Assembly (NCBI GenBank): GCA_965214605.1
Contig: OZ243961.1
Span: forward strand, 3,168,001-3,232,000
Origin: an uncultured Candidatus Binatia bacterium
GTDB taxonomy: Bacteria > Desulfobacterota > Binatia > Bin18
Direction of reading: 5' to 3'
DNA length: 64,000 nt
Shown: positions 1 through 64,000 of the stretch, in pieces
Position numbering within the stretch: the first letter of the stretch is position 1
How the letters are laid out: each line of letters starts with the position of its first letter
The notes under the pieces: generated by a model
Seen by the model: only the letters and a program-made list of their open reading frames with translations
Databases searched by the model: none
What the model was told of the DNA's origin: nothing
Program-made: the position numbers and the translations under genes

Positions 1-4
1 GGCG

Positions 5-42
5 GCGTCCTCCGAGGCGGTGTCACTCACCTCGGAGGACGC
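5..42. repeat. Perfect 13-bp inverted repeat (hairpin) with 12-nt loop
   Basis: GCGTCCTCCGAGG (5-17) / CCTCGGAGGACGC (30-42); no U-tract; upstream context lies outside the window. Confidence 0.8.
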
Positions 43-277
43 TATATGGGGTCGACAAATCCATCGCCCGACTTTTGAGGAAGCAAGGATTACCGCTCTC
101 CTCAGTCAATCGGTTCCCGTGCCGGAGATGAGAGGCGCGGGGGCCTGGTGTAACCCACCCAAGGCGTCTTGGAAGCAGGCCGGTATCATGCGTCAGCGGC
201 AGAGTACGCATTGCCGCAAATGCCTGCAGACCCAGAGCGCCATCTAGCTGGCAGAGTTCTTGCCGCTCGCTCCTCTC

Positions 278-306
278 TTGGACCCCCTTTTGATGCAGAG
301 TATAAG
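278..306 (+). promoter_or_regulatory. Putative sigma70 promoter of the TonB receptor gene
   Basis: TTGGAC-17nt-TATAAG upstream of AGGAG RBS and ATG 383. Confidence 0.4.
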
Positions 307-382
307 CCCGTTATGGGGAGTGCGGGGCTTTGGCTGGTGTAGGCGGGCATAGAGACGGGGCAATACTCCTCAGGAGAAGCCG

Positions 383-2941
383 ATGACGAAGTGGTGGTAT
401 GTGGGAGTCGGTCTGCTCGTTGTCATGGGCGTGGACACGGTCGGCGCGCAGGACGCCAGCTATCCAGAGGAGCCGATAGGGCTCGAAGCACTCCAGGTGG
501 TGGGTTCGCGCCTGCCTGGGCGTTCGGCCCAGGATTCTGCGGTGCCGGTGGACATTATCCGGGGTGAAGATCTGCAGAGTTACGGCATCCGCGACATGGA
601 TTCGCTGTTGGCAGCGACCGTGCCGTCCTACAACGTCAACCAGCAGCCCATCAGCGACGCGGCGACTTTTGTTAGGCCGGCCAATCTGCGCGGGCTGTCG
701 GCGGACTCCAGCCTGGTGTTGGTTAACGGCAAACGTCGCCACCGTGCCTCGGTCATCTCCTTTACCGACGGGACCAATTATGGGGCGCAAGGACCCGATA
801 TTTCGGTCATTCCGTCCATTGCGTTGGAGCGGGTCGAAGTGCTGCGTGACGGGGCGGCCGCCCAGTACGGGTCGGACGCCATTGCTGGCATCCTCAACTT
901 CCGCCTGCGGGAAGATCGGGAGGGGTTGGAGGTGCAGACGAGCTACGGCCAGACCTACCACGGCGACGGCGACAAGGTGCAGGTGGCGGCGAATCTGGGG
1001 CTGCCGCTGACCGATTCGGGTTTTGCCAACTTCAGCTTTGAGTTTGTCAATGCGGACGAGACGAGCCGCAGCCGGCAGCGGACGGACGCCCGGGGATTGA
1101 TTGAGGCGGGCAACATGGATGTCCGTCGCCCGGCGGCCCAGATTTGGGGAGCGCCGGAGGTGGAGTACGACTACAAGTTTTTCGGCAACCTCGGGTTAGA
1201 CCTTGAAGACCTGAAGGCCCGGCTGTACGCTTTTGGGAACTATGCTGAGCGCAGAGTTGAGGGGGGCTTCTTCTTCCGCAATCCCAATACCCGCTCAGGC
1301 GTGTTCTCCAAGGACGGAGGCAAGACGCTGCTGGTGGCTGATCTGTCGGGGACCAACGCCGGCTGTCCCACTATCCGCACCAATCCCGCGGCCAATTACC
1401 AAGGCCTGCTGGACGGCTATCCTCACTGCTTTGCTCTGAACGAGCGCTTTCCGGGCGGGTTTACGCCCCGCTTCGGCGGCGCTATCCGAGACTGGAGCGT
1501 TACCTTTGGCCTGCGCGGCACGCTGGACAGCGCGTCTACGTTGCTGAACGGCTGGATCTATGACGCCAGCGCCAGCTTTGGTCACAACAGCGTGGACTTC
1601 TTTATGCACAACACCATCAATCCGCAGCTGGCCGCCCTGCGGAACGACATTCCGACTTCATACCGACCTGGCAGCAACACCCAGCTTGAGAGGACGTTCA
1701 ATTTGGATATCTCCAGAGCGTTCGATCTCGGCCTTTTTTTCTCTCCGCTCAACGTTGCCTTCGGCTTTGAGTATCATATGGAGGAGTACGAACAGGAAAT
1801 CGGGGCAGAGAACTCCTGGTTTATCAACGAAGAGCTCGACCTCGCCGGCCAGGGCTTTGGTATCGGCTCCAACGGCTTCACCGGCTACCGGCCGGACTCT
1901 GCTGGCGTCTTCAAACGCAACAACTACGCGCTCTACATGGACCTGGAGGCCGAGGTCATTGAATCTGTCGGCCTGGGGTTGGCCGGCCGCTACGAGAACT
2001 TTGACAGCAACATCGGCGAGTCGCTCAACGGCAAGGTCTCGGCCCGGTGGCAGATGTTGGAAGCACTCGCGTTGCGCGGTTCGGTCGGCTCGGGCTTCCG
2101 CGCCCCGACCCCGGGGCAATCCAATGTGCGTAAGGTCAACACCGCGTTTACCGATGCCGGGCTGGTGGACCAGGGTATTTTTCCCTCACACCACCCAGTC
2201 GCGGCCTTCTTTGGCGGAAGGCCGCTGGAGCCGGAAAAATCGGTCAACTATTCGGTCGGAGCCGTGCTGAACCTCGGCGAGCTGAGTCTGACCCTCGACT
2301 ATTACCGGATCAAAGTGCAGGATCGCATTGGGTTGACCAAGGATTTCAACGTCACGCCCGAGCGGCGGGCGGCCTTCAACCGGCTGTCTCCCGACGCCAG
2401 TTCCATCACCTCGGTACGCTACTTCACCAACGCCTTTGACACGACTGCCGAGGGGGTCGATATTGTTGCGGCCTACCCGTTGACGACCCTGGCCGGTGAC
2501 ACCGCCCTGACCCTGGTCGGCAACTGGAATGAGTTGACCGTCGACAGCCGCGACACGACCGTTATCAACGACCGCCAAGTCCGTCAGATGGAAGACGGAT
2601 TGCCGCAGTTCCGGTTCTCGCTGACCGTGGATCACGCCTCTGGGCCGTGGCGGCTGTTGACCCGGGTGTATTTCTACGATGATTTCTTCGAAGCCCACGG
2701 CAACACCGCCAGCTTCCTATCCGCTGGCGAACGCTGGTTGACTGACGTGGAAGCCTCCTACACCTTTCTCGACATGCCGTTGGCCGGATCGGTGACGCTT
2801 GCGGTCGGCGCAGAAAATGTTTTCGATGTCTACCCGCGCAAAAATCCCTACGCCCGTGACCTCGGCGCCAACTACCCGGAGTCCTCGCCCTATGGTTTCA
2901 ACGGTGGGTTCTACTATCTACGGGCCGGCTTTCAGTTCTAG
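383..2941 (+). CDS. TonB-dependent outer-membrane receptor
   Basis: Signal peptide, TonB-box-like 'ALQVVGSR', plug motifs 'LVLVNGKR' and 'ERVEVLRDGAAAQYGSDAIAGILN', 'FRAPT', 'LEPEKS', C-terminal Phe. Confidence 0.95.
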   Translation: MTKWWYVGVGLLVVMGVDTVGAQDASYPEEPIGLEALQVVGSRLPGRSAQDSAVPVDIIRGEDLQSYGIRDMDSLLAATVPSYNVNQQPISDAATFVRPANLRGLSADSSLVLVNGKRRHRASVISFTDGTNYGAQGPDISVIPSIALERVEVLRDGAAAQYGSDAIAGILNFRLREDREGLEVQTSYGQTYHGDGDKVQVAANLGLPLTDSGFANFSFEFVNADETSRSRQRTDARGLIEAGNMDVRRPAAQIWGAPEVEYDYKFFGNLGLDLEDLKARLYAFGNYAERRVEGGFFFRNPNTRSGVFSKDGGKTLLVADLSGTNAGCPTIRTNPAANYQGLLDGYPHCFALNERFPGGFTPRFGGAIRDWSVTFGLRGTLDSASTLLNGWIYDASASFGHNSVDFFMHNTINPQLAALRNDIPTSYRPGSNTQLERTFNLDISRAFDLGLFFSPLNVAFGFEYHMEEYEQEIGAENSWFINEELDLAGQGFGIGSNGFTGYRPDSAGVFKRNNYALYMDLEAEVIESVGLGLAGRYENFDSNIGESLNGKVSARWQMLEALALRGSVGSGFRAPTPGQSNVRKVNTAFTDAGLVDQGIFPSHHPVAAFFGGRPLEPEKSVNYSVGAVLNLGELSLTLDYYRIKVQDRIGLTKDFNVTPERRAAFNRLSPDASSITSVRYFTNAFDTTAEGVDIVAAYPLTTLAGDTALTLVGNWNELTVDSRDTTVINDRQVRQMEDGLPQFRFSLTVDHASGPWRLLTRVYFYDDFFEAHGNTASFLSAGERWLTDVEASYTFLDMPLAGSVTLAVGAENVFDVYPRKNPYARDLGANYPESSPYGFNGGFYYLRAGFQF

Positions 2942-2992
2942 CCCGCCCCATTCACCGCCGGGATGACGCCTGTCCGCCCTGCCGCGTCAGCT

Positions 2993-3021
2993 TTGCATCC
3001 GCAGAGTGATTGGCGTATCCT
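2993..3021 (+). promoter_or_regulatory. Putative sigma70 promoter of folD-gcv operon (leaderless geometry)
   Basis: TTGCAT-17nt-TATCCT followed 7 nt later by ATG 3029; no SD. Confidence 0.55.
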
Positions 3022-3028
3022 GAGCCGT

Positions 3029-3895
3029 ATGGCCAGGGGTATCGTTCTTGACGGCAGAGCCATCGCCCAGTCTATCCGCCAGGCCGTACAGGGGGAGGTT
3101 GAGGACTTTCGCACCCAGTCGGACAGGGTGCCGGGACTGGCCACCATCCTGATTGGCGAGAACGCCGCCTCCCGCGTGTACGTCGGCACCAAGGAGAGGG
3201 CGTGTCGGAAAGTCGGGATTCAATCCTTTGGCTATCGGCTGCCCGAGACCGTGGCCGCCTCCGAGGTCCGGGCCCTTATCGCTGAGCTGAACGCCCGCAC
3301 GGACGTGAGCGGCGTCTTAATCCAGCTGCCCTTCCCCCCCCATCTCGACCAAGAGCGGTTGATTGAGGAGCTTAATCCGGACAAGGATGTTGACGGCTTA
3401 CACCTCCTCAATCAGGGCCGGTTGCTGCGGGGCGAAGACGGCTTGCGGCCGTGTACCCCGCTCGGCGTGATGCATCTGCTCGAGCAGACCGGAGTATCCC
3501 TCGTCGGTCAAAAAGCGGCCGTCATCGGGCGCAGTCACCTGGTCGGTCGGCCCCTGATTTTTCTGTTGTTAGAGCAGCACGCGACCGTCACCTGTTGTCA
3601 CTCCCGGACGACCGATCTGGCCCAGGAAGTCCGTCAAGCCGATATTGTCATTCCTGCTATCGGACAGCCGGGTGCGATTCGTGGGGAGTGGATCAAAGAG
3701 GGGGCGATTGTTATTGACGTTGGCATTTCTCGGCTGGCGGACGGCTCGCTGAGGGGGGACGTGGATTTTCCGACGGCCAAAGAACGGGCGACGTTTATTA
3801 CCCCGGTTCCCGGCGGGGTTGGCCCAATGACAGTAGCTATGCTGCTGCGCAATACGCTCAAAGCGGCCCGGCGGCAGTTCGCACGCACCATCTAA
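3029..3895 (+). CDS. folD: Methylenetetrahydrofolate dehydrogenase/cyclohydrolase
   Basis: 'LDGRAIA', 'YVGTK', 'KDVDGLH', 'PCTPLG', 'ITPVPGGVGPMT'; start moved to ATG 3029. Confidence 0.97.
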   Translation: MARGIVLDGRAIAQSIRQAVQGEVEDFRTQSDRVPGLATILIGENAASRVYVGTKERACRKVGIQSFGYRLPETVAASEVRALIAELNARTDVSGVLIQLPFPPHLDQERLIEELNPDKDVDGLHLLNQGRLLRGEDGLRPCTPLGVMHLLEQTGVSLVGQKAAVIGRSHLVGRPLIFLLLEQHATVTCCHSRTTDLAQEVRQADIVIPAIGQPGAIRGEWIKEGAIVIDVGISRLADGSLRGDVDFPTAKERATFITPVPGGVGPMTVAMLLRNTLKAARRQFARTI

Positions 3896-3898
3896 GAT

Positions 3899-4996
3899 AT
3901 GCCTCAACAGACCCCCCTGTACGACGTCCATCGAGCTTTGGGGGCGCGTTTCACCGTCTTTGCAGGCTGGGACATGCCGGTCCGGTACTCGGGTATTGTG
4001 GCCGAACACCGGGCGGTGCGGACCCGAGCCGGGCTGTTTGACCTCAGCCATATGGGTGAGATTGAGGTCCGTGGTCCTCGCGCCTTGGAGGTGTGTCAGG
4101 AACTGCTGGTGACCGATGTGGCTCGGCTGGCAATCGGCCAAGCGCACTACAGCCTCTTGTGCAACGCCGACGGAGGTATTCTTGACGACGTGATTGTCTA
4201 TCGGCTCGCCCCGGAGCGGTATTATGTGTGTGTTAACGCGGCTCAGAGCGAGACCGATTTTGAGTGGTGGGCCAGCTCTAACCGGGGCCGCGCCGAACTG
4301 ATCAATCGGAGTGCCCAGACGGCCCTGGTCGCCGTCCAAGGGCCACGGGCGCAGGACATCCTCCAGCGCCTCACGCCTCTAGACGTGTCCGCCATCGGGC
4401 GTTATTGGTCAGCCTGGGGTGAGCTTGCCGGTATAGCTGGACTTATGGCCCGGACCGGCTATACCGGAGAGGATGGCTTTGAGCTGTTCGTGTCTGCCGA
4501 GCACGCCCAGCGTGTATGGACGGGGTGTCTGGAGGCGGGTCAGGCGGACGGTCTGGTGCCGGTGGGTCTTGGCGCGCGCGATACCCTGCGGCTTGAATCC
4601 GGCTATTTGTTATATGGACAGGATATTGACAGCCACAGCTCGCCCTTTGAAGCCGGGCTGTCACGCCTGGTGCACTTTGAGAGCGGGGACTTTATCGGCC
4701 GCCCGGCCCTGGTGCGACAAAAAGAGTGCGGGGTGACGAAAAAGTTGATTGGGCTACGGCTGGAAGGGCCGGGTATTCCGCGGACTGGATATCCGTTGGG
4801 GATAGGTGGGCAGGCGGTTGGTCATATCACGAGCGGAACGCAGTCTCCCAGCTTAGGAGTTGGCATCGGCCTGGGATACGGACCTCCGACGGCGATCCCA
4901 GGGATGGAACTGTGGGTAGAAATCCGCAGCCGTCGGGTTCGTGCTCGGGTCGTGAAACCGCCTTTCTATCGTAGGAGAAAGGGGTCGAGAGTTTAG
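3899..4996 (+). CDS. gcvT: Glycine cleavage system aminomethyltransferase T
   Basis: 'TPLYDVH', 'FAGWDMP', 'FDLSHMG', 'RTGYTGEDGFE', 'GLGARDTLRLE'. Confidence 0.97.
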   Translation: MPQQTPLYDVHRALGARFTVFAGWDMPVRYSGIVAEHRAVRTRAGLFDLSHMGEIEVRGPRALEVCQELLVTDVARLAIGQAHYSLLCNADGGILDDVIVYRLAPERYYVCVNAAQSETDFEWWASSNRGRAELINRSAQTALVAVQGPRAQDILQRLTPLDVSAIGRYWSAWGELAGIAGLMARTGYTGEDGFELFVSAEHAQRVWTGCLEAGQADGLVPVGLGARDTLRLESGYLLYGQDIDSHSSPFEAGLSRLVHFESGDFIGRPALVRQKECGVTKKLIGLRLEGPGIPRTGYPLGIGGQAVGHITSGTQSPSLGVGIGLGYGPPTAIPGMELWVEIRSRRVRARVVKPPFYRRRKGSRV

Positions 4997-5005
4997 GAGG
5001 TCTCG

Positions 5006-5407
5006 GTGGACGTTCCAAAAGAGCTTCGCTATTCAGCGGAACACGAATGGGTCGCTGTTGAGGATGGCATTGCCCGGGTGGGCATCACCGACTACGCCCA
5101 GGACCAACTCGGCGATATCGTCTACGTCGAGCTGCCCGAGGTTGGGACGGCAGTGCAGAAGGAAGAGCCGTTTGGGGTGGTCGAGTCGGTCAAAGCGGTC
5201 TCTGATATCTTCTCACCCGTGAGTGGAACCGTGGTTGAGGTTAATATTGATCTGCCCAGCAGTCCAGAGATGGTCAACGACGATCCGTATGGCGATGCCT
5301 GGATGATCGGGATTCAAGTCAGTGAGCCAGATGAGCTCGAAGATCTGATGGACGCCGAAGAGTACATCGCGTTTGTCGAACAAGAGCAGGCCGACCAGGA
5401 AGAATAA
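5006..5407 (+). CDS. gcvH: Glycine cleavage system H protein
   Basis: 'HEW', 'GITDYAQDQLGDIV', lipoyl-Lys motif 'ESVKAVSD'; GTG start after AGGAGG. Confidence 0.97.
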   Translation: MDVPKELRYSAEHEWVAVEDGIARVGITDYAQDQLGDIVYVELPEVGTAVQKEEPFGVVESVKAVSDIFSPVSGTVVEVNIDLPSSPEMVNDDPYGDAWMIGIQVSEPDELEDLMDAEEYIAFVEQEQADQEE

Positions 5408-5422
5408 GGGAGGGGCTGCACT

Positions 5423-6772
5423 ATGCGCTACATCCCTCACACAGAGCACGATATCGGCTCCATGCTAGCGGTCCTCGGGCTTCAGTCCGTTGATGAGCTG
5501 TTTGCGCATCTGCCGGGCGCTCTGCGCGCCCAGGCGCACATCGATCTGCCGCCGGGTCTGTCTGAGGCGGAACTGAGGGGCCGTTTGACCGAGTTGGCCG
5601 GCCGCAATCTGAGCGATCCCGTCTCTGCGGTTTTTCTGGGCGCCGGCGCCTATCCTCACAGCGTCCCCGTCGTCGTTGACCAGGTCATCCAGCGGGGAGA
5701 ATTTGCGACCGCCTATACCCCATATCAACCCGAGGTCAGCCAGGGAACGCTGCAGGCGGTGTTCGAGTTCCAGTCCCTCATTGCAGGTCTGCTCGGTTTA
5801 GACGTTGCCAATGCCAGTATGTACGACGGGGCCTCGGCCACGGCCGAGGCGGTCTTAATGGCCAAACGCATCCTGCCCAAGCGCTCAAAAGTCCTAGTCT
5901 CCAAAGCCCTCCATCCCCAATACCGGCAGGTCATTCAGACCTATTTGGACGGCTTCCCCGATGCGCAGGTGCGTGAGCTTGGGTGGGCCGAAGACGGGCG
6001 TGTGGACCGCGCGGCTTTGCAGGAGCAGTTGGATGAGACCGTGATCGGGGCGGTCATCGGCTATCCGAACGTTTTCGGCATTGTTGAGGATGTGGCGGCT
6101 ATTAGCGGGGCCGTTCATCAGTGCGGCGGCTTGGCCATCAGCGCGACAACCGAAGCACTTGCGCTGGGGCTGCTCAGATCACCGGGCGAACTCGGAGCAG
6201 ATATCGCGGTGGCTGAGGGGCAGAGCCTCGGGATTCCGATGAGCTACGGGGGACCGGGGATCGGCCTGTTTGCCTGTCGCCAGCGCTATCTGCGCAATAT
6301 GCCCGGTCGGCTCGTTGGGGAGACGCTTGATCAAGACGGACGACGCGGCTTTGTCCTGACCCTGGCGACCCGCGAGCAGCACATCCGCCGCGAGCGGGCG
6401 ACGTCGAATATCTGCACCAACCAGGGCTTGTGCGCGCTGGCCGTGACGGTCTTTCTGTGCCTGATGGGCCGCCGGGGGCTACGACAGTTGGCCCGGCACA
6501 ATGTCGCCAAGAGCCATTATGCCCAAGAGCTATTGACCCACCACAGCCCGTGTCAGGCGCGTTTTTCAGCCCCGTTTTTTAACGAATTCGTCCTGCGCGT
6601 CCCCGATGCCGCGGTCGCCTGGCAGCGTCTCAAGGCCGAGGGGCTTGTCGCCGGTCTGCCGCTGGCAGAGTGGTATCCGGAGCTGTCCGACTGTTTGCTG
6701 GTGTGTGTGACCGAAACGCACCCGCAGGGAGCCATTGAGCGGCTGGCCGCAAGACTCGGGGCTCGCGACTAG
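5423..6772 (+). CDS. gcvPA: Glycine dehydrogenase (decarboxylating) subunit 1
   Basis: 'FLGAGAY', 'TAYTPYQPEVSQG', 'NASMYDG', 'REQHIRRERATSNICTN'. Confidence 0.96.
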   Translation: MRYIPHTEHDIGSMLAVLGLQSVDELFAHLPGALRAQAHIDLPPGLSEAELRGRLTELAGRNLSDPVSAVFLGAGAYPHSVPVVVDQVIQRGEFATAYTPYQPEVSQGTLQAVFEFQSLIAGLLGLDVANASMYDGASATAEAVLMAKRILPKRSKVLVSKALHPQYRQVIQTYLDGFPDAQVRELGWAEDGRVDRAALQEQLDETVIGAVIGYPNVFGIVEDVAAISGAVHQCGGLAISATTEALALGLLRSPGELGADIAVAEGQSLGIPMSYGGPGIGLFACRQRYLRNMPGRLVGETLDQDGRRGFVLTLATREQHIRRERATSNICTNQGLCALAVTVFLCLMGRRGLRQLARHNVAKSHYAQELLTHHSPCQARFSAPFFNEFVLRVPDAAVAWQRLKAEGLVAGLPLAEWYPELSDCLLVCVTETHPQGAIERLAARLGARD

Positions 6773-6796
6773 ACGTGGGAACAGACAGGAGCCGCT

Positions 6797-8326
6797 ATGG
6801 AAAAACGCCTGCCACGTGTCCGACCCCCTCAGGTTCCAAGTCCTCTTCCTTCCGGACCGCCTAAGCGCGCTGTTTTGACTGAGCCGCTGATTGTCGAGCA
6901 TGGCTCGCCCGGACGTATCGGCTATTCTCTGCCCCCGGACGATATTCCGGCCCGCGATCCCGCTCAGGATTTGCCGCCCGAGCTGTGTCGAGCCGATCTT
7001 GAGGATTTTCCCGAGGTTAGCGAGGGAGAGGTGGTCCGCCATTTTACCCGGCTCTCGCAGTGGAATTTCAGTGCGGCGACCACCCTGTATCCGCTCGGCT
7101 CGTGCACTATGAAGTATAATCCGGTTGTGAACGAGGTGGTAGCCCGTCTGCCAGGCTTTGCCCAGCTCCATCCGCTCATGCCGGCTGACTACGCTCAGGG
7201 CGCGCTGGAGCTGATCGCCCGCCTTGAACACAGTCTGGCCGAAATCAGCGGCATGGACGCGATCAGCCTACAGCCCGCGGCCGGGGCCCAGGGCGAACTC
7301 ACCGGGATGAAGCTCATTCGAGCCTACCATGTCGAGCAGGGGCAGCCGCGCAAGAAGGTGCTCATTCCGGGCAGCGCCCACGGCACCAACCCGGCCTCCG
7401 CCGTCCTGTGCGGCTACACGGTGGTTGAGGTCCCGGCCGGACCGGACGGCATGCTTGACGCGGCCACCATCGAACACTCTATGGATCGCGAAGTTGCCGC
7501 CCTGATGGTCACCAATCCCAACACCCTGGGGCTGTTTGAACGCGACATTGTCCAGATTGCCGAGATAGTGCACGCCCAGGGAGGTCTGGTCTACATGGAC
7601 GGGGCAAATCTCAATGCGCTGATGGGAGTGGCAAAACCGGGTCACATGGGCGCCGATGTTATCCAGTTCAACCTACACAAGACGTTTTCGACCCCGCACG
7701 GCGGAGGCGGGCCGGGGGCGGGGCCGGTCGGAGTCAAAAAGGTTCTCGAACCGTATCTACCGCTCCCACGCGTGGTGGCTGACGGGACGACGTACCGCTG
7801 GAGTGAGGATTTTCCGCGCTCGATTGGCCGCGTGCGGTCCTTTTTTGGGAATTTTGGGATCTTGGTCCGTGCCTATGCCTATATCTTGGCGATGGGCGGA
7901 GAGGGACTCAGTCGGGCCACCCAAATGGCCGTTCTGAACGCCAACTATTTGCGCAAACGCCTTGAATCTGCCTATCAGTTGGCCTCGCCCTCTCCGTGTC
8001 TGCACGAGTGTGTGTTCTCCGATCGTTCCTTTCAGCAGACCGGGATCAAGACCCTTGATATTGCCAAGCGCCTGCTTGATCACGGTTTTTATGCCCCGAC
8101 GATCTATTTTCCGCTTGTAGTGAGCGGGGCGTTGATGGTGGAACCAACCGAAACCGAGACACAAGAGACGCTCGATGCGTTTGCCGACGCACTCTTAGCC
8201 ATTGCCCAGGAGGCTCGGGACGCGCCCGAGGTGCTCAAAGCCGCGCCGACCTCAACGCCGGTGGGGCGCCTTGACGAAACCCGCGCGGCGCGTTGTCCGA
8301 TTTTAGCCTGGCGACGCCAAGCCTAG
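6797..8326 (+). CDS. gcvPB: Glycine dehydrogenase (decarboxylating) subunit 2
   Basis: 'YPLGSCTMKYNP', 'AHGTNPAS', PLP-Lys motif 'NLHKTFSTPHGGGGPG'. Confidence 0.96.
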   Translation: MEKRLPRVRPPQVPSPLPSGPPKRAVLTEPLIVEHGSPGRIGYSLPPDDIPARDPAQDLPPELCRADLEDFPEVSEGEVVRHFTRLSQWNFSAATTLYPLGSCTMKYNPVVNEVVARLPGFAQLHPLMPADYAQGALELIARLEHSLAEISGMDAISLQPAAGAQGELTGMKLIRAYHVEQGQPRKKVLIPGSAHGTNPASAVLCGYTVVEVPAGPDGMLDAATIEHSMDREVAALMVTNPNTLGLFERDIVQIAEIVHAQGGLVYMDGANLNALMGVAKPGHMGADVIQFNLHKTFSTPHGGGGPGAGPVGVKKVLEPYLPLPRVVADGTTYRWSEDFPRSIGRVRSFFGNFGILVRAYAYILAMGGEGLSRATQMAVLNANYLRKRLESAYQLASPSPCLHECVFSDRSFQQTGIKTLDIAKRLLDHGFYAPTIYFPLVVSGALMVEPTETETQETLDAFADALLAIAQEARDAPEVLKAAPTSTPVGRLDETRAARCPILAWRRQA

Positions 8327-8366
8327 TCAACTGCTCCGGCGGCAAAAATTTGCTACCCTAGACTAG

Positions 8367-10877
8367 ATGGAGAAAATCAGCATCCGGGGAGCCCGTCAAC
8401 ACAATCTGAAGAATATCAGTGTTGACATTCCCCGTAACAAGCTCGTGGTCATCACCGGGGTGTCCGGCTCGGGAAAATCCTCTCTGGCCTTTGACGTGCT
8501 GTATGCCGAGGGACGCCGCCGCTATGTTGAATCCCTCTCGGCCTACGCCCGGCAGTTTCTTGACCAGCGTGCCAAACCTGAGGTTGACGCCATCAGCGGT
8601 TTGTCTCCAGCCGTGGCGATTGAACCACGCGTCCCGACCGGCTCGCCCCGGTCCACGGTTGGCACCGTCACCGAGATTGCCGATTATGTGCGTCTGTTGT
8701 ACGCCCGGGTTGGTACGCCCTACTGTCTGCAGTGCGGACAGCCTCTTGCCCGTCACACTGTCCCCCAGATCGTTGATCGCCTGCTGGCTTTCCCTGAGGG
8801 AAGCCGGCTCCAAATTATGGCACCCATCCGAGTCCCCACCCGGGCGCATTTCGAGAGGGCCGTGCAGGAACTCCGTAAGGCGGGTTTTGTCCGCGTGCGG
8901 ATTGCGGACCAGGCGTACGAGCTTGCCGACGCTATGCCGGCCCAGGTCTCGGCCGAGTTTGATCTTATTGTCGACCGCCTCATTGTCAAAAGCGGTCTTG
9001 CCCGGCGGCTGGCCGACTCACTTGAAACCACGCTGAGCGCTGGCCACGATGTGGTCAAAATAGGCCAGACCGGGCCGGACGGTGCATACCACGAGTATCT
9101 GTTTACCCAAAGCCTGCGGTGTCCAGCGTGCGGGTTTGGCTACCCCGAGCTGACGCCGGCGTTTTTCTCTCCCAACAGTCCAGAGGGCGCGTGCCCGGAG
9201 TGTGACGGACTAGGCAGGCGGACCACAAGGGCAAAAGCGACTGTGGGTGAGGAAACGTCCCAGGTGCGGTGTGGGGGGTGTGGAGGGACCCGGCTAAAGG
9301 CCGAGAGTCGCGGCGTGCGCATTGGGGAGCACGATGTTGCTCAGCTGACCGGCCTGTCGATTGCCCAGGCCCTCGATTTTTTTCGCCAGCTGTCTTTTTC
9401 CGGCCAGGCGGCCGAGATCGCGGCCCCCCTGTGTCAAGCGATCCGCACCCGACTCCAGACGCTGAGCGATATTGGTCTTGAGTATCTGAGGCTCGACCGG
9501 CCGCTGCCAACGCTGTCCGGTGGAGAAGTGCAGCGCGTCCGCCTCAGCACCCAGCTCGGCGCCGGGCTCTCCGGCATCCTGTACGTCCTTGACGAGCCCT
9601 CGGTCGGCCTCCACCCACGCGATAGTGCGCGTCTGCTGGCCATCCTGCGCCAACTCCGGGACAAGGACAATAGCGTGGTGGTGGTCGAGCACGATCCTGA
9701 CACAATTCGGGCCGCGGATTACATTATCGATCTCGGACCGGGCGCGGGGGAAGGTGGGGGAGAGGTGCTGGCAGTCGGAACACCACACGCGGTGCAACAC
9801 CAGCCCGCCTCGATTACCGGGCGCTATTTGCGCGGGGCCCTTGGTATTCCGGTCCCGGCGCAGCGCAGAAAAGCCGCCCACTTCCTCACCGTTGGCAACG
9901 CCCAGGTCCATAATCTGAAAAATGTGACCGTCTCATTCCCGCTTGGGGTTTTGGGCTGCGTGACCGGGGTATCCGGCTCGGGCAAGAGCAGCCTCATCCT
10001 GCACGCCCTTGCCCCGGCTGTGTCTCAGGCGCTAGCAACACATTCTGTCCCACCAGAGGCCACACCGACCCTCAGCGGCTGGCAAGCCCTCGACAAGCTA
10101 GTTCAGATCGACCAGAGCCCGATCAGCCGCACTCCTCACTCCAACCCCGCGACCTATGTTGGCCTCTTCAACCCGCTGCGCCAGCTGTTTGCCCAGCTCC
10201 CCGAGGCCCGGGTCCGGGGCTACGGTCCGGAGCGCTTTTCTTTTAACGTGAAAGGCGGTCGGTGTGAGGCGTGTCTGGGCAGCGGGATGGTGAGTGTCGA
10301 CATGTACTTTCTGCCCAATGTGTCTGTCGAGTGCGAGGTGTGTCACGGCCTGCGCTACAACCGGGAAACCTTAGAGGTCCGGTTCCGGGGGCTGTCTATT
10401 GCGCAGGTGCTCAACCTGAGCGTCACCCAGGCCCTCGAAGTCCTCAGTGACCTGCCAAAGATCCGTCCCCGTCTTGAGACTCTGCGAGACCTTGGTCTGG
10501 ACTATGTGCGGCTCGGTCAGCCCGCCCCGAGTCTGTCGGGCGGTGAGGCTCAGCGGCTCAAGCTCGCTCGTGAACTCAGCCGTCGCACGGCCGGTCATAC
10601 GCTGTATCTGATGGATGAACCCACAACCGGACTGCATCTGGCCGATATTGAGCGTCTGCTCAAGGTGCTCACCCTGTTGATTGAGACTGGCCATACAGTG
10701 CTCGTTATTGAGCACAATTTGGACGTGATTAAAACCGCCGACTTTGTGCTGGATTTGGGGCCGGAGGGCGGACAGCGGGGTGGGCAGGTCGTGGCCAGTG
10801 GGACTCCCGAAGACGTTGCGCGGGTATCCCGCTCGCATACCGGGCGTTTACTCCGGCCGCTTTTAGCCCCGTCCTGA
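8367..10877 (+). CDS. uvrA: Excinuclease ABC subunit A (short form, insertion domain apparently absent)
   Basis: Two Walker A motifs 'GVSGSGKSS', '[11 protein letters not shown]', two LSGGE signatures, three CxxC pairs; 836 aa. Confidence 0.92.
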
Positions 10878-10938
10878 GACTGGCAGGCCCGGATGCTGTG
10901 GGATGCTCTCCCCTCTAGCCCGTCTCTGTCCGTACTTG

Positions 10939-10988
10939 CTTGACATATGTCAAGTAACGTTTTATCTTCGACTTATAGAGTCCACTTT
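10939..10988 (+). promoter_or_regulatory. isc operon promoter with palindromic operator and IscR type-1-like site
   Basis: TTGACA (10940-45)-17nt-TATCTT (10963-68); perfect palindrome CTTGACATATGTCAAG (10939-54); GACT-N5-AGTC core at 10970-10982. Confidence 0.7.
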
Positions 10989-11023
10989 ACCTGACTCCCC
11001 TGTACGCTGTGAGGACTACTGCC

Positions 11024-12244
11024 ATGCAAAAGCCGATTTATATGGATAATCAGGCCACCACCCCAATGGATCCACGGGTGTTAGAGGCCATGCTGCCGTA
11101 TTTTCATGAGCATTTTGGCAATGCTGCCAGCCGCAACCATCCCTTTGGTTGGGCGGCCGAAGAGGCGGTTGATACCGCCCGCGGCCAGATTGCCCAGACC
11201 ATCGGTGCCAGGCCCAAGGAGATCATCTTTACCAGCGGGGCGACAGAGTCCGACAATCTGGCCATCAAAGGGGTGGCCGAGTTCTATAAAGAGAAGGGCA
11301 ACCACATCATCACGTCTGTGACCGAACACAAGGCGGTGCTTGACTCCTGCAAAGCTCTAGAACGGGCCGGGAAGGCCGAGGTGACCTATCTGCCGGTCGA
11401 CACATACGGCATGGTCAATCCGGACGACGTCGAAAACGCCATCACCGAGAAAACGGTGCTCATCTCCATTATGGCCGCGAACAACGAAATCGGCACCCTG
11501 CATCCGATTCGTGAGATTGGCAAGATTGCAAAAGACCGCGGGGTGCTCTTCCACTGCGACGCGACCCAGGGCGTGGGCAAAATCCCTATCAATGTTGAGC
11601 AGGATGGCATCGACCTGTTGGCTCTGAGCGCCCATAAGATGTATGGCCCCAAGGGCTGCGGTGCCCTCTATGTGCGGGCCAGAGGTCCGCGGGTGCGGCT
11701 CACCCCGATCATCGACGGCGGGGGACACGAACGGGGCATGCGGTCCGGCACTCTGAACGTGCCCGGCATCGTCGGCCTTGGCAAGGCCTGCCAGCTCGCC
11801 AGCCACGAGTTAGAGACCGAAGCGGCCAAACTGATCGGTCTGCGTACCCGCCTGCACGACGGTATCACCCGAGAGCTCGAAGAAGTCTACCTGAACGGAC
11901 ATCCGACCCAGCGCCTTCCCGGCAACCTCAACCTGAGCTTTGCCTATGTAGAGGGCGAATCGCTGCTGATGGGTATTAACAAGGACGTGGCGTTGTCCTC
12001 CGGGTCGGCCTGTACCTCGGCCACCTTAGAGCCCTCCTATGTGTTGAAAGCCCTGGGGGTGGGAGAAGAGTTGGCCCATACCTCGATTCGGTTCGGACTC
12101 GGTCGCTTCAATACTGAGGCAGAGGTCGATACCGTTGTCAAACGTATCGTTGAGGTTGTGCAGCGGCTGCGCGATCTGTCGCCACTGTATGAGATGGCCA
12201 AAGAGGGGATTGATCTCAAATCTGTGCAGTGGAAGACCGCCTAA
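11024..12244 (+). CDS. iscS: Cysteine desulfurase IscS
   Basis: 'YMDNQATTP', 'FTSGATES', PLP-Lys '[10 protein letters not shown]', '[17 protein letters not shown]', C-terminal 'SPLYEM..EGIDL..VQW'; ATG 11024 after GAGGA. Confidence 0.97.
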
Positions 12245-12273
12245 GGCACGCGAGGGATGGGAAGGAAGAGGCT

Positions 12274-12615
12274 ATGGCACAGCCGGCAAAACTGAAAATC
12301 GATATTAGCGACAATGCGGTTCAGAAGATCCAGACCCTAGTCAACCAACAGAGCCTAGAAGGACAGGGCCTGCGGGTGAAAGTCGTCGGCGGTGGGTGTT
12401 CCGGGCTGTCGTACAAAATGAACCTCGACGCCGAACGCAAGGGGGACCGGGTCTTTGAGCGGGACAACGTCAAAGTGTTGGTCGACCGCAAAAGCTTTTT
12501 ATATCTGCGGGGCACCGAGCTCGACTACTCAGAGAGTCTGATGGACTCCGGCTTTAAGCTCAATAATCCCAACGTCAAACGCTCATGCGGCTGCGGCAGC
12601 TCTTTCTCCGTGTAG
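12274..12615 (+). CDS. iscA: A-type Fe-S carrier protein (HesB/IscA family)
   Basis: 'GGGCSGLSY', 'NPNVKRSCGCGSSF'. Confidence 0.92.
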   Translation: MAQPAKLKIDISDNAVQKIQTLVNQQSLEGQGLRVKVVGGGCSGLSYKMNLDAERKGDRVFERDNVKVLVDRKSFLYLRGTELDYSESLMDSGFKLNNPNVKRSCGCGSSFSV

Positions 12616-12637
12616 CGCTGCGTTCCTCGTCCCGTCC

Positions 12638-13345
12638 ATGACTACGCCTGAGACGACCCGCTGCTGGCGCTGCCAGAGTGCAGGCCCGGCGACGATTTTT
12701 TGTCCACGCTGCGAGGCGGTCCAGCCGCTCCCGGCCCACATCGACTATTTTCGGGTTTTGGGGCTGGAGCGGAACCCGGCGCTTGACGAAACCGCCCTAT
12801 CCACCCGATATTATGCTCTGAGCCGCCGGCTCCATCCCGATCTCTACCAGACGGCAAGTGCCCAGGAACAAGAGGCCAGCCTGAACAATAGCGCGCTCGT
12901 CAACCGTGCCTACCGCACCTTGCGCGATCCCGTCCAGCGGGGGGTGTATTGGCTGGAGCTGCACGGCGAGAAACTCGGCACGAACAATAATCGGGTACCG
13001 CCCCAGCTGGCGAGTTTGGTCTTTTCGGTCCAAGAACAGCTCGAAGAACTCCGAGCCGCCCGCCGGGCGGGCAAAGAGGCCGAAGTTGGCAGGGCCCTGG
13101 CTGAAATTCAGGCCGAGCTCGAAGAGCGGCGGGCTCGGACACAAGCCGCCCTAGTGCAGAACTTTGCTGCCTGGCAGGACGAGACAGGCGAGCCCTCCTC
13201 TCTTCCGCCCGGCGGCGATGACTCCCCTGTGACCGGCACCTCGGCCCTGCTGGCCGAGCTGAAAAGCATTCTGTCCGAGATGGCCTATTTGCGGACCCTC
13301 TTACGGGATGTGGAAAAGGAAAACGACCTATCGTGGAACGCATAG
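12638..13345 (+). CDS. hscB: Fe-S co-chaperone HscB with N-terminal CxxC..CxxC
   Basis: J-domain HPD, '[14 protein letters not shown]', N-terminal CWRC..CPRC; isc context. Confidence 0.92.
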
Positions 13346-15162
13346 TCGGTATTGATCTAGGGACCACCAACAGTCTGATTGCCTACACGGATGGAGAGAC
13401 CCCCCGGGTGCTGGCCGATCCCCACACCGACAGTAGGCTATTGCCGTCAGTGGTCAGCTTTCTGCCGGACGGCACTCCCGTGGTCGGCATCCCGGCCGTT
13501 GAGCGCGAGGCCGCCCATCCCCTGACCACGCTGCGCTCGGTCAAGCGTTTCATGGGCCTCGGCATGGAGCATCTCAGTGACGAAGACCGGCGCCGCTACG
13601 CTTTTGCCCAAGACGAGGGGGAGGCAAACGAGCAAGCTATTGTCCGCTTTGCCGTCCACGACCGCCACTATACCCCGCCCGAGATTGCAGCCGCCATTCT
13701 GCGCGCCCTTCGCGAACGGGCTGAGGCAGCTCTGCACGAACCGATCACAAAGGTCGTGATCACGGTCCCGGCCTATTTTAACGACTCGCAGCGCCAGGCA
13801 ACCAAGGACGCCGGTCGGCTGGCCGGCCTGGACGTCATTCGGTTGGTCAACGAGCCCACCGCCGCCTCGCTGGCCTATGGTCTGGATAAGCAAGAGGAGG
13901 GCCTCATTGCCGTGTATGATTTTGGCGGCGGGACCTTTGACATCTCTATTTTGCGCCTCCACACGGGTATTTTTGAGGTCCTGGCGACCAATGGGGATAC
14001 CCGGCTGGGCGGAGATGATCTGGATCAGCGCATTGCCCGGCGCTTCGTGCTGGATGGGCTGGCGGAAGACCTGCGGACCGATCCACAGGTCTTGAGCCAG
14101 GCGTATGCCGCCGCCAAAGCGGCCAAACAAACGCTGTCGCTCCATCCCCAGGCCAGCCTCTCGCTCAGCCTGCCCGACAGAGGGGTTCGGTGTGAGCGGT
14201 CCCTCAGTCGCCCGGAACTGGAGTCTGCGGTCGATGATATTGTTGTCCGCACCCTGGTGCCGTGTCGCCAAGCCCTCAAGGATGCCAAGCTGGCGGCGGC
14301 TGATATTGACGCGGTTGTCCTGGTCGGCGGATCCACCCGGATGCCCCTGGTGCGGCAGCGGGTGGCGGAATTCTTTGGTTGCACCCCGCTGACCGACCTC
14401 AATCCAGACGAAGTTGTCGCCCTTGGCGCGGCCGTTCAGGCCGACACCCTGTCGGGTCGGCGCAAAGATATGCTGCTGCTTGACGTCGTGCCGCTCTCCC
14501 TCGGTATTGAGACTATGGGCGGGGTGATGAGCCAGATCCTGGAGCGCAACACCACCATCCCGGCCATTGTCAAAGAAATGTTCACCACTGCGGTAGACGA
14601 TCAGACCGCGGTCGAGATCCACGTCCTTCAGGGAGAACGTGAACTGGCCCAAGACTGTCGCAGTCTGGCCCAATTTAGCATTCTCATTGAGCCCCAGCCG
14701 GCTGGCCTCCCCCGGGTTGAGGTCACGTTTATGATTGATGCCAACGGCATTCTGAATGTCTCGGCGCTCGATCTGCGTACCGGCCGTGAGCGGTCTGTGG
14801 ATGTCAAGCCGTCCTATGGTCTGAATGACGAGGAGATTGAGCAGCTGCTCGAGGAATCAATCGATTATGCCGAGGAGGATTTCGACCGGCGATTGCTGAT
14901 TGAGGCTCGCGTTGAGGCCGACACAATTCTCAACGCCACGGAAAAGGCACTCCGTGACAATGCTGCGGCGCTCCAAGAGGACGAAGCCGACCGCATCAAC
15001 GCGGCGGTCAAGGTACTCCAGGAAGCCACGGTGGGCCGAGACTACGATCTGATTCGGGAGCTGAGCGAGGCCCTGAGCGAGGTCACCGAGCCGTTCGCCC
15101 AGCGGATTATGGATACCTCGATCCAGGCCGCCCTTGCTGATAAGCGTTTATCTGAGGTGTAG
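13333..15162 (+). CDS. hscA: Hsp70-family Fe-S chaperone HscA
   Basis: 'GIDLGTTNS', 'DFGGGTFD', 'VGGSTRMP', 'VKPSYGL'; between hscB and iscX. Confidence 0.93.
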
Positions 15163-15165
15163 ACC

Positions 15166-15378
15166 ATGGCTTTGTATTGGGACAGTGTTGAGGAAATTGC
15201 CGAGGAATTATTGGACATGTACCCTGAGACCGAACCGCTGAGTATTCGGTTTACCGATCTGCTCAAATGGGTGACCCAGCTCGACGGCTTCGCCGATGAT
15301 CCAAAAGATGTGAGTGAGGGCAAGTTAGAGGCTATACAAATGGCGTGGTTCGCATTATATGAAGAGAACGAAGATTGA
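15166..15378 (+). CDS. iscX: Fe-S assembly protein IscX
   Basis: Small acidic protein 'W..EIA..L', 'RFTDL..WV..L.GF.DDP', 'LEAIQMAW'. Confidence 0.92.
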   Translation: MALYWDSVEEIAEELLDMYPETEPLSIRFTDLLKWVTQLDGFADDPKDVSEGKLEAIQMAWFALYEENED

Positions 15379-15497
15379 CCTGTCATCTCCTGCCGAGATC
15401 TCTCTGTACAGAGCGGCGCGTTTGGAGAGGGACATGGGGTTGTGGTGGATTGGATTAAGGAGGAGGAGTCCTTCAATAAGAAAAACGGAGCTGCTCT

Positions 15498-15878
15498 ATG
15501 CAACACCCCTCTAGGACGAATAGTTCTGTAACAATCTTTGAGCCGAGCATTCTTTTGCCCGTACAGTTTTTTGCCGGTCTCGGCCAGCAAGTTCCGGCCG
15601 AGGGTCAACGGCGGTTGATGCTAGCGATTCTGGAAGACGCAACCGAGTGCTTCCAGAAGCACCTGTGGGCAACAGACCACAAACGCCGCCAGCTCCACGA
15701 CGAGGCCGAGCAGTGGTTCTTAGCCGACGATCCGAACTGGCTCTTTTCTTTTGTCAATATTTGTGAGGCGTTTGAGATACATCCCGTCCTCTTCCGCCAA
15801 AGCTTGTTGGCCTGGAAAACTCGTCAGCTGACCGGGCGGGGCGGGTTGCAGGCAGAGGGGGTCCGTATGTCGGGGTAA
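15498..15878 (+). CDS. Conserved hypothetical helical protein
   Basis: GGAG RBS; 'RRLMLAILEDA..CF', 'AEQWF', 'FSFVNICEAF' pattern recalled from an uncharacterised family. Confidence 0.75.
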   Translation: MQHPSRTNSSVTIFEPSILLPVQFFAGLGQQVPAEGQRRLMLAILEDATECFQKHLWATDHKRRQLHDEAEQWFLADDPNWLFSFVNICEAFEIHPVLFRQSLLAWKTRQLTGRGGLQAEGVRMSG

Positions 15879-15921
15879 AACCCGGCAGGGGGACGAGTCT
15901 GCACGGTTTTTCTCCTGACCC

Positions 15922-17643
15922 ATGGCTGTCTTTTCTCTTATCGCCGGCGTGTGTCGATACCTGACCCGGACGGCTCTGCGCGCCCTGCTGTGGATAACCG
16001 ACTGCTTGGCCTCTCTGTTTCGACGCCGACCCGCCTATAATACCCTGCTGCTCGACATCACTGCGCCTGCGGCCGAAGAGCCAATGCCGACTCTGCGCGC
16101 CTTCCTGCGTCCCGAGCCGCCCGACCTCTTAACGCTGGCCTCGCTGCTGCGCTGGGCACGTGAAGACGAACATATCCGGGCTGTGGTGGTCACCGTGTCA
16201 CAACTTGATATGGGCTGGGCACGGCTCCAAAGCCTGCGTCGCTCGCTGCTCAAACTCCGTCAGGCCGGCAAACAGGTGTGGGTCTATCTGGCCGAGGGCG
16301 GTATGCGGGAGTACTACCTGGCCAGCGCGGCCAACACGCTGGTGATGGCACCGGCCGGTCACCTGACCGTGCTCGGCCTAGCAACCGAGATCCTGTTCTT
16401 TAAGGGAGCGCTCACTAAGCTCGGGGTTGAGGCCCAGGTCAGCCAAGCCGGTCGCTATAAAGCGGCTGGAGAACCTTTTACACGGGAGTCTATGTCAGCC
16501 GCCCATCGGGAGATGATGGAGGGGCTGCTCGACGATTTATACGATCAAATCGTTGAAGACATTGCCCGTGACCGGACCAAGGATAAGGCCGAGGTGCGTG
16601 ATCTGATTGATCAGGGGCTGTTTCTGGCCGCTGAGGCGCGGACTAGCGGTCTGATTGACCATGTCGGCTATGCGGACGAATTGCCCAAGCTGCTTGAGCC
16701 GCTGATCGGCGAGGTCAAGTCCATCGAAGCCAGACCATATCAGCGCCGACGAATAGGGGTGATCCGTCGTCAGTTACTACGCGGCGGGGCCCAAACTATT
16801 GCTCTGATGGCGGTCGATGGCCTGATCAAACACGGGGAAACCACCGAACGGGCCAGTGGCGCACGGGCAGTTGGCTCGACTGACTTCGTTCGAGACCTCG
16901 CACACCTCGCGGCCCAGCCCAATATTGCCGCCTTGGTGCTGCGCATTGCCAGTCCCGGCGGTTCGGGTCTGGCCTCTGATCTCATGTGGCACGAGCTGTT
17001 GCGCGTCCGGGAGCACATGCCGGTCATTGTTTCAATGGGTGACGTGGCAGCCTCGGGTGGCTACTATTTGGCTCTGGCCGGGAATCAGGTTTTTGCCGAA
17101 GAGGGAAGCATCACCGGCTCAATTGGGGTTATTGGCGGCAAGCCGGTCCTTCACAATCTGTATACCCAACTCGGAATCGGCAAGGATATTCTCACCCGGG
17201 GACAACGGGCGGCGCTGTTTTCTGACTACCTGGCCTTCACGCCCGCCGAGCAAGAGCGGCTCGATCTCGAAATCCAGGCGTTTTACCGCGATTTCTTGCA
17301 AAAGGTCGCTGACTGCCGTGGCCTTAGTGTGGCCGCTGTAGAGCCGCTGGCCGAGGGCAGAGTGTGGAGTGGACGCCAGGCTTGGGCGCGTGGCTTGGTC
17401 GATACCCTAGGCGGGCTTGAAGAAGCCGTTACCGCAGCCAAAGAGCATATCGGAGTCGCCCCGGACCAGCCTGTACGGCTTGTCCGGTTCCCCCGTCCGC
17501 CGCGGCTGCCCGGTCTGCTGCGCCTGCTGCCTAGACCGAGGTTCGGACTGGGCGGTTTAGCCGGACCGACAGGAGAGACCCAGCCGTGGTGGGGTCGTGA
17601 GCGGATATGGGCCATTTGGCCTGTGTCATTACGTTTTTTGTAA
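15922..17643 (+). CDS. sppA: Signal peptide peptidase SppA (protease IV, 67K type)
   Basis: Tandem S49 domains, 'GRYKAAGE' Lys, 'SPGGS', 'MGDVAASGGYY' Ser, 'TGSIGV', 'EGRVWSG'. Confidence 0.93.
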   Translation: MAVFSLIAGVCRYLTRTALRALLWITDCLASLFRRRPAYNTLLLDITAPAAEEPMPTLRAFLRPEPPDLLTLASLLRWAREDEHIRAVVVTVSQLDMGWARLQSLRRSLLKLRQAGKQVWVYLAEGGMREYYLASAANTLVMAPAGHLTVLGLATEILFFKGALTKLGVEAQVSQAGRYKAAGEPFTRESMSAAHREMMEGLLDDLYDQIVEDIARDRTKDKAEVRDLIDQGLFLAAEARTSGLIDHVGYADELPKLLEPLIGEVKSIEARPYQRRRIGVIRRQLLRGGAQTIALMAVDGLIKHGETTERASGARAVGSTDFVRDLAHLAAQPNIAALVLRIASPGGSGLASDLMWHELLRVREHMPVIVSMGDVAASGGYYLALAGNQVFAEEGSITGSIGVIGGKPVLHNLYTQLGIGKDILTRGQRAALFSDYLAFTPAEQERLDLEIQAFYRDFLQKVADCRGLSVAAVEPLAEGRVWSGRQAWARGLVDTLGGLEEAVTAAKEHIGVAPDQPVRLVRFPRPPRLPGLLRLLPRPRFGLGGLAGPTGETQPWWGRERIWAIWPVSLRFL

Positions 17644-17817
17644 CCTAGGGCGCAGGATTGTGCGAAAGACGGCCAAACAAAGGGGAATAAACTTGTCTTA
17701 TCAGGGTGTCTTGGATATCCTGCCGGTATCTCTTCACCGGCCTCTAGTGAGATGGCTTGCGCTGAATCCGGTCTTGCCGCAAAAAATCGTTATAAAATTA
17801 TTGAGGAGGGCAAACGC

Positions 17818-19677
17818 ATGGCAACGAACCCTGCAGAGGCTCCGCTGGAAAAACCTGTCCAAGAGTTGGACAGTGTGGTTATCCGCTTTGCTGGAGACTC
17901 TGGCGACGGTATGCAGCTCACGGGGAACCAATTTACAACGGAATCTGTCTTTGCCGGCAACGATATTGGCACCCTGCCGGACTTTCCGGCCGAGATTCGG
18001 GCGCCGACCGGAACGCTGTACGGTGTAAGTGCCTTTCAGGTCAACTTCAGCAACGACACGGTCTACACCCCGGGTGACGATCTCGACGCCCTCGTGGCCA
18101 TGAATCCGGCCGCCTTAAAGACCAATCTCGGCGATCTCAAGCCAAACGGTCTTGTTATTGTCAACACGGCCGAATTCAGCCCGGCCAATCTCAGAAAAGC
18201 CCAGTATAAGACGAGTCCGCTGGAGGACAACTCGCTTGACAAGTACCAAGTGTACCAAGTCGATGTGACCAAAATGACGACCGAGGCCCTCAAAAGTCTC
18301 AAGCTGCCGAACCGCACCGTCATGCGCTGTCGGAACTTCTTTGCGCTAGGCGTGGTTTCCTGGCTGTTCAACCGTCCCATTGAGCCCACTCTGGAGTGGA
18401 TTCAGAACCGGTTCAAGAGAACGCCTGAAATCGTTGAGGCCAATAGGCTCGCGCTCAAGGGAGGCTATAATCTGGCCGAGAATACCGAGCTGTTTGCCTC
18501 TTCGTACGAGATCAAGCCGGCCCAGATCAAGCCCGGCACCTATCGGAGTATCACCGGCAATACCGCAACCGCGATTGGTTTTGTGGCGGCGGCCAATAAA
18601 GCCGGCCTGCCGCTCTTTCTGGGCAGTTATCCGATTACCCCGGCCAGTGACGTGCTGCACGATTTAGCCGAACTCAAAAACTATAATGTCTACACTTTCC
18701 AGGCCGAAGACGAGATCGCCGGGGTTGGTTCAGCCCTGGGAGCCGCCTTTGGCGGTGCGGTCGCCGTGACCACCACGGCCGGTCCGGGGATGAACCTCAA
18801 GGCAGAAACCGTTGCCCTAGCGGCTTCGGTCGAACTGCCGCTCATTATTACCGATATTCAGCGCGCTGGTCCAAGTACGGGCATGCCGACCAAGCCCGAG
18901 CAGGCCGATCTGTTACAGTCTGTCTATGGCCGCCACGGTGAGTCACCGGTTCCGGTGATTGCCGCCGCCACCCCGGCCGACTGCTTTGAGGCGGCCTATG
19001 AGGCGGTCCGCCTGGCGGTGAAATACATGACTCCGGTGATTCTGTTGACCGACGGCTTTCTGGCCAATGCCGCAGAACCGTGGCTGTTACCCCGCTTTGC
19101 CGATCTGCCCGACATCAAGGTCGAATTCCGGACCGACCCCAAGGGTTTCTTCCCTTACTTACGCGATGAGGAAACCCTGGCTCGACCCTGGGTACGCCCG
19201 GGTACGCCGGGACTTGAGCACCGCATCGGCGGTCTTGAGAAAGACTACCTGACCGGCAACATCAGCTATGCCCCGGCCAATCACGAACAGATGGCACGAG
19301 TCCGGATCCGCAAGCTCAATCTGATGACTCAAGATATTCCTCCGACCAAAATTGAGGGAGCGGACAGCGGTCGGCTGTTGGTCGTTGGCTGGGGGAGCAC
19401 CTATGGCTCACTTGCGGAAGCGGTCAAAAAGGCCCAGGCCAAAGGGCAGAGCGTCTCGCACGTGCATCTGCGCCACCTGAATCCGTTGCCAGCCGACCTC
19501 GGTGATATTCTGGGCCGGTTTGAAAAGGTGCTCGTACCAGAAATGAATCTCGGCCAGTTGGTGCGTTTACTCCGGGCGGAATATCTGATCGACGCCATCG
19601 GTCTGAACAAGCTCCAGGGGCGGCCCTTTAAGGTCTCCGAAATCTATACCCGCATCGACCGTATGCTAGAGGAGTAA
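17818..19677 (+). CDS. korA: 2-oxoacid:ferredoxin oxidoreductase alpha subunit
   Basis: 'IRFAGDSGDGMQLTG', 'YPITPAS', 'QAEDEIA', 'QRAGPSTGMPTK', 'EMNLGQL'; GAGGAGG RBS. Confidence 0.92.
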   Translation: MATNPAEAPLEKPVQELDSVVIRFAGDSGDGMQLTGNQFTTESVFAGNDIGTLPDFPAEIRAPTGTLYGVSAFQVNFSNDTVYTPGDDLDALVAMNPAALKTNLGDLKPNGLVIVNTAEFSPANLRKAQYKTSPLEDNSLDKYQVYQVDVTKMTTEALKSLKLPNRTVMRCRNFFALGVVSWLFNRPIEPTLEWIQNRFKRTPEIVEANRLALKGGYNLAENTELFASSYEIKPAQIKPGTYRSITGNTATAIGFVAAANKAGLPLFLGSYPITPASDVLHDLAELKNYNVYTFQAEDEIAGVGSALGAAFGGAVAVTTTAGPGMNLKAETVALAASVELPLIITDIQRAGPSTGMPTKPEQADLLQSVYGRHGESPVPVIAAATPADCFEAAYEAVRLAVKYMTPVILLTDGFLANAAEPWLLPRFADLPDIKVEFRTDPKGFFPYLRDEETLARPWVRPGTPGLEHRIGGLEKDYLTGNISYAPANHEQMARVRIRKLNLMTQDIPPTKIEGADSGRLLVVGWGSTYGSLAEAVKKAQAKGQSVSHVHLRHLNPLPADLGDILGRFEKVLVPEMNLGQLVRLLRAEYLIDAIGLNKLQGRPFKVSEIYTRIDRMLEE

Positions 19678-19682
19678 GGCTC

Positions 19683-20696
19683 ATGAGTGCAGAGGTGACG
19701 GCAAAACTGACTCGTAAAGATTTTGTTTCTGATCAGGACGTCCGCTGGTGCCCGGGCTGCGGTGACTACGCTATTCTGGCCCAGGTCCAGAAAATTTTTC
19801 CTGATCTCGGTATTCCCAAGGAAAAGGCGGTGTTCATCTCCGGGATTGGCTGTTCCAGCCGTTTTCCCTACTACATGAACACCTATGGTTTCCACACCAT
19901 CCATGGCCGCGCTCCGGCTATTGCCACCGGTCTCAAAATCTCGCGTCCAGATTTACATATCTGGCTGGTGACCGGAGACGGGGATGGACTGAGCATTGGC
20001 GGCAACCATCTCATCCACGCCCTGCGACGCAATGTTGAGCTGAAGATCATGCTGTTCAACAACCGCATTTATGGGCTGACCAAGGGCCAGTATTCCCCAA
20101 CCTCAGAGCTCGGGAAGGTCGCCAAATCGACGCCAATGGGTTCGGCTGACTATCCGATCAACCCGATGAGTTTAGCACTCGGGGCCGAGGCGACCTTTGT
20201 CGCCCGCTCTATCGACGTTGAGGCCAAACATCAGCAGGCCACGCTCACCCGGGCCGCGGCCCACAAGGGCGGAGCTTTTATTGAGATTCTCCAGAACTGC
20301 AATGTGTATAACGACGGTGCCTGGGATTCTCTGACCGATAAGGCTAGCAAAGCGGATACCCAGCTGTTGCTCGAACACGGCCAGCCGATGATTTTCGGCA
20401 AAAACAAGGACCGTGGGATTCGGCTCAACGGCCTCGCTCCCGAGGTCGTGCAGTTGGGCAACGGGCTGAGCGTTGATGATCTGCTCGTGCACGACGAGCA
20501 CGATCAGACCCTGGCCTTTCTGCTGAGCCGGATGATGCCGCCCAATCTGCCGACCCCACTCGGCGTGCTGTATTCAACCGAGCGGCAGACGATTGAGGCA
20601 TTGATGGCCAATCAGCTCGAAGACGCGGTGGCCAAGCAGGGCCAGGGAGAGGTTGACGCGTTACTGAACCGGGGCGATGTGTGGACGGTAGAATAG
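19683..20696 (+). CDS. korB: 2-oxoacid:ferredoxin oxidoreductase beta subunit
   Basis: 'WCPGCGD', 'SGIGCSSR', TPP motif 'GDGDGLSIGGNH', 'YGLTKGQ'. Confidence 0.92.
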   Translation: MSAEVTAKLTRKDFVSDQDVRWCPGCGDYAILAQVQKIFPDLGIPKEKAVFISGIGCSSRFPYYMNTYGFHTIHGRAPAIATGLKISRPDLHIWLVTGDGDGLSIGGNHLIHALRRNVELKIMLFNNRIYGLTKGQYSPTSELGKVAKSTPMGSADYPINPMSLALGAEATFVARSIDVEAKHQQATLTRAAAHKGGAFIEILQNCNVYNDGAWDSLTDKASKADTQLLLEHGQPMIFGKNKDRGIRLNGLAPEVVQLGNGLSVDDLLVHDEHDQTLAFLLSRMMPPNLPTPLGVLYSTERQTIEALMANQLEDAVAKQGQGEVDALLNRGDVWTVE

Positions 20697-20739
20697 CCCC
20701 CGGTCTCGCCTAGGCCCGTGCCCCTCAGGCAGGTGTAGT

Positions 20740-21039
20740 ATGCCTGTTCCGCTTCGTATTGTCTGTCCCCAGTGCGGACACCGCCTGTACCGCAAACGTG
20801 CGGGACGCTGTACCGCGTGTGGAGCACCGGTCAGCGCCCACGTCGAAGCCGTTCGCAAACGCGAAGAACGCCTTGAGAAAATCCTTGCCCTGATCGGAAC
20901 CGGGCTGGTGCTCGGGGTGTTTCTGCTGTCGGGAGGGATTGGTCTGTTGGAGGGGCTGGCCATGTATGCCCTGGCCGGTGCCGCTCTGTTCTATGCCGCC
21001 AAAAAAACCTTTGCCCCCAATCGCCCGTCTAAGGACTAG
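20740..21039 (+). CDS. Small Zn-ribbon membrane protein
   Basis: CPQC..CTAC followed by two hydrophobic helices; fills the gap between korB and the next gene. Confidence 0.75.
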   Translation: MPVPLRIVCPQCGHRLYRKRAGRCTACGAPVSAHVEAVRKREERLEKILALIGTGLVLGVFLLSGGIGLLEGLAMYALAGAALFYAAKKTFAPNRPSKD

Positions 21040-21043
21040 CCGT

Positions 21044-21397
21044 ATGACTGCAAAAGAACTGCTCCGCATGAATGCCCCCAAGTTACGCGAAGAAGCGCTC
21101 AAAATCCCCAACATCGTCGGGGTCACGGCCATGAAAAAAGAGGCGCTGATCAAGCTGTTGGCCAAAGAGCACGGCATAGCCTTGGCAATAAAGACCCCGA
21201 GCGCTGAGAGAGCGGATATCAAGCAGCGCCTTGTGAGTCTGAAGCTCAGCCGTGACGAGGCGATTGAGCGCAAAGCCTACGACGAACTCCACCGCATCCG
21301 GCGCAGAATTCGGGCCCTGAAGCGCCGTCTGCGTGCGTTTGCCAAGGCGGCCAAGACGCCGCAGCCGCTCGGGACCCAGGAAGAAGCGAGCGCGTAG
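21044..21397 (+). CDS. Small basic protein with Rho N-terminal-like helical domain
   Basis: 'MNAPKLREEALKIPNIVGVTAMKKEALI' resembles Rho_N; basic coiled-coil C-terminus; start moved to ATG 21044. Confidence 0.7.
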   Translation: MTAKELLRMNAPKLREEALKIPNIVGVTAMKKEALIKLLAKEHGIALAIKTPSAERADIKQRLVSLKLSRDEAIERKAYDELHRIRRRIRALKRRLRAFAKAAKTPQPLGTQEEASA

Positions 21398-21472
21398 GCC
21401 ACAGCGCAGAGAGCGTCGGCCGAATAGGCAAGGTCGCGGGTCCATCTTTTTCCTAGGTTAAGGATCAGAGGT

Positions 21473-22945
21473 ATGAATATTCGCGTACAGTCACAGGCCA
21501 TTACCAAACTGAAGAGCGACGTGCTCGTTGTCCCGCTTGCCGAGGGCGCAACCGAGAAAACCGTACAAGCGCTCGACGACGTCCTCGGAGGCGCCCTCGA
21601 AGCGCACCTCACCCACACCGGTTTTACGGGCAAGTCGGGTCAGACCGTGATCTTCCCAACCCAACAGCGTCTCCCGAGCAACTCCCTGCTGTTGCTCGGT
21701 TTGGGAAAAGAGGGAGCAGACGCGGAAACTTGGCGGCGCAATGCGGCAAAAGCCCACAAAGAGGCCAAGGGCCAACAGGCAAAGCACCTGGCCTGGTTTT
21801 TTGCCGACCCACAGTCGGAGGCCGAGTTGGCCGCGGTTGTCGAGGGCACTCTGCTGTCGGCCTATACCTTTGACAAGTATAAATCGGACCGGGACCCTAG
21901 CCAGCCGCGTGTTGACACCCTGAGTTTAAATAGACCGGGGCTGCGCAAGACAGCTGCGCTCAGCAGCGCGCTTGAGGCTGCCCAAAAAACCGCGCCTGGG
22001 GTGTGTTTGGCGCGAGATCTCATCAACGAGCCGGCCTCTGTCTCAACCCCGTCGTATCTGGCCGAACAGGCGACAAAAATCGCTCGCGACGGCGGGCTTA
22101 AGGCCGAAATTTTTGGGGTCAACAAAATAAAAACGGCCAAAATGGCCGGTGTTTTGGCCGTGGCCAAGGGGAGTGTTGAAGAGCCGCGCTTTATTAAGCT
22201 GAGCTACACCCCCAAGGGCAAGCCCAAGAAAAAAATCGCCCTGGTTGGAAAAGGGCTGACCTTTGACTCCGGTGGATTGTCGCTGAAGCCGCCAAAATCA
22301 ATGGAGACGATGAAATTAGATATGTCGGGCGGGGCGACCGTGTTGGGCGTCATGCAGGTCATTGCCGAACTCAGGCCCAAGGTCCAGGTCACGGCCTATG
22401 TGCCGTCAACGGAAAACATGCCGAGCGGCACGGCTCAGAAACCGGGCGATATCATTACCTATAAAAACGGTAAAACGGTCGAAGTCCTCAATACGGATGC
22501 CGAAGGACGCCTAATTCTGGCCGACGCCTTGATCCGGGCGGTTGAAGACAAGGCCGATGTCATTATTGATCTGGCGACCCTAACCGGAGCCTGCGTGGTC
22601 GCGCTCGGCTCGCAGGTGGCGGGCATGTTCTGCAATGACCAGGAGTTGTCCGAGGCGCTGATGGAGTGTGGCAAACAGTCTGGCGAGGCGTTCTGGCCGC
22701 TCCCGCTGGTCAAAGACTATAAAGACGATATCAAAAGCTCGGTTGCCGATATTAAGAATATTGGTGGCGGCTCTGGCGGAGCGATTGCCGGCGCCTTATT
22801 TCTTGAAGAGTTTGTCGGCGATACTCCCTGGGCACATCTTGACATTGCCGGCCCGGCTTTTGCCGATCGTCAGTTGCCGTACAGCCCACGGGGGGGAACC
22901 GGCTTTGGGGTGCGGACGCTTGTGCGCTATGTGACGAGTTTTTAG
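21473..22945 (+). CDS. pepA: Leucyl aminopeptidase (M17)
   Basis: 'VGKGLTFDSGG', 'MKLDMSG', 'NTDAEGRL', 'ATLTGA', 'HLDIAG'. Confidence 0.96.
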   Translation: MNIRVQSQAITKLKSDVLVVPLAEGATEKTVQALDDVLGGALEAHLTHTGFTGKSGQTVIFPTQQRLPSNSLLLLGLGKEGADAETWRRNAAKAHKEAKGQQAKHLAWFFADPQSEAELAAVVEGTLLSAYTFDKYKSDRDPSQPRVDTLSLNRPGLRKTAALSSALEAAQKTAPGVCLARDLINEPASVSTPSYLAEQATKIARDGGLKAEIFGVNKIKTAKMAGVLAVAKGSVEEPRFIKLSYTPKGKPKKKIALVGKGLTFDSGGLSLKPPKSMETMKLDMSGGATVLGVMQVIAELRPKVQVTAYVPSTENMPSGTAQKPGDIITYKNGKTVEVLNTDAEGRLILADALIRAVEDKADVIIDLATLTGACVVALGSQVAGMFCNDQELSEALMECGKQSGEAFWPLPLVKDYKDDIKSSVADIKNIGGGSGGAIAGALFLEEFVGDTPWAHLDIAGPAFADRQLPYSPRGGTGFGVRTLVRYVTSF

Positions 22946-22983
22946 CCGAGTAGGGGCGACGGCGAAGTCTGCTCTCTGTGTGT

Positions 22984-23667
22984 ATGCCCAGCTTTGCCCG
23001 GCTCCAACGGGAAATTATCGGCTGCTCACGCTGTCCGCGGCTGGTACGCTATCTTGAGCGGGTCTCCCGCGACAAGGTCAAACGCTATCGGGACTGGACC
23101 TACTGGGGAAAACCGGTCCCCAGCTTTGGGGACCCCAAAGCCAAGCTCTTGATCGTTGGCTTGGCTCCTGCCGCCCACGGTGGGAATCGAACCGGACGGG
23201 CGTTTACCGGCGACCGCAGCGGAGACTGGCTATACGGGGCTCTCCACGCGGCCGGATTTGCCAACCAACCGACCTCAAGCCATCGGGGCGACGGTCTTAC
23301 CCTCCACAACTGTTGCGTGACCTCGGCCGTGCACTGTGCCCCACCGGATAATAAACCCCTGCGCGAAGAATTTCTGGCCTGTCGGCCGTATCTGGTCCAA
23401 GAGCTCCAACTGCTCAAACAAGTCCGGGTGGTCGTTGCCCTTGGCCACATCGCTTTTCAGGCCTATCTGAGCGCTCGCCGCGAACTCGCTCTCTACGTGC
23501 CTTCTCCCAAGCCCCGCTTTGGCCACGGCGTGCGCTATGAGCTGGATGGAATTACGTTGATCGGCTCCTATCACCCCAGTCAGCAGAACACGTTTACCGG
23601 ACGGCTGACTAAGGCCATGTTTGAGGCCGTCTTTCAGCAGGCACGCCGACTCGTTGACCAGAGCTGA
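22984..23667 (+). CDS. Uracil-DNA glycosylase family 5 (UdgB type, Fe-S)
   Basis: 'CSRCPRL', 'GLAPAAHGGNRTGRAFTGDRSG', 'HCAPPDNKP', 'YHPSQQN'. Confidence 0.92.
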   Translation: MPSFARLQREIIGCSRCPRLVRYLERVSRDKVKRYRDWTYWGKPVPSFGDPKAKLLIVGLAPAAHGGNRTGRAFTGDRSGDWLYGALHAAGFANQPTSSHRGDGLTLHNCCVTSAVHCAPPDNKPLREEFLACRPYLVQELQLLKQVRVVVALGHIAFQAYLSARRELALYVPSPKPRFGHGVRYELDGITLIGSYHPSQQNTFTGRLTKAMFEAVFQQARRLVDQS

Positions 23668-23722
23668 GGGCGGTCTCGGGCGGCGCCCGGTGCCAGCGAC
23701 CAAACCGGGTCCCCGGGGAAGC

Positions 23723-24538
23723 TTAGGGAAAAATCGCGTTAATCACCTCATCAATGGCCCGCTGCGAGTCCACGTCATCGGTCAGCGAGCGCGACACCGC
23801 CACCGAACACGCCCGCCGGGCCGAGACCCCTTGGCGCATCAGGTGTCCGGCGTAGATGAGCAGACGCGTGCTCACCCCCTCTTCCAGACCACTCGCTTTG
23901 AGGTGGCGCACTTTCTCTCCGAGACGGGCCAAATCAAGGGCGGTTTCAAGCTCCAAGCTGCTCTCATGGGCAACCACCTCGGCCTCTTTATCGCGCGGCG
24001 GATAGGTGAACTCAATGGTCACAAAGCGTTGACGGGTTGAGTGCTTGAGGTCTTTGAGAATGCTCTGGTAGCCGGGGTTGTAGGAGATGACCAGCAGAAA
24101 ATCCGAGTGTGCCTGTTGAATTTCGCCCTTTTTATCAATCGGCAGAATGCGACGGTGATCGGTCAGCGGGTGGATCAAGACGATCGTATCTTTGCGGGCT
24201 TCCACAATCTCGTCCAGATAACACACCGTACCAAGCCGCACGGCCTGGGTCAGCGGCCCGTCAATCCAGACGGTTTCGTCGCCCTGAATGAGATAGCGGC
24301 CAACGAGATCGCTGCCGGTCAAATCTTCGTGGCAGGCGACGGTGATGAGATTGCCCGGCACCTCTTCTTTTTCTTCCCGCATCAACATGTGGGCCATATA
24401 CTCGACAAAGCGCGTCTTCCCGCAACCGGTCGGGCCTTTGAGCAGGACGGGGAGACGGCACTCGTACGCCGCCCGAAAGATTTCAACCTCATCGCCAATA
24501 GGGAGATAGAATGGAGCCTGTTCGTTGGTGTCCGTCAT
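23723..24538 (-). CDS. CbbQ/NirQ/NorQ-family AAA+ ATPase
   Basis: '[14 protein letters not shown]', 'DLVGRYL', '[12 protein letters not shown]', 'HPLTDHRR', '[18 protein letters not shown]', 'STRLLIYA'. Confidence 0.95.
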
Positions 24539-25692
24539 GATGTTTCCGTTTGCAGTGTTTCCATGACACTGCGGGTCTCAGCGTCAATCAGTTCCACAGT
24601 GACGCTGTCGTCAATATTATTGCTCTTCTTGGCCAGCCCAATTTGGATCCGCAGCTTGGCCAGAAAACGGTCCCGCACATCCGGGGGCATCCCCTGGAGC
24701 GGAAAATTCTGTAAATAAATTTTGGCCCCAGCCGGAGCCGCCCACTCGATCCGGGCAACCTTTGGCCCCATAATATCGTGCGAGTGAAAGAGCTGTTCGA
24801 CCGCGTGTTGAAACGCCGTACGTGGTTGGGGCTGAGAGGGGGCACCGCCGATCAGTTGGGCCAAGACATGATCCACCCGAGCCTGGATCTGTTCGTCATT
24901 GGTCAAGGATCTGGCCCGCTCAAGGCTTTTGCGGGCCTGCTCCAAATCGGCCTTTTCTCGGTAGGCAATGCCTAGGTTAAAATGCGCCTGGAAGAAGTTC
25001 GGGTTGTTGGCAATAACCGTCCGATATTCGGCAATGGCTCGGTCAACCTGATCTGTATACAGGTACATTGTCCCTAGATCGGTGCGTACATTTTTGTCGT
25101 TCGGCCGGATAGCTAGGTAGCGCTCGTAGTGGTCTATGGCCTTGGTATGCTCCTCAAAGTCGTAATATACGTTGCCGATGCCGCGTAGCGCGTCCGGATC
25201 ATTGGGGAGCAGCTTAAGAACGTGTTGATATGAGGACAGGGCTGCGCTTCGATAACTGGCCTCGAGCTGGGAAGCCCGAAATTGGACTTCGGCCAAGCGG
25301 CGCCACGTCTCGGCAGAGTCAGGCCTAGCGTTGGCCTCGGAGACAAGGGTCACAATACGTTGTTTGACGTCGCTGGGAATAGTGATGGGCGGATGGTCTT
25401 GGGGGAGCGCCTGCGAGCCGCCCGAGCTAGCCGGGCCGCCGGCCGCGGCAACAATGGGGAAGGGCTGCGAGCGAAGCACAAAAATCCACAGGCCAACACC
25501 AATAGCTAAGTACAGAGACAGGACGACGAGCCCAGCGGTCAGGGAGTGGCGGGACGCCGAAGACACCGGCGCAGGCCGTTTACCCGCCTTCGCGGTCGGG
25601 GTCTTTTTGCCGCCCGACAGTGCCGCGCCGCACTCGGTACAAAAACGGGCCTGAGGAACAGTTTGTACACCACATTGGGGACAGAAACGCAT
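24535..25692 (-). CDS. Zn-ribbon, single-TM, TPR-repeat protein
   Basis: N-terminal CPQC..CTEC, TM helix, 'LPQDHPPI', about four TPR motifs; stop overlaps the ATPase start (ATGA). Confidence 0.9.
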
Positions 25693-25713
25693 GCTGACAG
25701 CTCCCTATATAGC

Positions 25714-25752
25714 AGTGGGGAAGCGTGACCTTCAAGGTCACGCTTCCCCACT
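25714..25752. repeat. 39-bp perfect palindrome (19-bp arms, 1-nt centre)
   Basis: AGTGGGGAAGCGTGACCTT-C-AAGGTCACGCTTCCCCACT in a divergent intergenic region. Confidence 0.9.
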
Positions 25753-25858
25753 CTCTATCAGGAATGGTCCGCAGCAGCTAGGTCCGGCTCAGTCTCCTAC
25801 CATTGACAGCACCAAAGCCGGCTAGGTAAGGTGCTTCCGTTTTCCTCTGGAGGGGCGT

Positions 25859-27124
25859 ATGGCAAAAAAGGCCGATCCGCGCTTGGCCGTAGGCAAGAAG
25901 TTGATAGACGAATGGGGGATCACTCTGGCTCGCCTCCAGGACGGGAGTGTGTCGCTTGACGATCTGCACGAACGCCTGGGACAAGACTCTGGGGCTGACC
26001 TGGCTCTGGCCGCGCTGCTTGGAGATTATGCCGTCCCCGGGGCCGCCCAGCTCCTCCTTGATTGGGAAGCAAAAAGTCAGGCCGACAAGCCGGACAAAAA
26101 CCTGCGGCGGGCTATTCACCGCTCGCTGTATAAACTCTCACAAAAAGGCGTGTCGGTTGAGCGACCCGACCAAGAGCCGGGCAAATCAGTCTTGACCCCG
26201 ATTGAGCCAGAGGGCTATCTGTCGTCTATGGACGGCCATGGAGACCGCCTCGTATGGCTGGTCAAGCCGCGCATTGGTGGCGGACTCCACTATCTGTCGG
26301 CCCTCATCAACGAGCCGACCGGGATGCGCCGGATTGAGGCCACCGAAGTCAACCGCAAGGGTATCAAGCTGGCCCGTCAGGATCTCGCCCAGCGCTATCA
26401 AATTGCGCTCGTTGAAGCCCCTTGGCGCTACTGTGACTTTATCATGTCTGAGGGCTATGAGCGGGCCATGGCGGAAAAGGAGTCCAGCGGCCAGACCGAC
26501 CAGACTCGTCCGTCAGGACAGTCTATTAACGCCTATCCCGCCCTCCGTTCACACCTGCTCTCCGGCCCTGCTGAGGCTACCCCGGTGCCCCTACCCAACA
26601 GCCTTGATCCGGCCGCTATTGCCGCCGAGGAAAACTGGCTTACCACCTCAAGCCGGCTGTTCGAGGAGCAGACCCTCCAACGCTGGCTGCTCGACCAGGA
26701 TCAGGCCAAGCCGTATGTCGAGCAAATGACCCAGGCCCAGGCCAGTCCCCTCGTCCTGAACAAATACCAGCAGCAGGACCGGGCCCAGAGCATTATTAAC
26801 ACTGTCTTGGCCGATCTGTTTAGCGGCGAGAGCGCCCGCATCTATGCGCGACGCCTTGAAGAGACAGCGTTTCTTCTAGCCGCCCGCTCGCAGCTCGACA
26901 GCGCGAAACGCGCCCTGGCGGTCTCGCTGGCCCTGAAAAAAGACAATCCAAGCGGCAAAGGGGTCCCCTTCTGCGAGGAGTTGGTCCGTCAGAGCATCGC
27001 CGTGCACTATCAAGAAGAGCACCAACACGAGCAGGCAAGCGAGTCTGGTTCGCTGATCATGAAACCGGCCGAGTTTGCCGCTCGCATGCAGGCCGCGCGA
27101 CGGCAGCAAAGGCAAACGGGGTAA
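25859..27124 (+). CDS. Conserved hypothetical protein
   Basis: 421-aa ORF with GGAGG RBS, protein-like composition, candidate TTGACA-18-TAAGGT promoter at 25803-25832. Confidence 0.85.
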   Translation: MAKKADPRLAVGKKLIDEWGITLARLQDGSVSLDDLHERLGQDSGADLALAALLGDYAVPGAAQLLLDWEAKSQADKPDKNLRRAIHRSLYKLSQKGVSVERPDQEPGKSVLTPIEPEGYLSSMDGHGDRLVWLVKPRIGGGLHYLSALINEPTGMRRIEATEVNRKGIKLARQDLAQRYQIALVEAPWRYCDFIMSEGYERAMAEKESSGQTDQTRPSGQSINAYPALRSHLLSGPAEATPVPLPNSLDPAAIAAEENWLTTSSRLFEEQTLQRWLLDQDQAKPYVEQMTQAQASPLVLNKYQQQDRAQSIINTVLADLFSGESARIYARRLEETAFLLAARSQLDSAKRALAVSLALKKDNPSGKGVPFCEELVRQSIAVHYQEEHQHEQASESGSLIMKPAEFAARMQAARRQQRQTG

Positions 27125-27253
27125 GAGTCTCGGAAAGACCTGACGTGTGAGACGGGTAACTCAGGCCTGAGTTGCAGGGTGGTGATAATTTCTGGTATCC
27201 CCAAGGAAAGGGGTGAACAGCTTTATAGAGATGAACCGTGAAGGGGGGAGACC

Positions 27254-27523
27254 ATGCCTCGCCCTACACCCGACGAGATTACGTTCTTGTCCGCCCTGCA
27301 TTCGGGGACGATTCTTTCCTGCCCGGAGTGCGGGATGGGTCTGTATATGCTGACCAAGAAAGTCCAACGAGGTGGACGATTTTTCGGCTCAGTCAAATCT
27401 TTAGCCGGCGTCCCTGCATACGCCGGAGGCGGGATGCCGAGGCGGTGTCCGCTGTGCAAACGTGGAGAATGGTGGTATCCACCGGGTACGGTGTACACCC
27501 TGCAGCATGGCTGGGTAGAGTGA
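27254..27523 (+). CDS. Small double-CxxC (Zn-finger) hypothetical protein
   Basis: CPEC and CPLC; GGGGAG RBS; 13-16 nt upstream of the DOPA dioxygenase gene. Confidence 0.7.
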   Translation: MPRPTPDEITFLSALHSGTILSCPECGMGLYMLTKKVQRGGRFFGSVKSLAGVPAYAGGGMPRRCPLCKRGEWWYPPGTVYTLQHGWVE

Positions 27524-27539
27524 CAGAGAGGACTGAGTG

Positions 27540-27917
27540 ATGCTAACAGAGTCGTCCACGATCAAGGGTTATCACGTGCATGTGTATTTTGACCGCACCA
27601 CCCAGCCGGCGGCTGAGCGCGTGCGGGACGGGTTAGCCGAGCGCTTTGATATAGAGCTGGGCCGCCTCCACTTTAAGGCGGTCGGACCGCATCCGCAGTG
27701 GATGTATCAGGTGAAATTTGATCCCGACCAATTCGGCAAACTCGTGCCCTGGCTGATGCTGAACCACGAGGGATTAAATGTGTTGATTCATCCCCAGAGC
27801 GGCGATGATGTGGCCGACCATTCGGACAACGCCCTGTGGCTAGGCCGCCGGCTGAGACTAAAACTCGGCTTTATGAAAAAGATGGCGGCCAAGAAACGCG
27901 CTCAGGCCAAAGCCTAA
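27540..27917 (+). CDS. DOPA 4,5-dioxygenase family protein
   Basis: 'YHVHVYF', 'GPHP', 'WLMLNH.GL.VLIHP', 'DH...ALWLG'. Confidence 0.9.
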   Translation: MLTESSTIKGYHVHVYFDRTTQPAAERVRDGLAERFDIELGRLHFKAVGPHPQWMYQVKFDPDQFGKLVPWLMLNHEGLNVLIHPQSGDDVADHSDNALWLGRRLRLKLGFMKKMAAKKRAQAKA

Positions 27918-27955
27918 AGAAGCGGTCTACCACCGCTTGTCCTGCCTGATTCTCC

Positions 27956-28996
27956 ATGCCTCGTCAGCTCAGCTTAAGCGTCGTTGATCAGTCTCCGGTC
28001 CGCAAAGGCGGAACCGGCGGAGACGCGCTGCGCGAAACAATCGCCTTGGCCCAGGCGGTCGAAACGCTGGGCTATCAGCGCTACTGGGTTGCCGAACATC
28101 ACAGCTTGCCCGGCTTTGCCGGCACCTGTCCCGAGGTCATGGTTGGACAGATTGCGGCGCAGACCAGGACCCTCCGGGTCGGCAGCGGCGGGGTTATGCT
28201 GTCCCACTATAGTGCACTCAAGGTGGCCGAAACCTTTCGGGTGCTGGAGTCCTTGTATCCGGGCCGGATTGATTTGGGTATTGGCCGTGCGCCAGGCAGT
28301 GACCAACGCACCGCTGCCGCCCTGGCCTACCCTGGACAGACGCGAGACATTCAGCATTTTCCCGAACAGGTCGATCACGTCATCTCCTATTTAGGCGACA
28401 CTATGGCTCCCTCTCACCCCTTTGCCGCAGTCAAAGCCGGGCCAAGCCCGGCCACCACTCTGCCAGAGGTGTGGCTACTCGGATCGGGTATTGATTCGGC
28501 ACTGCTGGCCGCTGAGCGGGGATTGCCGTTTAGCTACGCGTATTTCTTTGGTGCCGGCGTTGAGCACGGACCGGCCATTGTTGAGCACTATCGGCGTCAG
28601 TTCCGCCCGTCTGAGCACCTCGCCGAACCACGGGTGAACGTCGCTGCCCAGGTCTTGTGTGCGGAGACAGAAGAAACCGCGCGTCGGCTGGCTCTGAGCC
28701 GCAACCTAGTCCGCCTCAATATTATTCGCGGCCGTGGGACCGGGGTGCCGCCGGTCGAAGAGGCCGAGGCGTATCCGTACAGCTCTCAGGAGCGAGCCTA
28801 CCTGGAGCAACAGAGCCGGGTTAATCTTGACGGGGACCCCGAGCAGGTCAAAGCCAAACTCGACCAGCTGGCCGAACTATATCAGACCACGGACTTGAGT
28901 GTCGTGACGATCTGTTATGCCTTTGCCGACCGACTTCGGTCGTACGAACTGATTGCCCAGGCGTGTGGGCTCACACGTCCCAAGACTGCTTGCTGA
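27956..28996 (+). CDS. LLM-class flavin-dependent oxidoreductase (YhbW-like)
   Basis: 'RYWVAEHH', 'RVGSGGVML.HYS', 'PGRIDLGIGRAPGSD'. Confidence 0.92.
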   Translation: MPRQLSLSVVDQSPVRKGGTGGDALRETIALAQAVETLGYQRYWVAEHHSLPGFAGTCPEVMVGQIAAQTRTLRVGSGGVMLSHYSALKVAETFRVLESLYPGRIDLGIGRAPGSDQRTAAALAYPGQTRDIQHFPEQVDHVISYLGDTMAPSHPFAAVKAGPSPATTLPEVWLLGSGIDSALLAAERGLPFSYAYFFGAGVEHGPAIVEHYRRQFRPSEHLAEPRVNVAAQVLCAETEETARRLALSRNLVRLNIIRGRGTGVPPVEEAEAYPYSSQERAYLEQQSRVNLDGDPEQVKAKLDQLAELYQTTDLSVVTICYAFADRLRSYELIAQACGLTRPKTAC

Positions 28997-29344
28997 CCGC
29001 TCGCACTCGGACCGAAACCCTCAGACGTTGGAGCACCGTGGTCCAGTGTGTGAAGTGGCCCGCGTTTTGGGCGCCGACCCCTCAGATAAGCGAAATATCA
29101 AACGGGAGTGGGGGAGTCGGTCATGACCACTTTTGCCGGCTTATCCGGCGCACCGCGGTGGAAAACGTTGTTGTCAAGTCCCCTCCACGGGCGCGAACCC
29201 GCAATACCGCCTGGGGCTTCTTCTAAAGCCAGCTAGTCCTAGACCGCAATGTGGACCGCTTCCAGTCTTGACTCCTAAGACCGACTTGTCTACTTCTCTG
29301 GACATGCTCCATCTGGCCAGTCCTTCCAGGGGTAAAGCAGTGAC

Positions 29345-30337
29345 TTGAGGTCTCCTGTAACAAAGCATGAGTTCGGCCATATTGTGAAGCGCAACGAATT
29401 TTTTCAGAAACTCGATCAAGTAAGAGTCTGGCGAGGGGGCCAACGGCGTGCGCCGCACAAGCCGTTGCTGATCCTGCTCGCGCTTGGCCGGATCGCTCGG
29501 GGAGAAGATCGCTTGGCTCGCTACGAACAGGATATTGAGCCTCCCCTGAAGGAGCTACTCAAGCGTTTCGGACCGCCCCGCGAAGCAATTCATCCTGAGC
29601 CCCCGTTCAGCCGTCTCCACAAAGACGGGCTGTGGGAAATTCCGGGCAGAGAATCGCTGCCCGCCTCAAAATCGGGAGATTTGCTCCGGAGTGGGCTCAT
29701 CAAACATGCTGTGACGGGAGGTTTCCCCAAGTCAATCTACAAACTGCTCCGCTCCGATCCCGACCTAGTGCAGCGGGCCGCCCAAGCCCTCCTCTACGCA
29801 CACTTTCCCTATTCACTGCACGAAGACATCCGTACCGTAATCGGGCTCCCGGCTGAGTTTCTGGTCAAGGACTCCCCAGGCCTTCCTTATGGCCTCGCGA
29901 CACCGCGCGTTCCCACTCCTGGGCGTGACCCGACCTTTCGTCAGAATGTCCTTGACGCGTATAAGAACCGTTGTGCCGTGTGTGGATTTGATCTACGCCT
30001 GGAAGGCGAATTCCTCTTGGAGGCCGCGCATATCAAGTGGCATTCGGCCGGCGGCCCGAGTGAGGTTCCGAACGGCTTGGCCTTATGCAGTATTCATCAT
30101 AAAGCGCTGGATCGGGGCGCGCTTGGCCTGGCTCCGGCTACCGGGGGCTTCACAATCCTCATTTCGGCCAAAGTCAACGATGAAAACGCTGCGACCCGTT
30201 GGTTCTGGGATTGCCACGGCACCTCCCTCCGCCCTCCTCATAGCAGTGAGTTCAACCCGAGAGCCGAGTTCGTAGAGTGGCACGAACGCGAGGTCTTTCG
30301 CCGCCCACCTCGAGACTCGCCGAGTCGGCCGGCTTAG
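29345..30337 (+). CDS. SBD-HNH putative phosphorothioate/modification-dependent restriction endonuclease
   Basis: 'RAPHKPLLILLAL', 'PF.RL..DGLW', HNH 'RD..FR..VL.AY..RCAVCG', 'LEAAHIKW', 'NGLALCSIHHKALDRG'; start may be GTG 29384. Confidence 0.85.
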   Translation: MRSPVTKHEFGHIVKRNEFFQKLDQVRVWRGGQRRAPHKPLLILLALGRIARGEDRLARYEQDIEPPLKELLKRFGPPREAIHPEPPFSRLHKDGLWEIPGRESLPASKSGDLLRSGLIKHAVTGGFPKSIYKLLRSDPDLVQRAAQALLYAHFPYSLHEDIRTVIGLPAEFLVKDSPGLPYGLATPRVPTPGRDPTFRQNVLDAYKNRCAVCGFDLRLEGEFLLEAAHIKWHSAGGPSEVPNGLALCSIHHKALDRGALGLAPATGGFTILISAKVNDENAATRWFWDCHGTSLRPPHSSEFNPRAEFVEWHEREVFRRPPRDSPSRPA

Positions 30338-30399
30338 AGTCGTATGCGTGTATTACAGATGACGGCGGTCTTGGCCAGCGATCCTCTACGTATAGCGGA

Positions 30400-30428
30400 T
30401 TGACAGTTTTCCTTTCGAGCGTCATGCT
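30400..30428 (+). promoter_or_regulatory. Putative sigma70 promoter of TauD-family gene
   Basis: TTGACA-17nt-CATGCT. Confidence 0.5.
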
Positions 30429-30521
30429 GGACCACTTCAAGAAATCTTGACCCACAACATGGGTGAGCACCGCCCCTGTCGAGGACCGGCTCACTCGGAG
30501 AGCGTTTGAGGAAGCAGACAG

Positions 30522-31376
30522 ATGACGGATTTTCATATTGAGCCTCTTGATGCGAGCTTTGGAGCGACCGTGACCGGACTAAAGCTTGCCGACATTGACG
30601 AGACCTCCTTCAGCCGGCTCTACGACGCCTGGCTTGAGTACGCGCTGCTCATTTTCCCGGACCAGCATCTCTCGAATGAACAGCAGGTGGAGTTTGCCAC
30701 CCGATTTGGTGAGCTGGAATTTGATCTGCTGGCAATTAGCAACGTGAAAAAGGATGGCAACGTTCGGGTTGAAGACGATGACGACACCGTCATTCAAGTG
30801 CTCAAGGGCAACATGGGCTGGCACTGTGACAGCACCTATATGCCCGTTCAGGCCAAAGGAGCGGTGTTTACGGCACATGTTGTGCCGTCGTCTCGTGGAG
30901 AAACCGGCTGGGCTGATTTACGAGCGGGATATGAGGCCCTTGACAAAGCCATGAAAGAGAAAATTGCCGATCTGTCAGCTTACCACTCCCTGCGATATTC
31001 ACAGAAAAAGGCCGGCTTTACGCCCAAAGCGGGGGGCGACTATAACGGCTATGGTTTAAATGTGCAGGACCCGCCGCTCAGACCCCTCGTTAAAACGCAT
31101 CCCGAGACCGGGCGGAAATCCCTACTGATTGGCCGCCATGCCTACGGCATTCCTGGCCTGGATCCGGCCGAGTCCGAACAATTACTCCGGACATTAGTGG
31201 ACCATACCTGCCAGGCCCCCCGCGTCTATCACCACAGATGGACAGTAGGAGACGCAGTCGTGTGGGATAACCGCCGCCTACTGCACCGGTCCTGCCCGTG
31301 GGATATGCGAGAGGCGCGGGTGATGTACCACGCGAGAGTAGCCGGAGACCCGGTATCTGAATTTGCGGCAGGCTAG
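30522..31376 (+). CDS. TauD/TfdA-family Fe(II)/2-oxoglutarate dioxygenase
   Basis: 'WHCDSTY' HxD, 'PLVKTHPETGRK', 'WDNRRLLHR'. Confidence 0.93.
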   Translation: MTDFHIEPLDASFGATVTGLKLADIDETSFSRLYDAWLEYALLIFPDQHLSNEQQVEFATRFGELEFDLLAISNVKKDGNVRVEDDDDTVIQVLKGNMGWHCDSTYMPVQAKGAVFTAHVVPSSRGETGWADLRAGYEALDKAMKEKIADLSAYHSLRYSQKKAGFTPKAGGDYNGYGLNVQDPPLRPLVKTHPETGRKSLLIGRHAYGIPGLDPAESEQLLRTLVDHTCQAPRVYHHRWTVGDAVVWDNRRLLHRSCPWDMREARVMYHARVAGDPVSEFAAG

Positions 31377-31501
31377 TTGGCGGTGGATAGACCGCACAGC
31401 GTAGCTGTGGTGGGACTCGTTGCTCTGAGACGCGGCGCGCTCCCGCAGCGAACTCGGACGGTGAGGCCCGTTGCGCTCTGCTCGGGGAAGACGGGGATCG
31501 C

Positions 31502-32539
31502 CTAGCGGCAGTGCGGTATGACCTCTTGAGCAAACAACTCCATCGAGCGTCTGACGATGGTCGGCTCGACTAGCCCACCCTGGTTGAAGTAGCCGATGAA
31601 TTCGTCCATGTGAAATTCTTCCTGTAGAGCTTTGATGCGCGTAATACAGTGGGCCGGGTCGCCGAACACGCCCATGCGTTTATCCACCCCGTCGTAGTTG
31701 ACCCGTTCAAGCCGCTTGAGGACTTGCTGAAATGCCTCAAAACTCTTGACCGGAGCCGTGCTCAGGGGCTTGAGGCGCTCGCCCGCAGCCTCAAAGAAGT
31801 GCATCAGGCTGGCTTCACACTCTTGGCGCGCCTGCTCTCGGCTGTCCGACACATGGACCGGAAACATCAGGGCAACGTCTTGGCGTACGTCGGACCGGAG
31901 CGCCTCCCGATGGACCCCTAAGTACTCGCGCAGTTTATCCGGCGGGTTGATCAGCGGTGAGGCAAAAATGGGCGTGCCCAGCCGCCCGGCAATGCTGAAG
32001 GTGTCTGGGCTGTTGGCGGCTAAACGAATCGGGGGATGCGGCTTCTGGAGCGGCTTTGGTACAACCGACAGGTCTTCGGTCTGGTAGTAACGGCCTTGAT
32101 ACGAAAACGATTCCTGGGTCCAGGCTTTGAGCATGACGTCAAGCGCTTCTTCAAAGCGCTCGCGGCTCTCTTCCTGAGGCACGTTATAGCCTAGGTAATG
32201 GATCGGCGCGGTGCCTCTGCCCACGCCGAGTTCGAGCCGTCCGCCGCTTAGTACGTCTGCCGTGGCCGCCTCTTCGGCGATTTTGATCGGATTGTGTAAG
32301 GGCAGCAGGGTCACCGCCGTGCCGAGACGAATCCGTTGGGTGCGCTGAGCAGCGGCGGCCAGGATCATCAATGGCGAGGCCGAAATAGACGAGCGCCGCC
32401 CAAAGTGCAGCTCTCCCAACCATACCGTGTCAAAACCGACCCGGTCGCCCACCTCAATCTGAGTCAGGATGTCCTGAAAGCGGTGCTGCTCGGACTGTGT
32501 GTCATCACACGGCAGTTGATCAAAAAATCCAAAACGCAT
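31502..32539 (-). CDS. LLM-class flavin-dependent oxidoreductase
   Basis: 'GFDTVWLGELHF', 'IRLGTAV..LPLHNP', 'SGGRLELGVGRG', 'PKPLQKPHPP'. Confidence 0.92.
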   Translation of the reverse strand: MRFGFFDQLPCDDTQSEQHRFQDILTQIEVGDRVGFDTVWLGELHFGRRSSISASPLMILAAAAQRTQRIRLGTAVTLLPLHNPIKIAEEAATADVLSGGRLELGVGRGTAPIHYLGYNVPQEESRERFEEALDVMLKAWTQESFSYQGRYYQTEDLSVVPKPLQKPHPPIRLAANSPDTFSIAGRLGTPIFASPLINPPDKLREYLGVHREALRSDVRQDVALMFPVHVSDSREQARQECEASLMHFFEAAGERLKPLSTAPVKSFEAFQQVLKRLERVNYDGVDKRMGVFGDPAHCITRIKALQEEFHMDEFIGYFNQGGLVEPTIVRRSMELFAQEVIPHCR

Positions 32540-32581
32540 ACCCCCTCCTTTTTGAGAGCCACAACGCTGCCGTCCGTAGTC

Positions 32582-33760
32582 CTAGGCCGGAATGGTCACG
32601 GGTTTCACTCCCTGCTCCAGGCTGCCTTTGCCCGATACAAAATCGTGCAGATGTTGGAGACCGGTCAAAAAGCGGGCCAGATTCTGCGGCGCAGGAACGA
32701 GCGGTACCATGCTCAAGGCGTACAGCGCCTTGTAGAAACTCTCGCGTTGTTGCCAGTTCTGGTTCATGTCGCAGATCGGCCGCGCCCAGGGAGCGGTTTT
32801 AAGCAGCCGCATCAGCTGTTGCAACAGGACTCTGTCGCCAAGGGCCTGGAGCTGGCGGTCTTCGGTGTGGATGGTGAAGCGAAAGGCCGGACCGGTGCAC
32901 GGGTCGTCGTGCTCGGGCACGACCGAGAACAGCCCGAGCCGCAGGGCTGACAACTCGGCCGACAACCAGCTGGTGAACTTGGCAATATCAATGGCAAAAT
33001 CGCCCCTGCCAATCCCCAACGGGGCGAGGGGGTCGATCAGGACAAGCTGTGGGCGGGGCTGGCCGATGCTCGGCCCATAGACCAGGATATTATCCGGATA
33101 CAGATCGCCGTGGACCTTGCGGACGATCTGGGGGCGGAGTTGTCGGCCGAGGGAGGCGTTGGCCTTGAGGGCCTCCAAGAGGAGAAAAATATTGGCCAGG
33201 GGCGTGCCGTTTATGGTGACGCGAGGTGCGGTCATGAGCCGAGAAAACGCCGGGAGATCGGACAGTCGGTAGGCGTAATTCTCAAGCAGGCCAATGAGCT
33301 TATCTGGGTAGGCGGCGGTTTCTTCGGGGTAGGTGACCGAAAAAATCTCATCGAACATTATCTCCAGGACGTGGCTGATCAGCGCCAGCTCTTGCCCGCG
33401 GTCGAGCTGGTGGCTGAGGATGAGGTCGGACAACACCGCCCAACCCTCGCCAAAATACGGCATGTCATAAAAAACCGGATGTCCGTTCTCGGTGTGTTTA
33501 CAGCTGCGCAAGACCTGCGGGAAATAGTGATGCACCGCAGGCGGGACGTCTTCGAGCCAGGCGATCTCTGCCGGCAGGCTGCCGCTGATCTCGGGCTTGG
33601 TCTGTTTGCGGACGATTGTTCCCCACCGCTCGTCGGTCAATAAAAACAGACGCTCGCTGTATCCCTCGCGCAACAGTTGCACACCCCCCTCCAAGGTCCG
33701 GTCAGATACCGAAAAGGTGAACGCTGATGGCCGCCTCATCAAGAAGACCCCATCGTCCAC
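32582..33760 (-). CDS. Aminoglycoside/choline-kinase-like phosphotransferase
   Basis: 'VRK' ATP-binding Lys, 'HGDLYPDNIL', 'LIDP', 'DIAKF'. Confidence 0.8.
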   Translation of the reverse strand: MDDGVFLMRRPSAFTFSVSDRTLEGGVQLLREGYSERLFLLTDERWGTIVRKQTKPEISGSLPAEIAWLEDVPPAVHHYFPQVLRSCKHTENGHPVFYDMPYFGEGWAVLSDLILSHQLDRGQELALISHVLEIMFDEIFSVTYPEETAAYPDKLIGLLENYAYRLSDLPAFSRLMTAPRVTINGTPLANIFLLLEALKANASLGRQLRPQIVRKVHGDLYPDNILVYGPSIGQPRPQLVLIDPLAPLGIGRGDFAIDIAKFTSWLSAELSALRLGLFSVVPEHDDPCTGPAFRFTIHTEDRQLQALGDRVLLQQLMRLLKTAPWARPICDMNQNWQQRESFYKALYALSMVPLVPAPQNLARFLTGLQHLHDFVSGKGSLEQGVKPVTIPA

Positions 33761-33877
33761 CTTCTCCGGCCAGTCCTATTCCTGTTTGGTGTGGACTGTC
33801 AAGACAAGCCCCCCAGAGGGTTGGGCGTAAAAAGCGCCCGCGCTTTCCTCTTGAGATGCGGGCCTCCAGACAGCGCG

Positions 33878-34510
33878 CTAGGCCTTGGCGCTCGGCCGAG
33901 ACGATACCGCCTCATACCAGCGCTTGATATTGGCGTGCTCGGCCGGGATTTCCAGCTTCAGCATCTTGGTGGTCACATCCATCACACACAGTGCCGTGAT
34001 ATCGGCAATCGTGTACTTGCTGCCGGCCACGTACTCAGTTTCGGCCAGCCGTTGCTCAAGACGATCGTAGAAGCGCTTGACGCCGGCCGTCCCGCGCTCG
34101 ACCAACTCGGGGATTGCGGCCACGTTGCTGAGGCCGGGTAAACCGCGCTTTTTAAACGGCGGGAAGGAGTTGCGCAGCGTCTCGCCGGCAGAGGCGAGTC
34201 CGTCAAATTCCACATGGCGCTGCCATGACTCAACCACGGCTTTGTTCAGACCCGGCTCGCCCATCAGATTTGGCTCAGGCTGGATTTCTTCGATATAGCG
34301 GCAGATCGCAACCGTCTCATCCAACAGCGTCCCGTCGTCGAGTTCAAGGACGGGCAGCAGACCACGCGGGTTGATCTTGAGGTAGTCGGGCTTGAGGTTT
34401 TCGCCGTCAATAATGCTGACCTCGACCTTGGGAATGTCGAGGCCCTTTTCGGCTAAAAAGATCCGAACCCGGCGCGGATTGGGCGCCATCTGACAATCGT
34501 ACAACTTCAT
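33878..34510 (-). CDS. Glutathione S-transferase family protein
   Basis: 'APNPRRVRIFLAEKG', 'NPRGLLPVLELDDG', 'TIADI'. Confidence 0.92.
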   Translation of the reverse strand: MKLYDCQMAPNPRRVRIFLAEKGLDIPKVEVSIIDGENLKPDYLKINPRGLLPVLELDDGTLLDETVAICRYIEEIQPEPNLMGEPGLNKAVVESWQRHVEFDGLASAGETLRNSFPPFKKRGLPGLSNVAAIPELVERGTAGVKRFYDRLEQRLAETEYVAGSKYTIADITALCVMDVTTKMLKLEIPAEHANIKRWYEAVSSRPSAKA

Positions 34511-34641
34511 ACTGACCTCCTGATACAGAGATTAGCCCGGCACTCTAGCAGTCGTAGAGCGGCATGCAAGTCTCCCGGTGTTGGCCTTTGCCGGCCGATG
34601 GGCTAGCCTACGGAATCAACTTTTGTTTTGAGAGGCGACTT

Positions 34642-35454
34642 ATGGAATACAAAGACATCCACGTTGAGGTTCACGACGCCGTTGCCACCGTTACGCTCAA
34701 CCGTCCCCAAAAACTCAACGCCTACACCAATCTGATGGGTGATGAGCTGACCCATGCCTATGAGTCTCTTGGCAAACGCGGCGATGTGCGGGTGATTATG
34801 ATGACCGGCGCGGGCCGCGGTTTCTGTGCCGGGGCGGATGTTGGTGGGGTGTTTCAGAAAGGCATTGAGGGGCGGGAGCAGGACGGCGCGGCCGAGGCAG
34901 CCCGAGGTGGGGCGATTGCCCACCCCCGCTCCGGCCTTCAGTATGCGATCCGCAACTGTCCCAAGCCGACACTGGCCGTCATTAACGGCGCAGCGGTCGG
35001 TATCGGTCTCACTCTAACCCTGATCCAGGACATCCGCATCATGGCTCAAGAGGCCAGCCTCGGGGCGATTTTTGCCAAAATGGGACTGATGCCCGAGCTG
35101 GGCTCGACCTTTATGCTTCCCCGTCTGATCGGCCTGTCCAAAGCGCTGGAACTGGTCTACACGGCGCGTATGGTCAAAGCCGAGGAAGCGCTTGCTATGG
35201 GTTTGGTTAACCGCGTCGTGCCGACTGAGGATTTAATGGCAGCGGCACGGGAGATGGCCGCTCAGCTGGTATCCCTGCCGCCACTGGCCTTAGCCGTTTC
35301 CAAACGAGCCCTGCAGCAGGGGGCCGAAAATGACTTTGACGCCGCGGTCCAGACCGAGACCTTTGGGCTCGAATACTTGTTCAAGACCCAGGACCATAAA
35401 GAGGCGGTTGCGGCTTTTTTGGAAAAACGGGAGCCCACCTTTCAGGGCAAATAA
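34642..35454 (+). CDS. Enoyl-CoA hydratase/isomerase family protein
   Basis: 'LNRPQKLNA', 'GFCAGAD', 'KPTLAVINGAAVGIG', 'AFLEKREPTFQG'; start at ATG 34642. Confidence 0.92.
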   Translation: MEYKDIHVEVHDAVATVTLNRPQKLNAYTNLMGDELTHAYESLGKRGDVRVIMMTGAGRGFCAGADVGGVFQKGIEGREQDGAAEAARGGAIAHPRSGLQYAIRNCPKPTLAVINGAAVGIGLTLTLIQDIRIMAQEASLGAIFAKMGLMPELGSTFMLPRLIGLSKALELVYTARMVKAEEALAMGLVNRVVPTEDLMAAAREMAAQLVSLPPLALAVSKRALQQGAENDFDAAVQTETFGLEYLFKTQDHKEAVAAFLEKREPTFQGK

Positions 35455-35463
35455 CGCCCGCCC

Positions 35464-36267
35464 CTACAGTCCGAGCACGTCCTTCATCGTGTACAGGCCC
35501 GCGGCCTGATTCGGCAGCCAGGCCGCGGCCCGCAGCGCGCCCCGGGCCAAACACTCCCGGCTCTGGGAGCGGTGAATCAGCTCTAGCCGCTCGCCAAAGC
35601 CGGCAAACAGCACGGTATGATCTCCGACCACATCTCCCCCGCGTAACGCCTGCACGCCGATTTCCTCATCGGTGCGTTGACCGGTGATGCCGTGTCGGCT
35701 GAAACGCCCCTGCTGGTCAAAATCCTTGCCCTGAGCCTCGGCAATCGCCCGGCCAAGGGCCAGGGCCGTTCCGCTCGGTGCATCGATTTTATAGCGGTGA
35801 TGGATCTCGATGACCTCAGGATCAAAACCGTCCTGCAGGATACGTGCCGCGTCTGAGACGAGCTTGAGCAAGACGTTGACCCCCACACTCATATTTGGCG
35901 CGATAATCGTCCGCGTCCGGGGGCCTAGCTGCTCGGCTTCGACGCGTTGGTCGGCCGACAGACCGGTGGTCCCAATGGCAATCGCCGCGCCACTAGCGGC
36001 GGCGGTCCGCAAATGGTCCAGGGCGGCATCGGCAACGGTGAAGTCTAAGGCCACCGTGTCCGCTTGGGCGACCGCCGCGTAATCGTCCACAACACTGACG
36101 CCAAGCCTCCCCACCCCGGCCACTTCTCCGGCATCGGTACCGACTGCCGGGTGGCCGGCCTCCTCAACCGCGCCCACGAGCCGCAATTCGGCATGATCAT
36201 AGATCAGGCTGACCAGCAGCCTGCCCATGCGCCCGGCTGCCCCGCAGACAACGACATTTCCCGCCAT
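35464..36267 (-). CDS. dapB: 4-hydroxy-tetrahydrodipicolinate reductase
   Basis: 'GAAGRMG', 'GTTG', 'APNMSVG', 'EIHHRYKIDAPSGTA'. Confidence 0.96.
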   Translation of the reverse strand: MAGNVVVCGAAGRMGRLLVSLIYDHAELRLVGAVEEAGHPAVGTDAGEVAGVGRLGVSVVDDYAAVAQADTVALDFTVADAALDHLRTAAASGAAIAIGTTGLSADQRVEAEQLGPRTRTIIAPNMSVGVNVLLKLVSDAARILQDGFDPEVIEIHHRYKIDAPSGTALALGRAIAEAQGKDFDQQGRFSRHGITGQRTDEEIGVQALRGGDVVGDHTVLFAGFGERLELIHRSQSRECLARGALRAAAWLPNQAAGLYTMKDVLGL

Positions 36268-36279
36268 GCGCGTGTCCCC

Positions 36280-37158
36280 CTAATTCAGACAGCCGGCGTC
36301 TTTGAGCGCGGCGGTCAGCTTGGCCAGGTTCCCCTCGGCCATGGGCACGAGGGGCAGGCGCAGCTCCCGTTCGCACTTGCCCATCAGGGCCAGGGCCGTT
36401 TTGATCGGAATGGGGTTGGTTTCGAGAAAGACGGCCCGGATGAGCGGCACCAGTTTGAGTTGGAGGGCTGAGGCCGTGTCCCAGTCCTTGGCCAGGCCGG
36501 CGTTAACCACCGCGGCCATTTGCTCGGGAGCAACATTGGCAACCGTACTAATCACGCCTTTTCCGCCCAGCGCCATCATGGAGAAGGTCAGCGCGTCTTC
36601 GCCGGACAGCACGGCGAGCTTTTCTCCACACGCGAGCCGAATATTGATGACTTGGTCGATTGATCCGGTGGCTTCTTTGACCCCGACGATATTGCCAAGC
36701 TCGGCCATACGGGCCATGGTTGCAGGCTCGATATTTGAGCCCGTGCGGCCCGGAATATTATAGAAAATGATCGGAAAGCCGAGCACGGCCTGGGCGACTT
36801 CTCTATAGTGCTGATAAATCCCTTCCTGGGTGGGTCGGTTATAGTAGGGCGAGATCATGAGAGCCCCGTCGGCCCCAGCCTCCTGGGCTTCGCGGGTCAG
36901 ACGAATCGCCTCGGCGGTGGAGTTGGAACCCGTGCCGGCAATAACCGGCACCCGTTTGTTGACGACGTCGACCGTTAGTTTGACCACCTGGGTATGTTCT
37001 TCGTGCGACAGGGTGGCCGATTCGCCGGTTGTGCCGCACGGCACAATACCGTGTGTCCCGCTCTTGATCTGCCATTCAATCATGTCGGCCAGCGCCTGTT
37101 CGTCAACCCGACCGTTCTTGAAGGGCGTAACCTGTGCAACAAATGAGCCCGCAAACAT
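36280..37158 (-). CDS. dapA: 4-hydroxy-tetrahydrodipicolinate synthase
   Basis: 'GTTGES', 'PYYNRP', 'YNIPGRTG', 'GVKEA', 'ETNPIP'. Confidence 0.96.
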   Translation of the reverse strand: MFAGSFVAQVTPFKNGRVDEQALADMIEWQIKSGTHGIVPCGTTGESATLSHEEHTQVVKLTVDVVNKRVPVIAGTGSNSTAEAIRLTREAQEAGADGALMISPYYNRPTQEGIYQHYREVAQAVLGFPIIFYNIPGRTGSNIEPATMARMAELGNIVGVKEATGSIDQVINIRLACGEKLAVLSGEDALTFSMMALGGKGVISTVANVAPEQMAAVVNAGLAKDWDTASALQLKLVPLIRAVFLETNPIPIKTALALMGKCERELRLPLVPMAEGNLAKLTAALKDAGCLN

Positions 37159-37231
37159 AAAGCCTCCGGATAGTAATGGGGAACGATTGGTGAACGCGGT
37201 TACCTAAAAGCGTACAAGACTTCCGTGGATC

Positions 37232-38068
37232 CTAAACCTCGATCGTGCCTTCAAACACTTCTTCGGCGGTGCCGGTCATATAGACGTGTTGATCGTCTGC
37301 CCGCCATTCAACTTCCAGCTCTCCTCCACGGAGATGGACGGTGAGGCGCCGCTCGGCCCGGTTGGTGAGCATGGCGGCGACAGCGGCCGCGCAGGCACCG
37401 GTGCCGCACGCCCAGGTCTCTCCAGACCCGCGCTCCCAGACCCGCATGTTCAACTCGGTGGGACTGATGATGTGGATAAATTCGGTATTGATCCGGTCGG
37501 GAAAGAGCGGATGATGCTCGAACTTGGGTCCGATCGTTTCCAATGCCAAGGGCTCGACATCCTCAACAAAGGTCACACAGTGGGGATTGCCCATGGACAC
37601 ACAGGTGACCTGGTACGAGACCCCGTCAACCGTCAAGGGCTGATCGATCATCTGGCCGGGGCTAGCCAGCGGAATCTGGCGACCGTCCAGAATCGGCTCT
37701 CCCATATCGACCGTCACTCGGGCGACCGTGTTGTCTTCAAGCTCCAGAAAGAGGACTTTGAGCCCGGAGTCGGTATCGATATGCAGGGGATTATCGTGTG
37801 ACAGGCCGTGGTCGTAGACATATTTGCCCACACACCGAATTCCGTTACCGCACATAGACCCCCGACTCCCGTCGGCGTTGTACATCTCCATGCGGGCGTG
37901 GGCGGTAGGGGAGGGACAGATGAGGATGAGCCCATCGCCCCCAATGCCGGTCCGCCGGTCGCTCAGGCGTTGGGCAAGGGCTGCCGGATCGGCGACCTCG
38001 GTCGAGAACGTATTCACATACACATAATCGTTACTGATTCCGTGCATCTTGGTAAAAGGCAGTCTCAT
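37232..38068 (-). CDS. dapF: Diaminopimelate epimerase
   Basis: 'FTKMHG..ND', 'NADGS..MCGNG', 'GNPH', 'ERGSGET.ACGTG'; start at ATG 38068. Confidence 0.96.
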   Translation of the reverse strand: MRLPFTKMHGISNDYVYVNTFSTEVADPAALAQRLSDRRTGIGGDGLILICPSPTAHARMEMYNADGSRGSMCGNGIRCVGKYVYDHGLSHDNPLHIDTDSGLKVLFLELEDNTVARVTVDMGEPILDGRQIPLASPGQMIDQPLTVDGVSYQVTCVSMGNPHCVTFVEDVEPLALETIGPKFEHHPLFPDRINTEFIHIISPTELNMRVWERGSGETWACGTGACAAAVAAMLTNRAERRLTVHLRGGELEVEWRADDQHVYMTGTAEEVFEGTIEV

Positions 38069-38154
38069 CGCAGGGCTCCCCAATTGAGTTCCCTTTGCAC
38101 CCGAGGGGTTCGCTCCGTCAAGCCGGTTCTCAGCAGCACTCAGACTCAGGCGTA

Positions 38155-38673
38155 TCACGACCCTACCTGCCAGACGTGCTGGACCATGTTCGAGGGGATA
38201 CTATAGTCCCCGTCTAATGTAAACGCCTGGATGCGGTACTGATAGCGGGTCCCTGCCTTGAGCTGCTTGTCGGTAAAACGGAAGCGTTGTGTCTGGCGAA
38301 AACGGGTCCCGTCTTCGACCGAAATAGTGGCCAGCGGACTGAACTCACCGAGGCGCCCGTCTTTGGGCTGGACCGCACGCAGTACCACAAAGCCGCCGAG
38401 GTCGTCTATTGAGCGGCCGTCGGCATAGGTCTCGGGCCGGCCCCAGCGCAGCTCAATGCCGCTATCGCCGACCGTCAGCCTCAGGTCTTCGATGGCCCGA
38501 GGGACCACAAACTCGGGCGGATAGATCGGGGCCTTGTGTCCGCACGCGGCGACGAGGCACCCGGTCAGCACCCAGACGCTGCGGCTGAGAATGCCGCGCC
38601 GAGTGATCTGCAATGAGGGCAGCGCCGGCCTCGCCTCTGCTGCCAAAATGGCGACTGCAGAACGAACCGTCAC
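38155..38673 (-). CDS. Lipoprotein with FN3-like domain (LppL/LptM-like N-terminus)
   Basis: Lipobox 'VAACGHKAPIYPP'; FN3-like 'LRW..P', 'FTDK.L..GTRYQYRIQA'; start uncertain. Confidence 0.75.
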   Translation of the reverse strand: MTVRSAVAILAAEARPALPSLQITRRGILSRSVWVLTGCLVAACGHKAPIYPPEFVVPRAIEDLRLTVGDSGIELRWGRPETYADGRSIDDLGGFVVLRAVQPKDGRLGEFSPLATISVEDGTRFRQTQRFRFTDKQLKAGTRYQYRIQAFTLDGDYSIPSNMVQHVWQVGS

Positions 38674-38676
38674 CTG

Positions 38677-40068
38677 TTACCCCCCGATCTCTTCTAAGCG
38701 TTTGTGGACATTAGCCCGCGCGGTGCCGCCGGCCGAGCGGCGGCGATCCACCGCTGCCTCCAAGCTCAGGCGGGGCAGCAGATCGGGTGCAAACACCGGC
38801 GAGAAGGTCTGCCATTCTGCAAGGGAGAGCTGCTCCAGCCCAAGGTTCTCGGACAGGCAGTGACGCACGACCCGAGCCACAATTTCGTGCGCTTTTCGAA
38901 ACGGGACGCCCCGTTCAACCAAATAGTCGGCCACATCGGTGGCCAGGGTAAAACCGCCCAGGGCCGCGGCCTCCATCCGGTCGGTCCGAAAGACGATCTG
39001 GCCGAGCATGGCCTCTAGCACGCTGAGCATGCTTTTGATGGTATCGACCGTATCAAAGAGCGGCTCCTTGTCCTCCTGGAGGTCCCTATTATAGGCCAGC
39101 GGTAAGCCCTTGAGCGTGGTCAGCAGAGCAAACAGGTTGCCGTAGACTCTGCCCGTCTTGCCCCGAATGATTTCGGGCACGTCGGGATTCTTCTTTTGGG
39201 GCATCATCGAGCTGCCGGTGGCAAATGCGTCCGGCAGCTCGATGAACTGAAACTCACTGCTGGCCCACAGGACCAACTCCTCGGCAAACCGACTCAGGTG
39301 CATGCTGATTATCGCGCTGACCGACAGAAACTCGACCAAAAAATCCCGGTCGGCCACGGTATCAAGACTGTTCGTGCTGACCCGGGCAAAGCCAAGCAGG
39401 CGGGCCACATAGGCCCGGTCGATCGGCAGGCTGGTCCCGGCGAGGGCGCCGGCCCCGAGCGGCAGGACATTGATCCGGTGCTGGCACTCCTGCAGGCGCT
39501 CGGCGTCGCGCTCCAGCATGTCATAATAGGCCAGCAGGTGATGGGCGAGCAGCACTGGCTGGGCACGCTGCAGGTGGGTATAGCCCGGCATGACCGCGTC
39601 TCGGTGCTGTTTGGCCAACCGGGCTAGGCGTTTTTGCAGCGCGGTCAGCAGCTTGTGGATAGTCTTGGTCTCTTCACGCAGATACAGGCGGACGTCTAAC
39701 AGGACCTGGTCATTCCGACTCCGGGCGGTGTGGAGCTTGCCGCCGAGGAGACCGATTTTTTCGGTTAAACGGCGTTCAACCGCCATGTGGATATCTTCGT
39801 CCGAGGCCAGAAACGGAAACCGGTCCTGCTCAATCTCATGCTGGACCCGCTCCAGACCCTTGCGGATTTTTTCTCCTTCGGCCTGGGTCAGCAGCTTTTG
39901 TTTGACTAACATACGGCAGTGCGCCTGGCTGCCCTGGATGTCGTAGAGGGCTAGACGCCGATCAAACGCCAGCGAGGAGGTGAAAGCCTCCATCCTCGGA
40001 TCGGCCGTCCCTTCAAAACGTCCTGCCCAGGCTTTTGTCCCGGGGTGCGTCTTGGCCTTGTGTTTCAT
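38677..40068 (-). CDS. argH: Argininosuccinate lyase
   Basis: 'WAGRF', 'HTARSRNDQ', 'MPGYTHLQRAQP', 'GSSMMPQKKNPD'. Confidence 0.97.
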   Translation of the reverse strand: MKHKAKTHPGTKAWAGRFEGTADPRMEAFTSSLAFDRRLALYDIQGSQAHCRMLVKQKLLTQAEGEKIRKGLERVQHEIEQDRFPFLASDEDIHMAVERRLTEKIGLLGGKLHTARSRNDQVLLDVRLYLREETKTIHKLLTALQKRLARLAKQHRDAVMPGYTHLQRAQPVLLAHHLLAYYDMLERDAERLQECQHRINVLPLGAGALAGTSLPIDRAYVARLLGFARVSTNSLDTVADRDFLVEFLSVSAIISMHLSRFAEELVLWASSEFQFIELPDAFATGSSMMPQKKNPDVPEIIRGKTGRVYGNLFALLTTLKGLPLAYNRDLQEDKEPLFDTVDTIKSMLSVLEAMLGQIVFRTDRMEAAALGGFTLATDVADYLVERGVPFRKAHEIVARVVRHCLSENLGLEQLSLAEWQTFSPVFAPDLLPRLSLEAAVDRRRSAGGTARANVHKRLEEIGG

Positions 40069-40086
40069 AGCCAGCCGACGGCGGTG

Positions 40087-41286
40087 TCAGTGCTGGGCTA
40101 ACGCTCGCAACCGCAGCCGCAGCGCGTTAATCCGAATAAACCCCTCGGCATCGGCCTGGCGGTAGTCTCCGCCCGCCTCAAACGTCGCGACTTCCGGATT
40201 GTAGAGCGTTTTGTCCGAGCGGCGACCAACAACAATCACGTTGCCCTTATAGAGTTTGAGGCGCACCGTGCCGGTGACGTTTGTCTGCGACTCGTCAATT
40301 GCCGCCTGCAACATCTCGCGCTCCGGGGCGAACCAGTAGCCGTAGTAGACCATCTCGGCGTAGCGCGGGACGAGGGAATCGCGCAGGTGGAGCGCTTCGC
40401 GGTCGAGCGTCAGCGATTCAACCGCCTGGTGGGCGAGGTGGAGAATCGTCCCGCCCGGGGTTTCGTACACGCCGCGTGATTTCATACCGACGTAGCGGTT
40501 TTCGACTAGGTCAATCCGCCCGATGCCGTGTTTGCCGCCGAGTTCATTGAGCCTGGCCAAGAGCCTGGCCGGCGAGAGGGGTTGACCGTTGACCGCGGTC
40601 GGATTGCCGGACCGAAAATCGATCTCAATATACTCCGGCGTATCGGGCGCCTGCTCGGGCGAGACCGACAGGATAAACATGTCCTCGTAGGGTTCCTGCC
40701 ACGGGTCTTCGAGGATACCGCCCTCAAAGCTGAGGTGGAGCAGGTTGCGGTCGGTACTGTAGGGCTTTTCCGCGGTAACGGTGATGGGGATGGCGTATTG
40801 ATCGGCATACGCGATCAGCTCCGTGCGCGAGTTCATATCCCATTCCCGCCACGGTGCAATCACCTGAATATGTGGCTCTAGGGCGTAGTAGGTCAGCTCA
40901 AAGCGAACCTGGTCGTTGCCCTTGCCGGTTGCGCCGTGTGAGACTGCCTGGGCGTCTTCCTGGCGGGCAATTTCGATTTGGCGTTTCGCGATCAGCGGCC
41001 GGGCGATCGAGGTGCCGAGCAGATAACCGCCCTCATAGAAGGCGTTGGCCCGAAACATGGGGAAGACAAAGTCACGCACGAACTCTTCGCGTAGGTCGTC
41101 GATGTAGATCTTGCTCGCCCCGACCTGTTTGGCCTTGTCCTCAACCGGGGCGAGTTCTTCGCCCTGACCGAGGTCCGCACAAAAGGCGATGACCTCGCAC
41201 CCATAGGTCTCAATCAACCAGCGGAGGATGACCGAGGTGTCTAGACCGCCACTGTACGCCAGAACCACTTTTTTTACATCTCCCAC
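40087..41286 (-). CDS. argG: Argininosuccinate synthase
   Basis: '[10 protein letters not shown]', '[14 protein letters not shown]', '[16 protein letters not shown]'; GTG start 41286 inferred. Confidence 0.96.
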
Positions 41287-41813
41287 AGCAAAACACCTGC
41301 CAACAGCTGTCAATGACGCCTGGTCTCCAGCCAGAGAAAACACATCATTGAGAACTTCTCAAAAAGTGCGGGCAGCCTACCATGCCGCCACAGGCAAAAC
41401 AACGGAGCGGGGGCGTCCTACTCCTTCGGCCTCGTTGCTCAGAGGCTATTTTGACAACACCCCCCAATAGGCTTTGGCCTGCCGTCAGGCGAGCTCCTTC
41501 CCTGTGTTTTTTCAGAAGAGCGAAGCCGTTCGCCCCTGAAGCGCAAAGGGGGTGCGCTTTGAGCCCCTCCCGGATTGGAGATGCTTATCCACTTTGCGGG
41601 AAATTGGCGCTGACGCATTGAACGTGATCTGTGCCGGAGTACTGAGGGAGAGGCCGCCTGTTTGGGCGTACAAGCCGAAGCTTGGAAATATGTCTCTGAG
41701 AAGCAAAACTTGCGAACAAAACCGTTTTCGTGTCGCATGCCCCTTTATATCGGTTCCCGCTCTTCGTCACTGTCACCCCGGCTCCGATGGGGACCGTGCC
41801 CTTGGGACAGCGT

Positions 41814-42722
41814 CTACCGTAGCAGCCAGACCATGACCGCTTTCTGCACATGCAGGCGGTTTTCGGCCTGTTCCAGGACGATTGACTGTGGGCCGTCCAA
41901 CACCTCGGCGCTGATCTCTTGGCCGCGATGGGCGGGCAGGCAGTGCATGACCATCGCGTCGGGCTTGGCCAGGGCTAGCACGTCTGTATTGACCTGATAG
42001 GACCCAAACGCCTGCTGTCGGGCGGCGCTCTCTTTTTCCTGGCCCATACTCGTCCACACATCAGTGTAGACCACATCGGCGTCGCCCACGGCGTCTTCCA
42101 GCGCGTGGCTGATCACGATGTCGGCCCCCGCCTGTTGCGCGGCCGCCAGTAGCTCAGCGTTCGGTTCATAGCCCGCTGGACACGCCAGCCGAAAGGAAAC
42201 GGGCAGTTTGGCGGCCGCATTCAGCCACGAGTTGACGACGTTGTTGCCGTCGCCGACAAAGGCGATGTGCAGGTCGTCGAGCTTGCCGCGCTGTTCGATG
42301 AGGGTGAGACAGTCGGCCAGAATTTGACACGGATGTGAGAGATTTGACAGGCCGTTGATAACCGGAACCGTTGCCTGGTGGGCGAGTTCGAGCACAATCT
42401 CGTGCGAAAACGTGCGGACCATGATCAGATCGACCCAACGCGACAGATTGCGGGCCACGTCGGTCGGGGATTCGCGTGTTCCAAGACCGATGTCTGACGG
42501 GGACAGATACACCGCATAGCCGCCGAGTTGTACCATGCCGGCCTCAAAGGTGACCCGGGTGCGCAGGCTGGGCTTCTCAAAGATCATCGCCAGGGTCTTA
42601 CCGCTCAGCAGCGGATGGGACTGGCCGGCCTGGCGCTCGCGCTTAAGGCGCCGGGCCAGAGAGAAAATCTCCTCAAGCTGCTCCCGTTCAAGGTCGCTGA
42701 TACTGACTAAATCACGTTTCAT
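41814..42722 (-). CDS. argF: Ornithine carbamoyltransferase
   Basis: 'FEKPSLRTR', 'HPCQ', 'DVWTSMGQE', 'HCLP', 'AENRLH'. Confidence 0.96.
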   Translation of the reverse strand: MKRDLVSISDLEREQLEEIFSLARRLKRERQAGQSHPLLSGKTLAMIFEKPSLRTRVTFEAGMVQLGGYAVYLSPSDIGLGTRESPTDVARNLSRWVDLIMVRTFSHEIVLELAHQATVPVINGLSNLSHPCQILADCLTLIEQRGKLDDLHIAFVGDGNNVVNSWLNAAAKLPVSFRLACPAGYEPNAELLAAAQQAGADIVISHALEDAVGDADVVYTDVWTSMGQEKESAARQQAFGSYQVNTDVLALAKPDAMVMHCLPAHRGQEISAEVLDGPQSIVLEQAENRLHVQKAVMVWLLR

Positions 42723-43906
42723 TGCCGAGCGAGGACCTTCTCCAGAATGGCTATTCCCTCGTCGATTTCGGCCTGGCTAATAATGAGCGGGGGAATAAAA
42801 CGCAGCACTGTTCCCGCGGCGCAGTTGATCAGCAGCCCCTCCTCAAGGCAGGCAGTGACAATGTCCGCGCCGTCCCGATCGAGCTCGGCACCCAGGATGA
42901 GCCCCCGTCCTCGCACATCGGTAATAAAAGAATACTTTTCTTGCAGGGCTTGGAGTTGAGCCAGGAAATAGGCTCCCATTTTCTGGCAGTTCTCCAGCAC
43001 GCCGGCGTTGAGTACGGTGTCGAGCACGGCCACGCCAGCGGCGCAGGCGACCGCATTGCCACCAAAGGTTGAGCCGTGCGTGCCCAGATTGAGGTGGGCC
43101 GCGACATCGGCCCGGGCGACCATCGCACCGAGAGGAAGGCCACCTCCTAGGGCTTTGGCCAGGGGCATGATATCTGGCTCAATGTCCTCGTGCTCATAGG
43201 CGAAGAGGGTTCCCGTGCGGCCGATGCCGACCTGTACCTCGTCGGCAATCAGCAGCAGGCCGTGACGGTCACAGATGTCCCGCAGTCCCTTCAGATACCC
43301 CGGCCGTGGGACAACGACCCCTCCCTCACCCAGAATCGGTTCGACCAAAATCGCAACAGACTTCTCCGAGACCGCGGCCTCCATCGCTTCTAGGTCGTCG
43401 TAGGCAACGTAGCGAAAGCCATCGAGCACCGGACCAAAGCCCTGGCGGACTTTTTCCTGGCCGGTAGCGGAAATTGTGGCCATTGTCCGACCGTGGAAGG
43501 AACCGAGGACGGTCAGGATCTCGTAACGTCCATCGCGTTTGTCAACGCCGTATCGGCGGGCTAGCTTAATCGCCGCCTCGTTGGCCTCAGCGCCGCTGTT
43601 GCAGAAAAAAACCTTATCGCCGAACGAATGCGTACACAGCAGTTCGGCCAGACGGGCCTGCGGTACGGTGTGGTGCAGATTGGAGATATGGGTTAGGGTG
43701 GCGACCTGATCTTGGACCGCCCGGACCACGGCCGGATGACACTGGCCTAGGTTCATGACGGCGAGGCTGGCAAACAGGTCTAGATACTCCTTGCCCGCTG
43801 CGTCCCACAGCCGACAGCCCTCACCCCGGACAAAGGCGACCGGAAAGCGGGCGTAGGTTTGGCATAAATATTGGGCGTTGAGATCAATGATTTCTTGGTT
43901 CGTCAT
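42719..43906 (-). CDS. argD: Acetylornithine aminotransferase
   Basis: 'NSGAEANE', 'SFHGRT', 'DEVQ.GIGRTG', PLP-Lys 'AKALGGG', 'HGSTFGGN'; start at ATG 43906. Confidence 0.95.
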   Translation of the reverse strand: MTNQEIIDLNAQYLCQTYARFPVAFVRGEGCRLWDAAGKEYLDLFASLAVMNLGQCHPAVVRAVQDQVATLTHISNLHHTVPQARLAELLCTHSFGDKVFFCNSGAEANEAAIKLARRYGVDKRDGRYEILTVLGSFHGRTMATISATGQEKVRQGFGPVLDGFRYVAYDDLEAMEAAVSEKSVAILVEPILGEGGVVVPRPGYLKGLRDICDRHGLLLIADEVQVGIGRTGTLFAYEHEDIEPDIMPLAKALGGGLPLGAMVARADVAAHLNLGTHGSTFGGNAVACAAGVAVLDTVLNAGVLENCQKMGAYFLAQLQALQEKYSFITDVRGRGLILGAELDRDGADIVTACLEEGLLINCAAGTVLRFIPPLIISQAEIDEGIAILEKVLARQ

Positions 43907-43949
43907 ACGTTCCTCCGGCAAAGTGGGGGTTGATGACTCCCGGATGAGA

Positions 43950-44834
43950 TCATTCCCCACTTTGGACGACCTCGGTGCCAACCCCCTCCTTGGTAAACAG
44001 CTCTAGCAGAATGGCGTGGCGGACGCGGCCGTCAATAATATGGGTCTTGCGAACCCCGCCGTGCAGCGCCTCAAGACAACACTCGACTTTGGGAACCATA
44101 CCCGCACTAATGGTGTCCTGGTCAATCAAGGCCTTGGCCCGGTCGCTGCCAAGGGTGGAGATCAGAGTGCCGTTGTGGTCTGTAATCCCCTCGACATCGG
44201 TCAGCAGGATGAGCTTTTCGGCCTGCAGAACCTGGGCGACTTTGCTGGCGACAAGGTCGGCGTTGATGTTATACGTGGTGCCGTCCCGGCCAATGCCGAT
44301 CGGGGCAATAACAGGAATAAAATCGGCTCCGGTCAAAGCGTGCACAAGGTCGGGGTTGACGCCGACGACTTCTCCGACCTGGCCGATATCCCGGCGCTGG
44401 GGCGGCTGTCCGTCTCCAGCTATTGTTATCAGCATCTTGCGAGCCACAATCATCTCCCCGTCTTTGCCGCTCAGGCCGACCGCTCTCCCGCCCTGGCGGT
44501 TGATCAGGGTTGCAATTTCTTTGTTGAGCTTGCCCAGCACCATCTCCACCACTTCCACGGTGGCGGCGTCGGTGACGCGCATCCCGCGCACGAATGTTGA
44601 GCTAATGTCCAGCCTGCCCAGCATGTGCTCAATCTGGGGACCTCCGCCGTGGACTACCACAGGATTCATGCCGACAAATTTGAGGAGCACAATATCTTGG
44701 GCAAAGTGTTGCTTGAGGTCTTCGTCTCGCATGGCGTGGCCGCCATACTTAATGACTAGGGTCTTCCCGAAGAAGTGCTGCATATACGGCAGCGCCTCAA
44801 GCAGCGTGTCGGCTTTTTGAATGAGGGCGTCCAT
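43950..44834 (-). CDS. argB: Acetylglutamate kinase
   Basis: 'VIKYGGHAM', 'VHGGGPQI', 'NINAD', 'GMVPKV'. Confidence 0.96.
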
Positions 44835-44994
44835 CGTGCATCAGAATCCTACGGAGACATATGCCCTGTCCCCTCAGATGGGTCAATAGCAAGGGCATTT
44901 TCTCGGCGCTCGGTCTTGGTTTCCGAGCAGGCTTGGGCTAAGCTTGGTGGCAAGTCGAGGAGTCGTCGATCAATACGAAACCGGGAAGCGAGCT

Positions 44995-45846
44995 ATGACG
45001 ACAGTGCAGATCATCCCCCTCAGCGATGCCTTGGGGGCCGAAGTCAGCGGGCTTGACTGGAAGCGGCCGATAGACAGTGGCACGACAGCCGCCATCAAGG
45101 CCGCGTTTCTTGACTTCCATCTCCTGTGCTTACGCGCCGAACCCCTGACACCGCTTGAATTTGTCCGGGTCGCTCGCTACTTTGGCGAGCCTCAGCTCCA
45201 GCTGATACGCGAGTGTCGAGATCGGTGCATCCCCGAGGTATCGATCCTTGACAGCTCGTATAAAACTCCCCAAGCCAAGCCGAGCGATCTGTCCCTGTTA
45301 CGCTTGACGGGCTGGCATACCGATGACTCGTATTTCGCCATCCCGGCCAAGGCGACCATGCTCCAAGCCCTGGCTACCCCCAAAACCGGCGGCGAGACCC
45401 GTTTCTGTAATCTCCAGGCCGCCTATGCAGACCTCTCTGAGGAGCTAAAAGCGCGGGTTGACGGCCTACGGGCCGTGCATAGCTATGATACCCTGCGGAC
45501 CCCTGCCCGGGCCCAGAGCCGCTCATCTGTTGAGAAGGCGGAGACCCCAGATGTGGTGCACCCCTTGATTCGGACCCACGATGATACGGGTAAAAAAGCG
45601 ATTTATCTCAACGCAAACCGGACCGACCGGATCGTCGATATGGAGCGGGAGAAAAGCGACGCACTTCTCGACGAACTCCACGGCCATATGACCCAGTTCC
45701 AGTACCGTTACGATCACGCCTGGCGGGTTGGCGATATTCTGTTGTGGGATAACCGATGTCTGGTCCATTCGGTGAATATGGATTTTCCGGTTGACCAGAG
45801 TCGCCGCCATCAGCGGATCTTGCTCAAAGGCTCGGTCCCCGTGTGA
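44995..45846 (+). CDS. TauD/TfdA-family Fe(II)/2-oxoglutarate dioxygenase
   Basis: 'WHTDDSY', 'GGETRF', 'HPLIRTH', 'WDNRCLVH'; start at ATG 44995. Confidence 0.92.
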   Translation: MTTVQIIPLSDALGAEVSGLDWKRPIDSGTTAAIKAAFLDFHLLCLRAEPLTPLEFVRVARYFGEPQLQLIRECRDRCIPEVSILDSSYKTPQAKPSDLSLLRLTGWHTDDSYFAIPAKATMLQALATPKTGGETRFCNLQAAYADLSEELKARVDGLRAVHSYDTLRTPARAQSRSSVEKAETPDVVHPLIRTHDDTGKKAIYLNANRTDRIVDMEREKSDALLDELHGHMTQFQYRYDHAWRVGDILLWDNRCLVHSVNMDFPVDQSRRHQRILLKGSVPV

Positions 45847-45855
45847 GGAAAACGC

Positions 45856-46203
45856 ATGAGACATTCACTGCTGACAGCTGCCGTGTTTGCTGTCGTTGTT
45901 ACGGTCGGCGTGTCCTGTACCCAGGAGACCCAGAACAAGTTTGGGCGGGCGGTCCAGAATTGGACCGGGACCGACGGGGTGCTGGAAATTTATGCGGGTG
46001 AAAAGCTGGTCAAGCGCTTTCTTGAAATCGACAAGCTCTCGACCGCATCCGGAACGAACGACGGCGTCCCCCGGCCGTACCGGTTCGGCTACGGCGTGCT
46101 CGACGCCAACCTGAACGGTCTGTCTGACGACGGTGAGACTAAGGTCTACTTTGAGTTCAGCGATTATTCGACTTCGTACGTGTTCTACGAGAATCCGTCA
46201 TAG
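45856..46203 (+). CDS. Hypothetical lipoprotein
   Basis: GAGGA RBS, hydrophobic signal and 'VSC' lipobox, beta-rich body. Confidence 0.8.
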   Translation: MRHSLLTAAVFAVVVTVGVSCTQETQNKFGRAVQNWTGTDGVLEIYAGEKLVKRFLEIDKLSTASGTNDGVPRPYRFGYGVLDANLNGLSDDGETKVYFEFSDYSTSYVFYENPS

Positions 46204-46926
46204 CCAGAGGGCGGCGTCGCGGAAGACCCCAGCCGCGGAGACGAGAGACCACACGAGGCGTTCCGTGAGTGCCAGGGCCCGAACACCAGGCTTTCAAGGT
46301 CCTGGAAGGAGCGAAAAACCCAGAGCCTGGAGAGGGCAAATGAAAGCAGTCGGGAGCATGTCTAGCCCCGCCCGCGTCTGATTGTCCGACCGGCGGCGAG
46401 TTCTGTGCTGGCTACGCCGTTCTCCCGGCTGGTGAGAGGAGTGCTCTCCCTGACGAGGGCGTTGCTCGGCATGCCAAATACGTTTACCTAGCGTCTGCGC
46501 AACTGGGCCGCTCCACACATTCGCGTCCCAACGATCAGCGCCCTTTTGGCGGCCTGAGACAGTCGCGTGCCAGACTTAGTCAGCGGCGCCTCTTAGATCT
46601 GGGAAGGCCATAGCGCTCTGAAGATCGGTCGGACTCCGCTCCCGAACACTGGCGTCCACCCCATACCCCGGGGTGGGGAGCGAGTGGTCAGCAAGCCGAT
46701 AAGAGCGGCTGACGAGAAGCCTTGAGGAGAGCGACTCTGGGGGGGCCGACCCTGCGCTCCCCGCAGGAGGGCACGGGTGCTGAGAGCAAGTCTGAGCGGC
46801 GAAATGAACAGGGCGAGGCTTGTTGTTCAGCAGCAACAGCCCACTCCGCCTGTCTTCTTCGCTCGCCGCCCACTTTGGAGAGAGAAGCTTGAGGCGGGAG
46901 GGAGCAACTTCACGAGATGATCCGGT

Positions 46927-47499
46927 ATGTTGGGAGTACGTCCGTTTGTTTTCGGTGTGTTGTTTGTGTTGGGCTGCGTCGGGTCGGCCTCAAACGCTCG
47001 GGCCGATTTCATCTATGAGTATCACCTCTCCACCGAAATCGCTTTTGATTTCAGCAAAAGCAACTCCGTTGAGTTGGGAACCCTGTCGGTCACAAATCCG
47101 GACGAGACACACAAAAAATTTCGCTTTATTCCTCATGCTCCCTACGGCTATCTCTACAATCGGAAAAACAAGACTTGTTACAGCTTCGGGTTGATCTATG
47201 ACACCACTGAGCCCAGAGTTCTTGATTCGGTTTTCTGGGCTCTTTTGGATTCGGCCACGTATTATTACGCTGTCCCGGCGATGTCTTCTCTTGAATTTAC
47301 CGTGTTCATGAACGTCAACGCCCATCCCCAACCTGAGCAGATCGTTCACTACATTACGGAAAATCACGATCATCTGGAATATCACCTCTTTGACCCTCGC
47401 CACAGACCTCGAGTTCCACTGGGAGAGAGGCGCCTCAATGCCTGCATAGGCGCCCCTCCTGATTTCACACTGCAAACGATCCGTGTCCTCAGGCCATGA
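46927..47499 (+). CDS. Hypothetical exported protein
   Basis: Signal peptide ending 'ARA', aromatic-rich beta-type body, lower GC than core genes. Confidence 0.65.
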   Translation: MLGVRPFVFGVLFVLGCVGSASNARADFIYEYHLSTEIAFDFSKSNSVELGTLSVTNPDETHKKFRFIPHAPYGYLYNRKNKTCYSFGLIYDTTEPRVLDSVFWALLDSATYYYAVPAMSSLEFTVFMNVNAHPQPEQIVHYITENHDHLEYHLFDPRHRPRVPLGERRLNACIGAPPDFTLQTIRVLRP

Positions 47500-47658
47500 C
47501 ACCGACGGTGGCCGTCCACACACGAGCTTGCGTACGGCAATACGGGGCATTAGAATCCCCCCATGCCTGAAGCACTCGCTTTTAACACTCACAGGCTCGT
47601 CAGACACCTGCCGGAGAACGGCTTTAGCGGAAACTCGGTCAGTTGATAAGCAACTTCC

Positions 47659-48378
47659 ATGTCAGACTTGAAACACCTGCCGGCGCTTGTTTCCTGGTCC
47701 TCGGGCAAGGACGCGGCCTGGGCGTTGCACACGCTGCGCTCGCAGCCCGATGTCTACGAGGTGCGCGGTATTTTTACCACGGTAACACGTGACCGCGTGG
47801 CGATTCAGGCTTCTCCGCTGCGGCTGCTGCGCTTGCAGGCCGAACGCCTCGCCCTTCCGCTGTACGAAATTCCCATTCCATATCCCTGCCCCAACAATAT
47901 CTACGAACGGGCGGTGGACGGGTTTCTCGACCGGGTCCGCAGATTGCCGCAGACCCTGAGCGCCTCAACGCTGGCCTTCGGCGACTTGTTCCTGGAGGAC
48001 ATCCGCGCCTACCGAGAAGCGCAGCTCGAGGGCACGGGTTTCACGCCGATCTTCCCCATCTGGGGCGAGCCGACGGAGGCGCTAGCCGAGCGGATGATCA
48101 CCGCTGGCCTGCGCGCTATTGTGACGGCCGTGAACACTACTCAACTCGATGGTGTGTTCGTCGGACGCTGGTTCGACCACGAGTTCCTCGCCGATCTGCC
48201 GTCTGGAGTTGATCCGTTGGGCGAAAACGGCGAGTTCCACACCTGTGTGGTTGACGGACCGATGTTCAGCACGCCAATTAAGGCGCGCCCAGGACGGCGA
48301 ATCAGGCGCGGCTTTGCGCTACCCGACGGAGCAACCGCGGGGGAGTACGTTTACACGGATGTGGAGCTCACGACCTAG
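47659..48378 (+). CDS. PP-loop ATPase, diphthine-ammonia ligase-like (ATP_bind_4) family
   Basis: 'SWSSGKD', 'FGDLFLEDIRAYRE', 'VDPLGENGEFHT.V.DGPMF'. Confidence 0.9.
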   Translation: MSDLKHLPALVSWSSGKDAAWALHTLRSQPDVYEVRGIFTTVTRDRVAIQASPLRLLRLQAERLALPLYEIPIPYPCPNNIYERAVDGFLDRVRRLPQTLSASTLAFGDLFLEDIRAYREAQLEGTGFTPIFPIWGEPTEALAERMITAGLRAIVTAVNTTQLDGVFVGRWFDHEFLADLPSGVDPLGENGEFHTCVVDGPMFSTPIKARPGRRIRRGFALPDGATAGEYVYTDVELTT

Positions 48379-49040
48379 CGTGGGGCGGAGGTGAGTGGAA
48401 GGGGAGAGGCGGAGGCGCGTCGGTGCGAACGAGATCCGCACCCTGTTGCAATGTCGATGTCATGCTATTGCTCATAGCTTACCAAAGACGCAAAGTAGCC
48501 TAGCAGCCAGAGCGACGACAGGGCCCGCTCATTGGGATGATCAGTCTACGCGCTGTCCACTGCATACGCCTCGTTGACTGCAGTAGGGGCACAGCACCTG
48601 TGGCGTTGGCGCGCTCCTAAACGCGTGTGGTCAATAGCAATGATCGGGGCATTTCAGGTTGGACCCGATATCCCGTGTCACATCAACGCGCGTTTCCACA
48701 CGTTGGTGGCTCTTGACACGCAAGACGGCTTATCTTCGGGGGTGTCGCATATCAACAAGCCCGACAGGTGCGGGGCATCGTCAGGAAGATAGCAGGGGGG
48801 ACACGATGACGGTCTGACTTCCCGCCTTTCCCACCTCCATGGGCGGCCTTGCCCGTCAGCTGGGCAAACGAAAACGCCCCGGTGACATAAGGGCCCCATG
48901 CTGGTGCTCTCCAATCCGGCTAGCCAAAAGGCGATCTAAAGATAGACACAGTCTCTCCCGGCTTGGAAGACGATCGGTAGGGAGAAACCGCTGTTGAGCT
49001 GCAGCTTTTCCTCTTCCGCAGAAGAATCTGTCCAAGCGGA

Positions 49041-49069
49041 TTGGCAGGCGATATCGGGTTTGCTAGTAT
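49041..49069 (+). promoter_or_regulatory. Putative sigma70 promoter of pyrF
   Basis: TTGGCA-17nt-TAGTAT with extended -10 TG. Confidence 0.55.
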
Positions 49070-49091
49070 CCAGCCGAAAGGGGGAGCTGTG

Positions 49092-49865
49092 ATGGCAGAA
49101 TCGTCTAGTCTGTCTCGGCCGGCTGAGGCAAAAGATCGGATCATCATGGCGCTCGACGTGGCGACACGGAAGAAAGCGCTTCACATCGTTGAAGAATTGG
49201 ACGGGCATGTTTCCTTCTTTAAGGTGGGCTATCAGCTCTTTGTGGCGGAAGGCATGTCCTTTGTTCACGAGCTCAACGAGTGGAACAAACAGGTCCTTCT
49301 TGACCTCAAAATGGACGATGTTGGCGAAACCATCATGCTGGCCGTCCACGAAATCGCCAAGCATAATATCTCTCTTTTGACGGTGCACGGGAACGGCACA
49401 ACCGTACAAGCAGCGCTGAAAGGGCGTGGCTCCTCTCCTTGTCCGAAGATTCTTTCTCTCACCCTTCTGACAAGTCTCAACACAACAGATCTACAAGACT
49501 TGGGCCTTCTTGGAAAACAGGCCAAATGCAAAACGCTGAGTGAGTACGTAGACTGGCGAGCCAAGCAAGCCATAGCGGCTGGGTGTGATGGGTTCATTAG
49601 CGCTGGTGAGAATGTCGCCCGGCTTCGGGCGCAGTACCCCGATACCCTTATCGTCACCCCAGGAGTGCGACTGCAAGGGAGTAAGCGCGATGACCACAAG
49701 CGGTCAACAACACCATACCAAGCTATTGCCGCCGGGGCAAACTATCTTGTCATAGGCCGTCCCATCCGTGATGCGAGCCCAGGAAAAAGAGCAGAAGTGG
49801 CGCAGCGCATCACAGAAGAAATCCAACAGGGTCTTGAGGAGAGAAGCGAAAAGTCTACCGCTTAG
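49092..49865 (+). CDS. pyrF: Orotidine-5'-phosphate decarboxylase
   Basis: 'IIMALD', 'KVG', 'LDLKMDDVGET', 'TVH', 'LTS', 'VTPGVR', 'VIGRPI'. Confidence 0.93.
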   Translation: MAESSSLSRPAEAKDRIIMALDVATRKKALHIVEELDGHVSFFKVGYQLFVAEGMSFVHELNEWNKQVLLDLKMDDVGETIMLAVHEIAKHNISLLTVHGNGTTVQAALKGRGSSPCPKILSLTLLTSLNTTDLQDLGLLGKQAKCKTLSEYVDWRAKQAIAAGCDGFISAGENVARLRAQYPDTLIVTPGVRLQGSKRDDHKRSTTPYQAIAAGANYLVIGRPIRDASPGKRAEVAQRITEEIQQGLEERSEKSTA

Positions 49866-50615
49866 TTTTGAGTGGAGGGACTCGGGCTTCTTCTTGACCT
49901 CCTTCCCGCACGTCTCCTGATCCGGACTGAACATCGCCCGTCCCTCACCATACCGGGCCCTGCTATTGTGCCTCGGGAGTGCGTCGGTGGACTACAACGA
50001 CCGGACGGGACGACGCCTTGACGGAGCCGAGCAGGCCAACTGACGGCCCATCGGGCGTGGACTCCCGGCTCAGCGAGCCCCCGCACGCCGGGGGGACCTC
50101 TGTCCGGCCCAAACCGTCTCATCACACTCGGCTTGAGCCTGGGCGTATTAAGGAACATATAGTGGCAACAAGGCGGGACGGGGGTTGTGTTGTTCAGCCC
50201 AAGTTTGCCGTTAGTAGGCCACTCTAGCATCTTCATTCGAATCGTTGGATTAGCATCTGTTCGGTCGCAAGAACTCCGCCGTGCTTCCCCAGCGGTGTCC
50301 ATAAACCCGCCTCGTATACAAGAGCCGTCGACGCTGCGGATAGTCGAACTGTGTCTCCGGCTGCAGGAAGATTGCCCTGTGTGTTGAAGAGTCCTCTTTC
50401 GTCAGAAGCCGCCTCTTGCCGCCCCACGGAGTCATGCCCCTCAATAGCTGCCTTGACTCTCAGAGAGCGGCTAGAGGCGTGGGAGGATGAACTCTATGAC
50501 AGGGAGAAAAAAATACCTGCAGAGTTGGGGCGCAGGGTGTCCGTGGTACTCCACAGACGTTTTTCTCTAGTCTCTTGAGGTGCTCAAGCTACGTGGGTTT
50601 CTCCAGCGGCGGACT

Positions 50616-51203
50616 TTACACCGAGGTGCTGGGTCGGGCTTTCATCGCCTCGTACCAGCGCGGCAAATTGGTCCAGGCCGGGTCAAGCCTGAACCCGCCT
50701 GTGTAGCGGCTGCTATGGGCGGTCTCAAGACCGATAAATAGCATGATATCGGCAATCGAGAATGCTCCGGCCAGCCACTCTTTGCCCGCTAAGCCGTCGT
50801 TGATAAGCGGCAAACGAGACATCAACACACCTTTGGCGTGATCTGAGACCTCACCTTTGGACAGCACCATACGCGAGGCGGTGAGATACACCCCAATTTC
50901 ACACCGACGCTCCCAGGCCCGAACCTGAGCGCGGCTGACCGCATCGGTGCCAATGAGGGGTGGGTCGGGATAGAGTTCCTCGAGGTATTCCATGATCGGG
51001 AGGGTCTCTGCCAACACGGTTCCGTCGTCGAGTTCCAGGATGGGCACTCCGGCAAACGGATTCTTGGCCAGGAACTCGGGGGCTTTTTGCTCGCCCGCAT
51101 ACAAATCCAACTCTTTGATCGGAAGGTCGAGTTTCTTTTCGGCCAGATAGATGCGGACTTTTCGTGGGTTGGGGGCACGCTTTGTATCAAGATAGAGTAG
51201 CAT
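50616..51203 (-). CDS. Glutathione S-transferase family protein
   Basis: 'APNPRKVRIYLAEK', 'NPFAGVPILELDDG', 'SIADI'; start at ATG 51203. Confidence 0.9.
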   Translation of the reverse strand: MLLYLDTKRAPNPRKVRIYLAEKKLDLPIKELDLYAGEQKAPEFLAKNPFAGVPILELDDGTVLAETLPIMEYLEELYPDPPLIGTDAVSRAQVRAWERRCEIGVYLTASRMVLSKGEVSDHAKGVLMSRLPLINDGLAGKEWLAGAFSIADIMLFIGLETAHSSRYTGGFRLDPAWTNLPRWYEAMKARPSTSV

Positions 51204-51262
51204 GGGCCAGTCCTCTCTGTGGAGTATTTTGGGGCTGAATAGTGTAATTTTCGTCACTCCCA

Positions 51263-51306
51263 TTGTGTATTGCAATAGTTGACACAAGCTGGGCAATCAA
51301 TAGAAT
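51263..51306 (+). promoter_or_regulatory. Sigma70 promoter of the ATP-grasp/egt operon with dyad operator
   Basis: TTGACA (51279-84)-16nt-TAGAAT (51301-06); palindrome TATTGCAATA (51268-77) and TTGTGT..ACACAA dyad overlapping the -35 box. Confidence 0.6.
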
Positions 51307-51370
51307 GCCGGGGCGCAGAGTGGGAGGGGGATTCTCGCTGTGCTCCGAAGCGGACGGAGGTTTTAGCCCT

Positions 51371-52576
51371 ATGGAGGTATTCATCACCTGTCCCTCACAG
51401 AGAGACCGAGACGCTATTACTGATCTCAGCGACCATAACTTCCACCTACTCGACGCGCCGCTCAACCCCCGTACCCCTTCGCCCGAGCTTGATCTGCTGG
51501 CCTATATTGATCAGTGCCGGGATTACATTCGCACGCATCATATCGACGCTATTTTTTACTCGCGGGATGTGGCCGATTTGGTCGCTGCCGCCCTGTGTGA
51601 GGAGTTTGGCTTTCCCGGTCCGAGTGTAGAGTCGGTCTTTCTGTGCCTGCACAAATATTATGGTCGCCGAGCCGAGCCCAACCCGATCCGTTGTCAGGCC
51701 ATTGACCTACACGACCCAGACCCCTCGGTCGCGGTCTACCCGTGCTACCTCAAACCGCCGTGGCTGAATCTGGGTATTCTAGGATTTAAGCTCGAATCCG
51801 CGGCCGACCTCGACCGGGCACTGCGGATTGCGCGCCGAGAGTATCCGGCCTGGTCGCCGCTCTACACGCCGTTTTTCGAGCGTTATGTTGATCTCGAAAA
51901 ATATCCCCTGGCCGTCCGAGATATGATGTTGGTCGAAGAGTTTGTTGACGGTCCTCAGGTGACGGTCGAGGGTTGGGTATACGATCAACAGCCCCACTTG
52001 TGGGCAATTACCGATACCAACACGTATCCTGGAACGCGGGTGATCGATAATTTTTCCCTGCCCTCGCGTCATCCCGCCCATATTCAAGCCGAACTTAAGC
52101 GGCAGGCATGTGCTGCGATTGGCAGCGTGGGCCTGGACAACGGATTTTTTAACATTGAGTTCTGGTGTCACAACGACGGGGTGACCCTGACCGAGGTCAA
52201 CGGCCGAGCTGCAACCTGTTTTTACCGTTTGTACCGCACGTGTTTGGATGCCTGTATTTATGAGGCCGGTCTGACTCTGGCCAGTGGCCAGCCGCCCCGC
52301 CTGAACACAGCGTGTCGCAATGTGGTCGGCGGCCAGTTCAACCTGATTACCTTTGCCGAGGATACGGCCGAAAATCTGCTTGACCACGAGCAGGCCCGTA
52401 CCATTCCCGGCATGACGATTTATTTTGAACCGGGCAGCCAGGTGAGACAGATGAGCGAGTTCGGTATTGTCCTGGGCCAGATTGATCTGTTTGGTGACAG
52501 CTACGAAGAGATTCACGCCCAAGCCGAAGCCATGCGGCGGCGGCTGCTCAAAAGACCCGAGATGTCACCGCGGTAA
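51371..52576 (+). CDS. ATP-grasp domain ligase (amino-acid ligase-like)
   Basis: 'HKYY', 'YPCYLKP', 'MLVEEFVDG..VTVEG', 'GFFNIEF', 'EVNGR'; GGAGG RBS, ATG 51371. Confidence 0.88.
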   Translation: MEVFITCPSQRDRDAITDLSDHNFHLLDAPLNPRTPSPELDLLAYIDQCRDYIRTHHIDAIFYSRDVADLVAAALCEEFGFPGPSVESVFLCLHKYYGRRAEPNPIRCQAIDLHDPDPSVAVYPCYLKPPWLNLGILGFKLESAADLDRALRIARREYPAWSPLYTPFFERYVDLEKYPLAVRDMMLVEEFVDGPQVTVEGWVYDQQPHLWAITDTNTYPGTRVIDNFSLPSRHPAHIQAELKRQACAAIGSVGLDNGFFNIEFWCHNDGVTLTEVNGRAATCFYRLYRTCLDACIYEAGLTLASGQPPRLNTACRNVVGGQFNLITFAEDTAENLLDHEQARTIPGMTIYFEPGSQVRQMSEFGIVLGQIDLFGDSYEEIHAQAEAMRRRLLKRPEMSPR

Positions 52577-52578
52577 AC

Positions 52579-53409
52579 ATGTGTCGCTTGATTACCTACC
52601 TCGGGCCCGAGATTCGGCTTGAACGCGTTGTGAGCGAACCAGAGCACTCGCTGGTGGTACAGAGCTACCGGCCGCAGGAGATGACGGCTGGGGTGGTCAA
52701 CGCCGACGGCTTTGGCTTGGGGTGGTACAACCCACAGCTTGAGCCAACGCCGTGTGTGTATACCAATACCTGTCCCATCTGGAGCGATCGCAATTTGCCC
52801 GGACTAGGCCACCACATTGCGGCCGGGTGTATTTTTGCCAACGTGCGCAGTGCCACCCCGGGTCAGGCGGTGGACCACAGCAATTGCCAGCCGTTTGCCT
52901 ACCAACGTCTGCTGTTTATGCATAACGGCTTTATTGAGAACTTCCGTCACACTCTGATGCGGCCAATTCGAGATGCCCTGCAGGACACGTATTACACCGC
53001 TATCCAGGGTTCGACCGACTCGGAACATATCTTTGCCCTGCTACTCCAGTTTTTGCACGGCCGCGAGTGCACCCAACACAATGTGCTCCTCGCGATGCGG
53101 GCCGCAATCGAACAGCTCGGCCGCTGGGCGGCACCAGCCCGCACGCCGCTGGTCCTCAATCTGGCGCTGACAAACGGCGAGTTTGTCGTTGCCAGCCGTT
53201 TTGCCTCAAGCTCTCCGGCGCCCTCTTTGTACTACGCGTGCGATACCGCCGAATTTCCCCGGGCCGGCCTGCTCGCCTCGGAGCGTCTGTTTGCCAGCCG
53301 GGCGTGGCACGTGGTGGAGGAAGATCGGCTGATCGCTTTTGATGCCCGGCTTCGGCCGGACTGTGTCACGCTCCAGCCGGGAGGGGAGACGACTCGTGCC
53401 TCAGGCTAA
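52579..53409 (+). CDS. egtC: Ergothioneine biosynthesis Ntn-hydrolase EgtC
   Basis: N-terminal 'MCR' nucleophile, 'HSL.VQSY.P.EM..G.VNADGFG.GWY', 'VRSAT', 'HNG', 'TDSE'; adjacent to egtB. Confidence 0.9.
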   Translation: MCRLITYLGPEIRLERVVSEPEHSLVVQSYRPQEMTAGVVNADGFGLGWYNPQLEPTPCVYTNTCPIWSDRNLPGLGHHIAAGCIFANVRSATPGQAVDHSNCQPFAYQRLLFMHNGFIENFRHTLMRPIRDALQDTYYTAIQGSTDSEHIFALLLQFLHGRECTQHNVLLAMRAAIEQLGRWAAPARTPLVLNLALTNGEFVVASRFASSSPAPSLYYACDTAEFPRAGLLASERLFASRAWHVVEEDRLIAFDARLRPDCVTLQPGGETTRASG

Positions 53410-54721
53410 TTCCCATCCCACCCCGTCCCAGCCAGACCGTCTGCTTTTACGCGCCCGGTTTCTTGAGTCGCGCCGCCAGACACTCGGCCTGTTTGCCGAC
53501 GTCAGCGAGGCCGACTTCCGGCGTCAGGCGCATCCCGACTTTAGCCCGGTAGGTTGGCACCTGGGTCATATCGGGGTAACCGAAGAGTACTGGGTCTTAC
53601 AGCGGTGCGAAGGCCAGGGCTGCCTGTCCGAAGACTACGAGCGGTTTTTTTCGCCGACCGAGAATCCGAAAACGAATCGAATCCATCTCCCCAACCGCTC
53701 CGACATCCTGGCCTATCTCGACACAGTCCGGGAAAAAACGTTGGCTGTCCTCGACCGAACCGACTTTCCCCAGTCCCACTCGCTTTTGCAGCAAGCGCGG
53801 ATCTTTCACATGCTGCTCCAGCATGAAGCCCAGCATCAGGAAACCATTACCCTGGTGCTTCAGCTGTTGGCTGCCAGCCAGGACCAGCCGGACCGGTACT
53901 GTGAACCGAGAGGGAACGAGGGTGAAGACGGTCTGACTGACAAGATGGTACACGTCCCGGCTGGTCCTTTTCTGATGGGTAGTAATAGGCTGGATGAGAC
54001 GCTGGACAACGAGCGCCCACAGCACGAGGTGGATGTTGGCGAGTTTTGGATAGATCGCTATCCGGTGACCAACGCCCAGTTTCTGCACTTTGTCCAGGAC
54101 CGTGGCTACCGCCGGCGGGTTTGGTGGAGCGCTGAGGGCTGGGCGTGGCGGGAGAAAAACGCGATCGAACACCCCCGCTACTGGCGCCGGCAGCGGAATG
54201 GCGAGTGGGCCCTGCTCGGCCTGTCACCTTCCCGGACCCTTGCCCCTGATCATCCGGTGATGGGGGTCAGCTGGTATGAGGCTGAGGCGTATGCCCGAGC
54301 GGCGGGCAAGCGTCTGCCGACCGAGGCTGAGTGGGAAAAGGCGGCGTCCTGGGACCCGGAGCGTGGCCACAAGCGAGCCTATCCCTGGGGGGCCGCTCAA
54401 CCCAATCCACAGCACTGCAATAGCGACGCACGCCAGGACGGGACGAGCCCGGTTCAGTACCATCAGGCTGGTGCCAGCGCCTATGGCTGTCTGGATATGC
54501 AGGGCAACGTGTGGGAGTGGACCGCAACCTGCTTTCAACCCTATCCGGATTTTCGCGCCTATCCCTACGACGGCTATTCGGTACCATATTTCGACCATCA
54601 ACATCGGGTCTTGCGGGGCGGCTCGTGGGCGACACGGAGCTCTGTCCTGCGACCGACCTTTCGCAACTGGTATCACCCCTGGATCCGAGAAATCTTTGCC
54701 GGTTTTCGGTGCGTAACATAG
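53396..54721 (+). CDS. egtB: 5-histidylcysteine sulfoxide synthase EgtB-like (DinB + FGE-sulfatase domains)
   Basis: 'SPVGWHLGH', Fe ligands 'HEAQHQE', 'DNERPQH', 'RLPTEAEWEKAA', 'GNVWEW', 'YSVPYF', 'RNWY..IFAGFRC'; GTG start 53396. Confidence 0.88.
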   Translation: MPQANSHPTPSQPDRLLLRARFLESRRQTLGLFADVSEADFRRQAHPDFSPVGWHLGHIGVTEEYWVLQRCEGQGCLSEDYERFFSPTENPKTNRIHLPNRSDILAYLDTVREKTLAVLDRTDFPQSHSLLQQARIFHMLLQHEAQHQETITLVLQLLAASQDQPDRYCEPRGNEGEDGLTDKMVHVPAGPFLMGSNRLDETLDNERPQHEVDVGEFWIDRYPVTNAQFLHFVQDRGYRRRVWWSAEGWAWREKNAIEHPRYWRRQRNGEWALLGLSPSRTLAPDHPVMGVSWYEAEAYARAAGKRLPTEAEWEKAASWDPERGHKRAYPWGAAQPNPQHCNSDARQDGTSPVQYHQAGASAYGCLDMQGNVWEWTATCFQPYPDFRAYPYDGYSVPYFDHQHRVLRGGSWATRSSVLRPTFRNWYHPWIREIFAGFRCVT

Positions 54722-54735
54722 CTCCACAATACCTC

Positions 54736-55728
54736 ATGGATACCCCAACCACTGCTGATAATCGTCTCTATATCTCCTATCCGGTCTCTGCCCTGCCCCG
54801 CTTTCGCGAGGACGTGATCGCTGGGCTGAGTGCTACTCGAAAATCTCTTCCGCCGCGCTATTTTTATGATCGGTATGGCTCAGAGCTCTTTGAGCAGATC
54901 TGTCAACAACCCGAATATTATCCGACTCGGACCGAAGCCGTGCTGATGCGTCAGCGGGCTTCCGAGGTGCTCGACCTCGTCGGCCAGTGTACCCTGGTCG
55001 AACTCGGGAGCGGGAGCGCGGTCAAAACTCGCCTGCTCCTAGACGAGTACCGGCGTCGCGGCTACCCCATGCACTATGTTCCGATCGATATCAGCACCTC
55101 AATGTTACGCGAATCGGCCGAGAGGCTGATCGCCGACTATCCCGAGTTGTCTATCCAAGCCCTGGCCACCGACTATCTCAACGGCCTGGCCGCGCTCCCA
55201 TACGCCCGACAACGTTTGGTCCTGTTTTTGGGCAGCAATCTGGGCAATTTTGACGATGCTGAACAGGCCGAGCTGTTTGGCCGACTAGCGGCCGCGCTCC
55301 AGCCCCAGGATTATTTTCTGCTCGGCCTCGATCTCAGAAAGCCGGTCGATGTCCTAGAGGCCGCCTATAATGACGCGGCCGGAGTAACGGCCGCCTTTAA
55401 CCTCAATATGCTGCGCCGCATCAACCGCGAATTCGGCGCCAATTTCAATCTGTCGCAGTTTAACCACCTGGCCTTTTATAACCGCGCCGAGCACCAGATT
55501 GAAATGCACCTGCAGAGTCAGGTTGCCCAGGAGGTTGAGATTGCCGAGCTGGGCCTCCGGGTGTCCTTTGAGTCCCAAGAAACGATCCATACCGAGATCT
55601 CGCGCAAATTTGACGCCGACCAAGTGGCGGCTCAGCTCCGGTCGTACGGCTTTGATGCGTGTGCGCGATGGACGGATGAGCGTGGCTGGTTCTTAATGAC
55701 TATCTTTCGTTTTGTCGGAAGCCGATAA
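54736..55728 (+). CDS. egtD: L-histidine N(alpha)-methyltransferase EgtD
   Basis: 'KSLPPRYFYD..GSELFEQIC..PEYYPTRTE', 'ELGSGS..KT', 'FLGSNLGNF', 'AYNDAAGVTAAFNLN', 'IHTEISRKF'. Confidence 0.93.
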   Translation: MDTPTTADNRLYISYPVSALPRFREDVIAGLSATRKSLPPRYFYDRYGSELFEQICQQPEYYPTRTEAVLMRQRASEVLDLVGQCTLVELGSGSAVKTRLLLDEYRRRGYPMHYVPIDISTSMLRESAERLIADYPELSIQALATDYLNGLAALPYARQRLVLFLGSNLGNFDDAEQAELFGRLAAALQPQDYFLLGLDLRKPVDVLEAAYNDAAGVTAAFNLNMLRRINREFGANFNLSQFNHLAFYNRAEHQIEMHLQSQVAQEVEIAELGLRVSFESQETIHTEISRKFDADQVAAQLRSYGFDACARWTDERGWFLMTIFRFVGSR

Positions 55729-55751
55729 AAGGAGAACGGTGCTCTCTTGTC

Positions 55752-56777
55752 ATGCGAGGGACCACAAAAAAGCCCCGACTCGTCCTGATTGCGGCCAGTG
55801 GGACGATCAGCATGCACAGAGGGGGGGACGCTGATGGCCACGAGTTCAACTCCTCGTCCACCACTGGCCAGAACATATCGACCTGGACGGCTGCCGACCT
55901 GCTGGCCCAAACCTCACTCCGAGGCCAGTTACGCGTACGCCCCATTGACTTTGTGCCACCGGGCGGTGTCTATCCCGACAACGTCCTAGCCCTGGCCCGT
56001 CGGATTCGGACCGCGGCGACGCCGTCCATTGACGGCATTGTTGTCAGCCACGGCACTGACGCCATGGAGGAGGCCGCCTACGGCGTGGACGAACTCGTGT
56101 CCGTCCCGGTCCCGATTGTCTTCACCGGCGCCATGCGACCCGGCTGGGCCAGCGGCTATGACGGGATTCGGAATCTCGACAACGCGCTGCGGATCGCTAG
56201 CCTGATCCCGCCCGCCTATGGTACCCTGGTCACCCTCAACGATCAGATCTTTGAGGCTTGGAGTGTGTCTAAAGCCGACACCGGGGCCTTGGACGCCTTC
56301 AGCGCGCGCCGGGGGGCGCCGTTTGGGCAGATTGTTGGGGATCAGGTCGAGTGTACCTGGCGGCCGGTCACTCGGCCACGTCTGGGCCGGATTCCAAGAG
56401 ACGTCCCCACCTCGGTACCGATTCTGACCATGGGGTTGGCCGAAGACGCGGCAGTGCTCGACGGTCTGGCCGCGGGCCAGATACAGGGGCTGGTCATTGC
56501 TGGCATGGCGACTGGTACGATTCCTGCCCGGGCCTACGAAAAAGTACTCCGGCTGGCTAAAAGCGGCCTGCCGGTTGTCCTGTGCTCAAGCGCCGCCAGC
56601 GGTTGGACCGCGGCTGAGTATTACTATCCCCATGCCTACGATACCCTGCGGGCGGCCGGGGTGCTGATTGAGGACCATTTGTCCGCCCGGAAAACCCGTC
56701 TGCGTCTGATGCTGTGCCTAGGCCTCGGCGTGCCGTATGTGCCATTTGGCCACGAGTTTGTTATCAGGGCGGAATGA
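55752..56777 (+). CDS. Asparaginase/glutaminase-fold amidohydrolase (divergent)
   Basis: 'SGTIS', 'HGTDAMEE', 'TGAMRP', 'DG..NL', 'SKADT', 'KTRLRLML'. Confidence 0.85.
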   Translation: MRGTTKKPRLVLIAASGTISMHRGGDADGHEFNSSSTTGQNISTWTAADLLAQTSLRGQLRVRPIDFVPPGGVYPDNVLALARRIRTAATPSIDGIVVSHGTDAMEEAAYGVDELVSVPVPIVFTGAMRPGWASGYDGIRNLDNALRIASLIPPAYGTLVTLNDQIFEAWSVSKADTGALDAFSARRGAPFGQIVGDQVECTWRPVTRPRLGRIPRDVPTSVPILTMGLAEDAAVLDGLAAGQIQGLVIAGMATGTIPARAYEKVLRLAKSGLPVVLCSSAASGWTAAEYYYPHAYDTLRAAGVLIEDHLSARKTRLRLMLCLGLGVPYVPFGHEFVIRAE

Positions 56778-58051
56778 AGATGGCGGGTGCAGCTCCACGC
56801 AAGGGCAGGGCTGAGCCGTTTTTCTACGGCTGGTTTATTGTTGCTATCCTGTTTGTCGTTTCTATCATCGATGGTGGATTCACCTATATTTTTTCCGCCT
56901 TTCTCAAGCCTTTATCCGAAGAGTTCGGCTGGACCCGGGCGCAGACCTCGGGTGGCTTCTCCCTGTATCTGCTGGCGGCTGGTACGCTGCTGCCACTGTG
57001 GGGTTGGCTGGCTGACCGGGTCGGGGCACGTTTGGTTTTTCTGCTGAGTGCCCTGATTGATGGGATCGCACTGGTTCTGCTGAGCTATGTGCAAAGTCTG
57101 TTCGCGTTTTATTGCTTATATTTCTTTCTAGGCGCAGGACTGGCCGGGATTGCTCCGACTACGATTGGCAAGATCGTGTCCGAGTGGTTTGTGGCCAAAA
57201 GGGGGCGGGCCATGGGTATGGCCCTGGTCGGAGCCGGGGCGGGCGGGCTGGTACTGGTACCGGTGGCCGGATTTTTGATTGAGGAGTTTACCTGGCGGAT
57301 GGCCTATCGCTTGCTGGCCGCGCTGTCGCTGGGGGTGATGTTTCCCCTGGTGTTGTGCTTTCTGACCGATACGCCCCAGCAGAAAGGACTCTTGCCGCTC
57401 GGCCACGGCGGTCAGGTCGAACACGATGAGCCCGATCTGGTCCCGCCCGGCCAGCTCAACTGGACACTCGGCGCCGCGCTGCGAACGGCGACGTTTTGGT
57501 TGCTGAGCCTCGCCCTGTGCTGCGGGATTGGGGCGGCCATGTCGTTTAACGCCCATCAGGTCGCCCTGCTTCAGGACGCCGGCTTTTCGCTTGAGCTCGC
57601 CTCTTCGATTGCCGGCATTTCCCTGGGCATGAGCATGGGCGGGCGCTTTACGGTCGGCTGGATCAGCGAGTATCGGACTGACCCCCACACCTTGTTAGCC
57701 GTGTGTATGGGCGTACAGGCGATCGGGCTCGGCTTCCTCCTACTCATGCCTAGCCTCAGCAGCTGGGTGCTGCTCTTGGTCGTTCCGTTGTTTGGCCTGG
57801 GCTTCGGGGGTCTGGTCGTGCTGTGGCCCCTGACCATCGGCCATAACTTTGGGCTGAACGCTTTTGGTACGATTGGCGGAGTGATGGGGACGGTGGCAGT
57901 GAGTGTGATCGGAGCGGCGGGGCCGGTTGTGTTGGGCGCTCTCTATGACACAACCGGCAGTTATGACTGGGCGCTAGTGGTATGTATCGGAGTGTTGGTG
58001 ATAGGGGCGGGCGTAGCAAAGCTCACGCCCCTGCCACGCCCGTTTAGGTGA
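56774..58051 (+). CDS. MFS transporter (monocarboxylate/OFA-like)
   Basis: 'FYGW', about 12 TM helices, 'GWLADRVGAR', 'WFVAKRGRAMG', 'YDTTGSY'; ATGA overlap with upstream gene. Confidence 0.92.
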   Translation: MKMAGAAPRKGRAEPFFYGWFIVAILFVVSIIDGGFTYIFSAFLKPLSEEFGWTRAQTSGGFSLYLLAAGTLLPLWGWLADRVGARLVFLLSALIDGIALVLLSYVQSLFAFYCLYFFLGAGLAGIAPTTIGKIVSEWFVAKRGRAMGMALVGAGAGGLVLVPVAGFLIEEFTWRMAYRLLAALSLGVMFPLVLCFLTDTPQQKGLLPLGHGGQVEHDEPDLVPPGQLNWTLGAALRTATFWLLSLALCCGIGAAMSFNAHQVALLQDAGFSLELASSIAGISLGMSMGGRFTVGWISEYRTDPHTLLAVCMGVQAIGLGFLLLMPSLSSWVLLLVVPLFGLGFGGLVVLWPLTIGHNFGLNAFGTIGGVMGTVAVSVIGAAGPVVLGALYDTTGSYDWALVVCIGVLVIGAGVAKLTPLPRPFR

Positions 58052-58128
58052 GTCGGCGCGGCAGTCTTTTGGACTGCGCGCCGGAGCCGGCCCCCCCTTG
58101 GATGACAAAGAGAGCGGGGTGCTCTCTA

Positions 58129-59853
58129 TTAACCCCGACCGTGCCGCAACAGGCGACCCGGCGTGGCGTTTGTGCACTGGCCGTCCTCAAAGGTCACGTC
58201 GCCGTTAACCATAATCCAGCGATAACCGTCGGCCTTCTGGATCCGCCGCCACTCGCCACCTGGGAAGTCGTGCACGACCTCGGGTTTTTCAGGGGTAAGC
58301 TTGAGGTTTTCCAGATCGTACACCACGACGTCGGCCGAAGCGCCCGCGCGCAGGACGCCCCGATCCTGAAAGCCGGCACATTCGGCCGGCATCGCGCTCA
58401 GCCGATAGTGGGCCTCCTCAAGGCTCATAAAACCGGCATCGCGGACCATCCACGACAGCATATCGGTCGGATACGCGCCAATGGTGATGAACTTGGTGTG
58501 GGCACCGCCGTCCGACACCCCGGCCATGCTGTACGGGGAAGCCATCAGCTCGGCTGCATAGTCTTCGCGGACGTTGCGCGCCGGGGTGAGGAATTCGGTC
58601 TCTAGGTTATCCTCGACGGCAATATCGAACATTGCATCCATGGGATGCTTGTTTTCCATTTTGGCGACTTCTTCGACCGTCATTCCGACATATTTCTCGA
58701 ACTTCTTGTTGACGACGGATTCAATGGTGAACTCTTTGAAGGAGCCAGTGACAACCGGTGTGTGGCCGGTATCATACTCTGAGACCAGAGCCTGACGAAT
58801 GGCCGGGTTCTTGAGCTTTTCAAGCCGTTCGGCCGGGGTGCCAATGGTCACTTCACGTACGACATCATTCCCGTCAAAGAGTCCGGTGATTTCACCAAAA
58901 TTGAAGTACAAGCCCTGGCGCATTACCGCGGTCTGGTTATAGATCTTGCGGCCCGCTTTGTTGGTCTTTTCCATCCAGCGCAGAATACGGCGATGGATAC
59001 TAGGCCGGTCGTCACGTGTAGCGGTTGCATTGAACAAAATCGGTCGGCCAGACTCGTCGGCGAGACGGTCGTAGAACTTCATGTCTGCTTCAAAGTCCGG
59101 GCTGGCTTGGGTCAGCTGAATAAAGCCTTCTCCCCGCTCCTTTAACACCCGCCCAAAGATGAGCACATCTTCGTCCGCCATCGTGTCCGTTACCATCGGG
59201 GTGCCGTCGTAGTCGCGTTGGACAGACACAAAGCCGTCACCCAAGCGCTGAGCCGAGAATCCACAGCCCCCGGCATCCATTGATTCACTCAGAATCTGGC
59301 ACATGGTCTGTTTTTCTTTGTCGGTGGCCGGACGACTCTTTGCCGCCTCTAGACCCATAGTCCAGATCATAATCGGGGCAATAGGAACAAAGCTCAGGAC
59401 GTTGATCCCTTTGGGGGTCTGGTCAAGAAAGTCCAGCCATTCGGGAAAGGTCACCCAGTCCCACTTCATCCCGGCCTTCATCGACTCGAACGGAATGGCT
59501 TCAACCCGAGACATGGTCAACATGGCTCGCTCGCGCATCTCAGGCTTCACCGGGGCAAAACCAAAGCCACAGTTACCGACCACGATGGAGGTTACTCCGT
59601 GCCAGCCGGACAGCGTGACGTAGGGGTCCCAGTTAATCTGGGCGTCATAGTGGGTGTGGAGATCAATAAACCCCGGAGCAACGACGAGACCGTTGGCATC
59701 CAGGGTCTTTTGGGCATCGCTGGGTTTGAGCGTGCCGGGTTGTTCGATCTGCGCAATCTTACCGTCCTTGATCCCGATGTCTCCGATGTAACGGGGGTGA
59801 CGGGTGCCATCGACAATCGTACCACCTCGAATGAGCGTATCAAAAGTTGCCAT
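58129..59853 (-). CDS. N-acyl-D-amino-acid deacylase family amidohydrolase
   Basis: 'IRGGTIVDGT', 'APGFIDLHTHYD', 'GNCGFG', 'SDGGAH', 'PGRLLR'. Confidence 0.9.
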   Translation of the reverse strand: MATFDTLIRGGTIVDGTRHPRYIGDIGIKDGKIAQIEQPGTLKPSDAQKTLDANGLVVAPGFIDLHTHYDAQINWDPYVTLSGWHGVTSIVVGNCGFGFAPVKPEMRERAMLTMSRVEAIPFESMKAGMKWDWVTFPEWLDFLDQTPKGINVLSFVPIAPIMIWTMGLEAAKSRPATDKEKQTMCQILSESMDAGGCGFSAQRLGDGFVSVQRDYDGTPMVTDTMADEDVLIFGRVLKERGEGFIQLTQASPDFEADMKFYDRLADESGRPILFNATATRDDRPSIHRRILRWMEKTNKAGRKIYNQTAVMRQGLYFNFGEITGLFDGNDVVREVTIGTPAERLEKLKNPAIRQALVSEYDTGHTPVVTGSFKEFTIESVVNKKFEKYVGMTVEEVAKMENKHPMDAMFDIAVEDNLETEFLTPARNVREDYAAELMASPYSMAGVSDGGAHTKFITIGAYPTDMLSWMVRDAGFMSLEEAHYRLSAMPAECAGFQDRGVLRAGASADVVVYDLENLKLTPEKPEVVHDFPGGEWRRIQKADGYRWIMVNGDVTFEDGQCTNATPGRLLRHGRG

Positions 59854-60015
59854 ACGGTCCTCCTAGAAATAAGGTGAGAGTGAACGTTGGTTCAGCGTTC
59901 CACCCCCACCTTTACACCCCGCATCCCCCTCTGTCAAACCCAGAAACGTCGCCCACATTGATCCCCGTCACGCAACCTGCTAAGGGCACATGGCATCAGA
60001 GCAAGGAGGACAAGT

Positions 60016-60861
60016 ATGGATATCGGTATCACAATGTTTGCGACCGACTACGCAATGCGCCCGGACGATCTGGCCGTTGCCTGTGAGGAGCGTGGCTTTG
60101 AGTCGATCTGGTTTCCGGAACACACCCACATTCCGGCCAGCCGCCTCTCGCCCTGGCCGGGGGGAGCGGAGCTGCCCAAAGAGTACTGGCACACCCACGA
60201 CTTGTTTGTGTCGCTGATGGCGGCTGCCGGGGCCACCAAGAAGATCAAGATCGGAAGCGGTATCTGTCTGGTGATCGAGCGCGATCCAATCGTGTTGGCC
60301 AAGGAGGTGGCCACGGTCGATCAGCTGTCAAACGGCCGCCTACTCTTTGGTATTGGCGGAGGCTGGAACGCCGAGGAGATGGAGAACCACGGCACCCCGT
60401 TCAAACGCCGCTGGAAGGTCTTGCGTGAGCGGATTGAGGCGATGAAAGAGATCTGGGCGAACGATGAGGCCGAGTATCACGGGGAGTTCGTGAACTTTGA
60501 TAAAATCTGGTCCTATCCCAAACCGGCTCAGAAGCCCCATCCACCGATTCTGCTGGGGACTTTTAACGGTGGCCTAAAGCGCGTCGTCAACTACTGTGAC
60601 GGCTGGGTTCCGGTTGGTTTCGATACCAGCACGCTGCCCGAATCGATTAAAGAGCTGCGCGCTCTGGCCGAGCAGGCCGGCCGCTCGTCGGATGAGGTGC
60701 CGGTGTCGATTTTTGGTTCTTCGGATAAACAAGAAGCCCTGGCCAGCCATCAAGAGCTGGGGGTTGAGCGGGCAGTGCTGTTTCTGCCTTCGGCTGACAG
60801 AGACACGCTCATGCCCATGCTGGATAAATACGCAAGCCTGATCCCCAAGTTTGCGTCCTAG
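60016..60861 (+). CDS. LLM-class probable F420-dependent oxidoreductase (Rv2161c-like)
   Basis: 'GFESIWFPEHTHIP.SR', 'AKEVATVDQLSNGR..FGIGGGWNAEEM'. Confidence 0.88.
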   Translation: MDIGITMFATDYAMRPDDLAVACEERGFESIWFPEHTHIPASRLSPWPGGAELPKEYWHTHDLFVSLMAAAGATKKIKIGSGICLVIERDPIVLAKEVATVDQLSNGRLLFGIGGGWNAEEMENHGTPFKRRWKVLRERIEAMKEIWANDEAEYHGEFVNFDKIWSYPKPAQKPHPPILLGTFNGGLKRVVNYCDGWVPVGFDTSTLPESIKELRALAEQAGRSSDEVPVSIFGSSDKQEALASHQELGVERAVLFLPSADRDTLMPMLDKYASLIPKFAS

Positions 60862-60880
60862 ACACAACGGAGTGACAGCA

Positions 60881-60918
60881 ATAAAAAAGGGCGGCCCATG
60901 CGGGCCGCCCTTTTTTAT
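60881..60918. terminator. Bidirectional intrinsic terminator
   Basis: ATAAAAAAGGGCGGCCC-ATGC-GGGCCGCCCTTTTTTAT between convergent genes. Confidence 0.93.
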
Positions 60919-60936
60919 GTGAGGCCGTCACACGGC

Positions 60937-62037
60937 TTAGTTAATGCTGTACAGCGCAGCGGCATTCCCCCCAACAACACCGGAGAGGACATCTTCCGGC
61001 GCATCGGAGAAATGCTCCTTGATGTACTCGGCCGAGCGGGGCCACGGTGAGTCGGTATGCGGATAGTCGGATGACCACATGATCTTGGTCGCGTCGAGGC
61101 GTTTGTAGGTATCGATCCAGGTATCCTCGAACTGGAAGGTGCACCACACGTTACGCTTCACATAGTCGCTGGGCATCATCGTCAACTGGACATTCTGGAA
61201 GTGGCGCAGCCGGTCGTAGCCGTGGTCCAAGCGATACAGGAAGTGAGGCAGCCACGACACGTCGTTCTCAGCCGAGACGATTTTTAGTTTAGGATGCCGC
61301 TCGAACACACTGCCGAAGACCATATCGGCCAGGGTCAGCTGAATCTCCTGGGGCAGGCTCATATAGCCGTACAAAATATTGCTGAAATCAATCCCGTGTC
61401 CCTTGCGGGAGGTCAGGATATGCAGCGAGAGTGGCATGTTCATGTCTGCGGCCGCGGTCCAGAAGGGATCATAGTCCGGGTGGCTGTAGGGGCGGTCTTC
61501 GGGCGGTGCGCCCCAGATTAGCGCGCCCCGCAGGCCCTTCTTGGCGATCCGCTCCAGCTCGGCGATACCGGCCGGAATATCCTCCAATGTGACCGCGCCC
61601 AAGCCGACCAGCCGGTTGGGGTTGTAGCTGGTATACTCGGAAGCCCAGTCGTTAAAGGCGCTAAAGGCCGCGGCGCGCAGCTCAGCGTCTTCGAGCCCGA
61701 ACAGCAACATGCCCATTGAGGTGTACATCGCTTCGGCGCTAACGCCGTCTTTATCCTGGTCCTTGAGCCGTTCGGCCGGGTCCCACACGCTCTTGGGGGC
61801 TACGCTAAAGCCCTTTTCCATGTGGGCCGGCAGCTCTTCGGCGCTCTTGCCCGAGCCAAAGAAACCCGCCACCGGAACTGGGGTGATGTTTTCACACACA
61901 AAAAACTCGCCCGGCTTGCCGTTGTTGCCCTCGACCGTGTGGGGGGCCCGGTCGCGGAATTTTTTGTCCATTCGCTCGGCCCACATATCGGGCGGCTCAA
62001 CAAAGTGCGAATCTCCAGAGATAATACGGTGTGCCAT
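60937..62037 (-). CDS. Amidohydrolase_2 family metallohydrolase
   Basis: 'SGDSHFVEP', 'RLKDQDKDGV', 'FNDW', 'PLSLH', 'FERHPKLK', 'WSSDYPH'. Confidence 0.9.
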   Translation of the reverse strand: MAHRIISGDSHFVEPPDMWAERMDKKFRDRAPHTVEGNNGKPGEFFVCENITPVPVAGFFGSGKSAEELPAHMEKGFSVAPKSVWDPAERLKDQDKDGVSAEAMYTSMGMLLFGLEDAELRAAAFSAFNDWASEYTSYNPNRLVGLGAVTLEDIPAGIAELERIAKKGLRGALIWGAPPEDRPYSHPDYDPFWTAAADMNMPLSLHILTSRKGHGIDFSNILYGYMSLPQEIQLTLADMVFGSVFERHPKLKIVSAENDVSWLPHFLYRLDHGYDRLRHFQNVQLTMMPSDYVKRNVWCTFQFEDTWIDTYKRLDATKIMWSSDYPHTDSPWPRSAEYIKEHFSDAPEDVLSGVVGGNAAALYSIN

Positions 62038-62184
62038 GCTTGACCCTCCTTAAGAGTAAAGAATATACAAGTCCTCATGAAGGCAAAACCGGCTGAACGC
62101 TCATTCAGACGATTGACCTTCTACCCCTTTCTCTATCTCCATTAAACACTTTTCCGATTGAAGTCAAATGCTGAGAGGACCGTC

Positions 62185-63966
62185 ATGTTCAGAACAAATC
62201 CAATTTCGTTAAAAGCGCTGCTAGAAGATGCCAACAGTGGCAAGATTCAGTTGCCCGATTTCCAACGCGGCTGGGTGTGGGAGGACGACCGGATTAGGAG
62301 TTTGCTGGCAAGCGTATCGCGCGGTTTTCCGGTTGGCGCCATTATGACGCTGGAAGCCGGTGGCGAGATACAGCTCAAAGCCCGGATGATTGAAGGCGCC
62401 AGGGACGCTCCCGAGATCGCTCCTGAAGAATTTCTGCTGGACGGACAGCAACGGTTGACCGCCCTGTTCCAGTCGCTGCTGTACCAAGGGCCGGTGGATA
62501 CACATGAGAACCGCGGTCGGCGCATCAGGTGCTGGTACTACGTTGATATGCTGAAGGCAATGGACCCGAAGGTTGACCGGGAAGAGGCGATTATCAGTGT
62601 CTCGGAGGACAGAAAAAAAGCTGACCTTTCCAGGCCGGCACTGGAATACGAGCGGCATATGATACCGACGGAGAAGCTGCTGGATAGCGCGGCTTGGTTG
62701 TTCGACTACGTGAAATTCTGGAACGCCCGAGAGCACCCCAGGGGAGATCCCACCGAATTTGTTACTGGGTTCCTGAAGTCGGTAACAGATACCTTTACCA
62801 GATACGATCTGCCAGTTATCAGGTTAGACAAAGAGACGCCGAAAGAGGCGGTTTGTACTATCTTCGAAAAGGTCAACACTGGTGGCGTTCCCCTTTCGGT
62901 GTTTGAACTGGTAACGGCTATCTTTGCAGCGCAGGACGAAGCTTTCTCTCTACGAGTGGACTGGGAGGCTCGGTGCAGCCGTTTGCGTGACAAGCACAGC
63001 GTGTTGCAGGGCAGTGGCGGCAGTCAATTTTTGCAGGCCGTGGCCCTGCTGACCACACAGCAACGCCGCCGTGAGGCTATTGCCAAGGACCAGCCGCCAG
63101 ACAGGGCACCGGCAGTCAACTGCAGCAAGAATGACATTCTGGGTCTGGAAGTGACGGACTACCAAAAGTGGGCTGAAAGAGTAGAAGAGGGGTTTGTGGA
63201 GGCTGCCAAGTTTCTCCACAACCAGTTCGTGTTGACCAAAAAGAACGTCCCTTATACCGCGCAGCTGGTGCCGTTGGCCACGCTGTTCGTAGAACTTGGA
63301 CCGGACCTGAAAGGGGCCGATGCCATAGAGTTGCTGGAACGTTGGTACTGGTCAGGTATTTTTGGAGAAACCTACAGCGGTGCTGTGGAAACGCAGTATA
63401 TCCGTGACCTGATGCAGGTTCCTGAGTGGATTCGCCGTGGCGGTCCAGAACCAACCGTGGTGAGCGAAGCCAGATTCCTTCCAGAGCGGTTACTGTCCCT
63501 GCGCACTCGCCAGAGCGCTGCTGACAAGGGGCTGTATGCGCTGCAAATGAAAAGCGGCGCCTGCGACTGGAAGTCCGCTAAGTCCCTGCTCATTACTCCC
63601 TGGCACGATGAAAATGTTGACATTCACCACATCTTTCCCAAGCGATGGTGCGACCAGAAGGGGAGACCGAGGAGTCTGTATAACTCCATCATCAACAAAA
63701 CGCCCATCGACGCTAGCACGAACCGAGAGATTGGAGGGAATGCGCCATCAGCGTATCTAGGCCAGCTACAAAGCAAGATCAACGCTGACCATCTGGATCA
63801 AGTCCTGAAATCCCACTGGATTGAGCCAAACTTGTTACGCAATGACCAGTTCGACCGTTGCTTCGTGCAGCGGGGCAAAAGGATGTTGGAATTGATAGGC
63901 CAGGCGATGGGCCGGGAAATACAGGGCGGGCAGGAAGTTTTCCAGAACGCTCTAACCGAAGGGTGA
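62185..63966 (+). CDS. DUF262/GmrSD-family restriction-associated protein
   Basis: 'LPDFQRGWVW', 'LLDGQQRLT', 'IFEKVN', C-terminal 'DIHHIFP..N...N' nuclease-like motif; ATG 62185 after GAGG. Confidence 0.88.
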   Translation: MFRTNPISLKALLEDANSGKIQLPDFQRGWVWEDDRIRSLLASVSRGFPVGAIMTLEAGGEIQLKARMIEGARDAPEIAPEEFLLDGQQRLTALFQSLLYQGPVDTHENRGRRIRCWYYVDMLKAMDPKVDREEAIISVSEDRKKADLSRPALEYERHMIPTEKLLDSAAWLFDYVKFWNAREHPRGDPTEFVTGFLKSVTDTFTRYDLPVIRLDKETPKEAVCTIFEKVNTGGVPLSVFELVTAIFAAQDEAFSLRVDWEARCSRLRDKHSVLQGSGGSQFLQAVALLTTQQRRREAIAKDQPPDRAPAVNCSKNDILGLEVTDYQKWAERVEEGFVEAAKFLHNQFVLTKKNVPYTAQLVPLATLFVELGPDLKGADAIELLERWYWSGIFGETYSGAVETQYIRDLMQVPEWIRRGGPEPTVVSEARFLPERLLSLRTRQSAADKGLYALQMKSGACDWKSAKSLLITPWHDENVDIHHIFPKRWCDQKGRPRSLYNSIINKTPIDASTNREIGGNAPSAYLGQLQSKINADHLDQVLKSHWIEPNLLRNDQFDRCFVQRGKRMLELIGQAMGREIQGGQEVFQNALTEG

Positions 63967-64000
63967 TACGGTAGGGGAGGCGCTGTGGGATGACTGAGGG

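Follow-up and report, generated by a model that had tools for sequence, protein, structure and literature searches.

A conserved Binatia gene cluster combines egtC, egtB and egtD genes with an ATP-grasp ligase and a divergent asparaginase-family gene

Introduction

The mycobacterial operon for the antioxidant ergothioneine, egtABCDE, is led by egtA, which encodes a GCS2-type Glu-Cys ligase, and includes egtE for a PLP-dependent C-S lyase. The cyanobacterial clusters of Acaryochloris marina, Nodularia, Anabaenopsis and Lyngbya have neither egtA nor egtE, and their genes are arranged in the order egtC-egtB-egtD, with EgtC encoded directly upstream of EgtB. According to a review, glutathione itself rather than gamma-glutamylcysteine feeds ergothioneine formation in Synechocystis (PMC10295655). 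Arg87, Asp416 and Arg420 of EgtB have been named as substrate- or thiol-binding residues (PMC4768315; bioRxiv 10.1101/2022.04.13.486033), and Asp416 and Arg420 are listed as substrate-binding in the mycobacterial enzyme (PMC4768315).

A related group of pathways pairs a non-heme-iron sulfoxide synthase (NHISS) with an ATP-grasp ligase. Two such clusters, ash and tgi, which lead to actinothioneine and thioglutine, were characterised in J Am Chem Soc in 2026 (PMC13674229). As described there, NHISS and ATP-grasp clusters, some with a major facilitator superfamily (MFS) transporter, make Phe- or gamma-Glu-2-thiohistidine; the NHISS enzymes of the ash/tgi type belong to an OvoA-like branch with histidine as substrate, and the two pathways as reported use neither EgtD nor EgtC. 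The ligases of NHISS clusters are given as RimK-like, except for subfamily 14, which is YbdK-like; selectivity for 2-thiohistidine characterises those of the ash/tgi type, and TgiB is an ATP-grasp enzyme that forms a gamma-glutamyl bond (PMC13674229). Redox metabolites of the ergothioneine type are widespread, and by the same account the discovery of enzymes that tailor them or supply their synthesis has only just begun (PMC13674229).

Here we analyse a cluster at positions 51371-58051 of a 64,000-nt stretch, the window, from an uncultured Candidatus Binatia bacterium, a soil-type member of the Binatia group (GCA_965214605.1 OZ243961.1:3168001-3232000). An earlier note on this DNA had interpreted the cluster as an ergothioneine-type operon rewired with an ATP-grasp ligase, an asparaginase-fold hydrolase and an MFS transporter, an interpretation that our analysis supports in part.

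Results

Gene layout

Re-reading of the open reading frames bore out the six tightly packed plus-strand genes with the coordinates and spacings that had been claimed for them. The features of the region are the following.

50616..51296, minus strand: GST-family gene, divergent, with GST_N_2/GST_N_3/GST_N matches (frame as listed; the true start may lie further in)
51279..51306, plus strand: sigma-70-like promoter consensus match (a consensus match only), TTGACA-16-TAGAAT, 11/12, upstream of the ATP-grasp gene
51371..52576, plus strand: ATP-grasp ligase of the L-amino-acid-ligase type, 401 aa, uncharacterised family (PF13535)
52579..53409, plus strand: EgtC-type Ntn amidohydrolase with class-II glutamine amidotransferase fold (TIGR03442), beginning Met-Cys
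53396..54721, plus strand: EgtB-type non-heme-iron sulfoxide synthase (TIGR03440); the frame is open from 53339, and a GTG at 53396 is the probable start
54736..55728, plus strand: EgtD, histidine N-alpha-trimethyltransferase (TIGR03438, PF10017)
55752..56777, plus strand: divergent asparaginase-family amidohydrolase, 341 aa (PF00710 and PF17763)
56774..58051, plus strand: MFS transporter, lactate / oxalate-formate type (MFS_1)

The ATP-grasp gene and egtC are 2 nt apart, and egtC, with its stop codon at 53407-53409, overlaps egtB, whose in-frame GTG at 53396 is preceded by GGAGGGGAGA. Spacings of 14 nt (egtB to egtD) and 23 nt (egtD to the asparaginase gene) follow, and the asparaginase and MFS genes share an ATGA overlap at 56774-56777. 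The region contains 4 promoter-like sites (2.5 +/- 1.2 in shuffled sequences) and 9 terminator-like sites, which is no excess over shuffles (6.4 +/- 2.4). We predict that the six genes form an operon behind one strong promoter-like site.

The EgtC, EgtB and EgtD core

All three core proteins exceed the cut-offs of the NCBIfam models that their mycobacterial homologues also pass. EgtC scores 273.2 against a cut-off of 218.65 (TIGR03442), begins with MC, in keeping with the N-terminal Cys by which mycobacterial EgtC is defined, and matches the structures 3mdn (best match, E 1.6e-41) and 4zfk, the Mycobacterium smegmatis EgtC (E 5e-17). EgtB reaches 389.6 against 360 (TIGR03440) and has the domains DinB_2 (PF12867) and FGE-sulfatase (PF03781); its best match in the PDB is the M. 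thermoresistibile EgtB (4x8b, E 2.7e-92), and it stays below the cut-offs of the SenA model (328.3 vs 420) and of ovoA_Nterm (178.6 vs 400). EgtD scores 389 against 290.9 (TIGR03438) and 384.5 bits with PF10017. Judged by these profiles, the predicted EgtD, EgtB and EgtC are bona fide members of their families.

The window EgtB has not kept the mycobacterial residues Arg87, Asp416 and Arg420 but has Lys, Tyr and Ile at these positions (numbering mapped with a one-residue offset, checked on His51 and Trp415). The same replacement, with Ile, Val or Met at the third position, is found in 29/29 Binatia-type EgtB rows. It suggests an altered donor pocket, which we count towards the explanation preferred below. 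Cyanobacterial EgtBs likewise carry Lys and Tyr at the Arg87 and Asp416 positions, with FRNWY in 70 of 71 readable loci that have no ligase; since the Lys/Tyr pocket is common to these proteins, its occurrence is not linked to that of the ligase. A tree of EgtB groups the Binatia-type rows in one clade (support 94/89), with a cyanobacterial clade (100/99) as its sister.

The earlier note was right that egtA and egtE are absent, as neither is among the six genes. An egtC-egtB-egtD set lacking both is not out of the ordinary; in cyanobacteria this layout is the common one. Among 48 related ligase-less loci, EgtC is encoded just upstream of EgtB in 40 and EgtD is present in 35, whereas the asparaginase gene is absent from all 48, and in no case does this ATP-grasp gene occur within 7 kb.

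The ATP-grasp ligase and its relatives

The ligase matches PF13535 (ATP-grasp_4) with 29.8-30.1 bits (cut-off 27) and LAL_C2 weakly, while the RimK Pfam model gives no match even at E<=10. In its AlphaFold2 model (pLDDT 92) the best fold is that of BL00235 (3vot; TM 0.75, Foldseek E 3e-21), followed by BacD/YwfE and RizA. These L-amino-acid ligases are the nearest folds, yet they share only 12-16% sequence identity with the ligase, and among solved structures 4dim, itself uncharacterised, is closest in sequence (E 2.5e-14). K128, E189, E275, N277 and R279, which we take to be the conserved ATP/Mg residues of ATP-grasp enzymes, are invariant across 20 sequences. As modelled, the protein has the three-domain L-amino-acid-ligase fold together with conserved ATP-grasp residues. 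The top folds are dipeptide-forming enzymes, and dipeptide formation is a putative activity of this ligase too.

Three clades can be distinguished in the ligase family, each adjoining thiol-handling genes. The Binatia clade neighbours GST and egt genes, plus GFA in one genus; the GST gene is a conserved partner, located upstream of the ATP-grasp gene in 34 of 41 Binatia-type loci, with a median identity of 79%. In the Acidobacteriota/Thermoanaerobaculia clade, 17/18 loci have a PCO_ADO thiol dioxygenase and an unknown 420-aa protein, which ties the ligase family also to a bacterial PCO/ADO-type enzyme. The third clade, at 38%, adjoins a PIG-L deacetylase and a GNAT-like gene (one locus). Moreover, a GST and ligase pair without egt or asparaginase neighbours (locus L013, genome G001) comes from a different order than the Binatia-type family, and G001 is the sole ligase carrier among 53 genomes of its order. 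As this pair and the sister clade beside a thiol dioxygenase show, the ligase also occurs apart from egt genes and is not strictly tied to them. EgtD was above the cut-off in 4/4 ligase-bearing genomes tested outside the family-level lineage.

The asparaginase-family protein

The asparaginase-family protein remains under the NCBIfam cut-offs for type II (TIGR00520, 130.7 vs 314.3) and type I (TIGR00519, 75.4 vs 260.5) asparaginases. When aligned to the Erwinia asparaginase 1zcf, GGT(I/V)S, HGTD and the lysine of (Y/F/S)K(A/S)D are found in 26/26 rows; we take Thr (GGT), Thr-Asp (HGTD) and Lys to be the catalytic residues, including the assignment of the nucleophile. Where 1zcf has IGSENM, the window protein has PPGGVY, and this stretch, presumably the Ser-Gln/Glu, Asn-binding substrate loop of asparaginases, is variable among the 26 rows. 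In the alignment the catalytic motifs are conserved, and the usual substrate loop is not. Its next-best relatives outside Binatia-type loci are 34-37% identical, and 76 of 80 of these loci have no egt neighbour. To our knowledge, enzymes of this fold act on side-chain amides and not on peptide bonds, which counts against the explanation preferred below.

Conservation of the arrangement

Binatia-type loci, 43 in number, were defined by an ATP-grasp protein of 65-89% identity. In 40 of them the ligase gene is followed by egtC, and 36 contain the asparaginase gene; the exceptions are contig ends and a single locus (L221) that lacks egt genes. The gap between ligase and EgtC has a median of about 38 nt, measured by HSP ends in 41 loci. 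The recurring order is ATP-grasp-egtC-egtB-egtD-asparaginase, and it has been held although EgtB is only about 51% (median) identical to that of the window. The five-gene arrangement is not due to chance. Of the association with egt genes in other genomes, the part concerning the ATP-grasp and asparaginase genes thus stood, and the part concerning the MFS gene did not.

This linkage comes from one family-level lineage, i.e. from related genomes and not from independent cases: the ligase-egt group comprises 25 of 201 genomes of the class and is confined to two GTDB-type families (f1 and f76). EgtD is found in 142 of the 201 genomes, including 117 of 175 in other families, without the ligase; since EgtD is so common where the ligase is missing, ergothioneine does not need the ligase. 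Median identities to the window are 79% (GST), 74% (ligase), 58% (EgtC), 51% (EgtB), 62.5% (EgtD) and 51% (asparaginase-family protein). With slowly evolving GST and ligase genes on the one hand and fast egt and asparaginase genes on the other, the cluster looks like two modules rather than one.

Glutamate-cysteine ligase and EgtE elsewhere in the genome

Outside the cluster, the genome encodes a GshB (228.9 bits) and a Glu-Cys ligase of the plant type, which at 444.5 bits falls slightly short of the TIGR01436 cut-off (463). This ligase, the sole strong GCS2 protein, is located about 87 kb past the window end and scores 157.8 with the EgtA model (cut-off 370.8), and the best match of the EgtE model in the whole genome has 85.4 bits against a cut-off of 400. 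Another Glu-Cys-ligase candidate is present in 5/5 ligase-bearing genomes tested, namely the GCS2/plant type of the window's own genome, a GshA in G001 (485 bits) and GCS2 proteins of about 210 bits in G002, G003 and G005. With a Glu-Cys ligase and GshB of its own, the organism does not require a replacement of EgtA, which the earlier note had offered as one explanation of the ATP-grasp gene.

Discussion

The cluster is best described as a cyanobacterial-kind egtC-egtB-egtD ergothioneine operon located between a GST/ATP-grasp pair and a divergent asparaginase-family gene, in one family-level Binatia lineage. Conservation of such a layout throughout a bacterial family may point to an additional step not yet described. 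Our tentative preference, held at somewhat less than even confidence, is for ergothioneine synthesis together with a ligase that builds a cysteine-containing peptide. EgtD would make hercynine, EgtB would couple it with a gamma-glutamyl-cysteine-type thiol and EgtC would take off the glutamyl group; the C-S lyase step might be carried out by an unlinked PLP enzyme, with cyanobacteria as the model. The ATP-grasp enzyme would be a peptide ligase rather than a needed substitute for EgtA, its substrates being suggested by neighbours and fold only, and the cysteine-containing peptide could itself be the sulfur donor or be attached to it, and might serve the neighbouring GST as well. The asparaginase-like enzyme may then strip an extra amide-linked group from the EgtB product, and the MFS protein, confined to the window's genus, may transport the product or a precursor. 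A second trimming step is plausible, as glutathione as donor, reported for Synechocystis (PMC10295655), would call for a second trimming hydrolase. A more specific version appears rather doubtful: the ligase family would make an undescribed Cys-peptide thiol (Cys-X or gamma-Glu-Cys-X), which would be the donor for EgtBs of the Lys87/Tyr416 type and a co-substrate of GST, with trimming by EgtC and then by the asparaginase-fold enzyme. If true, ergothioneine or a related compound would be made by a new route, and the asparaginase fold would have a new role.

An unlikely alternative is that the genes are neighbours and not one pathway. Plain ergothioneine would be made from the organism's own gamma-Glu-Cys or glutathione, in line with the GCL and GshB in its genome; the ATP-grasp and GST would have another thiol or peptide function, the asparaginase-like enzyme would belong to nitrogen or amide metabolism, and the order would be kept by descent in one family. 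The two rate classes, the isolated GST and ligase pair in another order, the 48 cyanobacterial-type loci that manage without either extra gene, and the scarcity of the ligase compared with EgtD in the class all agree with this. Yet the same-strand order with short gaps persists at about 50% protein divergence. In the window the ligase and egtC genes are 2 nt apart behind one strong promoter-like site, and the asparaginase gene, for which no close relative is seen outside loci of this type, diverges as fast as the egt genes do. Should the two additional genes be part of the pathway, they would define a sulfur donor or a product not described before, and the ligase family would obtain its first function; otherwise, the locus is an example of how far conserved order within one family can mislead. 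In this uncultured lineage of soils and sediments, a standard egtCBD core is consistently framed by a ligase and by an asparaginase-fold hydrolase with an altered substrate loop.

Quite doubtful, in our view, is the first option of the earlier note, a non-orthologous replacement of EgtA; the ATP-grasp enzyme would then be a ligase devoted to gamma-glutamyl-cysteine and would supply EgtB without recourse to the glutathione pathway and its feedback control. Its gene leads the operon like the mycobacterial egtA, the downstream EgtC implies a gamma-glutamyl donor, the GST neighbours fit glutathione-type chemistry, and TgiB, as reported, provides a precedent (PMC13674229). However, every ligase-bearing genome tested has another Glu-Cys-ligase candidate, the fold is closest to alpha-dipeptide ligases, the Asp416 and Arg420 positions of EgtB are not kept, and the asparaginase and the PCO_ADO partner are left unexplained. 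We consider it improbable that the ligase tailors a thio-imidazole, i.e. attaches an amino acid or an amine to ergothioneine, hercynine or 2-thiohistidine, with the asparaginase-like enzyme maturing or recycling the conjugate and the MFS exporting it. The published thiohistidine-dipeptide paradigm of NHISS and ATP-grasp (and MFS) clusters (PMC13674229), the dipeptide-forming ligase fold and the MFS gene of the window favour this idea. But EgtD is present and strong; therefore, the alpha-amine would be trimethylated and could not be acylated, which would leave the carboxylate as the only free group. Furthermore, the published NHISS enzymes are OvoA-like and act on histidine, and their ligases are RimK-like but for one subfamily (PMC13674229), whereas the cluster encodes an EgtB-type enzyme and its ligase gives no RimK match. 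In addition, the ligase gene is found elsewhere with no NHISS gene nearby.

The cluster shares with ash and tgi a sulfoxide synthase gene beside an ATP-grasp ligase and, sometimes, an MFS gene; it differs from them as described (PMC13674229) in the EgtB-type enzyme with EgtD and EgtC, in the L-amino-acid-ligase fold and in the asparaginase-family gene. Membership in the ash/tgi group was rejected, as EgtD is encoded, EgtB falls far below the ovoA_Nterm cut-off and the ligase is not RimK-like. A Binatia cluster may still be among the 16 subfamilies of that report (PMC13674229). The statement that no characterised egt cluster has such a layout needs to be narrowed in view of the published NHISS-ATP-grasp clusters, and it stands insofar as their reported enzyme set differs (PMC13674229).

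The MFS protein matches MFS_1 with 149 bits and scores 169.1 with the SfMCT model, under the cut-off of 320. Outside the window its gene was seen only in loci L012/L066/L220 and L065, and the close relative L011 is without it. The transporter is an accessory particular to the window's genus.

Organization of the gene cluster

Six open reading frames, all on the plus strand, occupy positions 51371-58051, and the tight packing and spacings described in the earlier note are borne out by the ORF map and the junction sequences. The ligase gene and egtC are separated by 2 nt. The egtC and egtB frames overlap, with the egtC stop codon at 53407-53409 and an in-frame GTG at 53396 that is preceded by a GGAGG-rich stretch. 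Gaps of 14 nt (egtB/egtD) and 23 nt (egtD/asparaginase gene) follow, and an ATGA overlap joins the asparaginase and MFS genes. A promoter-like site (TTGACA-16-TAGAAT, 11/12 consensus matches) is located at 51279-51306. Terminator-like sites within the cluster show no excess over shuffled sequence. A GST-family gene shares the intergenic region of the ligase gene and is transcribed divergently.

Genes of the cluster and the divergent GST gene, with profile scores (cut-offs in brackets)
50616-51296, minus: GST-family protein
51371-52576, plus: ATP-grasp ligase, 401 aa; ATP-grasp_4, 29.8 (27, barely reached)
Second gene, plus: EgtC; TIGR03442, 273.2 (218.65)
Third gene, plus: EgtB; TIGR03440, 389.6 (360); SenA model, 328.3 (420)
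Fourth gene, plus: EgtD; TIGR03438, 389 (290.9)
Fifth gene, plus: asparaginase-family protein, 341 aa; NCBIfam type II, 130.7 (314.3); NCBIfam type I, 75.4 (260.5)
56774-58051, plus: MFS transporter; SfMCT (lactate), 169.1 (320)

A selenoneine cluster is improbable on the synthase scores, since the SenA model stays below its cut-off while the EgtB model exceeds its own. The sixth gene encodes an MFS protein closest to the lactate and oxalate/formate kinds. The cluster is followed by genes for an Amidohydro_3 metallohydrolase (58129-59853, minus) and a luciferase-like monooxygenase (60016-60861, plus), which only the closest relatives (loci L011 and L012) share, at 84-95% identity.

Conservation of the layout within one lineage

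Nearly all relatives of the ligase come from metagenome-assembled genomes (MAGs) labelled Candidatus Binatia. In the largest set, 43 loci with a ligase 65-89% identical to that of the window, 40 have EgtC after the ligase and 36 have the asparaginase gene. The exceptions lie at contig ends (L014, L017, L038, L245, L247, L252), apart from one locus, L221 (= L013), which has ample flank, yet lacks the egt genes. Outside the window the MFS gene occurs only in L012/L066/L220 and L065; in the close relative L011 the asparaginase gene is directly followed by the next gene, without an MFS gene. The interpretation given in the earlier note is supported in part: ligase and asparaginase gene do co-occur with egt genes, whereas the transporter shows no such association.

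Among 201 sampled genomes of the class, 25 carry the ligase: 23 of 24 in family f1 plus the genome of the window, the single genome of family f76, and none of the 175 from 18 other families. In the phylum sample it was found in 2 of 151 genomes. EgtD, however, is present in 142 of the 201 class genomes (E<=1e-20; the count includes one genome flagged as unpublished, G334, on which nothing rests), among them 117 of the 175 from the other families, so ergothioneine genes occur widely across the class in genomes that lack this ligase. The layout is real and conserved within one lineage, and its recurrence is a count of related genomes.

Several variants were noticed. One MAG has ATP-grasp, EgtC, EgtD and asparaginase genes without EgtB (L053:311-4505) and a lone EgtB gene (58% identity) on a separate contig (L147:4419-5711). 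Several other families of the class have EgtD matches inside open frames of 700-950 aa (e.g. G255:C13:148945-149847, G303:C203:29778-30674), which hints at EgtD fusions, perhaps to EgtB; here the genes are separate. In one Binatia genus (L015:7323-8940, L222-L244), a GFA gene (minus) and a gene for a 150-aa Cupin_7 protein (plus), the latter immediately preceding the ligase, lie between GST and ligase; the window lacks both. Our search of the Binatota/Binatia literature found no mention of ergothioneine.

The EgtB lineage

The absence of egtA and egtE next to egtCBD, which the earlier note pointed out, is ordinary for cyanobacteria. A search seeded with Binatia EgtB returned many named cyanobacteria alongside Binatia, and in 48 loci without the ligase EgtC lies directly upstream of EgtB in 40 and EgtD is present in 35. 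These related loci share the same kind of core as the window but lack the asparaginase gene (0 of 48). Maximum-likelihood analysis of 43 EgtBs (tree rooted at the midpoint for display only) groups the 16 Binatia-type rows in one clade (support 94/89), whose sister is a 26-row clade (support 100/99) of 22 cyanobacterial rows and four from MAGs labelled only 'uncultured bacterium'. An actinobacterial row lies outside on a long branch.

When aligned to the Mycobacterium thermoresistibile enzyme (numbering shifted by one residue, with His51 and Trp415 as controls), the EgtB of the window carries Lys in place of Arg87, Tyr in place of Asp416 and Ile in place of Arg420. The available text of two sources describes these residues as substrate- or thiol-binding (PMC4768315; bioRxiv 10.1101/2022.04.13.486033), and that of the latter gives His and Phe/Tyr in place of Arg87/Asp416 in SenA. 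The Lys/Tyr pair is common to all 29 Binatia-type rows and to 70 of 71 readable loci of a wider set; the lone exception is an actinobacterial locus with the canonical Asp. As ligase-less cyanobacteria also have it, the altered pocket characterises the cyanobacterial/Binatia EgtB lineage as a whole and not the ligase-bearing clusters.

Fold and family of the ligase

An AlphaFold model of the ligase, built from a 20-sequence alignment (pLDDT 92), is nearest to the L-amino-acid ligases BL00235 (TM 0.75), BacD/YwfE and RizA, with biotin carboxylases and PurK/PurT ranking below them. A structure-cluster comparison returned only ATP-grasp_4 clusters, and the best solved relative by sequence is the uncharacterised 4dim. 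Lys128, Glu189, Glu275, Asn277 and Arg279, which we take to be the conserved ATP/Mg residues of the fold, are invariant in the alignment, as would be expected if the enzyme is active.

This small family comprises three clades. Binatia-type ligases have GST and egt genes as neighbours (GFA and Cupin_7 are interposed in the one genus). In Acidobacteriota/Thermoanaerobaculia, genes for a thiol dioxygenase of the PCO_ADO family and for a 420-aa protein accompany the ligase (48-56% identity) in 17 of 18 loci, and this trio is kept even where its orientation is inverted (e.g. L043:9001-12026; L045, L046, L048, L255-L267, L271). The 420-aa partner has no Pfam match and no usable match in the structure atlas (all TM by query <=0.31). 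The Cupin_7 protein has no significant similarity to the PCO_ADO cupin (E = 13). The third clade (38-39%) comprises two loci, one behind PIG-L deacetylase, MFS and GNAT-like genes, the other without such neighbours. Thiol chemistry is the recurring theme of these neighbourhoods, and mainly on this indirect basis we propose a cysteine-containing substrate or product. The substrate of this small family, found with thiol enzymes in three phyla, is the most interesting point.

GST and ligase as a possible separate module

Genome G001, from another order, is the only ligase bearer among the 53 genomes of that order. Its divergent GST-ligase pair (L013:8269-10206, at about 4.04 Mb of G001:C1) is 66% and 77% identical to that of the window and has no egt or asparaginase neighbours at the locus. 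This isolated occurrence suggests horizontal transfer, and the two genes were apparently transferred together. In the 41 loci whose ligase is 65-80% identical, the median identity to the window is 79 for GST, 74 for the ligase, 58 for EgtC, 51 for EgtB, 62.5 for EgtD and 51 for the asparaginase. These values fall into two rate classes, one that joins the ligase to GST and one that joins the asparaginase to the egt genes.

Possible roles of the ligase

Outside the cluster, the genome of the window encodes a plant-type Glu-Cys ligase (TIGR01436, 444.5, just below the cut-off of 463; EgtA model, 157.8 versus 370.8) and GshB (228.9 bits). According to the accessible part of a review, ergothioneine synthesis in Synechocystis is fed by glutathione itself and not gamma-Glu-Cys (PMC10295655). 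The best EgtE-model match in the genome of the window reaches 85.4 (cut-off 400), in line with the lack of EgtE reported there for cyanobacteria. A class-V aminotransferase/cysteine-desulfurase-like gene some 40 kb before the cluster (11153-11728; G000:C1:3179153-3179728) matches the EgtE model weakly (53.7 bits) and might encode a borrowed C-S lyase. Among further ligase-bearing genomes, G001 has GshA (485 bits) and GshB, and three from Thermoanaerobaculia encode a ligase of the GCS2 family (about 210 bits) with no GshB match; all four have EgtD above cut-off, away from the ligase. Judging from these gene contents, no EgtA substitute, one of the options raised in the earlier note, is needed, and although egtA is missing from the cluster, an EgtA-like gamma-Glu-Cys ligase is an unlikely role for the enzyme.

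Our leading, still tentative, reading is ergothioneine synthesis with an added step, in which the ligase and the hydrolase would act on the cysteine-peptide donor; the thiol context of the ligase and the conserved order of ligase, egt and asparaginase genes are consistent with it. The lone pair in G001 and the two rate classes cut the other way, counting against the ligase as part of the egt pathway. That the genes are merely neighbours is less probable than the added donor step, though somewhat ahead of the EgtA-like role. Tailoring of a thio-imidazole by the ligase comes last and appears improbable. A published parallel is a set of about 100 sulfoxide synthase (NHISS)-ATP-grasp clusters that make Phe- or gamma-Glu-2-thiohistidine. 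As far as the available text of that study goes (PMC13674229, J Am Chem Soc 2026), their NHISS belongs to the OvoA-like branch with histidine as substrate, their ligases are RimK-like in all but one case (a YbdK-like enzyme), and the lyase is borrowed. Measured against that text, the window departs on each defining point: its NHISS is EgtB-type, EgtD and EgtC are present, the ligase has the L-amino-acid ligase fold, with no RimK Pfam match at E<=10, and an asparaginase gene is added.

The asparaginase-family protein

The product of the fifth gene contains both asparaginase Pfam domains but scores far under both NCBIfam asparaginase cut-offs. GGT(I/V)S, HGTD and the lysine of (Y/F/S)K(A/S)D are kept in 26 of 26 rows, while PPGGVY of the window aligns with the IGSENM loop of the Erwinia asparaginase, a loop that differs between clades. 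The protein is probably an active amidohydrolase for a substrate other than free asparagine. Its nearest non-Binatia relatives (34-37% identical) have no egt neighbours; since 76 of 80 loci with relatives lack one, the subfamily has no second context. Our literature search found nothing tying ergothioneine and egtC together with asparaginase. Loss of the nucleophile was considered and dropped, because the variable Thr/Ala/Val lies three residues before the invariant GGT threonine. At that variable position the clade of the window, L011 and L012 has Ala and most relatives have Thr. The proteins of the window (55752-55900) and L011 also carry an insertion of 12-13 residues after GGTIS.

What the first reader, a model, noticed from the sequence alone, without database searches (positions are those of the whole stretch)
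51371..52576. ATP-grasp ligase as a candidate new gamma-Glu-Cys (or other X-Cys) ligase
Seen: intact ATP-grasp motifs (LKP, EEFV.G, E.N.R) and coupling to egtC. Known: EgtC is only needed when the sulfur donor is N-acylated, and characterised gamma-Glu-Cys ligases are not ATP-grasp proteins. Inference: this enzyme may make the acyl-cysteine that EgtC later cleaves, which would be a convergent enzyme class.
Basis: inference. Interest (0 to 1): 0.7.

Follow-up and report, generated by a model that had tools for sequence, protein, structure and literature searches.

The report
Orphan amino-acid ligase heading ergothioneine operon
An uncharacterised ATP-dependent ligase shaped like the dipeptide-forming L-amino-acid ligases opens an otherwise standard ergothioneine operon in one family of Binatia bacteria; it is probably not the missing glutamate-cysteine ligase, but its sister enzymes are fused to a thiol-oxidising enzyme, so it likely works on a cysteine-derived compound.

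Summary
Bases 51371-52576 encode an intact 401-aa ATP-grasp protein, 2 nt upstream of a bona fide egtC, then egtB, egtD and a divergent asparaginase.

The interpretation as a new gamma-Glu-Cys ligase is mostly disfavoured:
- The genome has a plant-type Glu-Cys ligase and GshB; that ligase occurs in 146 of 151 sampled Binatia genomes, including all 19 of the window's family.
- Three sampled genomes of two sister families carry egtC-egtB-egtD with no ATP-grasp, and their EgtB shares two aligned EgtB motifs with this family's.
- One distant genome keeps a 76%-identical ATP-grasp without any EgtC.

The predicted fold is that of L-amino-acid (dipeptide) ligases (Z 33.5), far from GshB (14.4) and RimK (16).

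The sister subfamily (48-56% identity, Acidobacteriota) never sits by egt genes. It lies beside, and in five proteins is fused to, a PCO/ADO thiol dioxygenase, followed by a BshC-like protein. That is independent support for a cysteine-derived substrate.

Best reading (about 0.35): an amino-acid ligase forming an amide on cysteine or a cysteine-derived intermediate, gained together with the divergent asparaginase. The substrate is unknown. The published NHISS/ATP-grasp clusters (JACS 2026) use a different, RimK-like ligase class.

The parts
50616..51206 (-). Glutathione S-transferase family gene, divergent from the operon. It is conserved upstream in 37 of 44 close loci, at a variable distance. 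It is one of 13 GST paralogues in the genome.
   Evidence: Pfam GST_N_2/GST_N_3/GST_N; tblastn of loci; paralogues
51279..51306 (+). Promoter-like site TTGACA-16-TAGAAT in the GST/ATP-grasp intergenic region. This is a consensus match only.
   Evidence: 11 of 12 matches; 4 sites found in the region against 2.7 expected
51371..52576 (+). ATP-grasp ligase, 401 aa, with an L-amino-acid-ligase-like fold. This is the finding.
52579..53409 (+). egtC, a class II (Ntn) amidohydrolase that starts with Met-Cys.
   Evidence: TIGR03442 273.2 bits against cut-off 218.65; PDB 3mdn and EgtC 4zfj
53339..54721 (+). egtB, a sulfoxide synthase of type I kind. The coordinates give the maximal ORF and the true start is uncertain; the family match begins at ORF residue 38.
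   Evidence: TIGR03440 389.6 against 360; 311 bits to MthEgtB 4x8b against about 151 to type II 6o6l/6qki
54736..55728 (+). egtD, histidine N-alpha-methyltransferase.
   Evidence: TIGR03438 389 against 290.9; Pfam Methyltransf_33 385.5 bits
55752..56777 (+). Divergent asparaginase-family amidohydrolase. It is the only one in the genome. Within the class sample it occurs in exactly the same 18 family genomes as the ATP-grasp.
   Evidence: Pfam Asparaginase and Asparaginase_C; far below NCBIfam cut-offs (130.7 against 314.3)
56774..58051 (+). MFS transporter. Its ATG overlaps the asparaginase stop. It is not a conserved part of the cluster: among the fetched loci it follows the cluster only in L005.
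   Evidence: Pfam MFS_1 149.6 bits; ORF table

Best explanation
The gene encodes an ATP-grasp amide ligase of the L-amino-acid-ligase structural class. Such enzymes phosphorylate the carboxylate of one amino acid with ATP, then let the amino group of a second substrate attack the acyl phosphate, giving an amide plus ADP and Pi.

In one family of Binatia it was added to a canonical, gamma-glutamylcysteine-dependent egtC-egtB-egtD core, together with a divergent asparaginase-family amidohydrolase. I think it most likely joins an amino acid to cysteine or to a cysteine-derived pathway intermediate (an X-Cys or Cys-X type amide). That would create an extra or alternative substrate pool around the EgtB step, with the asparaginase-like enzyme as the matching amide-cleaving partner. 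It does not replace the housekeeping Glu-Cys ligase.

Shown here: the fold, the intact catalytic motifs, the operon arrangement, the distribution, and the link of the sister subfamily to a thiol dioxygenase. Inferred: that the substrate is cysteine-derived, the identity of the second substrate, and any role for the asparaginase.
For: - Fold: VIA-align places L-amino-acid ligases on top. BL00235 3vot scores Z 33.5 (349 aligned, rmsd 3.0), BacD 3vmm 30.7 and RizA 4wd3 27.6. PurK, PurT and PurD score 23-25.6, RimK 16.0-16.8, BesA 16.1 and GshB 14.4. Foldseek agrees, with 3vot at E 5.5e-22 and TM 0.77.
- The catalytic Lys, Glu, Asn and Arg are invariant.
- Operon: among 44 close loci (65-89% identity), egtC follows in 41 of the 42 with room, and the asparaginase follows egtD in 37 of the 38 with room.
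- In most of these loci (for example L008-L031) the ATP-grasp is better conserved (about 72-75% identity to the window) than EgtC (56-64%), EgtB (46-53%), EgtD (56-65%) or the asparaginase (48-54%).
- Class sample of 151 genomes: the ATP-grasp is in 18, all of one family, and in 0 of 132 genomes of 18 other families. The same 18 genomes carry EgtC and the low-scoring asparaginase.
- Sister subfamily (48-56% identity, Acidobacteriota): a PCO_ADO thiol dioxygenase is adjacent in 19 of 21 loci. A 428-aa protein is adjacent in 18 of 21, including three loci with a divergent gene order.
- Five fused ATP-grasp+PCO_ADO proteins of 591-608 aa exist, 55-73% identical in the dioxygenase part.
- The 428-aa partner resembles BshC best (Z 13.0, 290 aligned, rmsd 5.0); the next hit scores 9.9.
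- The egt-linked and PCO-linked ligases form two separate groups in a quick tree, with supports 94 and 100.
Against: - No substrate was tested, and nothing in the sequence identifies cysteine.
- The egt linkage rests on one GTDB family (3 genera), so it may reflect a single ancestral arrangement.
- PCO/ADO enzymes are known (recalled) to need a free amino group next to the thiol. Type I EgtB uses N-acylated cysteine. One common product for both contexts is therefore not obvious.
- In the sister trio the BshC-like protein, not the ATP-grasp, could be the enzyme that handles cysteine.
- L006/G001 keeps a 76%-identical ATP-grasp with neither EgtC nor the asparaginase nearby.
- The asparaginase is the only one in the genome, so it could be a housekeeping gene.
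- More distant relatives (33-38% identity) sit in polysaccharide or outer-membrane contexts with no thiol link.
Confidence: 0.35

Rival explanations
1. One reading: the ATP-grasp is a convergent gamma-glutamyl-cysteine ligase (an EgtA substitute) that makes the donor which EgtB uses and EgtC later deglutamylates.
For: - It occupies the first position of the operon, 2 nt before egtC.
- EgtB is of the gamma-GC-using type I kind: 311 bits to 4x8b against about 151 to type II.
- No egtA lies in the cluster.
- ATP-grasp enzymes that make gamma-glutamyl amides do exist, for example TgiB (PMC13674229, sections read).
Against: - A plant-type Glu-Cys ligase (TIGR01436, 444.5 bits) and GshB are in the genome.
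- That ligase is found in 146 of 151 class genomes and in all 19 of the family (the count includes unpublished G238).
- egtD/egtC/egtB clusters in families f3 and f89 lack the ATP-grasp. Their EgtB has the same PK..R and FRNWY motifs.
- G001 keeps the ATP-grasp but has no EgtC; the best match is 34 bits.
- The fold is closest to alpha-dipeptide ligases.
- There is no match to GCS2, Glu_cys_ligase, GSH-S_ATP or RimK at E 0.01 or better.
Confidence: 0.1
2. A tailoring enzyme. The ligase modifies hercynine, ergothioneine or a late intermediate, for example by amidating its carboxylate with an amino acid. The operon's end product would then be an ergothioneine conjugate, by analogy with the thiohistidine dipeptides actinothioneine and thioglutine.
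For: - There is precedent that ATP-grasp enzymes next to NHISS genes act on the thiohistidine product (PMC13674229; abstract, Results and Conclusion read).
- Every ATP-grasp-bearing genome examined outside the window's own family also has EgtD. G001 scores 320.7 bits. G002-G005 score 353-369 bits. All 12 of 12 ATP-grasp-positive Thermoanaerobaculia genomes have it, against 68 of 139 negatives (the counts include unpublished G430, G403 and G305, all of them ATP-grasp-negative).
- The asparaginase could trim or recycle such a conjugate.
Against: - EgtD trimethylates the alpha-amino group, so the published N-acylation chemistry cannot apply. Only the carboxylate would be free.
- The sister subfamily is linked to PCO_ADO and a BshC-like gene, never to its genome's NHISS or EgtD genes.
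- The published enzymes are RimK-like and their NHISS partners are OvoA-like. Neither holds here.
Confidence: 0.2
3. Neighbour by descent only. The ligase makes an unrelated dipeptide or small amide (an osmolyte, a signal or a cell-envelope decoration), and it sits next to the egt genes because of one ancestral rearrangement in this family.
For: - The linkage is confined to one family.
- L006/G001 shows the gene can move and persist without the egt genes.
- Relatives at 33-38% identity are in polysaccharide (Wzx/Wzy) or outer-membrane-protein contexts.
- The wider family is large and has varied fusion partners.
Against: - There is a 2-nt gap to egtC and no terminator-like site at that junction.
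- The arrangement is kept while the Egt proteins have diverged to about 50-60% identity.
- The ligase is gained and lost together with EgtC and the asparaginase in the sample: G301 lacks all three.
- The sister lineage is again tied to cysteine-thiol oxidation.
Confidence: 0.2
4. A two-part amidotransferase. The asparaginase-like protein would release ammonia from Asn or Gln, as GatD does, and the ATP-grasp would use it to amidate a carboxylate.
For: - The ATP-grasp and the divergent asparaginase have identical distributions in the class sample: the same 18 genomes.
- The asparaginase scores far below the family cut-offs.
- Its scores are lower than those of other Binatia asparaginases: 114-147 bits against 164-215.
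Against: - The two genes are separated by three others.
- G001 and the whole sister subfamily lack the asparaginase next to the ligase.
- No ATP-grasp ammonia ligase of this subclass is known to me (recalled).
Confidence: 0.05

Closest known systems
L-amino-acid ligases (BL00235 of Bacillus licheniformis, PDB 3vot; BacD/YwfE, 3vmm/3wnz; RizA, 4wd3)
   Same: - Same three-domain ATP-grasp architecture over the whole length: Z 33.5, 30.7 and 27.6, with 346-377 residues aligned.
- Same catalytic Lys, Glu, Asn and Arg.
- Same Pfam family, ATP-grasp_4.
   Different: - Only 12-16% identity in the structural alignments.
- These entries are not found by sequence search of the PDB.
- The substrates are unknown.
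- The gene context is ergothioneine or thiol-dioxygenase genes rather than dipeptide-antibiotic clusters.
Glutamate-cysteine ligases (EgtA TIGR03444, plant-type TIGR01436 / Pfam GCS2, GshA Pfam Glu_cys_ligase)
   Same: It occupies the operon position that egtA holds in the mycobacterial cluster (order recalled). It is an ATP-dependent carboxylate-amine ligase.
   Different: The fold and family are unrelated, with no match at E 0.01 or better. A genuine plant-type ligase is encoded about 98 kb away in the same genome.
TgiB and AshB, the ATP-grasp enzymes of NHISS/ATP-grasp clusters (thioglutine, actinothioneine; Abbott et al., JACS 2026, PMC13674229)
   Same: An ATP-grasp ligase encoded beside a non-heme-iron sulfoxide synthase.
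   Different: - TgiB is from the RimK Pfam and the other ligases of their network are described as RimK-like, apart from subfamily 14 (YbdK-like). They partner with OvoA-branch NHISS enzymes that use histidine, not hercynine, and they acylate the free amino group of 2-thiohistidine.
- Here the ligase is Lal-like (RimK only Z 16), the NHISS is a type I EgtB, and EgtC and EgtD are present.
- I could not see their supplement. I therefore cannot say whether any Binatia cluster is among their roughly 100 instances.
Mycobacterial egtABCDE ergothioneine pathway
   Same: egtC, egtB and egtD are equivalog-level members. EgtB aligns best with the gamma-GC-dependent MthEgtB.
   Different: There is no egtA or egtE in the cluster. 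An ATP-grasp and an asparaginase-family gene are added. MthEgtB Asp416 is Tyr in all 44 Binatia EgtBs examined (43 loci plus the window); the role of that residue is recalled, not read.
BshC / MshC cysteine-adding enzymes of bacillithiol and mycothiol synthesis (relevant to the sister subfamily's partner gene)
   Same: The 428-aa protein next to the sister ligases has BshC as its best structural match (4wbd, Z 13.0, 290 aligned). CysRS scores 8.3 and MshC 7.9, lower down the list.
   Different: It has no sequence-level match in Pfam or NCBIfam and no Foldseek hit at E 0.001 or better. It is absent from the window's genome.

Membership tests
ATP-grasp superfamily | Nucleotide-binding Lys, adenine hinge (EEF/Y), Mg-binding Glu/Asn, and the Arg that stabilises the acyl phosphate. 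| tested here: met
   K128, E189/E190, E263, E275, N277 and R279 are present; all but E190 are listed as invariant in 16 homologues. Pfam ATP-grasp_4 scores 30.1 bits against cut-off 27.
L-amino-acid ligase structural class (BacD, RizA, BL00235) | Full-length three-domain fold closest to solved L-amino-acid ligases. | tested here: met
   3vot Z 33.5, 3vmm 30.7 and 4wd3 27.6, above PurK, PurT and PurD at 23-25.6. Foldseek gives 3vot E 5.5e-22.
L-amino-acid ligase structural class (BacD, RizA, BL00235) | ATP-dependent formation of an alpha-dipeptide from two unprotected L-amino acids. | not testable with these tools
   This needs an enzyme assay.
Glutamate-cysteine ligase (EgtA, GCS2, GshA) | Membership of Pfam GCS2 (PF04107) or Glu_cys_ligase (PF04262), or of NCBIfam TIGR03444 or TIGR01436. 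| tested here: not met
   Neither library lists any of these for the ATP-grasp at E 0.01 or better. The genome's real member lies elsewhere.
Glutamate-cysteine ligase (functional class) | It is needed because no other Glu-Cys ligase is available to an EgtC-type pathway. | tested here: not met
   A plant-type ligase is in all 19 family genomes and in 146 of 151 of the class. Sister clusters work without the ATP-grasp.
RimK-like NHISS-associated ligases (TgiB; AshB tested as part of the same network) | RimK Pfam membership, and an OvoA-branch NHISS partner that uses histidine. | tested here: not met
   There is no RimK hit at E 0.01 or better. RimK structures score Z 16.0-16.8 against 33.5 for L-amino-acid ligases. 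The partner is a TIGR03440 EgtB with EgtD alongside.
Glutathione synthetase (GshB) | Pfam GSH-S_ATP, or closest fold 1gsa. | tested here: not met
   No Pfam hit. 1gsa scores Z 14.4 at rank 44. The real GshB is elsewhere in the genome, at 228.9 bits.
Canonical EgtC-dependent ergothioneine cluster (the neighbours) | EgtC, EgtB and EgtD each above the equivalog cut-off. | tested here: met
   273.2 against 218.65; 389.6 against 360; 389 against 290.9.
Canonical EgtC-dependent ergothioneine cluster (the neighbours) | A PLP C-S lyase (EgtE) to finish the pathway. | not tested
   None lies in the cluster. The genome was not searched for one.

The most novel reading that the evidence does not exclude
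The ATP-grasp and the divergent asparaginase form a second make-and-break pair, parallel to EgtA/EgtC. The ligase would build a non-glutamyl acyl-cysteine, for example beta-aspartyl-cysteine, that EgtB can use, and the asparaginase-like enzyme would strip the acyl group afterwards. The sister subfamily, fused to a PCO/ADO thiol dioxygenase and paired with a BshC-like protein, would make an undescribed cysteine-derived sulfinate or low-molecular-weight thiol in Acidobacteriota. Together they would define a new ligase family dedicated to cysteine-derived small molecules.
Probability: 0.12. Interest if true: 0.8.

Novelty: new variant of a known kind. Interest (0 to 1): 0.5.

Why it matters
Ergothioneine pathways are thought to be fully accounted for by EgtA-E or EgtB/D. 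Accessory ligases next to sulfoxide synthases were linked to new thiohistidine products only in 2026, and only for RimK-like enzymes.

This is a different ligase class, conserved at about 74% identity while its Egt neighbours drift to about 50-60%. Its sister enzymes are physically fused to a bacterial PCO/ADO-type thiol dioxygenase, an enzyme family for which I recall no assigned bacterial substrate and for which one search of the papers found nothing relevant.

Finding the substrate would:
- assign a function to a family of several hundred environmental proteins;
- possibly reveal a new cysteine-derived metabolite or an alternative sulfur donor for ergothioneine;
- give the first functional handle on bacterial PCO/ADO and on BshC-like proteins outside Firmicutes.

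If it turns out to be only a neighbour, the operon is an ordinary egtCBD cluster.

Tried and rejected
- Expression: no RNA holder was listed for window 51000-57000. Five DNA holders from 2 studies were listed.
- Complex prediction of the ATP-grasp with the asparaginase: no verdict, scores 0.00 and 0.00.
- ESM Atlas on the 428-aa partner gave only unnamed or unrelated clusters at 0.90-0.91.
- Foldseek on the 428-aa partner gave no hit at E 0.001 or better. The BshC match came only from VIA-align.
- Earlier scan notes by place and by sequence returned nothing.
- Papers for the EgtB donor-binding residues: two searches and one 'find' gave nothing usable. The roles of Arg87, Arg90 and Asp416 are therefore recalled from Goncharenko et al. 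2015, which I did not read here.
- Context of more distant relatives: the metagenome scan returned 6 loci. Two (L093, L097) are outgroups in polysaccharide or outer-membrane-protein contexts, two are again the PCO-linked type, one (L094) is a 34%-identical relative on a short contig whose context was not examined, and one is weak. None was informative about the substrate.
- A careful maximum-likelihood tree did not finish in 300 s. Only the quick tree, rooted at its midpoint, is used.
- I considered whether the fusion to PCO_ADO was a gene-calling artefact, because P0123 is a singleton cluster. I rejected this after finding four further fused proteins at 55-73% identity.
- The supplement of PMC13674229 was not seen. 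Whether Binatia clusters appear in its network therefore remains open.
Full report
**What is there.** Bases 51371-52576 (+) hold an uninterrupted 401-codon frame. A GGAGG lies about 9 nt before the ATG. A promoter-like TTGACA-16-TAGAAT lies at 51279-51306, although such sites are not enriched in the region (4 found, 2.7 expected). K128, E189, N261, E263, E275, N277 and R279 are invariant in an alignment of 16 homologues that go down to 50% identity. Pfam finds only ATP-grasp_4, just over its cut-off (30.1 against 27 bits). NCBIfam gives only a weak hit to the ATP-grasp part of a fusion family. Sequence search of the PDB finds only 4dim, a structural-genomics entry.

**The operon.** The stop codon is 2 nt from the ATG of the next gene. 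Downstream on the same strand come EgtC, EgtB and EgtD, each above its NCBIfam equivalog cut-off. After them come an asparaginase-family gene and an MFS transporter whose ATG overlaps the asparaginase stop. A GST gene is transcribed divergently upstream.

**Fold.** An AlphaFold2 model built on the 16-sequence alignment is confident (pLDDT 88.8, pTM 0.86). In an all-against-representatives structural search the three solved L-amino-acid ligases lead: 3vot Z 33.5 (349 residues, rmsd 3.0), BacD 30.7 and RizA 27.6. Then come 4dim (27.6) and the purine enzymes PurK, PurT and PurD (23-25.6). RimK (16.0-16.8), the gamma-glutamyl ligase BesA (16.1) and glutathione synthetase (14.4) are far lower. Foldseek gives the same order at the top. 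The enzyme therefore works like a dipeptide-forming amino-acid ligase: an acyl phosphate on one carboxylate, attacked by an amine. It is not a member of any glutamate-cysteine ligase family.

**Is a new Glu-Cys ligase needed? The evidence says no.**
- The window's genome (99.99% complete) encodes a 460-aa plant-type glutamate-cysteine ligase about 98 kb away. It scores 221.8 bits on GCS2 and 444.5 bits on TIGR01436, just under that model's cut-off of 463. The genome also encodes a glutathione synthetase.
- In an even sample of 151 genomes of the class, this ligase is found in 146, including all 19 of the window's family (one of the 146, G238, is flagged unpublished).
- In the same sample the ATP-grasp is found in 18 genomes. 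All belong to one family (17 of its 18 other members plus the window's genome; 3 of 4 genera). It is in none of 132 genomes of 18 other families.
- EgtC above its cut-off occurs in those same 18 genomes, and also in G081 (family f3) and in G219 and G283 (family f89), which have no ATP-grasp.
- Their loci show egtD, egtC and egtB alone. No ATP-grasp, asparaginase, GST or GCS2 gene lies within about 7-8 kb.
- I aligned the window's EgtB with 47 others. Positions matching MthEgtB Arg87 and Arg90 read Lys and Arg (xxPKxxR..LP). The position matching Asp416 reads Tyr (FRNWY.P). This is the same in all 40 EgtBs from the window's family besides the window's own and in the three ATP-grasp-less sister EgtBs. 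That these residues bind the glutamyl part is my recollection of the 2015 structure paper, which I could not read here.
- The window's EgtB is closest to the gamma-GC-dependent MthEgtB: 311 bits against about 151 for type II enzymes.

Taken together, the core pathway here looks like an ordinary gamma-glutamylcysteine-dependent one supplied by the housekeeping ligase.

**How firmly is the ligase tied to the egt genes?** A scan of one genome per species returned 66 loci.
- Forty-four encode a protein 65-89% identical to the window's.
- In 41 of the 42 that have room, egtC follows directly.
- In 37 of the 38 with room, the asparaginase follows egtD.
- A GST lies upstream on the other strand in 37 of 44, at distances from 0.2 to about 5 kb.
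- In most of these loci (for example L008-L031) the ligase is the best conserved protein of the operon, at about 72-75% identity to the window. EgtC is at 56-64%, EgtB at 46-53%, EgtD at 56-65% and the asparaginase at 48-54%.

The exception is L006. Its ligase is 76% identical and nests inside the egt-linked clade, but no egt gene lies within 8 kb. The flanking genes of L006 match the window's genome at only 28-34% identity. That genome's EgtD and EgtB-like proteins match at 41% and 34%. It uses an E. coli-type GshA and has no EgtC (best 34 bits). This looks like a horizontally acquired ligase that persists without EgtC. It argues against a role that depends on EgtC.

**The asparaginase.** It is the only member of its family in the genome. 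In the class sample it occurs in exactly the 18 genomes that have the ligase, and always inside the cluster. Its Pfam scores (114-147 bits) are lower than those of the asparaginases found in other families (164-215 bits). The ATP-grasp-less egt families f3 and f89 have none (0 of 3 and 0 of 2). The ligase and this divergent amidohydrolase were therefore gained together on top of an egtCBD core. All of this is one family, so it probably counts as one event.

**The sister subfamily is the most informative result.** Twenty-one loci from Thermoanaerobaculia and other Acidobacteriota encode ligases 48-56% identical to the window's.
- None has egt genes nearby.
- In 19 of 21 a PCO_ADO-family thiol dioxygenase (Pfam 78.8 bits) is adjacent.
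- In 18 of 21 a conserved 428-aa protein follows.
- In L055, L059 and L063 the genes are kept together but in a divergent orientation. A metagenome contig repeats the trio.
- A profile search of 1.84 billion representatives found as its second-best hit a 591-aa protein that is a ligase fused to PCO_ADO. Four more such fusions, 55-73% identical in the dioxygenase part and from different sources, show that the fusion is real.
- The 428-aa partner has no Pfam or NCBIfam match, but it folds confidently (pLDDT 87.8). Its best structural match is BshC, the cysteine-adding enzyme of bacillithiol synthesis (Z 13.0, 290 residues aligned, rmsd 5.0). The next hit is at 9.9, with cysteinyl-tRNA synthetase (8.3) and MshC (7.9) further down.
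- The window's genome has neither gene.
- In a quick tree the egt-linked and PCO-linked ligases form two separate groups, with supports 94 and 100 (the careful search did not finish, and the root is at the midpoint only).

This ligase family therefore sits beside an O2-dependent iron enzyme that oxidises a cysteine-type thiol in two phyla: EgtB in one, PCO/ADO in the other. That is the main reason I keep a cysteine-derived substrate as the best guess.

**Limits of that inference.** PCO/ADO enzymes, as I recall them, need a free amino group beside the thiol. Type I EgtB takes N-acylated cysteine. The two contexts therefore do not point to one identical product. At 52% identity the two clades may differ in one substrate. 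In the trio the BshC-like protein may be the one that handles cysteine. All four Thermoanaerobaculia genomes first examined, and all 12 ligase-positive genomes of a 151-genome class sample, also encode EgtD. Of the ligase-negative genomes, 68 of 139 do (three of the EgtD-positive, ligase-negative genomes are flagged unpublished). This leaves room for a link to ergothioneine itself, but kinship and genome size confound it. More distant relatives (33-38% identity) lie in unrelated contexts.

**Comparison with print.** A full-text search for 'ergothioneine' with 'ATP-grasp' found one directly relevant paper, Abbott et al., JACS 2026 (PMC13674229). I read its abstract, Results and Conclusion. It reports about 100 NHISS/ATP-grasp clusters in at least six phyla. 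Apart from subfamily 14 (YbdK-like), the ligases of the network are described as RimK-like or homologous to TgiB, a RimK-Pfam protein, and the NHISS partners all lie on the OvoA-like branch. The partners tested use histidine, not hercynine. The products are X-2-thiohistidine dipeptides, acylated on the free amino group. The present cluster differs on each point: a Lal-like ligase, a type I EgtB, and EgtC plus EgtD. EgtD blocks that amino group. I could not see the supplement, so I cannot exclude that a Binatia cluster is in their network. Searches for 'Binatia' with 'ergothioneine' (0 papers) and for 'cysteamine dioxygenase' with 'ATP-grasp' (1 irrelevant paper) found no description of either arrangement. 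I did not test whether it is related.

**Verdict.** The specific interpretation, a convergent gamma-Glu-Cys ligase required by EgtC, is unlikely (about 0.1). The broader idea, a ligase acting on cysteine or a cysteine-derived compound, remains the best single reading (about 0.35). Product tailoring (0.2), mere neighbourhood (0.2) and an amidotransferase pairing with the asparaginase (0.05) remain as rivals. It is a new variant within the now-known theme of ligases attached to thiohistidine pathways. The unexpected part is the fused and BshC-partnered sister subfamily.

Noticed in passing
L050:7941-11138 (also L045-L066, L095): A conserved trio in Thermoanaerobaculia and other Acidobacteriota: the sister ATP-grasp ligase, a PCO_ADO thiol dioxygenase and a 428-aa BshC-like protein. 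Five natural ligase+dioxygenase fusions exist (P0123, P0272-P0275). No function is known, and I found no description in print with my two searches.
   Followed up: partly
L006:7269-9206 (genome G001): A 76%-identical copy of the ligase with a partial GST sits in a distant genome. The flanking genes are 28-34% identical to the window's genome. That genome has an E. coli-type GshA and EgtD but no EgtC. This is probably a horizontal transfer of the ligase without the egt operon.
   Followed up: partly
L064:311-4505: In this relative the order is ligase, egtC, egtD, asparaginase. No egtB is detectable between egtC and egtD, which are about 110 nt apart.
   Followed up: no
window 55752-56777: The asparaginase-family protein keeps the Thr, Thr-Asp and Lys motifs, but no conserved Tyr is seen in the loop after the first Thr across 11 orthologues. 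The residue roles are recalled from E. coli asparaginase II. It scores far below the NCBIfam asparaginase cut-offs.
   Followed up: partly
P0143, P0159, P0162, P0164, P0168, P0172, P0252: More distant relatives of the ligase (25-36% identity) occur fused to other domains: an FAD-dependent N-hydroxylase-like domain, an SMP-30/gluconolactonase domain, or an acyl-CoA:6-APA acyltransferase-like domain. This suggests a broad, unexplored natural-product ligase family.
   Followed up: no
window 58129-59853 (-) and 47659-48378 (+): An Amidohydro_3 family hydrolase (574 aa) lies just downstream on the other strand, and a diphthamide-synthase-like (Diphthami_syn_2) gene lies upstream. The hydrolase keeps its place in the two closest relatives (L004, L005) and the diphthamide-synthase-like gene in L004 only; neither is kept in the wider set.
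   Followed up: no
window 56001-58000: A strong negative AT skew (-0.261) coincides with the MFS transporter gene. This is probably the usual T-rich coding strand of a membrane protein.
   Followed up: no
L067:8001-8613: A Thermoanaerobaculia locus matches only residues 42-254 of the ligase and has no dioxygenase nearby. It may be a gene fragment.
   Followed up: no
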